Positions 1-36,367 of a stretch of DNA of 36,367 nucleotides are shown here, piece after piece. Position 1 is the first letter of the stretch. Each line of letters starts with the position of its first letter. Position numbers and translations under genes: made by a program. Under the pieces are notes generated by a model, which had not been told where the DNA came from, ran no database searches, and saw nothing but the letters and a program-made list of their open reading frames with translations. The DNA comes from Methanocella sp. (lineage in GTDB: Archaea; Thermoproteota; Bathyarchaeia; Bathyarchaeales; Bathycorpusculaceae): the NCBI GenBank assembly GCA_050261115.1, contig JBLNCY010000004.1, forward strand, positions 1 through 36,367, given 5' to 3'.

Positions 1-114
1 TTTTGCGAGGAGAGAACCCACGGGGTTCGTGACGCCGAGCAAAAATAAAGCGGTTTGCGAAGCGATGTGTGCGTCGTCGTCTGGAACGTGCGAGGCGAGC
101 GATAGCCGCCGAGC
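1..114 (+). repeat. GC-rich hairpin cluster with tandem GA mismatches (two related hairpins plus a GCGAAGC mini-hairpin)
   Basis: 1-44 folds as ttttgc-GA-gg...cc-GA-gcaaaa with an inner gaaccc/gggttc stem; GCGAAGC at 57-63; 90-114 folds as gc-GA-gg-cg...cg-cc-GA-gc. Confidence 0.55.
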
Positions 115-121
115 CAAAAAA

Positions 122-835
122 CTACTTCCTTACTCTTTTTCCAGTTATCTTCCTCTTTCGATATAATTCACGATCACTTCTTAATGCATCTGTCAATAAC
201 TCAATTTTTTCAAAAAGTGTCTTTCTATAGTTATCATTATATCGACATTTTTCCATTGCCCTTTCTATCGAGAGTCTATAGATAGGTCTTACAACGTATT
301 TCCAAAATGACTCATCATCCTCGTCTCCATCCTTTAACTGTAAACCGTTATCTATAGAAGCTCTTGCTTCCCACAGGTTCAATGCCATAATATCATGTAA
401 ATCTCGATCGGTTTCAAAATCTACCTCGTCATCAGAAAGATTACCATAAAACTCCTCTGACGTCATTGGTATTTCCCTCAATTCAGGAGGTAAACAGGCA
501 CTTTTTCCAAGCTCAAGATATTCCAAAATTGCCTCCTTTGGCGTTATCATGATACTTCGACACTTATCACTTAACGCATAACTTACTTCCTGAAAGCCAG
601 TTTCAACGCGCTTAACTAAATTCTTTTCTTCCAAATGTTTTAGGTGTTTTGATAAGACCTTATTGGTTATCTCAGTGCCAGTCAATTTAGTGACTGAATT
701 CTTTAAATGACCGAATCTGAGACTTTTATCCTCTAATAGAATTCTAAAAATGCTATTGCATGTGTGGTCGAGAAATTCCGCTGCGTCAAATAATGCCTCT
801 CTTTCTGCATCATCCACTGATTTTGTATCAACCAT
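122..835 (-). CDS. HxlR-like winged helix-turn-helix transcriptional regulator with C-terminal extension
   Basis: LRFGHLKNSV...ITNKVLSKHLKHLEEKNLVKR...VSYALSDK matches the HxlR wHTH pattern. Confidence 0.75.
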   Translation of the reverse strand: MVDTKSVDDAEREALFDAAEFLDHTCNSIFRILLEDKSLRFGHLKNSVTKLTGTEITNKVLSKHLKHLEEKNLVKRVETGFQEVSYALSDKCRSIMITPKEAILEYLELGKSACLPPELREIPMTSEEFYGNLSDDEVDFETDRDLHDIMALNLWEARASIDNGLQLKDGDEDDESFWKYVVRPIYRLSIERAMEKCRYNDNYRKTLFEKIELLTDALRSDRELYRKRKITGKRVRK

Positions 836-853
836 CAGGAATATCCTCTGAAT

Positions 854-875
854 TGGGTACCAGACTGGGTACCAG
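854..875. promoter_or_regulatory. tandem TGGGTACCAG repeat, putative operator between divergent genes
   Basis: exact 10-mer at 854-863 and 866-875, each with a GGTACC palindromic core, next to a TATA-like cttaatat (878-885). Confidence 0.5.
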
Positions 876-924
876 CCCTTAATATGCTATTTCTGAGCCT
901 TAAAACTCCACTGGAGAATTAACG

Positions 925-1152
925 ATGAAAACCCAACCAGAACCAAATCATATGGACATAGAAGAAACGGATATAGACTTTGACAAGCTATGTCGAGTAG
1001 GCAAAAAAGTTCAACTGTTCTTATTCAAGAAAATCGATAACCCTATTGGAATCTACTTACTTCTAAAAATACTCTGTTTTTCCTTTGAGGAAACCTGTGG
1101 ATATCGTTTGGACCCTAATGAAGAGCAAAAAATCAAACAAATGTTTAGCTAA
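925..1152 (+). CDS. small hypothetical protein of the integrated element
   Basis: 75-aa ORF with ggag SD upstream, co-oriented with the integrase. Confidence 0.55.
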   Translation: MKTQPEPNHMDIEETDIDFDKLCRVGKKVQLFLFKKIDNPIGIYLLLKILCFSFEETCGYRLDPNEEQKIKQMFS

Positions 1153-1178
1153 TCGCTAACTTTACGAGGTTTCTGGAG

Positions 1179-2348
1179 TTGACTACTCAAATTAAAATGA
1201 GTGGAGGTGAAAAGGCAAGTAGAGAATGTCCTAATTGTAAAAGCACAAAAAATTGGAAAGATGGTGTAAGGGAGACAGGTCTTGGTTCCATTCAAAGATT
1301 CATCTGTCGAGAATGTGGTTTTCGTTTCAGCACCAATCCTAAAGCCTTAAATCTAGACATTGTCACTAATGGATTTAGCCAATTATGCGCTGAACTAGGG
1401 GCGAAAAAATTGGATACTGCAACAGAAACTAAGACTGTTGCGGGAGAATCAACCGCTATCAAATCAAGCTCTGAAGCTACAATACTGGAATTTCTATGGT
1501 ACATGAAAAAACAAGGCTACAAAGAAACAACCATCATAAGCAGAGGCGTAAGACTTCGTAGACTTATGGCTCTTGGTGCTGACTTAAGCAACCCTGAAAG
1601 TATCAAAGAAACAATCGCAAAACAAGATAAATGGAAAGACTCAATGAAGGAAGTCGCAGTTTTTGCCTATGACCTATACGCGAAGTGGGCAGGACTAAAA
1701 TGGCAACGTCCAAGATACAAAGCTATAAGACAACTACCATTCATACCGCAAGAAAGAGAAATCGACGATGTTATCGCTGGATGCAACAAAGAAATCGCAT
1801 TGTTCCTACAAATCGGCAAAGATACAGGTGCAAGAGCTGGTGAAATCTTTAGGCTACAATGGACAGACATAGACTTTGAAGGCAGAACTATAAGTCTAAT
1901 TGCTGAAAAAGGAAGCAACCCACGAATCTTTAGACTAACAAATAAGCTCTTGAACATGCTAAGTGCAACATCGAAAGAGAACCAAAGAATATTCAACATC
2001 TACCTAAATCTAAACAACCTAAGAAGAACATTCGAAAGACAGAGAAATAGAACCGCCAAAAGATTATGCAATCCTCGCCTACATAAAATAACATTCCATA
2101 CACTAAGACATTGGAAAGGCTCAACTGAGTACCATAGAACCAAAGATATCCTCCATGTAATGCAAGTGCTAGGTCACAAGAACATCAAAAACACACTGTT
2201 ATACACGCAACTTATGAATGTAGAAAAAGACGATTCATTCATTTGCAAAGTTGCAAAGACACCACAAGAAGTCATTGAAGCTATTGAAGCTGGCTTTAAC
2301 TTTGTTTGTGAGATGGATGGTGCCAAATTCTTCAGAAAGGCAAAATAA
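1179..2348 (+). CDS. tyrosine recombinase/integrase with N-terminal Zn ribbon
   Basis: catalytic motifs TGARAGE (R), EKG (K), FHTLRH (HxxR), LGH, LLYTQ (Y); N-terminal CPNC...CREC. Confidence 0.92.
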   Translation: MTTQIKMSGGEKASRECPNCKSTKNWKDGVRETGLGSIQRFICRECGFRFSTNPKALNLDIVTNGFSQLCAELGAKKLDTATETKTVAGESTAIKSSSEATILEFLWYMKKQGYKETTIISRGVRLRRLMALGADLSNPESIKETIAKQDKWKDSMKEVAVFAYDLYAKWAGLKWQRPRYKAIRQLPFIPQEREIDDVIAGCNKEIALFLQIGKDTGARAGEIFRLQWTDIDFEGRTISLIAEKGSNPRIFRLTNKLLNMLSATSKENQRIFNIYLNLNNLRRTFERQRNRTAKRLCNPRLHKITFHTLRHWKGSTEYHRTKDILHVMQVLGHKNIKNTLLYTQLMNVEKDDSFICKVAKTPQEVIEAIEAGFNFVCEMDGAKFFRKAK

Positions 2349-2391
2349 CGGAATCACCCGCTTGTCGCAGGTTTATTCCAAGTTAATGTTA

Positions 2392-2468
2392 TGGTGCCGA
2401 GGGCAGGGTTTGAACATGCGACAACTCGGTCTTCAGCCGAGCGCTCTCCCAGGCTGAGCTACCTCGGC
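2392..2468 (-). tRNA. tRNA-Phe (GAA), CCA encoded, one T-stem mismatch
   Basis: reverse complement gccgaggtagctcagcctgggagagcgctcggctGAAgaccgagttgtcgcatgttcaaaccctgccctcggcacca folds as a cloverleaf. Confidence 0.93.
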
Positions 2469-2763
2469 ACAGTATACCTGGGTTTGCGCCTCATTTTTTT
2501 AGAGGCTATTTAGTCTGTGTCACGGCTGCTTATTTACGTTTTTGTATCTAAACAGTGAAGTATTTGACTAAACAACCGGTTGACTGGTTTCTAACAAGTT
2601 AGGTGGGTTATATGCCAAATATGGCGGCAGCGTTAACTAGTAATAGCCGGCTATTGCTCCAGCTAGGAAGCAGAGAAAAAGCCATAACCCGTCATAGTTA
2701 CTTTCTTGGAAGTCAAGTCTCAACATTTTAGTTTTACACCTACCCCATTTTTGACGTAAGATA

Positions 2764-2780
2764 GGGAAAGGCTTTATGAA
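2764..2780 (+). promoter_or_regulatory. BRE/TATA promoter of tRNA-Val
   Basis: purine-rich gggaaagg followed by tttatgaa about 30 nt upstream of the mature tRNA 5' end. Confidence 0.5.
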
Positions 2781-2809
2781 TGACTGCTATGTATTTTGAA
2801 TCCAAGCAT

Positions 2810-2886
2810 GGGCCGTTAGTCTAGCTGGCTAGGACGTCGCCCTCACGCGGCGAAGATCACCGGTTCAAATCCGGTACGGCCCACCA
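2810..2886 (+). tRNA. tRNA-Val (CAC), CCA encoded
   Basis: gggccgt/acggccc acceptor stem, tcgcc-ctCACgc-ggcga anticodon arm, accgg-ttcaaat-ccggt T arm. Confidence 0.96.
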
Positions 2887-2930
2887 ATCTTATAACCAAC
2901 TATTGCGTTGGTATGTATTAGGCGATTTTT

Positions 2931-3233
2931 ATGCATCACAAAAAACTGTTTGCTTTAGCGGGTGTTTTTTTAGCTGTTGCTCTGTTTACGCCTCCAATTG
3001 TTCTGTATCTTCAGGGGGTTACTGAGGAAGCGATTTTTCAGGAGCGTTTGGCGCATGAAACTGCGGGGAATTTTTCTTTTCTTGAGAAGATTCAGCAGAG
3101 TAGGCAGAATTCTTTGGTTTTGGTTACGGTAGTTGAGGTGGTTTTTGTTTCGCTTTTTGTGGTTGCTATGTATTATGGGATTAATCATCTTGCTATGACT
3201 GGCGGTAAAATTAGGCCCGGCATGGATGATTAG
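2931..3233 (+). CDS. small membrane protein (two hydrophobic segments)
   Basis: 100-aa ORF with N- and C-terminal hydrophobic stretches. Confidence 0.6.
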   Translation: MHHKKLFALAGVFLAVALFTPPIVLYLQGVTEEAIFQERLAHETAGNFSFLEKIQQSRQNSLVLVTVVEVVFVSLFVVAMYYGINHLAMTGGKIRPGMDD

Positions 3234-3345
3234 CGGCGGCTTGCTTGGTTTAATTAAGTATTGCAGGTGTAGTGTTACAGTCACATATTCTTTTTAAGCA
3301 ATTAGTTATTTGTGCTATTGGTAGCTTGCTATTGGGAGGTGTAGT

Positions 3346-3549
3346 TTGATGCCTGAATCATCCGTTAACATAACTGAGAAATTGGCCAAAATCGGTGAAA
3401 CTGCCCAGGAGTATAAAGACGCGATTGTTAGCCAGTTTAAGGATATGGAAGTTGAAGTGAAGGATTGGAATTTCTCGGTTGGGAAATCCGATAAGGAGTA
3501 TACTGTGGAGGTTAACCTCAAGCTGGGAATACGCTCAAAGAAGTCCTAA
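3346..3549 (+). CDS. small hypothetical protein
   Basis: strong ggaggtg SD directly upstream; protein-like composition. Confidence 0.65.
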   Translation: MMPESSVNITEKLAKIGETAQEYKDAIVSQFKDMEVEVKDWNFSVGKSDKEYTVEVNLKLGIRSKKS

Positions 3550-3627
3550 GCAGATTGTGGCACCAAAACAGATAAAAACTTGGCGTGCTATCCATCACAG
3601 CGGAACATTAATTGAGGAACAAACAAA

Positions 3628-3831
3628 ATGCCATCTGAGATCACCGATGTTGAGAAATTCGTGGCCATGAGCGCCAAAGCAAAACAGTGCCAAGTTAAAC
3701 GCTTAAAGGACGGCGTAAAATTGAAGCTTCGAATGCCAAGTCAACTCTATACCCTCAAAATCGAGGCTATACGAGCGGATGAAATCATAAAGAAGCTGCA
3801 ATGTGAAATTAAAGAGGAAGAGAAGGACTAA
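3628..3831 (+). CDS. rpl38e: 50S ribosomal protein L38e (eL38)
   Basis: MPSEITDVEKF...VKLKLRMPSQLYTLKI matches the eL38 pattern (MPxEI.D...F, K.K.R....LYTL). Confidence 0.8.
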   Translation: MPSEITDVEKFVAMSAKAKQCQVKRLKDGVKLKLRMPSQLYTLKIEAIRADEIIKKLQCEIKEEEKD

Positions 3832-3996
3832 CTTCCTTTACTTTGTATCTTTCTTGTTAAAATCTACATTCACGTTCTAGGGCCGTTTTGGGTTCTTTTG
3901 GTTTTGTGGGCTGGTTGTGCTCTCGCGGAGGAATCGCTCCCTTACGTATAGAGTCAACTTCGGGTTCAACTTGGGCTTGAAAAATCCATAGCTGGG

Positions 3997-4488
3997 CTAA
4001 ACTGTGGTTCCTTCTTCGTTGGTGAGGCTGTTGCTTTGCATATATCCAAGCAAGCTCGCCTGGTTCCTAATTGCCATCTCAAGCAGTAACCACTTCTCCG
4101 TTTTCTCCAACTCATCTAACTGTGCTGTTATTGCCAGAACTTGCTGCATTAAATTCATGCGTTCATGTAGGACGTCGTCGTTTTGGCTGCGGTAGACTTT
4201 GAGGGCTTCTTTATATTTCTGTATAGCCGCGGTTTCTGCTTTTTCTCTGGCTTGCCTGCCTCCCTTTGCGTCTGTACTGCTTGGAGTATATACCGGCAAA
4301 GCGTTGAGTCTGTCGCGTTCATTGAGTGCTTGCTGGGCTAGGGCTATTTGTGCTAGTTTCTGTGTTAGCGTTGTTTTTTGTTGCTGGATTTGTGTGTACT
4401 GCAGCCTCTGGGATTCTGATGCTCTCTTAAGTGCCTCCTTTAGAAGCTTAGCCTGGTACTCCTCACCGCTAACCATCAGATCTGCCAC
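3997..4488 (-). CDS. hypothetical helical/coiled-coil protein
   Basis: 163-aa Q/E/K/L-rich ORF. Confidence 0.55.
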   Translation of the reverse strand: MADLMVSGEEYQAKLLKEALKRASESQRLQYTQIQQQKTTLTQKLAQIALAQQALNERDRLNALPVYTPSSTDAKGGRQAREKAETAAIQKYKEALKVYRSQNDDVLHERMNLMQQVLAITAQLDELEKTEKWLLLEMAIRNQASLLGYMQSNSLTNEEGTTV

Positions 4489-4761
4489 CCAACAACTCTA
4501 ACAAGCAACCCATACCCATAAGGGTTGTTTTAAACTAACGTTTCTAATCCCAGCAATGCCCCATTTTTGGTTCTGCTTGCCAGTTAGAGCGCGCTTGAAG
4601 ATGGTTTGGTTAAGCAGGGCGATATTTATAATTGGCTTGGTGGGTTGCTTGTCTACTTGCATGCCTGTTAGATTCATAATGGGGCTGTGGATGGAAATGT
4701 TGCCCTTTGACTACACCAAACCTATTAATGCCATCTTGGGCGTAATCAAAATGGTGTTTCT

Positions 4762-5910
4762 TTGCAATACCGACCCTTCGGCAAATTAGCTTGGAAGATT
4801 TCAGTGCTTGGCTTTGGGACAATGCGCCTCCCAAAAAACAGCGCCGACGAAGCAGACATAAACGAGCCACAAGCTATATCGCTTATACGGAGCGCAATCG
4901 ATCAGGGCATTAACTACATTGACTCGGCATACTATTATCATGATGGTCAAAGCGAAGTAGTTGTTGGTAAAGCATTAGCTGAAGGGTACCGAGACAAGGT
5001 TAAAATTGCCACAAAAATGCCCGTCTATGCAATCGAGAAAAAAGAGGATCTAGACGCAATCCTAGAAACTCAGCTTAGACGCCTAAAAACCGACCATATC
5101 GACTTCTATCTACTGCATGCACTCATGTCGTCTTCATGGAAAAAATCTCAGGAGCTAGATGTCCTTGACTGGGCAGAACGCCAAAAAGCTGAAGGCAAAA
5201 TCGGCCACTTAGGGTTCAGCTTCCATGACGAGTATGAAGTATTCAAGGAAATCATAGATGCCTACAAGGGCTGGGAGTTCTGCCAAATACAATACAACTA
5301 CCTCGACGAGCACTATCAAGCCGGAAGAGAGGGCCTACAATACGCCACGCAAAAAGGATTAGCGGTAATTGTGATGGAGCCTCTTGCAGGTGGTTTATTG
5401 GCTGTTAAGCCGCCGCCCGAAATTCAAAAGGAATGGGACAAAACAGGCGTTAAGCGTACGCCCCCCGATTGGGGGTTACAATGGGTTTGGAATCACCCCG
5501 AAGTTGCATGTGCTCTAAGCGGCATGAACACAATCGAGCAGTTGCAGGCAAACATAGAGAGCGCAAATAAATCCGGACCAAGCACGCTAACCTCCCAAGA
5601 GCTCTTGGCGCTTAGCAGATCGAGGGAACTGTTTCAGCAATGTGGCTACATAGGCTGCACCAAATGCCACTACTGCAATCACTGCCCACAAAGCATCGAC
5701 ATACCCCTAACCTTAGCCTTCCTCAACCGCTATGCAAGTAAACGACGTTACCCCAAAGTGCAGGAAAAGATTAAACAGCAATATGCCCAAGAGATAACAT
5801 CTGAGCGTAGGGCAAACAACTGCATTCATTGCGGTCAATGCGAGAACCTCTGTCCACAGCATCTGCCTGTACGTAAACTGCTAGCGGAAGCAGCAACAAG
5901 TCTACAATAG
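4762..5910 (+). CDS. aldo/keto reductase family oxidoreductase with C-terminal 4Fe-4S dicluster
   Basis: LGFGTMRLP, GINYIDSAYYY, IATKMP, YLLHAL, GFSFH; CTKCHYCNHCP and CIHCGQCENLCP. Confidence 0.9.
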   Translation: MQYRPFGKLAWKISVLGFGTMRLPKNSADEADINEPQAISLIRSAIDQGINYIDSAYYYHDGQSEVVVGKALAEGYRDKVKIATKMPVYAIEKKEDLDAILETQLRRLKTDHIDFYLLHALMSSSWKKSQELDVLDWAERQKAEGKIGHLGFSFHDEYEVFKEIIDAYKGWEFCQIQYNYLDEHYQAGREGLQYATQKGLAVIVMEPLAGGLLAVKPPPEIQKEWDKTGVKRTPPDWGLQWVWNHPEVACALSGMNTIEQLQANIESANKSGPSTLTSQELLALSRSRELFQQCGYIGCTKCHYCNHCPQSIDIPLTLAFLNRYASKRRYPKVQEKIKQQYAQEITSERRANNCIHCGQCENLCPQHLPVRKLLAEAATSLQ

Positions 5911-6079
5911 CGGGTACTTGTAGGCACATATGGGTTTCAACAACTCCTTATAGCAACGTTTTCAGTACCTTAGCGTGAGACTGCAATGTGAAATACGCAG
6001 CGAAACCATGCCGGTCCATCGCTGCAGTTGGCTTGTGTTAACTTTCAAGAAGTAAAGCTTCGTCCCTTGAGGAGTTCTA

Positions 6080-6829
6080 ATGATCGTTTATGTTCATCAA
6101 CCAGAATACCTACCTTGGTTAGGCTTTTTTGATAAACTGTCAAGATGCGAGGTCTACGTCATCTATGACGACGCCCAGTACCAGCATGGAGGTTTTCACA
6201 ATCGGAACCGAATCCGCACCCCCCAAGGATGGGAATGGCTCACAGTCCCTATAAAGCACGGCCACCCCCAAATCATAAAAAACGTCAAAATCGCCGGAGA
6301 CCAATGGAAAAACAAGCACTTAAGCAGCATAAAGCGGCACTACCAAAAAACACCCTACTTCCAAAAATACTACCCCCCAATCGAAGATGCCATCACATCT
6401 GACCATAGCATGCTAATAGACCTCAATCTGCAACTGATTAAAGTCTTCGCTGAAATCCTAGGCATAAACGTGAAGATGGTTCGATCCTCAGAATTCCCCT
6501 ATGGTGGGACAGAAAAAAACGAAAAGCTGGTTTCAATGTGCAAGTTCCTTGGCGCCGACACTTACCTTTCAGGATCAGGCGGAAGGAACTATGTAAAAGA
6601 AGAAATTTTTACTCAAGCAAAAATCAACCTGCAATGGCACAACTATGAGCATCCTACCTACAAGCAGTGTTTTGAGGGGTTTGAACCCAACATGTCAATC
6701 ATAGACTTACTATTCAACGAAGGCCCAAACGCCAAAAAGATACTACAGACGGGCGTAAAAATTGAAATTAAAGAAGCGAAAGCGGCACTTGAATATGCAG
6801 CGCCTTTGATTATAGATCAAGCAGGCTAA
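6080..6829 (+). CDS. WbqC-like family protein
   Basis: HQPEYLPWLGFFDK, NRNRI, WLTVP, YLSGSGGRNY, MSIIDLLFN. Confidence 0.9.
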   Translation: MIVYVHQPEYLPWLGFFDKLSRCEVYVIYDDAQYQHGGFHNRNRIRTPQGWEWLTVPIKHGHPQIIKNVKIAGDQWKNKHLSSIKRHYQKTPYFQKYYPPIEDAITSDHSMLIDLNLQLIKVFAEILGINVKMVRSSEFPYGGTEKNEKLVSMCKFLGADTYLSGSGGRNYVKEEIFTQAKINLQWHNYEHPTYKQCFEGFEPNMSIIDLLFNEGPNAKKILQTGVKIEIKEAKAALEYAAPLIIDQAG

Positions 6830-6861
6830 GCACGGCATTGCTGATTCATTTACCCCGGAGA

Positions 6862-7227
6862 TTAAGAGGCGAGAAGGGACAAGTCGGCTGGTGAAGCTGA
6901 CACCTCAGGTTTGGGTTCAGATGATTTCAGCGGTTCAGTCAATAAAGAACTCGAGGTATTAAAATCTAGGCGGAGCATTCGGTGTTTGCATTTGCTGTCC
7001 TTGCAGCCGTATAGTAGGATGTTTGGGTTGTTGTGGTTGGTCGTGAGAATTTCTGTTGTGGATTTGCAGTTTTCACATCGCAGAGCTCTCACTTGATCGT
7101 TTAGGACATAGCCTTTTACGAGTCGAACACTCCAGGATTTTTCTTTAATAGAATGAAACAAAATAGGGGCACCTAAAGAAAAAAACGAGTCACTAAAGCT
7201 GCTTTTTCCTGAAAAGTGCAGTCTCAT
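6862..7227 (-). CDS. hypothetical protein, possible Zn-binding (CENC...CKDSKC)
   Basis: ORF with Cys pairs; start uncertain. Confidence 0.35.
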   Translation of the reverse strand: MRLHFSGKSSFSDSFFSLGAPILFHSIKEKSWSVRLVKGYVLNDQVRALRCENCKSTTEILTTNHNNPNILLYGCKDSKCKHRMLRLDFNTSSSLLTEPLKSSEPKPEVSASPADLSLLAS

Positions 7228-7493
7228 GGTTACTTAAATGGGTTTGTTGTTGGGTCCTGATGGATACAGACAGTGCGAATGAAGTACATTAAGGATCTTA
7301 AACCAAATGTTGCCGATTGTAGAGGAAGCAAGGGATCAGGAGCCTGTTCCTTACTAAGCCCTTTTTAGTTTAATTGCGATGATGGCAAATAAAATCGAGA
7401 ACGACGACGTAAACTATCCGTCTTGCTTTCTCATTTTTGTGCAAAACCCTTAAACTTTAGCTTTCGGAGTTTTGCTGTTGGAGAATTGATTCT

Positions 7494-8147
7494 TTGGAAC
7501 GGTCAGCAATTATTCTCGCCGGTGGAATGTCAAGCGAATTTGACAGCGAAAAAGTCATCCCCGAATTAGAGGGAAAACCCCTAATCAGCTATGTAGTTGA
7601 AGCCGTACAGGATATAGCTGAACAGGTTATCGTGGTCACTGATTCACAGCAAGTCGCCGACACTTACGCCCAAATCGTACCCTACGCAGAGTTCATCGTT
7701 AACAAGAATCCAAACGCAGGCGTCTTAGGCGAAGCCTTGGCTGGGTTTGAAGCCGCACAGGGCGAGTACTCCCTTATTCTTCCCTCCGGCAGCCCCTTTG
7801 TTTCGCCTGAACTGATTTCTTTGCTTTACGAATTGTGCATTGGAAAATCCGCAGTGGTGCCCCGCTGGACCAACCAAGAATGCGAACCCTTACATGCAGT
7901 TTACAATACAAAAGCAGCGTTAGAGGCTGGCAGGGAGGTTTTAGCGGAGGGTAAAACGGATATGGTGTCGCTGGTAGAGACGCTCCGGGGGGTTCGTTAC
8001 CTGTCAACTATGGTTATCGAGCAGCTGGATCCTGATTTCAGGTCCTTCTTTACTGTGACTACGCCAGTTGCCCTCAAGAGGGCGATTGCTATGGCCAAGC
8101 CTAAACCGAAAGGGAAAGTTAAGACAAAAGTAAAAAAGTCAAAGTAG
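7494..8147 (+). CDS. mobA: MobA-like NTP transferase (molybdenum cofactor guanylyltransferase family), divergent
   Basis: AIILAGG, GKPLISYV, EPLHAVY and the C-terminal SFF motif; several consensus residues altered. Confidence 0.7.
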   Translation: MERSAIILAGGMSSEFDSEKVIPELEGKPLISYVVEAVQDIAEQVIVVTDSQQVADTYAQIVPYAEFIVNKNPNAGVLGEALAGFEAAQGEYSLILPSGSPFVSPELISLLYELCIGKSAVVPRWTNQECEPLHAVYNTKAALEAGREVLAEGKTDMVSLVETLRGVRYLSTMVIEQLDPDFRSFFTVTTPVALKRAIAMAKPKPKGKVKTKVKKSK

Positions 8148-8244
8148 CTACTCCTAACGCATTTTTCCTTTTTTGCAGGAAAGTTGTGGGGGGGAATCGC
8201 TTAACTTAAATTAAAAGTCGCCCATACCTTGTTAGGCGAACCTC

Positions 8245-8700
8245 ATGCGTTTGAAGCTTACCCTCCTTTGCGTATTAATAGTAGCTTTAGGCACTTTAAC
8301 CTGCGTCTCTGTTGATGCTGATCCAGCCTTAACCATAAGCCTGTACAAAAACAATGGCTACGGCTTTGGAGATGACATGAGCGGTCTATGGACCGTAAAC
8401 ACCAGTCCCCCCTCTGACACGCTAAAAGTAGACTTCTATCTTGACGATGAACTTCAAGAAGTGGATACTTCAGCGCCATTTAGTTGGCAATTTAATACAG
8501 GCGACTACCCCATAGGAGTCCACACAATAAAAGCAATTGCTTATGGTGCAGCCGGCGACAGCTACACAGCTGAGATACAGCGCAATTTTGTCGAAGACAA
8601 CACCAACACTGTGGTATTCATAACAATCGGTGTTGTAGTGGTGGTTTTTGCGGTTGCAACCGTGCTTGCAGTAATAAAAATTAGAAAATCAAAAAAGTAG
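8245..8700 (+). CDS. secreted Ig-like domain protein with C-terminal membrane anchor
   Basis: signal peptide; KVDFYLDD...SAPFSWQF...GVHTIKAIAY bacterial Ig-like pattern; terminal TM plus basic tail. Confidence 0.75.
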   Translation: MRLKLTLLCVLIVALGTLTCVSVDADPALTISLYKNNGYGFGDDMSGLWTVNTSPPSDTLKVDFYLDDELQEVDTSAPFSWQFNTGDYPIGVHTIKAIAYGAAGDSYTAEIQRNFVEDNTNTVVFITIGVVVVVFAVATVLAVIKIRKSKK

Positions 8701-8710
8701 AGCACAAAGC

Positions 8711-9232
8711 ATGCCAAACCCTAAGGGGTCAGTTGAAGAACTGAAGCTGACCAAACTGGTTCCCGCCATAAGAGCGCAAGTGGTGGAAATCCTAAAACGA
8801 TCTTCCGCTGATTTAGCGGGGCATCAAGCGTTCAAGTCAGACCAGAGAAAGCTTGCGCGGTGGGCAGCAGACTGCGCCGAGCATATTCTCCCCCTTTTTG
8901 AAAGCAAATATCCCCCGGACTTTAGGCCCCGCCGAGCCATCGAGACTTGCCGAGTCTGGGTTGCTACCGGCGAATTCAAGATGGCCCTGATTCGTAAGGC
9001 GTCTCTTGATTCTCATGCGGCGGCACGTCAAGCAGAAAGAAACTCTGCTGCTTATTATGCAGCGCGGTCAGCGGGGCATGCGGTTGCAACTGCGCATGTT
9101 CCAACGCATGCTTTGGGTGCTTCCGCGTATGCTATTAAAGCCGCCGCAACCTACACTGGAAACCCTGATGACGGTCTAGTTGTTGAACGTAGTTGGCAAA
9201 TAATGCGGCTGCGTGAATACGCTAATAGGTAG
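8711..9232 (+). CDS. Imm5-like putative immunity protein
   Basis: WAADCAEHILPLFE...RPRRAIE...AARSAGHAVATAHVPTHALGA. Confidence 0.75.
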   Translation: MPNPKGSVEELKLTKLVPAIRAQVVEILKRSSADLAGHQAFKSDQRKLARWAADCAEHILPLFESKYPPDFRPRRAIETCRVWVATGEFKMALIRKASLDSHAAARQAERNSAAYYAARSAGHAVATAHVPTHALGASAYAIKAAATYTGNPDDGLVVERSWQIMRLREYANR

Positions 9233-9233
9233 G

Positions 9234-9776
9234 TTATTGGGGTTTCTTTTCGTATTTCTTTAGTAGCTCTTTAGCACGTTCTGTGTAGGGGTTGATGAAC
9301 GCTTCGTTTTCTAGCTTATTACCTTCGCTAAAAAAGTCGTCGATCCCTTTGCCCATTGCTTTTCCGCGGGCTGTATGTCTATCCAGCGCGAACTCGGGAA
9401 TCGGTGGAAGTGTAGCTTGGTTTTCTCTTTCAGTGTAGACTACGTTTAGGAGGTCGTCAGTTATTCGGCTTTTTTGGCTAAAACAGAGGCAAACAACTGC
9501 GTTTACAAGATAGAGTTTATAAGCGCTGTCTGTGAGCTTTGATTTCTCGACGAGATAGTTTTTCTGCATTACGTCGACGAGTATTGGCATGAGGGGGTTG
9601 GCTGGGCCGATGTCTTCACAGGCTATGATGCGCAGACGGTTCCATAGCATGGTGGGGTTGAATTCCTCTAGTTCCACCGCAAAATGTACCGCTTCATATT
9701 CCATGCCTCTGCGGATGCATTTCTGCAGGGCACTAAGCAATTCATAGTGGTCATAGCCGTTTTTCGTGTTAGCCAA
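9234..9776 (-). CDS. standalone RarA/MgsA C-terminal-like domain protein
   Basis: HYELLSALQKCIRRG and LWNRLRIIACEDIGPANP resemble the post-AAA+ region of RarA; no Walker A or B motif. Confidence 0.65.
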   Translation of the reverse strand: MANTKNGYDHYELLSALQKCIRRGMEYEAVHFAVELEEFNPTMLWNRLRIIACEDIGPANPLMPILVDVMQKNYLVEKSKLTDSAYKLYLVNAVVCLCFSQKSRITDDLLNVVYTERENQATLPPIPEFALDRHTARGKAMGKGIDDFFSEGNKLENEAFINPYTERAKELLKKYEKKPQ

Positions 9777-9835
9777 TGTTCTCCCTTAGGCTAAACTTTA
9801 CTGTCAAAATAAAAAAGGTTTCAGTGACAGAGCGA

Positions 9836-10337
9836 CTAATGTTGATTGTTTGTTAGGAAGTCTTCAATATCTTGGATGAATTGGGTAGTGGTTTTTTCGA
9901 TTTTTGTGGTTATGTCTTGCAGGTCATTAAAGTCAGCTGTATCGGTTATGGTGGTATTAACAAAGCGGTCTGGCTCTATGGGTGTATCGGTGAGGGGATA
10001 TTTGTTGAAACTTTTTCTTAGAAAATCTTCCAATACTTTGCTTGAGTGTCCCTGTTATACCCTGCTAAGAGGACTTCAAGTTTGAAGCTATCGTGGCTAA
10101 ATAGGATTACAACCTTTAGTTTTTGCTGTTGTATTGTTTTTGGGAAGAAGTAGAAATAAGTGTAATCCATGCGTCCGTAGTGGATCTCTGATATGAATAG
10201 TCAGGATACTTAGTTTTTAGGTGTAGTCTAAGGGTGTCAAAATACTCCATTAGTCCCTGGTAAGCTGTTTTTACGGTGCCGACATCGAGTTGTTTTCTGT
10301 ATTCAGGCATCAATTTACTAAAAGAATCATCTAACAC
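9836..10337 (-). pseudogene. frameshifted gene for a conserved hypothetical protein
   Basis: segments in different frames join into one plausible protein: ...KTKYPDY / ISEIHYGRMDYTYFYFFPKTIQQQ / LKVVILFSHDSFKLEVLLAGYNRDTQAKYWKIF / KSFNKYP...FIQDIEDFL, needing about 3 frameshifts. Confidence 0.65.
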
Positions 10338-10462
10338 GATGTTGCCCTACTCTATACTCATATGTAATGATTTAACTATATTTGTATTGGTGTGTGAAAA
10401 AATTTAAACTACACACCGCTATACACCAACCACGGCAACATTTTTTTTCTGGAGGTGAAAGG

Positions 10463-10724
10463 GTGATTTTTATTTTTCTGCTAAAATGGAAAAAAGCCGT
10501 AGACAAGGAAGTCCTTGATAAATTTACAAAAATCTACGATGCCCTTAGGAATCAGGATGTTAAGCTGCAGCTGTACTGGACGCTGGGGCATTTTAACTTT
10601 GTATGCATAATGGAGGCCCCCGTCTGAAAAGGACGCCATTAAGCTGATGCCGCCGTTTGCGGATGTTGCTGACGTGGAGGCTCTTACGGCTATCCCTAGG
10701 GATGAAGCGGTAAAACTAGTCTAA
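10463..10724 (+). pseudogene. GYD-domain family protein with a +1 frameshift
   Basis: ggaggtga SD, GTG start, YWTLGHFNFVCIMEAP, then SEKDAIKLM...EALTAIPRDEAVKLV* in another frame; the shift falls in a C5 run at about 10617-10621. Confidence 0.7.
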
Positions 10725-10768
10725 TTTGCGAAGCTACCGATGGCTACAGCGATTCCTAAAATAAACCT

Positions 10769-11038
10769 TTATTTCTGCATATTCTCTATTTTTGGGCAAG
10801 CTGCCACTTTTAGTGCTTCTAGTTGTTTATCGATTTCCTGTATCTTCGCCAGCGCATAGGTGTTTATGCTTGCCCAATGCTGCATACAAATCGCTGGATT
10901 TGCCTCAGAATGGTTACATGCTTCTAGAACTTTTTCCCATTCTTTACGCTGATACTCGAAAAAGGAAACCTTAATGTTAATTGGCAATGAATCCGGTAAA
11001 CTACTCATCAGTATACCTCTATATCTTCTGCGAGACAC
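10769..11038 (-). CDS. small hypothetical protein
   Basis: ORF; the likely start is the internal ATG (MSSLPD) after a gaggt SD. Confidence 0.45.
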   Translation of the reverse strand: MSRRRYRGILMSSLPDSLPINIKVSFFEYQRKEWEKVLEACNHSEANPAICMQHWASINTYALAKIQEIDKQLEALKVAACPKIENMQK

Positions 11039-11138
11039 CCAAAAATTGGGTCGACTGATTATATCATACTTTGTAGTAGCTAGACTGTAACCACAACACC
11101 AAAAATACCCTTACCTGCCGTTAACTAATATGTAGAGG

Positions 11139-11375
11139 ATGGTTTTTGTCATGGATTCGGCAGAGGCTAATACCGTTCTAAATGAAATAATAAGCGTGTT
11201 AGGGGATAGTTATACTGAGAAGCCTCTGATTGAGATACAAAACCGTGTCTCTGCAGGGTATTCGGTGTGTATTAAGACCTTCTTGGGTGCGGCAATGAAG
11301 CAGGAAGTAGAAGCCATAGCGCAAAAGCATAAGTTGATTGTTTCTGAGGAATCCGAGGGGCTTGTTCTCTGCTAA
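11139..11375 (+). CDS. small hypothetical protein
   Basis: 78-aa ORF with protein-like composition. Confidence 0.5.
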   Translation: MVFVMDSAEANTVLNEIISVLGDSYTEKPLIEIQNRVSAGYSVCIKTFLGAAMKQEVEAIAQKHKLIVSEESEGLVLC

Positions 11376-11414
11376 CCCCTAATTATCTCAAAGATTGTAT
11401 CTCAAAATAAAGTG

Positions 11415-12113
11415 TTAAGTTTTTTGGGCTACAATCATAGCATGCGCTTTATCGTAGGGGTCTAACTCAACGGTTTCTTTTACGTCATAGCCCCTCTTCT
11501 TTAGTACACGCGCTTCCTGCTCATAAACAGCCTGCGGAGACATCGTCACATCGATACTCTGTGATTTGCAGGCAAGCATTACCCAGCCTTCCGGTTTAAG
11601 AAACACGTCTGCATTGTCTGCTAACAGTTTAGCTTGCTCTGGTTGGGCAACGTCACAGTAGATCAAGTCGACTTTTCCTGATATGAACATTGCATAACGT
11701 TCTGGCATGCGGGCGTCCTCAAGCATCGGAGTAATATTTGAGCGGAACTGGGCAACATTGTTAACCAGATCACGCAGTGAACGTTGGGCAAACTCGACGC
11801 AGTAAACATGCCCCGATTCGCCTACAATGTCTGAAATATGACTGGGTGTCGTGCCTGAGGCTGCGCCAAGGTAGAGAACTTTAGAGCCCTCCTCAACTGG
11901 CACGGTTTGTAAACCTTTTATGATTGCGCCTGCCAGTTTGCTGCGAAAAGCATCCCAAACACGATACTCGGTGCCCTTCCATTTTACTAGCCGCTCGCCA
12001 TACACGCTACGGCCCGGAGTAAGGTTTTTAGTTCCTAAACGTTTTGCACCGTCTTCAAGCACTATATTATAGATGCCCTTGAAGGTTGGGTGCGGTTTAA
12101 CTCTCAGACCCAC
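11415..12113 (-). CDS. flpA: fibrillarin-like rRNA/tRNA 2'-O-methyltransferase
   Basis: SVYGERL, EYRVWDAFRSKLAGAI, VLYLGAASGTTPSHISD, DVAQPEQA; start placed at GTG 12113 just past the nop5 stop. Confidence 0.95.
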   Translation of the reverse strand: MGLRVKPHPTFKGIYNIVLEDGAKRLGTKNLTPGRSVYGERLVKWKGTEYRVWDAFRSKLAGAIIKGLQTVPVEEGSKVLYLGAASGTTPSHISDIVGESGHVYCVEFAQRSLRDLVNNVAQFRSNITPMLEDARMPERYAMFISGKVDLIYCDVAQPEQAKLLADNADVFLKPEGWVMLACKSQSIDVTMSPQAVYEQEARVLKKRGYDVKETVELDPYDKAHAMIVAQKT

Positions 12114-12120
12114 GTCACTC

Positions 12121-13431
12121 TTATCTCCGGTTCTTGCCGCCCCTTCTGTCTCGTCTGTCAAACCGTCTACCGCCGCCTCCGCCACCATAGTGCTTAGGTT
12201 TACGGTCGCGGCCTCTATCTGCTTCTCTACGCTCAAACCCTTCCCGTTTCTCTTTGGGTTTCGGTTCCTTGGGCGGCGGGGGCTCTTTATATTTCTCGCG
12301 GATTTCATCAATACGCTTGATGATGTCTGCTTTTAACTCGTCCCCTATATAGTGACCATCGCCGAATGCGTCTGCTCTCGCCGCGATTGCAAGTTTCCCC
12401 GCGATGACTCGCGCGATCTTTCCACGCTGCCACCGTTTTGCATCATGCAAAAGCGTATGCTGGAAAATTAAGCCATGCTTAGGCGGCCGTGCACCCGTTT
12501 TTAGCGATCGAAACAGCGCTTTTTCTGCGCCGAGAACTTGGATGGTGCTAGCTGGTCGCATGGCAAGGTTCTGTAGGCTTCCCGCAATTGATATTATGCG
12601 TGCGCCTAGAAGTGCGCCGGCGACTACTCGAACGTTTGGCGCCGTCTCTTCCATTGTGTGGTCAACGTATTCTTCCATGCTCTTTCTTAGCTCATAGAAG
12701 GCAAGTACGTCTTTGGCTAATTGCTGTACCTGTGAAAGGTCGCTGTCTGAGATGTCTGCGCCCATGGAGGACTCGGCTGCTTTGGATAAAAGCTGGGCGC
12801 GTTCTTTAGGGACGTTTTCAGCTTCCAAATTGTCAGCTGTATAATTATCGCGGTTGCCCAACTTTAAGACGAGTCGAGCGTAGGTTTCGTGTTTCTCTAT
12901 TAGGCGATCCATTTCTGGGAAGTAGATTCCGTACCATTCGCGGAGTCGGCCCATGAAGAGGTTGACTGTTTGATCGAGGCTGTCAAGGGTTTGTATGCCC
13001 TGCGAGATTATGAGGTCTCGTTTGCCTGTGGCGCCTTTGATGCGTAGCTTGGAGAGTTCCATGCTGACGTTGCGGTTCCATGTGTCGAGTTCCTGCTGGT
13101 TTGAGGCGAACCCGGACTCCAGGGCTACCTCGCTCATCTTGGCGCTATGTACTGCCGCTTGGGCGGGTGTAGCAACTTCAACTGTTACATCGAGTTTTTT
13201 CTGTGCTTCCTCAGCCAATTTGGCATTGGAGAAAACGAAGGTGTCATACCCTGCGTTTTTGAGTAATGTGATTAGTGATGTGGTTTGGTCTGATAACTTG
13301 CCCGATTCGGCTCGAAGCAGGCTTTTGGCTGCTGCCTGCGGCTTTTTGGGAAACAGAGCCTTCTCTATTAAGCTGTTCTTCTCGTCGAAGGCTGCTACGC
13401 CGAATGGGAATTGAACTATGAAAGCTTTCAT
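12121..13431 (-). CDS. nop5: C/D box sRNP protein Nop5 (Nop56/58 homolog)
   Basis: RLREWYGIYFPE, PASTIQVLGAEKALFR, PPKHGLIF, RGKIARVIAGKLAIAARAD; directly upstream of flpA. Confidence 0.95.
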   Translation of the reverse strand: MKAFIVQFPFGVAAFDEKNSLIEKALFPKKPQAAAKSLLRAESGKLSDQTTSLITLLKNAGYDTFVFSNAKLAEEAQKKLDVTVEVATPAQAAVHSAKMSEVALESGFASNQQELDTWNRNVSMELSKLRIKGATGKRDLIISQGIQTLDSLDQTVNLFMGRLREWYGIYFPEMDRLIEKHETYARLVLKLGNRDNYTADNLEAENVPKERAQLLSKAAESSMGADISDSDLSQVQQLAKDVLAFYELRKSMEEYVDHTMEETAPNVRVVAGALLGARIISIAGSLQNLAMRPASTIQVLGAEKALFRSLKTGARPPKHGLIFQHTLLHDAKRWQRGKIARVIAGKLAIAARADAFGDGHYIGDELKADIIKRIDEIREKYKEPPPPKEPKPKEKREGFERREADRGRDRKPKHYGGGGGGRRFDRRDRRGGKNRR

Positions 13432-13567
13432 GTCATTTGCCCCAATAAACTATGTATTGTCAACACTCAGGCTTAATAAATAAATTGTTAAAATTTTCAT
13501 TGATGCATAGGTGCTTGTTTGCATTTGCTTATAGCTGCGCTGTAGAACTCGAAATCTTTTTTGTTTG

Positions 13568-15289
13568 TTAGCTGTTTTCGTGGGCTTGAATACTATTTTC
13601 TGTTTGGCCCTTAGAGGCTGTTAACTCCAGGATCTTTTTAACTACATCAATACCCGATATGACACCAATTAGTTGCTGCTCGTCGTCTACAACAAAGACA
13701 TGATCCTCTTGAGTGTCCATCATTTGAAGAGCGATGCATTCTAGACTGGTATCTTTTGCTACAAGGGTGGGTTTATGGAATATGGTTTCAGGGAGAAATT
13801 GTTCTTGTTGTCTAACGTCGATGTATCCGAGATCCTCCAAGTTTACCACACCGACCACCTGATTGTTTTCATCAATCACTGGCATTACCCGAAGGTTATG
13901 CTCCTCGAAGGTTTCCACCGCTGCCTTGACTGTGGTGCCCTTGTAAAGGATAAAGGGGTTTTTAGTCATGAATTCTGCTGCCTTAGTTTGTTGGAGTTCA
14001 TTTGGCACTACTTTTTGTCCTCTAAGATAGAACCGCTCAAGTGCCAATCCCTCGGTCTTTAGGCGTGTATGTGGCTGAAGAGGATAGAATGAGTGTTTAC
14101 CCGATAGAACAAAACTAACACCGCTAGCTAAAAGCGCCGGTATGGCAAAAACGCCACCTAAAGTTTCGACAACGAATGCTACAGGCGTTAAAAGTATTTT
14201 ATGAGTTCCGGCAAGCAGGGCAGCCATTCCAACTGCGATAAACATAACTGCCAAGTTTATGTTAAATGCCAGCGAGAACAGGTAGCCTAGGCCGGCTCCG
14301 ATGACGATTGTGGGGAAGAATAAGCCGCCGCTGCCACCCCAATTAAGTGTAGTTGTGGTAACTAATGTTTTTAGCAGAATTGTTAGGACAAGCACAGCTA
14401 TGCTGATTCCTGCGGCTCCACCAATTAGTGCATCCACGAAATGTAGACCCACTCCAATAGAGTAGATTGAAACGACCCCTGAAACCCCAAGGAATAAAGC
14501 ACATAAAGTCACAAGAGCAGCGCTACCATACTTCTCTTTGATTCTTAATCCAACTTTGTCCATAAAAGAGAACGTCTTGGTAAATAAAACCGCATATAAC
14601 CCACAGACAACTCCCAGCAATAGTGAAAGTCCAATAACATCAAGCGTGAGGGGCACTGAGGCTATGGCGCCAAAGATTGATTCTGGGCCAAGTATCGCTA
14701 CTGAGAGCAGGTAAGCGGGGATTGAGGCGATGATTGCTTCTATGAAGGTTTCTCGGTCCAAATCGTTTTTGTAGGGGATTTCAAGGGCAAATAAGATGCC
14801 TGTTAGCGGCGTTCTGAATGTTGCTGCTAACCCTGCGGCGGCACCGGCGACAAAGAGTCGGCGTCGAAGGTCTGGTTTCACTTTGAAGTGCCTTGCCATA
14901 GCCGATGCCATGCCGCCGCCTGCAAGTAAACTGGGGCCTTCTGGACCCGCGCTGCCTCCTAAACCGATTGTTAACATCGCCGCGATAGGTTTCACCGCTG
15001 TGTCACGTAGGCTAACCTCGCCGTTGGTTAGGTGATAAGCTTCCAATACAGTGTGGGTTCCTGAACCGGTTGTTTTAGTCTTAGCGAACCGTTTAACTAA
15101 ATAGTATGATAAGCCTATCGCTGCAAATGAAAGCGGAATTATAGCTAGCTCTGTGTAGCTTAGTGAGGCTAATGTTACCTGCCATAACTCTGTATATACA
15201 AGGTACAAGCCGATTGCGAGACTCGCTGAAAGCAAACCTGTAATGCCGACTAGTACATAGTACTTTATGTTATCAGATAGCCGACTCAT
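13568..15289 (-). CDS. ClC family chloride channel/antiporter with tandem CBS domains
   Basis: GSGT, GGSAGPEGP (gating Glu), GAAAGLAATFRTPLTG, GGLFFP; C-terminal CBS pair. Confidence 0.9.
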   Translation of the reverse strand: MSRLSDNIKYYVLVGITGLLSASLAIGLYLVYTELWQVTLASLSYTELAIIPLSFAAIGLSYYLVKRFAKTKTTGSGTHTVLEAYHLTNGEVSLRDTAVKPIAAMLTIGLGGSAGPEGPSLLAGGGMASAMARHFKVKPDLRRRLFVAGAAAGLAATFRTPLTGILFALEIPYKNDLDRETFIEAIIASIPAYLLSVAILGPESIFGAIASVPLTLDVIGLSLLLGVVCGLYAVLFTKTFSFMDKVGLRIKEKYGSAALVTLCALFLGVSGVVSIYSIGVGLHFVDALIGGAAGISIAVLVLTILLKTLVTTTTLNWGGSGGLFFPTIVIGAGLGYLFSLAFNINLAVMFIAVGMAALLAGTHKILLTPVAFVVETLGGVFAIPALLASGVSFVLSGKHSFYPLQPHTRLKTEGLALERFYLRGQKVVPNELQQTKAAEFMTKNPFILYKGTTVKAAVETFEEHNLRVMPVIDENNQVVGVVNLEDLGYIDVRQQEQFLPETIFHKPTLVAKDTSLECIALQMMDTQEDHVFVVDDEQQLIGVISGIDVVKKILELTASKGQTENSIQAHENS

Positions 15290-15444
15290 TATCGCTTAAG
15301 CCACGATACACCTTTGAAATTTAAATGTATTGAACACAAAGGGGAAACCCGGGCGTAGGAGCGTTACCTTTTTTCGCGGTTGATTATCACGCTGTTTTTT
15401 CTTCTGTGGCTCTCAAAAAGTTAATAGAATACTCCATAAATTAA

Positions 15445-16362
15445 TTGCATTCAAGGATGGCCAAGCATATTACAAACGAAAAATCAACAAACCAAACTGG
15501 TACAGTTACAGTAGGGTTAATCCAGACAGCCGTGTCTGATGATATATCAGCCAACATGGAAAAAACCTGTAAAAAAATCGCAGAAGCAGCCAAACAAGGT
15601 GCCCAGATCATCTGCCTGCAGGAACTCTACCGATCACGGTACTTCCCCCAGCAGCAAGGCGTAGATGTATCGGCGTTGGCGGAAACCATCCCCGGCGACT
15701 CCACACGCGCCTTCTCTTCATTAGCAAAGGAACTCGGCATCGTGATTATCGCCCCGATCTTCGAAAAAAACCACGACGGCAAAAATTATAACACCGCTGT
15801 TATTATCGATGCCGATGGCTCCATAGTGGGTACCTACCGCAAAGTCCACATACCCTTTGATCCCTACTTCTATGAAAAGGACTACTTCGCCCCCGGTCAG
15901 CAACCATACCAAGCCTACAATACCAAATACGCTCGCGTAGGCGTCTTGATCTGCTATGACCAATGGTTCCCTGAACCAGCCCGCATCAATGCCCTAGACG
16001 GCGCAGAAATAATCTTCTATCCAACCGCCATAGGCTACATTAAAGGCCACACCTCTGCAGACGGCGACTGGCATGACGCATGGCGAACCGTGCAGCGGGC
16101 CCACGCCATCGCAAACGGCGTTCACGTTGCAGCGGTAAATCGTGTCGGCGAAGAGGATTGGCTGGAGTTTTGGGGCGGCAGCTTCATCTGCGACTCATTC
16201 GGCAAAGTCCTAGCGGAAGGCAGCACTACTAAAGAGCAAGTTGTGGTTGCAAAAGTCGATTTATCACATAACCAACGCATAAAAGATGGCTGGGGTTTTC
16301 TACGCAACAGAAGACCCGACACCTACAACCCCCTCACAAAAGCCGTGGAGGACCAAAAATGA
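15445..16362 (+). CDS. aguB: carbon-nitrogen hydrolase, N-carbamoylputrescine amidase
   Basis: nitrilase triad CLQELY / YRKVHIP / ICYDQWFPE; FYPTAIG; overlaps aguA (ATGA); start may be ATG 15457. Confidence 0.85.
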   Translation: MHSRMAKHITNEKSTNQTGTVTVGLIQTAVSDDISANMEKTCKKIAEAAKQGAQIICLQELYRSRYFPQQQGVDVSALAETIPGDSTRAFSSLAKELGIVIIAPIFEKNHDGKNYNTAVIIDADGSIVGTYRKVHIPFDPYFYEKDYFAPGQQPYQAYNTKYARVGVLICYDQWFPEPARINALDGAEIIFYPTAIGYIKGHTSADGDWHDAWRTVQRAHAIANGVHVAAVNRVGEEDWLEFWGGSFICDSFGKVLAEGSTTKEQVVVAKVDLSHNQRIKDGWGFLRNRRPDTYNPLTKAVEDQK

Positions 16363-17402
16363 GTCGCCGCTGCCCCCGTGAAGAAGGCTACATTATGCCT
16401 GCAGAATGGCAACATCACAGCGCAATCTGGCTCGCCTGGCCATACGAGCAAACCACATTCCCAGATCGCGTTCACAATGTGGAAGTTACCTATGTTCAAA
16501 TAATCAAAGAAATCCATGAGAGCGAAGACGTTAACCTCTTTGTTATCGATGAACCTACAAAAAAGAAAGTCACATCGATGCTTCAACAGGCAGGCGTAAA
16601 CCTAACCAAAGTGCATCTATGGGTATCTGATTATGCTGATGTCTGGTTCCGAGACTACGGCCCAATCTTTGTCAAAAACCCCCAGCATAAGCTGGCGATG
16701 ATTCACTGGGACTTTAACAGTTGGGGCGAAAAGTACGAGACACTACTCAAAGACAAAGAAATTCCCGAGGTCATAAACAAAGAGCTCAAGTTAACCTGCT
16801 TCAAACCCGGCATCGTCTTGGAAGGTGGCTCCATAGATGTCAACGGCGAAGGCACCCTACTTACCACCGAGCAATGCCTGCTAAACAGCAACCGCAACCC
16901 CCACCTAAACAAGCAAGACATAGAACAATATCTCAAGGACTACCTTGGAGTACGACACTTTATTTGGCTTAAGCGCGGCATCTTAGGCGACGACACAGAC
17001 GGACACATAGACGACTTAGCCCGCTTCGTTAACCCAACAACCATCGTCTGTGCCTTCGAAGATAACCCCGCTGACCCTGACTATGCTGTCCTCAAGGAAA
17101 ACTATGACTTACTCCGTAAATCCACCGACCAAGAGGGTAAGCCACTTAAAATCATCAAGCTGCCCATGCCTAAAGTTGAAAGCGACGAAGGCTACAGGTT
17201 ACCAGCAAGCTACACAAACTTCTACATAGGCAACACCAAAGTGCTTGTGCCAGTTTTCGATCACCCCAACGATGCAAAGGCATTAGCGATACTGCAAGAG
17301 CTATTCCCCGATCGCAAAGTAGTGGGTATATGCTGTAAAGACCTCGTGTATGGCTTTGGCACGCTACACTGTATCAGTCAACAGCAACCAAGCGCAGACT
17401 AA
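16359..17402 (+). CDS. aguA: agmatine deiminase
   Basis: MPAEW, WFRDYGP, LEGGSIDVNG, DDTDGHIDD, ASYTNFY, GTLHCISQQ. Confidence 0.92.
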   Translation: MSRRCPREEGYIMPAEWQHHSAIWLAWPYEQTTFPDRVHNVEVTYVQIIKEIHESEDVNLFVIDEPTKKKVTSMLQQAGVNLTKVHLWVSDYADVWFRDYGPIFVKNPQHKLAMIHWDFNSWGEKYETLLKDKEIPEVINKELKLTCFKPGIVLEGGSIDVNGEGTLLTTEQCLLNSNRNPHLNKQDIEQYLKDYLGVRHFIWLKRGILGDDTDGHIDDLARFVNPTTIVCAFEDNPADPDYAVLKENYDLLRKSTDQEGKPLKIIKLPMPKVESDEGYRLPASYTNFYIGNTKVLVPVFDHPNDAKALAILQELFPDRKVVGICCKDLVYGFGTLHCISQQQPSAD

Positions 17403-17510
17403 ACGCATACCTGCTCAACACTTACCTGTTTCTTTTCTTTTTAGTTAAGTTTAAACTCTGCAGTGGAATAATAGGTAGAGCACCACAAAAAGGAGCAGAG
17501 GGATAGGGGT

Positions 17511-19727
17511 ATGGGAAATCAGCAACCGCATCGAAGCCGCGGCGTAAAAGTTCTCAAAGCCGTTTCGTCACCTCTGCGTCTACAAATCCTAAACCTTCTT
17601 TTCGACAAAAGCGCTTTGTCCTATACAGAATTGATGAACGAACTAAAAATGAATCCCAGCCGCGATGCAGGACGATTCGCTTATCACCTAAAATTTATGA
17701 TCAAAGCTGGGTTGGTTGAAGCAGATGTTGAAGCAAAAAAGTATTACTTAACCGACTTGGGCAAAATGGTCCTTGATGTAGCTGACCGGGTCGAGAAAAA
17801 AGCAGTTAAACCCTCCGGCATGATGGTGCGCACCTCGCGTTTGACATTGGAAGAGTTTGATGTTAACAAAATCGTAAATTCACTCATTAAAGAAGCGAAA
17901 GTTCCTGTTGAACTTGCACAGAAAGCCGCCAAAGAAGCCGAGAAACGCCTCATCAAATCCAAAACCAAGTACATCACGGCGCCCCTAATCCGCGAAATAG
18001 TTAACGGAATCCTAGTAGAGAAGGGTTATGAGGACTACCGTCACAAACTCACCCGAGTAGGCATGCCTATCAATGAAGTAACCGCACTCCTGGAATCCAA
18101 AGATGCACAGCTAAACTCTGGGGAAACCATCGATAAGGCAGGGCAAACTGTTCTCTCAGAATATGCTTTGTTGAATATTTTTCCACGTGACATCGCTGAT
18201 GCTCATCTCTCGGGCGCTATCCACATCGATAATTTAGGTACATGGGCGCTCAAACCCAACGAAGTAATCCATGAACTGCGCTACTTCTACCAGCACGGCG
18301 TCAAACTAAGCAACCCCCAACAGTTCTCCATTAAACCACCTACCAACTTCAAATCCGCACTAGCAGTTGCTTTTGACGTCATGCTGCTCACAAGCAGAGA
18401 AATTAATCAAACTCAGACCTTCAATTACTTCAACGTACACCTCGGGCCCTTTGTAGGTGGCTGCGATACCGCCGAATTAAAAGAGAACCTGCGCCTTTTT
18501 TTGCTCAACATTAACCGGCATGCAGATGCCACAATCGGCATAGAACTATACATGTCAAAATCATTCATGGAGAAAGAAGCGATTGGACCTCAAGGGGCGA
18601 TATATGGAAAATACGGCAATTTCTTCCATGAAAGCCAACTAGTCGCCTCATTGCTGGTTGAGATTTTTGCCGAAGAATGCGCATTAACGCCTCTACTTAA
18701 CCCAAAACTAGTCTTACGCGTCAACAACGACGCTTTAAATGATGAAAAAAGCCTCTCCATAATAGAGAAAGCTCACGAAGCTGCAGCCAAATCCGGCGCC
18801 ATATACTTCGCCAACTTAACCAGGAAAGAAAACGAGAACGCCTCTTTTTCCTCCACAGGCATAAAATTCACCCCTGACCTAACGGGGGAATGGGAAACTG
18901 ACACTCTACGAGTATGCAACTTAGGCCGCATAGCCATTAACATGCCACGAATAGCCCTAGAATGCGACAAAGACCCCAACAAATTCATTGAATTAGCCAA
19001 GGAACGCTTTGAATTCGCCGCACGCGCCTTAACAATAAAGAGCAATGCACTCAAACAGTTCGGCAAGGGCGCTATGCCCTTTTTAATGCAGAAAGGCAAC
19101 GGCGACAGTTACTTCCGAATTGAGAATTGCTCCAAACTCATTAATCTTGTTGGCATCCAAGAAGCAATCGAGACCCTCACTGAGACGCCTATAACCAGCG
19201 AGGAAAGCCGCAAGTTCCTCGGAGAACTCATCACAAACCTTTTTACTTTTAGGCAGAAACTGGGACGTAAGTATGGGAAACGCATTTACCCCGTACTCTT
19301 AGGTGACCGTGAAGCAGCAGAACGCCTTGCCTTACTTGACATCGAACGCTTCGGCGTGACCAAAACCAAGTTTTCGGGTACCCGCGACAAACCATACTAT
19401 TCCACAATACGACGCATACCTGTAAAGCGGGGTCAGCCGCTTGTGGCGCCACAGGGCACCTTGGAGATGGCGCGTCTAGTAGAAAGCTTAAATGCGGGAG
19501 GGAGCCTCGACGTCTATGAGCTAGACGACGGCGAATACCAACTCGACGCACTAATGTATTTCACTAAGAGGGTTTTTGATAATCAAGCCAGTGACCTCTT
19601 TACCTACAACCGGATTGTAAGCTTCTGTGGAAACTGCAAGAAAAGCGGAGTTGGAATAATTCATAAGTGCCCAAGCTGCGGTTCAATGAGCACTATTACC
19701 CGGTTTGATCGCTTTGTTTCTACTTAA
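17511..19727 (+). CDS. ArsR-type wHTH + ATP-cone + catalytically degenerate class III ribonucleotide reductase (NrdD-like) fusion
   Basis: wHTH (SSPLRLQILNLL...AYHLKFM..AGLV...YYLTDLG); ATP-cone (VRTS...EEFDVNKIVNSL...ITAPLIREIVN); NrdD body (ADAHLSGAIHI, GEWETDTLR, INMPRIA, PYYS, CGNC...CPSCG); catalytic Cys and Gly motifs absent. Confidence 0.85.
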   Translation: MGNQQPHRSRGVKVLKAVSSPLRLQILNLLFDKSALSYTELMNELKMNPSRDAGRFAYHLKFMIKAGLVEADVEAKKYYLTDLGKMVLDVADRVEKKAVKPSGMMVRTSRLTLEEFDVNKIVNSLIKEAKVPVELAQKAAKEAEKRLIKSKTKYITAPLIREIVNGILVEKGYEDYRHKLTRVGMPINEVTALLESKDAQLNSGETIDKAGQTVLSEYALLNIFPRDIADAHLSGAIHIDNLGTWALKPNEVIHELRYFYQHGVKLSNPQQFSIKPPTNFKSALAVAFDVMLLTSREINQTQTFNYFNVHLGPFVGGCDTAELKENLRLFLLNINRHADATIGIELYMSKSFMEKEAIGPQGAIYGKYGNFFHESQLVASLLVEIFAEECALTPLLNPKLVLRVNNDALNDEKSLSIIEKAHEAAAKSGAIYFANLTRKENENASFSSTGIKFTPDLTGEWETDTLRVCNLGRIAINMPRIALECDKDPNKFIELAKERFEFAARALTIKSNALKQFGKGAMPFLMQKGNGDSYFRIENCSKLINLVGIQEAIETLTETPITSEESRKFLGELITNLFTFRQKLGRKYGKRIYPVLLGDREAAERLALLDIERFGVTKTKFSGTRDKPYYSTIRRIPVKRGQPLVAPQGTLEMARLVESLNAGGSLDVYELDDGEYQLDALMYFTKRVFDNQASDLFTYNRIVSFCGNCKKSGVGIIHKCPSCGSMSTITRFDRFVST

Positions 19728-20672
<945 letters not shown>

Positions 20673-20718
20673 CTAATACTGCTAATTAACACTTGTGTGT
20701 CGAAGACTCGGTTGAGCG

Positions 20719-22278
20719 TTATTCGCCGACTATTAGAGATTTACCTGTCATTTCGCTAGGCTGCTTGATATGCATTAACTGCAGAATTGTTGGCGCCACA
20801 TCACCCAACCGTCCGCCCTCACGCAACTTTATGTCCTCATCAGTTACTACAATGAACGGTATGGGGTTGAGGGTATGAGCTGTCCAAGGGCCGCCAGTTT
20901 CTAAATCAAACAACTGCTCGGCATGCCCATGATCCGACATAACTACGCAAACTGCCCCAACCTCTTTTGCCGCTGCAACAACACGCGATAAGCATGCATC
21001 AACGTACTCAAGCGCCTTTATTGTTGCTTCAAGGTTTGCGGTATGCGAAACCATGTCTGGATTAGCATAATTAACCAGAATAAACGCGTATTTTTTTGAG
21101 TAGATTTGCTCGACTAGTTTATCCGTAACTTCACAAGCGCTCATCTCAGGCTTTAAATCATAGGTCGAGACTTTGGGTGAATTTACCAAAATCCGGTCTT
21201 CGCCGGGACTTGGGGTTTCTTCGCCTCCGTTAAAAAAGAATGTAACATGTGCATACTTTTCGGTTTCTGCGATGCGTAACTGCCGTAGCCCCAAGCGACT
21301 TATGACTTGGCCTAGTTTGTTTTCAAGTCGCAACGGCGGAAATACAGTTGGTAACTGGAATGTTTTATCATATTCGGTCATGCATACAACGTCGGTTTTG
21401 TGGAAAATTATGCGGTCAAATCCATCAAAATCGGGCTTGTAGAAACTCTGGACCAATTGCCTTGGGCGGTCAGACCTAAAATTGTAAAATATCACTAAGT
21501 CACCGTCCTCAAAGCCAAAATAATTCGTGTCTTCGTTTTTTATGACGGTTGGGCAAACAAATTCGTCGCCTTCATCGCGCTGATAAGCATGTTCCAAAGC
21601 ATTTTCCGCGGAAGTATCTTGGAGTCCTCTACCTAACGCTATTGCAAAGTACGCTTTAGCAGTACGATCCCATCGGCAATCTCTGTCCATAGCGTAGTAG
21701 CGGCCCATCACAGTTGCGATCCTGCCAACATTTAGCTGTCGGATTTTTTCCTGCAATGCCAGAATGTACTTTTTAGCGATTCTAGGTGGCGTATCTCTTC
21801 CATCCAGAATAGCATGGACCCATACCTTTTGGCAGTCTAATCGACGTGTAAACTCGAGCAATGCAAACAGGTGCCCTATGTCGCTATGTACGCCGCCGTC
21901 CGATAGTAACCCGATTAAGTGCACGTTTTTGTTGTTTTCTTTGGCTTTTTTTAGATGTGTTTGCAGGGTTTGATTTTTGAAAAAGTCGCCGTTTTTTATG
22001 GACGTGTTTATTCTTACTAGGTCTTGGGGAACTACGCGTCCTGCGCCTATGTTAAGGTGTCCAACTTCCGAGTTTCCCATTATGCCTTCGGGGAGACCCA
22101 CGTCGCCGTTAGATGCACTAAGTGTAGTGTGTGGATACTGGTTCTGCAGTTTGGTCATAGTTGGCAGGTTTGCTTGTGCAATGGCGTTGCCAGGTGTTTT
22201 GGGTGCTATCCCCCAGCCGTCGAGGATAACTAGTATGAGCGGTTTGATATTTTGGGCCTCAGGACGAGATGTTACCAA
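20719..22278 (-). CDS. gpmI: 2,3-bisphosphoglycerate-independent phosphoglycerate mutase (bacterial-type iPGM)
   Basis: ILDGWG, MGNSEVGHLNIGAG, GLLSDGGVHS, GRYYAMDRD, AETEKYAHVTFF, SDHG. Confidence 0.95.
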   Translation of the reverse strand: MVTSRPEAQNIKPLILVILDGWGIAPKTPGNAIAQANLPTMTKLQNQYPHTTLSASNGDVGLPEGIMGNSEVGHLNIGAGRVVPQDLVRINTSIKNGDFFKNQTLQTHLKKAKENNKNVHLIGLLSDGGVHSDIGHLFALLEFTRRLDCQKVWVHAILDGRDTPPRIAKKYILALQEKIRQLNVGRIATVMGRYYAMDRDCRWDRTAKAYFAIALGRGLQDTSAENALEHAYQRDEGDEFVCPTVIKNEDTNYFGFEDGDLVIFYNFRSDRPRQLVQSFYKPDFDGFDRIIFHKTDVVCMTEYDKTFQLPTVFPPLRLENKLGQVISRLGLRQLRIAETEKYAHVTFFFNGGEETPSPGEDRILVNSPKVSTYDLKPEMSACEVTDKLVEQIYSKKYAFILVNYANPDMVSHTANLEATIKALEYVDACLSRVVAAAKEVGAVCVVMSDHGHAEQLFDLETGGPWTAHTLNPIPFIVVTDEDIKLREGGRLGDVAPTILQLMHIKQPSEMTGKSLIVGE

Positions 22279-22413
22279 TGAGTTTTCCTCCTGTTGAATG
22301 ACGGGTTAGTGCTAATAGGTCTTTTTGTTGATTGTAAAAACTTCTATACTAGGGGTTTGTTGTCTGTTTTTTATATGTGACAGCGGCATTAAGAATGCTG
22401 ATGAGGGACTGTA

Positions 22414-23397
22414 TTGATGCGTGTTTGGTATGATGCTGGTACAGGAAAACAGGTCCGATACGCTGCAGCAATAGGTAAACGCCTGCGGAAAAAGTACAAG
22501 TATATTTTTACAACTCGAGAGCACCCCGATACTGTAGCGTTGGCGCGGTTGATTGGCGAGGAACCGCTGGTTGTGGGGAACTATAATCCTGCCTCATTAA
22601 ATACTCGTCTAAAAGAGAGCGCTGAACGCATACTTGACTTCTTGGAGATGTTTAAAGATAATCTTCCCGACGCTGCGGTGGCGCACCAATCGGTGGAGCT
22701 GTGTTCAACTGCGTTTGGGTTAGGGATTCCGATTATCCTGACGGCTGATACACCCTACGCTTACGCAGTTAACAGACTCACGATACCTCTAGCACATACG
22801 CTTGTGGTTTCTGAGGCGTTGCCAAGAGGCTTCGCAAAGTGTTTCTGTGCCCGAAACGTTGTGACTTTTAGGGGTGTTGATGAGGTTGCATGGATAAAGG
22901 GGTTAAAGCCTACGCCTATTGAGGGTTTGAAGCGGCCGTTTATAGTCGTTAGGCAGATGGAGACTAAAGCCGCTTATGCAGCCAACAAAGCCGACGTCTC
23001 AGATGCACTGCTACAAAAGCTCTCAAAGTTAGGATCTGTACATTATCTTAACAGGTATAACCCCAACGGTCAGAGCTATAGGAAAAAACCTGTGTTCGAA
23101 GACTCGGTGAATTTAGTAGCCAATGCCGATTTAGTGGTTAATTATGGCGGAACCATCGCCCGCGAAGCTGCACTGCTGGGGGTTCCAAGCATCGCCATAT
23201 CAGATATGGCCAAGACCTACGTTAACCGTTACGTAGCCAAGAAAGGTTTCCCGCTGTTCATAACTAACGAAGACCGCGTGTTTGAGTACGCCAAGAAGTA
23301 TATAGGTAAACGATTTGACGTACATGACAAGCTCGATGCGTTAGAGAACCCCGTGGACCTTATAGAGGGCTTAGTGGAGCAGGTAACAAAGAAATAA
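22414..23397 (+). CDS. DUF354 family protein (GT-B fold-like)
   Basis: RVWYDAGTGKQ, FRGVDEVAW, GGTIAREAALLGVPSI. Confidence 0.8.
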   Translation: MMRVWYDAGTGKQVRYAAAIGKRLRKKYKYIFTTREHPDTVALARLIGEEPLVVGNYNPASLNTRLKESAERILDFLEMFKDNLPDAAVAHQSVELCSTAFGLGIPIILTADTPYAYAVNRLTIPLAHTLVVSEALPRGFAKCFCARNVVTFRGVDEVAWIKGLKPTPIEGLKRPFIVVRQMETKAAYAANKADVSDALLQKLSKLGSVHYLNRYNPNGQSYRKKPVFEDSVNLVANADLVVNYGGTIAREAALLGVPSIAISDMAKTYVNRYVAKKGFPLFITNEDRVFEYAKKYIGKRFDVHDKLDALENPVDLIEGLVEQVTKK

Positions 23398-23506
23398 CTT
23401 GTATAACTCAAGCTTTTGCTGGTCTGTTATATTGGAGTATCCGTTTTTGAGCGGTACCTTTAATATTTATTGCCCAAATCCTCATTGGTGCCTAATGGTG
23501 AATCTT

Positions 23507-24466
23507 ATGGCAAAAATTAGCGTAAACCAACTCGCGTGGCAAAAAGCCCAAAAACTCCTCGAGAATCCCGTCTATTATGGCGTAGAAATCACCAAATCCG
23601 CCGCAGGCGCAACAATAATCGACGCAGGCGTCAAGGCCCCTGGCGGTTTTGAAGCAGGAAAACTGCTAACCGAGCTATGCTTGGGCGGCGCAGGCAAAGC
23701 AGAACTTGGTTACAAGAGCTACGGCGATCTTGACTTCCCTTCGATAACAATTACCTCTGATTATCCGGCTATAGCCATGTTAGGCAGTCAGTTTGCAGGC
23801 TGGCGGATAAAAGACGGCGACAATATCGCCATCGGCTCCGGTCCTGTCCGCGCCATCGCACTTAAACCTAAGGAAATCTATGAGGAGCTTCACTATACCG
23901 ATGCAAGCGATAGAGCGGTCATAACTTTGGAGAGCAACGTACTCCCCTCTGACACGCTAGTAGAGAAGGTCTGTAAGGCAAGCAACCTACTGCCCCAGAA
24001 TCTAATCATTATGGTGGCTCCAACTGCAAGCATTGCTGGGTTAACACAGGTTGCAGGTCGCGTTGTAGAAGTGGGCATTCATAAACTTCACACCTTAGGT
24101 TTCGACCCCAAAGTTATCCGCTATGCAATGGGTTATGCACCGATTCCACCTGTTGGCCCAGACTTCGAAGTCGCTATGGCAAGAACCAACGACGTCATAC
24201 TCTATGGAGGAACCGTTTATTTGACTGTTGATTACGATGATGAAGCAAAACTGCAGGACCTTGTTAAGAAGGCGCCTTCAATTAACTCAAAAGATTACGG
24301 CAAACCATTCATAGACATATTCCTAAATGCCGACAAAGACTTTTACAAGATTGATCCGGGCCTATTTGCTCCTGCAGTGTTAATGATAAACAATGCAAGG
24401 ACAGGCCGAACGTTTAAAGCTGGAGAAATAAATCCGAAAGTTTTAGCCCAAGCGTTGGGCTTCTAA
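23507..24466 (+). CDS. mch: methenyltetrahydromethanopterin cyclohydrolase
   Basis: IIDAGV, LCLGG, GSQFAGW, GSGPVRA, APTASIAG, RTNDVILYGG, DFYKIDPGLFAPA; start placed at ATG 23507 after a ggtga SD. Confidence 0.93.
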   Translation: MAKISVNQLAWQKAQKLLENPVYYGVEITKSAAGATIIDAGVKAPGGFEAGKLLTELCLGGAGKAELGYKSYGDLDFPSITITSDYPAIAMLGSQFAGWRIKDGDNIAIGSGPVRAIALKPKEIYEELHYTDASDRAVITLESNVLPSDTLVEKVCKASNLLPQNLIIMVAPTASIAGLTQVAGRVVEVGIHKLHTLGFDPKVIRYAMGYAPIPPVGPDFEVAMARTNDVILYGGTVYLTVDYDDEAKLQDLVKKAPSINSKDYGKPFIDIFLNADKDFYKIDPGLFAPAVLMINNARTGRTFKAGEINPKVLAQALGF

Positions 24467-24473
24467 ACTTTCT

Positions 24474-25070
24474 TTAATTTTTTACTTTTACTCTATTTTC
24501 TATTGCAGCGGTTACAGCCATCGAGACCGGTATTGTGTATGCTGCGATTATGGCGTTAAAGATTGCTATTACAGGTATTAAGGCCATGACAACTGGTTCA
24601 CCTAATTCATAACCGAAGGGGGGGCTTTGCGGTAACGCGAAATAGTTAACGACTGACATGACAGCTACGCGTAGGATTGCGCCGAGGGCGGTTGCGGCTA
24701 GAGTTATTATGAGTATGTGTTTTTTTAGGTAGTTTGTTTTGTTTTCTTTTTTGTTCCAGGTTGCTAGCTTGTAGGGGAGGTATATGCCCAGCATCATGGC
24801 AAGTGCTGCAGTTAAATTATATATTGGTCCTGCTGGTAGGCCGCCTTGGAAGAACATGAATAGGACAATGGTGTTTAGTCCTGCTACTGCTAATCCGGTT
24901 TTGGGGCCGATTAGTAGGAAGGCGACTACGATGGGGATTTCCCATATTTGGAAGTATAGGAAGTCTGCGAGTGGGAAGGGGATTTTTGGTCCGTATAGGT
25001 TTAGTGCGATTGCTAGTGCGGAGAAGATTATGATGAGTGCGAGTGTTTTTGTGCTGGTTTTTAGGTTCAC
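24474..25070 (-). CDS. ECF transporter S component-like membrane protein
   Basis: multi-TM; LYFQIWEIPIVVAFLLIGPKTG...RVAVMSVVNY...AIFN resembles the S-component pattern. Confidence 0.7.
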   Translation of the reverse strand: MNLKTSTKTLALIIIFSALAIALNLYGPKIPFPLADFLYFQIWEIPIVVAFLLIGPKTGLAVAGLNTIVLFMFFQGGLPAGPIYNLTAALAMMLGIYLPYKLATWNKKENKTNYLKKHILIITLAATALGAILRVAVMSVVNYFALPQSPPFGYELGEPVVMALIPVIAIFNAIIAAYTIPVSMAVTAAIENRVKVKN

Positions 25071-25193
25071 TTTGTTTCCTCGGTTCTAACATGCCCTTGC
25101 TACCTATTTAAGAGTAGCTACCCAAAATAGAGTATATCAATTTGGCTAAAAATACATAAACAAGCAAACCTAACAATTGGTAAGTGAGACGAT

Positions 25194-26447
25194 TTGGCTG
25201 AAACCACAATCCGATTCTCCACGTCCATAGAAGCCAAACGCTGGCTGGAAAACCAAACAGGCTCCGTCTTAACCCCCGTCCACGCCCAAGCAAAACGATT
25301 ACGCGACGAAATGAACCTACAAATACTCGCCCTCGCCGACGTAAGCAACCTACTCCAAGATGTAAGCGCCAAAGAAATCGAGAAAAGAAACATGAAAGTC
25401 TACAACCGCGCACGAGCCCTAAACAAACTAGCAAAACTATTCCTTGACCGACTCAAAAAATTAACCCCGCCAGAACAGGTCTCATACGACTCCATCAACA
25501 GATATGCTGGAGAAATACAAAAAATACTGATAGTCTTTGATATAGACACTAAGAACTGGTTTCCCCGAATTTCACCCTTCTTCATAATGGACCGCCGAAA
25601 ATTCTTAGGTATCTACGAAAAAACCAGACAAACCTACAATGCCTTAACCGACTTTTTAAACAAAGAATACATAAAAACAAAAACCCTCGAAGAAGCCCTA
25701 CAACAATTAAACGACCTACAAAATATAGAAAAACAACTCCAAACGATTGAAGAAGACAAAAACAACATAAAAAACGAGCGTGTCCCACTTGAGCAGGAAA
25801 TTGCTGATTTAGAACAAAAAGTTAAGACGTTGCAAACTCAAGGACCTATCGAAAAGCTCAACCTTGTTAACACTGAAATTGAAACTCTTAGCAATGAAAT
25901 CAAATATGCGCTGCGGCATCTGCAGAAGCCTTTTATTAAGATGCAGGCGATGGCCACTTCGGGCGGCGGAGGCGGCATTAGACCTGACGAACTTGCAAAA
26001 ATTAATCAGTATCTAGAAAAACCCTTTGATGCATTAGCCCAAGAGCAAACGGGATACCCCACTCTTAGAGAGATACTTGAAAAACTTGAAGGTATGCTAG
26101 CTAAAGATACCTTGAAGCTAAAGCCTGACAAAGCCCGAAAAGCGGAAGAATCTATCCGTGAAATCCTGCGCCAAAACTCGCTGGATAACTTGCAGCTTAG
26201 ATGCAAAGCCATGGCAGTCAACCGTGATCAACTATTGGCCTCAGCGAAACTAGACGAAACCCTCCAAAGCATAGCAGACTATCAAGACAAGCTAGTACAG
26301 CTTAAAGCCAGAAAAACAAGCATAGAAACCCATGAAAGCGTAAAAGACAGCGCATACCAAGAGACCATAGACAAAATCAATAACCAAAAAAGGGTAATAG
26401 AAAAGAATATTGCAACTGCACTGGGCACAAAAATTCAGATAGCTTAA
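25194..26447 (+). CDS. long coiled-coil hypothetical protein
   Basis: 417-aa heptad-rich ORF; no nucleotide-binding motif seen. Confidence 0.75.
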   Translation: MAETTIRFSTSIEAKRWLENQTGSVLTPVHAQAKRLRDEMNLQILALADVSNLLQDVSAKEIEKRNMKVYNRARALNKLAKLFLDRLKKLTPPEQVSYDSINRYAGEIQKILIVFDIDTKNWFPRISPFFIMDRRKFLGIYEKTRQTYNALTDFLNKEYIKTKTLEEALQQLNDLQNIEKQLQTIEEDKNNIKNERVPLEQEIADLEQKVKTLQTQGPIEKLNLVNTEIETLSNEIKYALRHLQKPFIKMQAMATSGGGGGIRPDELAKINQYLEKPFDALAQEQTGYPTLREILEKLEGMLAKDTLKLKPDKARKAEESIREILRQNSLDNLQLRCKAMAVNRDQLLASAKLDETLQSIADYQDKLVQLKARKTSIETHESVKDSAYQETIDKINNQKRVIEKNIATALGTKIQIA

Positions 26448-27115
26448 CTTCCCTTTTTGTGAACCTCGTAGACCAATAATACGTGGTCTTTTATCTGCTC
26501 ACATTTTGTCATGGTAAGCTTAACTGGTGTTTCTACATTTCTAAACAAGTTAACTGCTTTTTTGCCCACTATCTCTGGGGCAACCATTAACCAGATCTCA
26601 TTAACTAGCCCTGCTTCTAGAAGTGCAGCCGCCAAAACACCGCCCGTATCTGTAGCTGCAGTTTCAAAACCATACCGCCTGTTTAACTCTTCAAGCGCGA
26701 CCCTATAATCTACATGATCGCTACCGGCGACGATATAATCATAGTTTCTTGCCTTGAGATACTCCAAATAGTCAGGTGGGGTCTTGCTTGAAACCAGTAC
26801 TATAACGTCTTTGCCGTAACCGGATTGGCGGTAAACATGCAATAACCCTTTTAATTTGGCCCTGCTGTCTGCGATTGCCCAGTAAGGTCGAGGGTCTCCC
26901 GGTTTTATTTTGGGTTTTATGCAGTCCTGGGTTTGCTCGTCGGGGATTTTTTCGTAAAACAACTCGATTCCTGTTCGGGCGGTGTCTGATCCAACGAGCA
27001 TGACTTGAGCGCCTAATTGGCTTGCGACTTCATAGTGTGAAGGTATGTTAATGTCAAAGTCCTTGATGGCGCCATCTATGCTGATGGTATTAAAAATGAT
27101 GACTTTGGGTAACAT
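26444..27115 (-). CDS. RibD C-terminal/dihydrofolate reductase-fold family protein
   Basis: PKVIIFNTISIDG, MLVGSDT, DTGGVL, GLVNEIWLMVAPEIVG. Confidence 0.85.
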   Translation of the reverse strand: MLPKVIIFNTISIDGAIKDFDINIPSHYEVASQLGAQVMLVGSDTARTGIELFYEKIPDEQTQDCIKPKIKPGDPRPYWAIADSRAKLKGLLHVYRQSGYGKDVIVLVSSKTPPDYLEYLKARNYDYIVAGSDHVDYRVALEELNRRYGFETAATDTGGVLAAALLEAGLVNEIWLMVAPEIVGKKAVNLFRNVETPVKLTMTKCEQIKDHVLLVYEVHKKGS

Positions 27116-27185
27116 GGATAGCGATTAGAGATACTTTGTATTTTAGAATTGTTAACTTATCCATGGCAAGTCTGTGGCGGGGGAC

Positions 27186-27665
27186 TTAGGGGTTGCTTTT
27201 CATTTCTTCTTTGAATGTTTCTTCAAGCATCTTTTTGTTTATCCCAAGTTCTTCAGCAAGCCGCTTAGTTTGCTTGACATAGGTGCGAAAGAGGCTTTGG
27301 AGAATTTCGGTTTTTTCCCCTTCATTTAATTCCTCTTCTTCTGCCAAGAGTAGAGCGAACCATCTTCCGAGAGTTGTAAGTTGGTAGGCTTTAATCCAGA
27401 TGATGCGGCCTTCGTTTTCCTTTTTTTCCATGCTTTCGTTTAGCACGCCTAGGGCAGTCATGGTTTTTAGGTTCTCGATTATGGTTTTATTTGAATAGTT
27501 GAGTTTTTTTACGAGGTCTTTTTGGTAAATGTTTTTGATTATGCCCTGTTTTAGGCTAAATCGTAGTATGTCAACGCCAGCTTTTGAACCAAAAATCGCG
27601 GATAGGATTTTATCCTTTTTTTCTGCGGGAAGAAATACTACATAGGGATTTAGTTTTTCTATCAA
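27186..27665 (-). CDS. winged-helix DNA-binding protein
   Basis: YQKDLVKKLNYSNKTIIENLK...YQLTTLGRW. Confidence 0.7.
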   Translation of the reverse strand: MIEKLNPYVVFLPAEKKDKILSAIFGSKAGVDILRFSLKQGIIKNIYQKDLVKKLNYSNKTIIENLKTMTALGVLNESMEKKENEGRIIWIKAYQLTTLGRWFALLLAEEEELNEGEKTEILQSLFRTYVKQTKRLAEELGINKKMLEETFKEEMKSNP

Positions 27666-27830
27666 TGCTGGCTTACCTAAATAGCTATGGAGACTTTCTC
27701 CTTTTAAAAATTACCCATGCTATACCGAAGCTTCTATCAACACAGCTATAGTTCAAAACCGCTAATTTGGAAAAACCGTTTTATACTCCGCGTCAGCTTT
27801 GACAGCTATAAACCATAACGCGAGGGCACA

Positions 27831-28874
27831 ATGATGAAAAAAGGCTTAATCTGCCTCTTAATCGTACTAGCCGTATCCTCATTAACACTAAACTTTATCC
27901 CACAAGCCTCAAGCGCAACCCAAGACATCAAAATACTTGACAACTATACATGCTACACCGATAACTTAGGGAACCTGGTGGTGGTAGGTGAAGTTCAAAA
28001 CGTTGGCACAAATGTAATCCAAAACGTGGGAATAGGTGCCAGCGTTACTGAATCAGATGGAACCGAAGGCATCAGCGGCGGCTATGCATGGGCCGATTAT
28101 TTACTACCGGGGCAGATCGCTCCTTTCTACATTGAGTTTGCTCCCCAAGGTTCCGATCCTAATCCATGGAACGGCGTAACTGCTTCCAGCGTAACCCTAT
28201 CCGTAACCCGTGCCCCCGAAACCACCAAGTACCAATATCAAGGCGTAACCATACAAAGCCAGAAGGCAACCCCCACAAACACAGGCGAATACTGGGTAAC
28301 TGCAGAACTGAAAAACAACGGCGACCAAACCGCATCAAAAGTAGTAATCATCGGTACCTTCTACAATTCTCAGAACAATACTGTTGCTGTGGGCTACTCG
28401 GAACCCATTGATATCCCAGTGGGCGGTTCAAAGACAATCAAGGTTCCTGCCTTTGACTTAAATCAAACCTCCGTTAGTGCAGACAAAAAAATTGCCTCTT
28501 GGCGTTTACTGCTTCAGGTTGCATCGCCTATTCAAACAGATGGAAATGCGCCGACCGTTAGCTCCAACCCAACCATAAATGATGGATCCAACCCAGCGAT
28601 AGGTGGAGAAAGCACATCGGATGAGGCAAAGATGGAATTGCCCTTAAGTTATGTAGTGGCTGGTATGGTTGGTATTGTAATTGTGCTAGTAGCCGTGATA
28701 GCCCTAAAGAAGCAAAAATCGAAGACAAACAACACCAAAAATATCAAGCCAAAAGAGAACATAAATGGAAAGCGTCTAAACAAGTCAAGGCATAAAAACA
28801 AAAGACCGCAAGCTCGTTTAGTGCTGACTATCTTATCCTTTAAATACCACCTGTCACCACTGAGGATACTATGA
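27831..28874 (+). CDS. secreted, membrane-anchored protein with two FxLYD-like Ig domains
   Basis: signal peptide; VVGEVQNVG and VTAELKNNG...GTFYNS repeats; C-terminal TM plus basic tail. Confidence 0.7.
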   Translation: MMKKGLICLLIVLAVSSLTLNFIPQASSATQDIKILDNYTCYTDNLGNLVVVGEVQNVGTNVIQNVGIGASVTESDGTEGISGGYAWADYLLPGQIAPFYIEFAPQGSDPNPWNGVTASSVTLSVTRAPETTKYQYQGVTIQSQKATPTNTGEYWVTAELKNNGDQTASKVVIIGTFYNSQNNTVAVGYSEPIDIPVGGSKTIKVPAFDLNQTSVSADKKIASWRLLLQVASPIQTDGNAPTVSSNPTINDGSNPAIGGESTSDEAKMELPLSYVVAGMVGIVIVLVAVIALKKQKSKTNNTKNIKPKENINGKRLNKSRHKNKRPQARLVLTILSFKYHLSPLRIL

Positions 28875-29710
28875 GTTTCAGACCACAAAAAACCCCCAAG
28901 GCCAAGGCAAACTCAAAAGCTGCACAAGAGAAAAAGACCAAGGCAAAAAGACAACGCAAAACAACCAAACGTCTAAAAGAGGAAACTCCACAAGCAGCCC
29001 CCAAAGAAGTAGCTGAACGCGCCATAAGCGGGATTAACAAGCTTGGGAGCCAAGTTTTTGCGCTTTCCCCCTTTAGCCAATACTTCGATGATTGGCTTGT
29101 CAACCTAAGACAGGCTGTTTCAGAGTTCGAATCCAACCCAGCAATCCAGGTTGACGAGCAGTTCCAAAATGAGCGAACACAGATATTCTCAGATGTCACC
29201 GCTGCATTGACTGAGATCAAGCTGGCGGAATCCTCTCTAAATGAGGAAGCCAAAGCCCTTGAGGAAAATAACCATAAAATTGCAGACGCAGACCGAGAAT
29301 ATGCAGAAAAAACCCGTGAAATCAACAACAAACGCAACAGCGAAATCCAGAGACTAAGCAATAATATTCACATGCTTGAAGACAGTTTAGCTGCTCAGCA
29401 ACAGGTTAAGATAGGCTTCTTTAAATTCAAGGAGAAAAAGCTAGCCGCTCAAAGACTAGAGCAAACCAAAAAAGAACTCGCAGCAGCCAAAAACGAGTTA
29501 GAAGTAAAACTTGAAAGCTTCAAGGCAGAACAGGAAAAACTCCACGACAACTACATGAAGCGAAAGCAAGAGCTTAGCGAAATCAGCGATCGACTTCGTA
29601 AGGAACTTGAAAAACTCGAAACCGACTCATCCTCTGAAGCAAGACAGAAAGCCTGCGACGCACTAGTTCAAGCAATAAATGCGCAGGTCTCCCGTTTAGC
29701 AGCCACATAA
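28871..29710 (+). CDS. coiled-coil hypothetical protein with basic N-terminus
   Basis: 279-aa ORF with a K-rich N-terminus and heptad-rich body. Confidence 0.7.
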   Translation: MSFRPQKTPKAKANSKAAQEKKTKAKRQRKTTKRLKEETPQAAPKEVAERAISGINKLGSQVFALSPFSQYFDDWLVNLRQAVSEFESNPAIQVDEQFQNERTQIFSDVTAALTEIKLAESSLNEEAKALEENNHKIADADREYAEKTREINNKRNSEIQRLSNNIHMLEDSLAAQQQVKIGFFKFKEKKLAAQRLEQTKKELAAAKNELEVKLESFKAEQEKLHDNYMKRKQELSEISDRLRKELEKLETDSSSEARQKACDALVQAINAQVSRLAAT

Positions 29711-29714
29711 TCCC

Positions 29715-30034
29715 CTATTTTTTCGTAAAAACTACCTTTCCTTCTATATGCCTTACTTGCATATCGCTAACAAGGGATAATCGGCATTTTTTTGTAAAAA
29801 GAGAATTAAGCATGCTCGCAGGTTGATTGTTTAGGTCTATTGTAACCTGCTCTGCGGGGCTAATCAGGTTTTTTTGTGATTTAACCTCATTTCGTAATTC
29901 GCCTATCTCCATTTCTAGTGCGTTGGCTTTGGCGTCTGCTTGTTTTTGGAGAGGTTCAAGTTCAATTTGAAGCTTTTTCTTTTCCTATTCTAAGGCTTTT
30001 ATTCTTTCTATTGTGTCTTTTGGCTACCGCTCAT
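29715..30034 (-). pseudogene. disrupted small coiled-coil protein gene
   Basis: ATG at 30034, early frameshift, then KDTIERIKALE*(TAG 29985-29987)EKKKLQIELEPLQKQADAKANALEMEIGELRNEV in frame with ORF 29715-29912. Confidence 0.5.
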
Positions 30035-30224
30035 ATGCTTGGGTCCCCAACGTATTTTAGATGACTGTTTTTGCACTTAAGACTCTTGCATGCAAAACCC
30101 CTTAGAAGCCATCTTGAGGCTGCTTAGAATTTGGATACCTGTTGATTTTTTATAGATGCAGTTTTATATAGGCAGTTGTAAATTAAACATAACTAATTTG
30201 CTCACATTATCGGAATGTGTCTAA

Positions 30225-31568
30225 ATGAGAAAGACTATATTTAAAAAACTAGAAGCGCAGGGGCTAATAGCAAACTACAATCGCCTACGTAAAAACCTGC
30301 CGCCTAAACTACCAGACCGCACATACATCTGGGATGAAACCTTCCGCGAAGGAATCAAGGCCCCCACGGTGTACTTAACATATGTCGAGCAAGTTAGGCT
30401 TGCTAAACTCATGGATGAGGCCGGTATAGAGGTAATCAACGTCGGCTTCCCTGCATTATCAGAGGATGAAAAGCGCGCAGTTAAACGAATTGTTAATGAA
30501 TCATTTACCCACACAAAACTCGTCGCCTCAGCTGAACCCACAAAAAACAGCATAGACGCGTGTCTGGATTGTGGAATAAAAGAAATCGTTATTGAATCAC
30601 CAATCAACGGATTAAACCTCCAGTATAAACTCAAAATTACCAAAGAACAAGGCCTTCAACGCATAGTCGACTCAATTGACTACGCCAAAAAACATGGCGT
30701 AACCGTAAACTTTACCCTCATGGATGGTACCCGAACCCCCCTCGAAGATATAATTCAGGTGTTTGAAGCAGCAGCCAATGCAGGCGCCGTCCGCTTAGTA
30801 ATCGCTGACAGCGTAGGCTTCATAAGACCGCTATCAATGCGTTACTTAATTTCTCATATACGAGACGGTTTATCTGAAGCGGTTAAGAAAAAAGCTCCTC
30901 TGGGCATTCACTGCCATAACGACTTCGGCTTGGCTTCTGCCAACACTTTAGCGGCCATGGAAGAAGGTGTCTCATTCCTTCATACGTGCATCGCCGGATT
31001 CGGTGAACGCGCAGGCATAGCGCCCTTTGAAGAAGTCGTTACCGCCGCCGAATTACTCTACAATATCGATACAGGGGTTGATTTAGGTAAAATCTATCGT
31101 ATCGCTCAATCAGCAGAAAAAGCCTTTGCCATGCCAATACAGTTCCACAAGCCCATTATCGGCGAGAACATTTTCACTCATGAAGTCGAAGAAGAAGTCG
31201 AAGAAATGATGTCCCAGCCACTTGTGTATGAGCCGTTCCCGCCTGAAATCGTAGGTAGGGAAACAATGATATTCATAGGCCGAAACACAGGTCAAACCTT
31301 AATTCAGAAACTGCTGGAAAAAGCCGGAATCCGCGCCTCCCCTCGCCAAATGGATGAATTATTCCGTCGCATCAAGGGCCCGCAGGAAAGTCTTGATAAA
31401 GGCGAAGCTCAAATGACTTACTATCAAGTCAAGAAACTGATGAAAGACCTTCTCAAGGGCTACACTATGGATGAATTCTGGCGGCTTGTCGAGCAAGTTA
31501 CGCGTCAACGCCCCAAACTAACAAAACCCACTAAGAAATCAGAAACCGCTGACAAGTTAATACCCTAA
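30225..31568 (+). CDS. isopropylmalate/homocitrate/citramalate synthase family (DRE-TIM) protein with a degenerate active site
   Basis: WDETFREG, GFPA, IHCHNDFGLASANTLAA, GERAG, HKPIIGEN, YEP. Confidence 0.8.
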   Translation: MRKTIFKKLEAQGLIANYNRLRKNLPPKLPDRTYIWDETFREGIKAPTVYLTYVEQVRLAKLMDEAGIEVINVGFPALSEDEKRAVKRIVNESFTHTKLVASAEPTKNSIDACLDCGIKEIVIESPINGLNLQYKLKITKEQGLQRIVDSIDYAKKHGVTVNFTLMDGTRTPLEDIIQVFEAAANAGAVRLVIADSVGFIRPLSMRYLISHIRDGLSEAVKKKAPLGIHCHNDFGLASANTLAAMEEGVSFLHTCIAGFGERAGIAPFEEVVTAAELLYNIDTGVDLGKIYRIAQSAEKAFAMPIQFHKPIIGENIFTHEVEEEVEEMMSQPLVYEPFPPEIVGRETMIFIGRNTGQTLIQKLLEKAGIRASPRQMDELFRRIKGPQESLDKGEAQMTYYQVKKLMKDLLKGYTMDEFWRLVEQVTRQRPKLTKPTKKSETADKLIP

Positions 31569-32555
31569 TTCGCTTCTTATTTTATTTATTTCTTTGTTGC
31601 TGGGGTTTTTTGGGTAATTGTAGATGGGTCCGCTTGGCTTTTCGTTGTAGTAGGGTCGATTGCAGTCTGGGCAGCCGCTGGTGCAGAACGCTTGGCCCTC
31701 CTCAAGTACCTTGTCGATTTCTTGGCTGGGTACGCCGTAGCTGGCGATTTCGTTTTGACTGTTGAAACTCATTTTTGCAGCCGATGTTTTGCCTGAGATG
31801 ATTAAGTGTCTTGCAAGCTGAATGCGCCTATATGACTTAAGATTCGGCGGCTGATTCCGCTCCATTCTTGCGCCTTTAATGGGCGTGAACGCAAAAAGCG
31901 CAGGCAACACACCTAAATCTATACAGCGCTGAATAACCTCAACTGCTTCTTTCTCGGTTTCGCCTAAACCAACAATCACATGAGTACTGACGTTGTCTTT
32001 TCCGAATACACTTTGAGCAAGCGAGAACAGGTCGAACTGATTATCCCACTTATAGCAGCCGCCGATATCCTTACCTTTTACCTTATCAAAGATCGTTTGG
32101 GTTGCCGCATCTAGGGCGATGCCGAGTCTGGTTACACCGGCTGATTTTAGGCGTTCGATGTCTGCGTGGTTTTGTGGTTGGCAAGAAACTGATACTGCCA
32201 CAAAGGTTTGCTCTTTAATTCTGCGTACTATGGCTTCCAGATCAGCGAAAACTTCTGGGTAGTTGATGGCTTGGATGCAGACGCGCCTGATTTTTTTCTG
32301 CTCGACCGATAGTTTGAGCGCTGGCACAACATCTGCAAGGGGATAGGGGGGCCAAGTTACTCTGGAGAGGAGTTCTGTGCTGCTTTTGCTTTCACGTGCT
32401 TGAGAGCAGAAACCGCAATTTCCGGCGCATTTTCCACTGTGGTAAGTCATGAAGTAAGCCGTGGTTGGTTCAGCATCTAATTTATTTCTTAATAACCCTA
32501 GGACTGCGGCGGTACCTATGGAAACTCGGATTAAGTCACTGTTTTTCTGTGCCAA
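31557..32555 (-). CDS. radical SAM protein, archaeal lipoyl synthase LipS2-like (BioB-related)
   Basis: CAGNCGFC (CxxxCxxC), LSRVTWP, HVIVGLGETE, C-terminal TSGCPDCNRP. Confidence 0.75.
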   Translation of the reverse strand: MAQKNSDLIRVSIGTAAVLGLLRNKLDAEPTTAYFMTYHSGKCAGNCGFCSQARESKSSTELLSRVTWPPYPLADVVPALKLSVEQKKIRRVCIQAINYPEVFADLEAIVRRIKEQTFVAVSVSCQPQNHADIERLKSAGVTRLGIALDAATQTIFDKVKGKDIGGCYKWDNQFDLFSLAQSVFGKDNVSTHVIVGLGETEKEAVEVIQRCIDLGVLPALFAFTPIKGARMERNQPPNLKSYRRIQLARHLIISGKTSAAKMSFNSQNEIASYGVPSQEIDKVLEEGQAFCTSGCPDCNRPYYNEKPSGPIYNYPKNPSNKEINKIRSELGY

Positions 32556-32611
32556 GCAATCATCAGCTCAATAGAGGAAGCAGTTGTGAAGCGGGGTAAT
32601 TCTATTTTTTG

Positions 32612-32631
32612 TCGTTCCAAGTCTGGAACGA
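32612..32631. promoter_or_regulatory. 8-bp inverted repeat in a divergent promoter region
   Basis: tcgttcca-agtc-tggaacga, plus a further gttcca half-site at about 32635-32640. Confidence 0.35.
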
Positions 32632-32676
32632 TGTGTTCCAGCATTAGAGTAATATCATAACCTACTTATTTCCAAC

Positions 32677-33927
32677 GTGAGACGGTGGATAATGAATCTG
32701 CTTGGGACAAGAAAGATGAAAGCCTTTTGGGCTGTGTTGATTGTGGCGCTGATGGTTTCGGCCTTGGCGCTATTTCTGCTTGATGCTTCAATAGCGACCG
32801 CTGCTTCGCTCTCTGATCCAGTTGTAATTAGCACAGAGATACCCGGACTAATGGGATACTGTGTTTACCAGTTGTCGGATGGAAGCTTGGTGGTAAACAG
32901 CGCAAACGAATCCTGTACTTTCCTAACTAAACTTGACTCAAAATACCAACTTCTCTGGAGCAAGCCAGTGATAAACCAAAGTGGCATGCAGCGGTTGCTT
33001 CCACTTCGAGACGGCGGCTTCCTGCTTGCAGACGTCATAGACAACCAGTATGTTTTGTTAAAGACCGATTCTGAGGGCGATATCCAGTGGACCGAATCGT
33101 ATAGTTCCGGAGCGCAAATAAACTATCTACTGGACATTATCCAAGCAAGCGACGGCGGCTTTGCTATGGCTGGCTTTGGAGTGCCAGTTATCGATGGTTT
33201 AGGCTGGATTTGGTTTGCTAAAACAGACGCAGCGGGGCGGTTGCAGTGGTGCAAAAATATTTCCGGTCCAACCAATGATTGCCCTTCAAGCATTTTCGAA
33301 ACCCCTGACGGCGGATATGTACTTTCGGACACGGCCTACTCATTTGTTCCGGATCAGGCCTTCTATAGGTTAATCAGAATGGATTCGGAGGGAGGGTTGC
33401 TTGGAAACACTTCCTACGGCGGTTATGATTATTACAATCAGCCCGAATGCAACTTTGCGATTGAAACCAGTGACGGGGGGTACTTGATGTGCGGGTATCT
33501 GTGGCGTAAACCGGCATGGGTAGTGAAAGTTGACTCGGAGGGCGCCATGCAGTGGAACCAAACCTATGGCGAGGACTGGTGCTCTATTGTTGGTGCAAGA
33601 GAAACTCAAAATGGGTATCTGCTTGTGATGTATGCGGGAAATCAGACTGGAATAATCTTAACGGATAGAGCTGGGCTAACTATTTGGAATACTACGATTC
33701 CAGGTGTGTCTTTGTCGTGGGGTTTGGAATCGAATTTTAACACCATAACCGCCTCTAACGGCGGCTATATTATGGTAGCGTCTAAGGATCAGGCGGTTTG
33801 GCTAGCAAAACTAGAATACACAAGTGATAACCCGGCGGTTCCAATGTTTGCGATTGGCCTGTTAGTGCTCGCTGCCGCTTTGGCCTCCGCGCTTCTATTG
33901 AATGCTAAAAACAAAAATAAGCTCTAA
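32677..33927 (+). CDS. secreted, membrane-anchored beta-propeller-like repeat protein
   Basis: N-terminal hydrophobic segment; repeated DGG(F/Y)...K(T/V)DxxG..QW units; C-terminal TM. Confidence 0.75.
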   Translation: MRRWIMNLLGTRKMKAFWAVLIVALMVSALALFLLDASIATAASLSDPVVISTEIPGLMGYCVYQLSDGSLVVNSANESCTFLTKLDSKYQLLWSKPVINQSGMQRLLPLRDGGFLLADVIDNQYVLLKTDSEGDIQWTESYSSGAQINYLLDIIQASDGGFAMAGFGVPVIDGLGWIWFAKTDAAGRLQWCKNISGPTNDCPSSIFETPDGGYVLSDTAYSFVPDQAFYRLIRMDSEGGLLGNTSYGGYDYYNQPECNFAIETSDGGYLMCGYLWRKPAWVVKVDSEGAMQWNQTYGEDWCSIVGARETQNGYLLVMYAGNQTGIILTDRAGLTIWNTTIPGVSLSWGLESNFNTITASNGGYIMVASKDQAVWLAKLEYTSDNPAVPMFAIGLLVLAAALASALLLNAKNKNKL

Positions 33928-33935
33928 TGCCTTAC

Positions 33936-34502
33936 CTAAGGGGTTATGTTATCTGCCGTCGAGGATATTTGCAGCTTAGCCTTTCGTAACAGCAGGGTTT
34001 TGCGGTAGTTAGCGACTAGGCCTATGGCGTGGGTGACAAAAGAGATTAACGCAAACGATGGGAAGCCAACTTCGACCAATGCAAATATTATCGGGGTTGG
34101 CGAGAGTAGTGTTAAGCCTATTGCGATGTACAGTACACTTCCGATGTATCTGCCCACTGGATCATAGAGCTTCTTTGTATAGCAACTTAATACGATAAAT
34201 TGGCCGAAGGATGCGACGATAAGCAGCATTACCCAAACAGGGTAGTAACCGCTTAAAGTAAAAGCGGCAAATATACCCGTTATAAATGTGAAGTCGACTA
34301 TGGCGTCAAAGTAGGCGCCTGTTTTCGAGGCTACCCCAAGTTTGCGTGCAACAAATCCGTCGATTAAATCGGTAATTTGTGCCAAACCAAAAATCAGTAT
34401 GCAAGCGACGGGGTTAGCTGTACTGTAGTAATAGAGGAAAAGGGGCAGGGCTGCAAGTCGCAGCGAACTGATGCTTGAGGGAACTAGTGCTTTTTTGTTC
34501 AT
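33936..34502 (-). CDS. CDP-alcohol phosphatidyltransferase family protein
   Basis: TDLIDGFVARKLGVASKTGAYFDAIVD matches DxxDGxxAR...GxxxDxxxD. Confidence 0.9.
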   Translation of the reverse strand: MNKKALVPSSISSLRLAALPLFLYYYSTANPVACILIFGLAQITDLIDGFVARKLGVASKTGAYFDAIVDFTFITGIFAAFTLSGYYPVWVMLLIVASFGQFIVLSCYTKKLYDPVGRYIGSVLYIAIGLTLLSPTPIIFALVEVGFPSFALISFVTHAIGLVANYRKTLLLRKAKLQISSTADNITP

Positions 34503-34512
34503 GACATATCCT

Positions 34513-35076
34513 TTATGGCGTTAATTTGGCGGCTTCGTCTTGAAGTTGATTAAAGTTCCGGTTGCTCCTGTAAGACGTTAACACTTGGCTGATGTTGCCG
34601 TTGGCGTCCTCGATAGTTTTGGTCATGGCTTCTTTGACGTTAAAGGGGTCTAAGCCTCCACCTAGTACTATGACAACGGTGTTTATACCGTTTAGGTTTC
34701 CTACGCGGTGAATATGGTCGGTTATGGTGGGCGCCGGGTTAAAGTCATAGATTGCCCAGCTTAAGACTAAGAGAGAATATTTGGTGAGGTCGGTTGGGGC
34801 TTGTGGGCTTGCGGTTGCAACTTCGACACGCCAGCCATTTGCCGCAAGGGCTTCTGCATAAGTATTGGTTATGTTTTCCGCGTAGTCAGTTAGACCGGGG
34901 TGATAGATTACTAGGGCGGTTTTCGAACCTTCTGCGTTTAGTACCTTTGTTGGAGTTGTGGTTTCTCTGTATACGCTGTATTCAAGGTATGCGAAAAGGC
35001 CGCCGATGACAGCTATTGTTATGAGAAGGGTGGTTAGCAAGATTTTTTTCCACCTTTTTTGGGGCCAAAACTTCAA
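34513..35076 (-). CDS. membrane-anchored flavodoxin-like fold protein
   Basis: N-terminal TM; ALVIYHPG, DLTKYSLLVL alpha/beta pattern. Confidence 0.55.
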   Translation of the reverse strand: MKFWPQKRWKKILLTTLLITIAVIGGLFAYLEYSVYRETTTPTKVLNAEGSKTALVIYHPGLTDYAENITNTYAEALAANGWRVEVATASPQAPTDLTKYSLLVLSWAIYDFNPAPTITDHIHRVGNLNGINTVVIVLGGGLDPFNVKEAMTKTIEDANGNISQVLTSYRSNRNFNQLQDEAAKLTP

Positions 35077-35205
35077 AACTGCAACCCCCGTTTAAAAGAA
35101 TTTGAGGTTGAAGATTGTTTTTCCGTGGCTACTCTGATTGTGTTCATGTTGTTTCACAAGCCACTTTTGGGGCTTCGATGTATAAACTGTGCCGCACTAA
35201 AGCTA

Positions 35206-35220
35206 TACACCAAAGGTGAA
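35206..35220. promoter_or_regulatory. palindromic motif TACACC-N3-GGTGAA (one-mismatch copy)
   Basis: on the minus strand it lies upstream of a TATA-like tttataca preceding the 34513-35076 gene. Confidence 0.4.
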
Positions 35221-35234
35221 TAAAAAAAGAGGAC

Positions 35235-35585
35235 TTATGCAGATTTATCGTCGGATAAGTCGGGCATTAGTTTCTCTTCGATGCTTGCTAGCTGGTTTAG
35301 CCGTTTTTCCCATTTTCGGAAGAAGCGGTACTGAAAACTCATAAGGTAAATGCTGTAAACGAGCAGACCCGCTAAAACAGCTATTAAGATGATACCGCTA
35401 ACCGAGTAGCCCCGGGGAATCAACGCATATGAAACAAAAAAAATCAGAACCAACATAAACACAGATATCAGGATGCTTATTATCGCGCCCCGCTTGAATC
35501 GGTTGGTTTCTTGTTCCACTTGGTGAAGGAACTCATGTATTGTCCTTACGGGATACAGTGGGTCTGTTTCTTTTTTTGTCATCAC
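35235..35585 (-). CDS. small two-TM membrane protein
   Basis: two hydrophobic helices flanked by charged segments. Confidence 0.7.
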   Translation of the reverse strand: MMTKKETDPLYPVRTIHEFLHQVEQETNRFKRGAIISILISVFMLVLIFFVSYALIPRGYSVSGIILIAVLAGLLVYSIYLMSFQYRFFRKWEKRLNQLASIEEKLMPDLSDDKSA

Positions 35586-35617
35586 GTTTTCTTTCCTTGT
35601 TAATGTTATATAGGTAG

Positions 35618-35632
35618 TTCACCAGTGGTGAA
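35618..35632. promoter_or_regulatory. palindrome TTCACCA-G-TGGTGAA
   Basis: perfect 7-bp arms, 5 bp upstream of a minus-strand TATA (tatataac, 35605-35612). Confidence 0.5.
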
Positions 35633-35634
35633 GG

Positions 35635-35892
35635 CTACATTAGTGAGGGTAGAGCATCTCGGAGGCTTGTGTAGATCTTGCGTCCTTGGGCTGTGATTAA
35701 TATATGACCTTCGGCAGTTTCGTTTATGAAGCCTTTGTCTTTGAGGTATAGGAGGTGTTTTAGGAAGTCGTCGTATGAGGCGTCGGTAGCTTTTCGCCAG
35801 ACATGGGTACGCAGCTGAATTTTGTTAGCGAAGAAAAGGTATTCTAGTATTTCAAAGCGTATTTGAACTGCGCCTTTGCGTTTATCCGCCAT
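35635..35892 (-). CDS. small winged-helix DNA-binding protein
   Basis: RKGAVQIRFEILEYL...SYDDFLKHLLYLKDKGFI...ITAQG; start placed at ATG 35892. Confidence 0.75.
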   Translation of the reverse strand: MADKRKGAVQIRFEILEYLFFANKIQLRTHVWRKATDASYDDFLKHLLYLKDKGFINETAEGHILITAQGRKIYTSLRDALPSLM

Positions 35893-36017
35893 GGGTGTGC
35901 CCGTAGCCTGTATGTACAACTGACGGATGTGTTTAAAAGGTTAAGGGTACGCTACATTGGGATTAGAATCATCTATATTTCTGTCTGTCCATTGTATTTA
36001 GTGAGAGGACTTTTTTG

Positions 36018-36367
36018 ATGGAAACAAAAAATGAATCTATGACCACTAAGCCAAAACACATTTTAGTTGTTGACGACGACAAGTCGGTTCTTACGTCAAC
36101 GGTTCGGGTTCTTGATCGAAATGGGTTTATTGCACATACGGCAGAAACGGGTAAAGAAGCAATAGAAAAAGCCAAAACCCAGCCTTATGACGCAGTTTTG
36201 ATCGATTTAAAGCTTCCAGATATGGATGGTATCGATGTTCTATCTCGAGCGGATTTCGGAAGAGCGGTAATAATTATGTTAACGGGGTTTCCTTCGTTGG
36301 TTTCGGGATTGGCGGCTCAGGATAAAGGGGTAGATGCTTACTTGTCTAAGCCGGTGAGACCTGAAGA
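36018..36367 (+). CDS. response regulator receiver domain protein (truncated by window end)
   Basis: translated by hand: HILVVDDD...AVLIDLKLPDMDG...MLTG...YLSKPV; not in the ORF track because it runs off the end. Confidence 0.9.
   Translation, partial: METKNESMTTKPKHILVVDDDKSVLTSTVRVLDRNGFIAHTAETGKEAIEKAKTQPYDAVLIDLKLPDMDGIDVLSRADFGRAVIIMLTGFPSLVSGLAAQDKGVDAYLSKPVRPE

Follow-up and report, generated by a model that had tools for sequence, protein, structure and literature searches.

Two reports describe NrdR as a bacterial repressor of ribonucleotide reductase (RNR) genes, which consists of a Zn-ribbon and an ATP-cone and whose DNA binding is governed by nucleotides (PMC9110341; PMC12176259). 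According to PMC12176259 and bioRxiv 10.1101/2025.03.28.645925, NrdR is rare or absent in archaea. The family described here turns the transcriptional control of RNR genes in archaea into a testable question. In the class III enzyme NrdD, HxHD is a triphosphate-binding motif and, together with the NxN flap and loop 2, belongs to the sites for substrate and specificity effector (PMC11226230). A relative of NrdD, GlyXL, does not possess the catalytic residues and is needed for glycine synthesis, according to the accessible part of PMC13759103. We analysed a stretch of archaeal DNA of 36,367 nucleotides (hereafter, the window), in which one ORF joins a winged helix, an ATP-cone and an NrdD-like body. 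Our literature search found no paper on a family with this combination, and the family is apparently unstudied.

Domain organization of the ORF

The ORF is not interrupted by an internal stop codon. Its main parts are as follows.

17511..19727, + strand: whole ORF (ATG, 738 aa plus stop codon), winged helix, ATP-cone and catalytically dead NrdD body
17550..17774, + strand: ArsR-type winged helix-turn-helix, aa 14-88 (PF01022 and PF24038 above cut-offs)
17820..18041, + strand: ATP-cone, aa 104-177 (PF03477, 34.6 bits, cut-off 25.8)
18036..18068, + strand: linker from cone to body, YRHKLTRVGMP, aa 176-186, conserved across the family
18126..19712, + strand: NrdD-like alpha/beta-barrel body, aa 206-734 (PF13597, NRDD)

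An intact frame with a winged helix-turn-helix, an ATP-cone, an NrdD body and a zinc site had been described in the initial annotation, and both Pfam and our alignments agree with it. In Pfam, HTH_5 (PF01022) matched aa 20-70 with 31.4 bits (cut-off 22) and the DUF7347 winged helix (PF24038) matched aa 14-88 with 31.1 bits (cut-off 27.6). NRDD matched the body with 196 bits (E 1.5e-57) and was the only Pfam match in that region. Among the NCBIfam equivalog models for NrdD, TIGR02487 gave 214 bits, below its cut-off of 326.35, and the protein stayed far below the cut-offs of all the others. The NrdR equivalog TIGR00244 was absent among the matches at E <= 1, and the Sso10a chromatin-protein family was matched weakly (E 0.0015). 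The family profile matched the solved NrdD structures 9d3x (6e-44), 8p23 (2e-43), 4coi (4e-36) and 1h78 (3.5e-35). When aa 95-738 of the ESM Atlas model of the protein were aligned with a cluster of real NrdDs, the TM score was 0.81. The 120 near homologues are 734-747 aa long and possess the same four Pfam domains.

The N-terminal domains

The recognition helix of the winged helix is RDAGRFAYHLK; its residues G54, F56, Y58, H59 and L60 show at least 90% conservation or full invariance across the family. Among solved structures, the family profile matches two of the HlyU/ArsR type, 5znx and 3jth (E 3e-4). Because aa 1-200 contain no Cys, the protein has no ArsR-type thiolate metal site, and the metalloregulator model NF033788 gave 33.3 bits, below the cut-off of 55.

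ATP-cones bind ATP, dATP or both, and the canonical K-R pair at their start binds the phosphates. We aligned the cone with those of NrdD and NrdR from the same genome and with two from NrdJ. The start is V106-R107-T108-S109-R110-L111 versus the canonical V-K/R-K-R-D-G: T-S replaces K-R, and R107, T108 and S109 are kept in all 120 near homologues. Because the canonical pair is swapped, the ligand may not be ATP or dATP. K120, I121, K127 and R177 agree with canonical cones. Nowhere in the family alignment are invariant columns packed more densely than in the cone. Across 65 family rows, the linker residues Y176, R177, T181, R182, G184 and P186 show at least 90% conservation or no variation. A complex prediction with two copies of aa 1-195 and ATP gave a score of 0.13 (mark 0.42), which speaks neither for nor against dimerisation.

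Loss of catalytic residues from the NrdD-like body

Positions that correspond to motifs and sites of real NrdDs were located in the body as follows.

18222..18233, + strand: remnant of the HxHD triphosphate-binding motif, H238-I-D240-N241 (alignment)
18261..18263, + strand: E251 at the position of the first-strand catalytic Cys, aligned with C79 of T4 NrdD
18843..18869, + strand: finger-loop remnant SFSSTGIKF, aa 445-453, without the thiyl-radical Cys (alignments)
19626..19679, + strand: Cys4 zinc site, C706-x2-C709 ... C720-x2-C723, invariant
19680..19727, + strand: short C-terminal tail GSMSTITRFDRFVST plus stop codon, replacing the glycyl-radical loop, with S737 in the Gly column

The initial annotation had placed E251, T449 and the C-terminal stop at the positions of the three radical residues, and these assignments stand. 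E251 also aligns with C174 of NrdD from the same genome, and its column contains E in 119 of the 120 near homologues. The finger-loop Cys column is T449 in the MAFFT alignment; BLAST and HMMER shift it by one or two residues. A catalytic Cys retained at a shifted position had been named as a possible objection. However, aa 441-468 contain no Cys under any alignment register, and C469 is not conserved (G in 117 of 120 near homologues). As for the glycyl radical, the RxxGY tail is gone: the Gly column is occupied by S737, and T738 is the last residue before the stop codon. All 120 homologues of 65-88% identity share this end point of the tail (...CPSCGSMSTLTTFDRFTST-stop), 15 residues past the zinc site. 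A longer remnant, YGRxxxxYLPLxxW, survives in family members that are more distant. None of 102 winged-helix representatives has an R[IV]TGY tail, versus 18 of 48 without the winged helix.

Among 87 full-length winged-helix representatives, Cys was never seen in the first-strand column and only twice in the finger-loop column, and Gly occupied the glycyl-radical column in 13. All three residues together were present in none (0/87), in line with the selective catalytic loss proposed at first.

The binding motifs are lost as well. In six real NrdDs, the three defined positions of HxHD are H (6/6), H (6/6) and D (5/6). In the 87 family rows, the second His column is most often S (20), P (15), N (9) or E (8). 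The NxN flap, loop-2 RGGQ and PAE are kept in 6/6 real NrdDs and lost in the family. The replacement of GGQ by QTQ was seen as annotated. Two further readings were right in part. The supposed deletion of the SRGGQ loop appears as gaps opposite RGGQ in MAFFT, but HMMER aligns unrelated residues there. TPAES is lost as claimed, but the replacement had been read one register off, and TPAE aligns to LGDR rather than within GDREA. The earlier proposal that the protein uses the allosteric sites of RNR would hold for the ATP-cone at most: loop 2, the NxN flap and HxHD are lost, and even the cone has T-S in place of K-R.

The zinc ligands C706, C709, C720 and C723 are invariant in 65/65 family rows and in 120/120 near homologues, and the core motifs NLPR, GxxEA, YYS and GG survive. 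The alignment contains no conserved polar cluster in place of the lost active-site residues. In summary, the residue classes for radical chemistry and for canonical binding of substrate and specificity effector are all lost, and the zinc site and the barrel are retained.

Conservation and spread of the family

The initial annotation had suggested a search of archaeal genomes for the architecture. When a match to the N-terminal 200 aa at E <= 1e-8 was counted, 277 of the 401 genomes sampled from the phylum contained the family, and so did 111 of its 161 genera. Cluster labels include Nitrososphaerales, Jordarchaeia/Freyarchaeota, Ranarchaeia, Promethearchaeota and Nanobdellota; thus Asgard- and DPANN-labelled clusters are among them. 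All 88 winged-helix rows formed one clade in FastTree (SH-like support 99), and a quick IQ-TREE run was concordant, judging by its group summary. Automated pipelines label the family 'anaerobic RNR', much as had been expected, or 'ArsR regulator'.

Conservation is strongest in the winged helix, in the cone and in the adjoining linker: of 20 invariant columns, three are in the winged helix, eight in the cone, three in the linker, four in the zinc site and two elsewhere in the body. Where dS was defined, dN/dS was 0.02-0.055 for the winged helix, 0.02-0.10 for the cone and 0.07-0.13 for the body; these ratios are rough, since dS was saturated or undefined in most of the 29 pairs. In same-genus pairs, dN was about 0.30 for the body and 0.04-0.08 for the N-terminal domains, approximately a 4-fold difference. 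In some lineages the protein is shortened in the body to about 570-630 aa, or the zinc ribbon is gone, and the winged helix and cone are kept. We also considered a stand-alone form of winged helix plus cone and rejected it. The 235 shorter matches have scattered lengths (129-400 aa) and look like fragments, and the word 'partial' appears in nine of the ten NCBI names available for them.

A decaying nrdD pseudogene, or a normal NrdD truncated by an assembly or sequencing artefact, might account for the score below the NrdD equivalog cut-off and for the missing C-terminal radical domain. However, the frame is intact with an identical end in every near homologue, the family is widespread, and dN is far below dS; these three observations rule out a sequencing error in the tail and neutral decay in the homologues, both of which the initial annotation had listed as risks. 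Furthermore, DNA runs from several studies, which may include the source sample, contain 99-100% of the sampled words of the stretch. We regard this explanation as having practically no chance of being correct. Judged from these comparisons, the gene is maintained and not decaying. Given the conserved length, the single clade and values of dN far below those of dS, the product is best described as a maintained pseudoenzyme, as originally supposed.

Purifying selection on the body could also mean that the barrel has acquired a new, non-radical chemistry, so that the protein is an enzyme or is bifunctional, and the winged helix and cone tune or autoregulate it. The surviving core motifs suit this idea, and GlyXL, as proposed in the accessible part of PMC13759103, offers a precedent. 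Several observations weigh against it: the faster evolution of the body, its trimming in lineages that keep the N-terminal domains, the lack of a conserved polar cluster, NRDD as the only Pfam match, and the absence of an ACT-domain partner gene adjacent to the ORF. Therefore, a new chemistry seems to us unlikely, and we return to a regulatory role below.

Genes adjacent to the ORF

The gene next to the ORF in the window is as follows.

19728..20657, - strand: pyrB, aspartate carbamoyltransferase catalytic chain (TIGR00670, 389 bits, cut-off 237)

The two genes are convergent and their stop codons abut. This pair recurs in 74 of 80 close loci; among 52 wider loci, 14 contain it. As evidence, a convergent pyrB counts for less than a shared operon or a divergent arrangement would. 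An RNR neighbourhood in the clade of the window itself did not materialise: within 6 kb, RNR, NrdG or NrdR genes were present in 0/80 loci, and pyrB adjoins instead.

The proposed link to dNTP synthesis found its evidence in other lineages, where the homologue lies beside class II or III RNR genes. An RNR catalytic gene lies within 1 kb in 16 of the 52 wider loci, which were chosen by hand to span families and whose related genomes are not independent samples. Fifteen of these genes are downstream on the same strand and one is divergent. They comprise 12 of class I/II type and four NrdDs, in five genome families. The class II enzyme NrdJ was confirmed at two loci (L113 and L143; TIGR02504, 728 and 736 bits, cut-off 400). 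The four adjacent NrdDs possess RxxGY and the first-strand Cys, and three of them the finger-loop CC. At one locus (L124), the adjacency survives a local inversion of the gene. A third recurrent neighbourhood, thiolase-DUF35-HMGCS (14/52 loci), is unrelated to nucleotides; therefore, part of the gene adjacency may be frozen synteny. In family f28, the short forms (about 600 aa) have ornithine carbamoyltransferase as a neighbour. The only usable Asgard-type locus among the metagenome contigs scanned (L166) had no RNR gene or pyrB in its 9-kb contig.

These neighbourhoods bear on whether the protein is a transcription regulator whose signal and targets are unrelated to dNTP pools, with another ligand in the cone and neighbours that merely reflect inherited gene order. 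The replaced K-R pair, the three recurrent neighbourhoods with mevalonate-pathway genes among them, and the ornithine carbamoyltransferase beside the f28 short forms would fit such a regulator. However, the adjacency involves RNRs of different classes in separate lineages and outlasts the inversion, pyrB too is a nucleotide-synthesis gene, and four cone residues (K120, I121, K127 and R177) fit canonical cones. We consider this reading improbable and continue with nucleotide metabolism as the likely field of action.

Ribonucleotide reductase genes in the same genome

The initial annotation had asked for a separate active RNR, and a gene of the active type exists: a different contig of this genome carries nrdR, an nrdD with active-type sequence and nrdG side by side. 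This NrdD scores 562 and 1063 bits on NrdD equivalog models. The only NrdG of the genome, the radical-SAM activase whose gene usually accompanies nrdD, adjoins it, and no nrdG is adjacent to the 738-aa ORF, as had been noted. A true NrdR (TIGR00244, 156.7 bits, cut-off 124.65) is encoded directly upstream of nrdD-nrdG. The ORF protein had been described as an archaeal analog of NrdR; in this genome, since a true NrdR is present, the protein is not a stand-in for a missing one. NrdR was found in 25 of the 401 genomes, all in the family to which the window belongs.

NrdG2 scored above its cut-off in 170/401 genomes, and many genomes and lineages that host the gene have no NrdG activase. In family f15, which we take to be relatives of ammonia oxidisers, the gene is present in 56/56 genomes and the best NrdG2 E-values are only 1e-10 to 1e-16.

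Upstream regions and transcripts

Upstream of the start codon, we found one conserved element.

17441..17459, + strand: promoter-like element TTAGTTAAGTTTAAACTCT, conserved upstream of same-genus and same-family orthologues

It lies about 50-70 nt 5' of the start codon, includes the palindrome AGTTTAAACT and is likely a BRE/TATA element. A look for shared palindromes upstream of nucleotide-metabolism genes had been suggested; no operator common to other sites in the genome was found. When the 108-nt upstream region was compared with the entire genome by blastn-short, the matches were 11-17-mers at the level of chance only, and no motif common to the upstream regions of the ORF and of nrdR or pyrB was found. 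The pyrB upstream regions of 72 loci share a promoter-like block, ACAAAGTGTTATTTAGCAG, unlike that of the ORF. Nine f15 loci showed a 3.3-fold enrichment of GATC (14.7 versus 4.5 per kb) in front of the gene and of nrdJ, in kindred genomes and partly within the end of the upstream coding region. An EM motif from ten RNR-upstream regions, TACAAAATTTTATACAAC, reached a log-likelihood of 47 versus 42-44 for shuffles; it may be a TATA box, and these weak RNR-locus motifs are perhaps core promoters. The searches of upstream regions yielded no operator that could be named.

In four metatranscriptome studies, contigs of at least 99% identity match parts of the gene, which agrees with expression but does not prove it. 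Six RNA runs contained 23-46% of the sampled words, and the contigs of four RNA runs left 17262-17523 and 20668-20798 uncovered; such contigs are blind to strand, ends and level, and RNA libraries can hold DNA.

The outcome of the operator searches might suggest that the protein does not read DNA sequence and is instead a protein-level partner of RNR or the nucleotide machinery, whose dead body mimics or titrates an RNR partner and whose winged helix makes protein contacts or binds chromatin unspecifically. The weak Sso10a match points the same way, and adjacency to RNR genes would suit a physical partner as well as a regulator. However, RNRs of two classes, which differ in quaternary structure, are found next to the gene, and an NrdD-like body is unlikely to pair with both. 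Moreover, the recognition helix is nearly invariant across phyla, which is expected of a specific DNA target, and ArsR-type models match above their Pfam cut-offs. We give this idea little credence; the preferred reading remains a DNA-binding regulator.

Discussion

Taken together, we think it probable that the ORF product is a transcription regulator of nucleotide-metabolism genes that responds to adenine (deoxy)nucleotides and is built from a winged helix fused to a dead class III RNR. It may have originated from a duplicated class III RNR that was fused with a winged helix and lost catalysis later. In the mechanism that we propose, the dead NrdD body would hold the protein as a dimer and thereby offer two winged helices to DNA. 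The cone between the winged helix and the body would bind ATP, dATP or a related nucleotide in its modified site. Nucleotide binding would alter either the arrangement of the winged helices or the oligomer that the protein forms, and so switch DNA binding on or off; this switch is modelled on the effect of ATP and dATP in bacterial NrdR and on the activity of cone-bearing NrdD. Because a true NrdR sits at nrdD-nrdG in this genome, possible targets of the protein are pyrB, other nucleotide genes and its own promoter; it may also work together with NrdR.

More tentatively, the family could be the main sensor-regulator of DNA precursors in archaea, the counterpart of NrdR in TACK, Asgard and DPANN, which arose once and outlived the class III enzyme. 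In a single event, a duplicated cone-bearing class III RNR would have gained a winged helix and lost catalysis. That the regulator outlived the enzyme is suggested because the gene persists beside class II RNR genes in lineages without the class III activase, such as f15. The lineage of the window would later have acquired a bacterial-type nrdR-nrdDG and kept the old regulator for nucleotide genes including pyrB.

If these proposals are correct, the family would clearly exemplify the conversion of an entire enzyme into a regulatory scaffold, and it would show that the ATP-cone can also work with a second type of DNA-binding fold that has no relation to the first. The label 'anaerobic ribonucleotide reductase' on genes of this family inflates the count of class III RNRs in archaea, and in presumed aerobic ammonia oxidisers it wrongly implies anaerobic dNTP synthesis.

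Comparison with known systems

We rejected membership of the protein in GlyXL, given the strong PF13597 match and no match in the genome to DUF711, the Pfam family that GlyXL presumably represents. Like the ORF protein, GlyXL is a relative of anaerobic RNR that lost the glycyl-radical residues and is still functional, according to the accessible part of PMC13759103. In contrast, that text reports an enzyme with an ACT-domain partner and mentions no DNA-binding domain or ATP-cone, whereas the ORF has no ACT neighbour.

The ArsR/SmtB family, in particular its HlyU-type members that do not sense metals, resembles the protein in the winged helix, which matches PF01022 and solved HlyU chains. In the ORF protein, however, an ATP-cone and a dead enzyme take the place of the sensor, and there is no thiolate metal site.

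The cone-bearing NrdD of Prevotella copri (PDB 8p23) is homologous from the cone to the zinc site, with the same order of cone, linker, barrel and zinc ribbon. The ORF protein differs from it in having no equivalents of Cys171, Cys416 and Gly711, no HxHD, NxN flap, loop 2 or glycyl-radical loop, and an added N-terminal winged helix. In addition, its family occurs in genomes without NrdG.

NrdR, which binds paired NrdR boxes at RNR promoters, differs in having a Zn-ribbon, whereas the ORF protein has a Cys-less ArsR-type winged helix, carries a dead RNR body of 530 aa after the cone, does not match TIGR00244 and has the K-R pair of the cone replaced. Nevertheless, in both proteins the DNA-binding domain is N-terminal to the ATP-cone, the genes lie next to RNR genes in several lineages, and the proposed logic is the same: the nucleotide load of the cone would decide DNA binding.

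Domain architecture of the ORF

The ORF (17511-19727, + strand) is uninterrupted in the window and encodes 738 amino acids. Pfam gave four domain matches, every one above its cut-off:

aa 20-70 (HTH_5) and aa 14-88 (DUF7347), ArsR-type winged helix
aa 104-177, ATP-cone
aa 206-734, NrdD family domain (196 bits, E = 1.5e-57)

Thus, the single intact reading frame with a winged helix, an ATP-cone and the body of NrdD, the class III ribonucleotide reductase (RNR), as described in the initial annotation, was confirmed. The NCBI equivalog model for NrdD gave 214 bits with the ORF protein, far below its cut-off of 326 bits. Over the whole body, the family profile matched solved anaerobic RNRs (9d3x, 6e-44; Prevotella copri 8p23, 2e-43) and also those from Thermotoga maritima (4coi, 4e-36) and phage T4 (1h78, 3.5e-35). 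HlyU-type winged helices were matched at 3e-4. The ESM Atlas contains an identical sequence, and its model (pTM 0.73) aligns to a cluster of real NrdDs with TM 0.81 across aa 95-738.

In the family, the recognition helix of the DNA-binding fold is nearly invariant. The start of the ATP-cone, canonically V-(K/R)-K-R-D-G, reads V-R-T-S-R-L and this altered site is also invariant; K120, I121, K127 and R177 of the cone agree with canonical cones in the alignment. The cone had been read as an ATP/dATP sensor: the domain is present, and its site is non-canonical.

Loss of the catalytic apparatus

Catalytic residues were compared with those of T4 NrdD, the genome's own active-type NrdD (P0121) and five further real NrdDs. 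E251 occupies the position of the first-strand Cys. The finger loop reads SFSSTGIKF and there is no Cys at all within aa 441-468. The residue aligned to the finger-loop Cys is T449 by MAFFT, as initially annotated, and a neighbouring residue by BLAST or HMMER; the absence of the Cys itself stands. The stop codon lies 15 residues past the last zinc cysteine, and S737 is in the radical-glycine column. The Cys4 zinc site is retained.

Passages of the P. copri NrdD study (PMC11226230) assign the triphosphate clamp to the HxHD motif, count the NxN flap among the NrdD motifs of highest conservation and describe loop 2 as relaying between the specificity and active sites. In our alignment, these elements are present in all six real NrdDs, save the D of HxHD in one. 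The ORF protein has none of them: H-I-D-N stands in place of HxHD, and it shows gaps at the NxN and loop-2 RGGQ columns. The catalytic elements are therefore gone, and the losses go beyond those listed initially. Since the specificity and substrate sites are not kept, the proposal that the RNR allosteric sites are in use could apply at most to the ATP-cone. GlyXL, an NrdD-related protein of glycine synthesis, is likewise without the glycyl-radical residues; that the ORF encodes a new enzyme of this kind is improbable in our estimation.

Maintenance and phylogeny of the family

The 120 best homologues show 65-88% identity, are 734-747 aa long and share the C-terminal tail ...CPSCGSMSTLTTFDRF(T/A)ST; position 251 is E in 119 of them. 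At E <= 1e-3, a search of 1.8 billion cluster representatives gave 1491 clusters, of which 300 reached E <= 1e-30. Among the best 150 representatives, the winged helix and cone were found in 102 and all three parts in 98. In the full-length representatives, Cys occurs in the first-strand column in 0/87 and in the finger column in 2/87, and Gly occurs in the radical column in 13/87. Cys, Cys and Gly are never found together (0/87). In many distant members, the radical domain persists as a longer remnant without the glycine, YGRxxxxYLPLxxW, which has been removed in the window's clade. The common tail and the absence of a complete radical set bear out the earlier view of a maintained pseudoenzyme.

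All winged-helix rows group together in body-only trees (one clade, SH-like 99), next to real NrdDs of the MGCR type. A quick IQ-TREE group summary gave 3 changes of the winged-helix label and is compatible with a single clade. Two rows without a detected winged helix, P0181 and P0250, nest inside it. Because a full-length member of the P0181 cluster has the winged helix, P0181 is an N-terminally cut gene call; in P0250 (627 aa), no winged helix was detected.

A 65-row alignment contains 20 invariant columns: three in the winged helix, eight in the cone, three in the post-cone linker, four in the zinc site and two in the rest of the body. We determined dN/dS from 29 pairs, in most of which synonymous sites were saturated. 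Where dS was defined, the winged helix gave 0.02-0.055, the cone 0.02-0.10 and the body 0.07-0.13. In same-genus pairs, amino-acid change was about 4 times more in the body. A pseudogene or an artefact was excluded.

In other NrdD-like representatives without the winged helix, the radical residues are missing wholly or in part (P0214; P0204/P0210/P0251; P0232/P0234/P0247/P0263); three of these representatives retain the first-strand Cys. P0214 (725 aa) has two ATP-cone stretches and branches beside the winged-helix clade. Dead NrdDs of several kinds may exist.

Distribution among archaea

The winged-helix family is large and old. All 80 closest genomic loci carry titles of Bathyarchaeia/Bathyarchaeota or a close synonym. 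The N-terminal 200 aa (winged helix and cone) were matched at E <= 1e-8 in 277 of the 401 genomes sampled from the phylum and in 111 of its 161 genera, and were missing from several families (0/23, 0/12 and 0/15). Named members of distant clusters belong to Nitrososphaerales, Jordarchaeia/Freyarchaeota and Ranarchaeia, and further Atlas clusters of the same architecture are labelled Promethearchaeota and Nanobdellota. Thus, the fusion of winged helix, ATP-cone and NrdD occurs across many archaeal lineages. Atlas clusters of 493-631 aa retain the HTH, and the NrdD domain is not among the Pfam families shown; one of these clusters also has the cone, in 64% of its members.

Of the same 401 genomes, only 170 have a match to the activase NrdG2 above its cut-off. 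In the genome family f15, the family gene is present in 56/56 genomes, and the best NrdG2 E-values (1e-10 to 1e-16) correspond to generic radical-SAM similarity. An f15 protein shows 40% identity across 694 aa to a Nitrososphaerales-labelled cluster, from which we infer that f15 probably comprises relatives of ammonia oxidisers.

Gene context

The features of the window are as follows:

2392-2468, - strand, tRNA-Phe(GAA)
2810-2886, + strand, tRNA-Val(CAC)
15445-17402, + strand, carbon-nitrogen hydrolase and agmatine deiminase genes, directly upstream of the ORF
19725-19730, stop codons of the ORF and the convergent pyrB, abutting with zero spacer

The two tRNA genes were the only matches of Rfam and ARAGORN in the window. 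The hydrolase and deiminase, probably an agmatine-to-putrescine route, are present in only 13-14 of 80 close loci. Because the stop codons abut without a spacer, the ORF and pyrB transcripts probably overlap. Convergent pyrB was found in 74/80 close loci, and five of the six exceptions are contigs ending at the family gene. Genes for RNR, NrdG or NrdR were absent within 6 kb in all 80 loci. In the own genome, pyrI is located on a different contig from pyrB (C3:74766-75044; L165).

We then compared 52 loci, one per genome, picked from the N-terminal-match list to span families and not a random sample. In 16 of them, a catalytic gene for RNR is found no more than 1 kb away, almost always immediately downstream in the same orientation with a gap of 148-566 bp; in L124, a local inversion of the family gene has left the pair divergent. 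The neighbour is of class I/II type in 12 of the 16 (three confirmed by Pfam), and class II NrdJ was confirmed in L113 and L143 (TIGR02504, 728 and 736 bits; cut-off 400). In the other four it is an NrdD with HIHD..C and RxxGY, the CC finger motif being present in three; the two tested with TIGR02487 gave 514 and 520 bits (L116 and L145). These 16 loci span five genome families: f15 and f7 with NrdJ, and f4, f5 and f9 with NrdD. A small glutaredoxin-like ORF with a CxxC motif lies between the family gene and nrdD in L116 (10552-10857), and only a stop-interrupted remnant of it is found in L151 (between 6056 and 6298).

Another eight families account for the 14/52 loci with pyrB within 1 kb. 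L145 and L151 carry the family gene, nrdD and convergent pyrB in succession, an order which suggests that the arrangement in the window arose when nrdD left. In three loci of one genome family (L128:6955-9833, L129 and L159), the family protein is only about 590-600 aa and adjoins ornithine carbamoyltransferase (TIGR00658, about 405 bits); in two of these loci the pair is divergent, 138-178 bp apart. In other words, another carbamoyltransferase replaces pyrB there.

Directly upstream of the family gene, 14/52 loci and one Asgard-type metagenome contig (L166:1826-4857) carry genes for a thiolase and a DUF35-type OB/zinc-ribbon protein, sometimes with HMG-CoA synthase, on the same strand save in one locus with the family gene inverted (the loci with thiolase/DUF35 are L113-L119, L124, L126, L131 and L160-L164). 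This neighbourhood, the third that recurs, is a gene order of deep conservation, and nothing obvious connects it to nucleotides. A regulator bearing no relation to nucleotides would fit such neighbours; given the RNR genes beside the family gene at 16 loci, we regard it as unlikely.

RNR system of the own genome

In the own genome (2.15 Mb, 94.9% complete), the only other NRDD match is a 709-aa NrdD with all catalytic motifs on a different contig, and no class I/II RNR domain was found. This NrdD belongs to a complete operon (L001):

698-1147, nrdR (TIGR00244, 156.7 bits; cut-off 124.65)
1144-3273, nrdD, preceded by nrdR
3284-3961, nrdG, after nrdD (TIGR02495, 184 bits; cut-off 131)

Thus, a separate active-type RNR is available. 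The sequence ACACTATACATATAAC, about 40 nt upstream of nrdR on contig C19 (L001 about 655-670), resembles the NrdR-box consensus. Of the 401 sampled genomes, 25 have NrdR, and each of these belongs to the window's own family (24/25 plus the own genome); elsewhere the count is 0/375. Because the winged-helix family occurs in 277/401 genomes and NrdR in 25/401 within one family, the former is widespread in the phylum and the latter is a local addition. The operon appears to be a bacterial-type module gained specifically in this lineage. NrdR is described as rare in archaea in a passage of PMC12176259 and as without archaeal orthologues in one of bioRxiv 10.1101/2025.03.28.645925. The family gene and NrdR coexist in the own genome, so that here the protein does not replace an absent NrdR.

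Upstream regions

Upstream regions of the family gene were compared with the whole genome, with pyrB upstream regions and with RNR-adjacent loci. No operator for the family protein was found in these regions. The protein might act on a partner at the protein level instead of on DNA; considering the nearly invariant recognition helix, we give this little weight. In f15 loci (L113-L164), the density of GATC upstream of the family gene and nrdJ is about 3 times that of the remaining locus sequence. The f15 loci also have a block, GGTGTCAAYAWWWTTGA, about 100 nt before nrdJ; words like it precede nrdD in L116 and L150. GATC and GGTGTCAAYAWWWTTGA are candidate sites, not significant as tested. Many Bathyarchaeia loci (L004-L024) share a block of about 40 nt, GCAGTCG..AACAACAAAAGCATATAAGCACTAAC, located about 60-110 nt before pyrB; it does not occur in the window, where iPGM ends at that place.

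Proposed function

A full-text literature search returned no paper on the winged-helix/ATP-cone/NrdD fusion, DUF7347 or an NrdD-like archaeal regulator, and no relevant mention of the family was found in an RNR phylogeny paper (PMC9531940); curators of RNR databases may already have flagged its members as non-RNR. Public names of members are "anaerobic ribonucleoside-triphosphate reductase", as was foreseen for automated pipelines, and also "ArsR family transcriptional regulator" or "hypothetical".

On the basis of domain content, residue losses and gene neighbours, we propose that the protein is probably a nucleotide-sensing regulator. The dead barrel would provide a dimeric scaffold and the ATP-cone would be the sensor. 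The nucleotide load would alter how the two winged helices are presented, or else the oligomeric state, and through this promoter binding. Where the family gene adjoins an RNR gene, the targets are most likely the RNR genes; for the window's clade, possible targets are pyrB, further nucleotide genes or the promoter of the family gene itself. The initial reading of a pseudoenzyme regulator tied to nucleotides was right in kind, with three corrections: the own genome has a true NrdR, the specificity and substrate sites are lost and the cone is non-canonical.

The proposed logic resembles two known systems, as far as the passages of the respective papers describe them. Promoter binding that depends on nucleotide load would parallel the mechanism of NrdR (PMC9110341), and switching by the cone would parallel the order-disorder transition that the cone drives in P. 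copri NrdD (PMC11226230).
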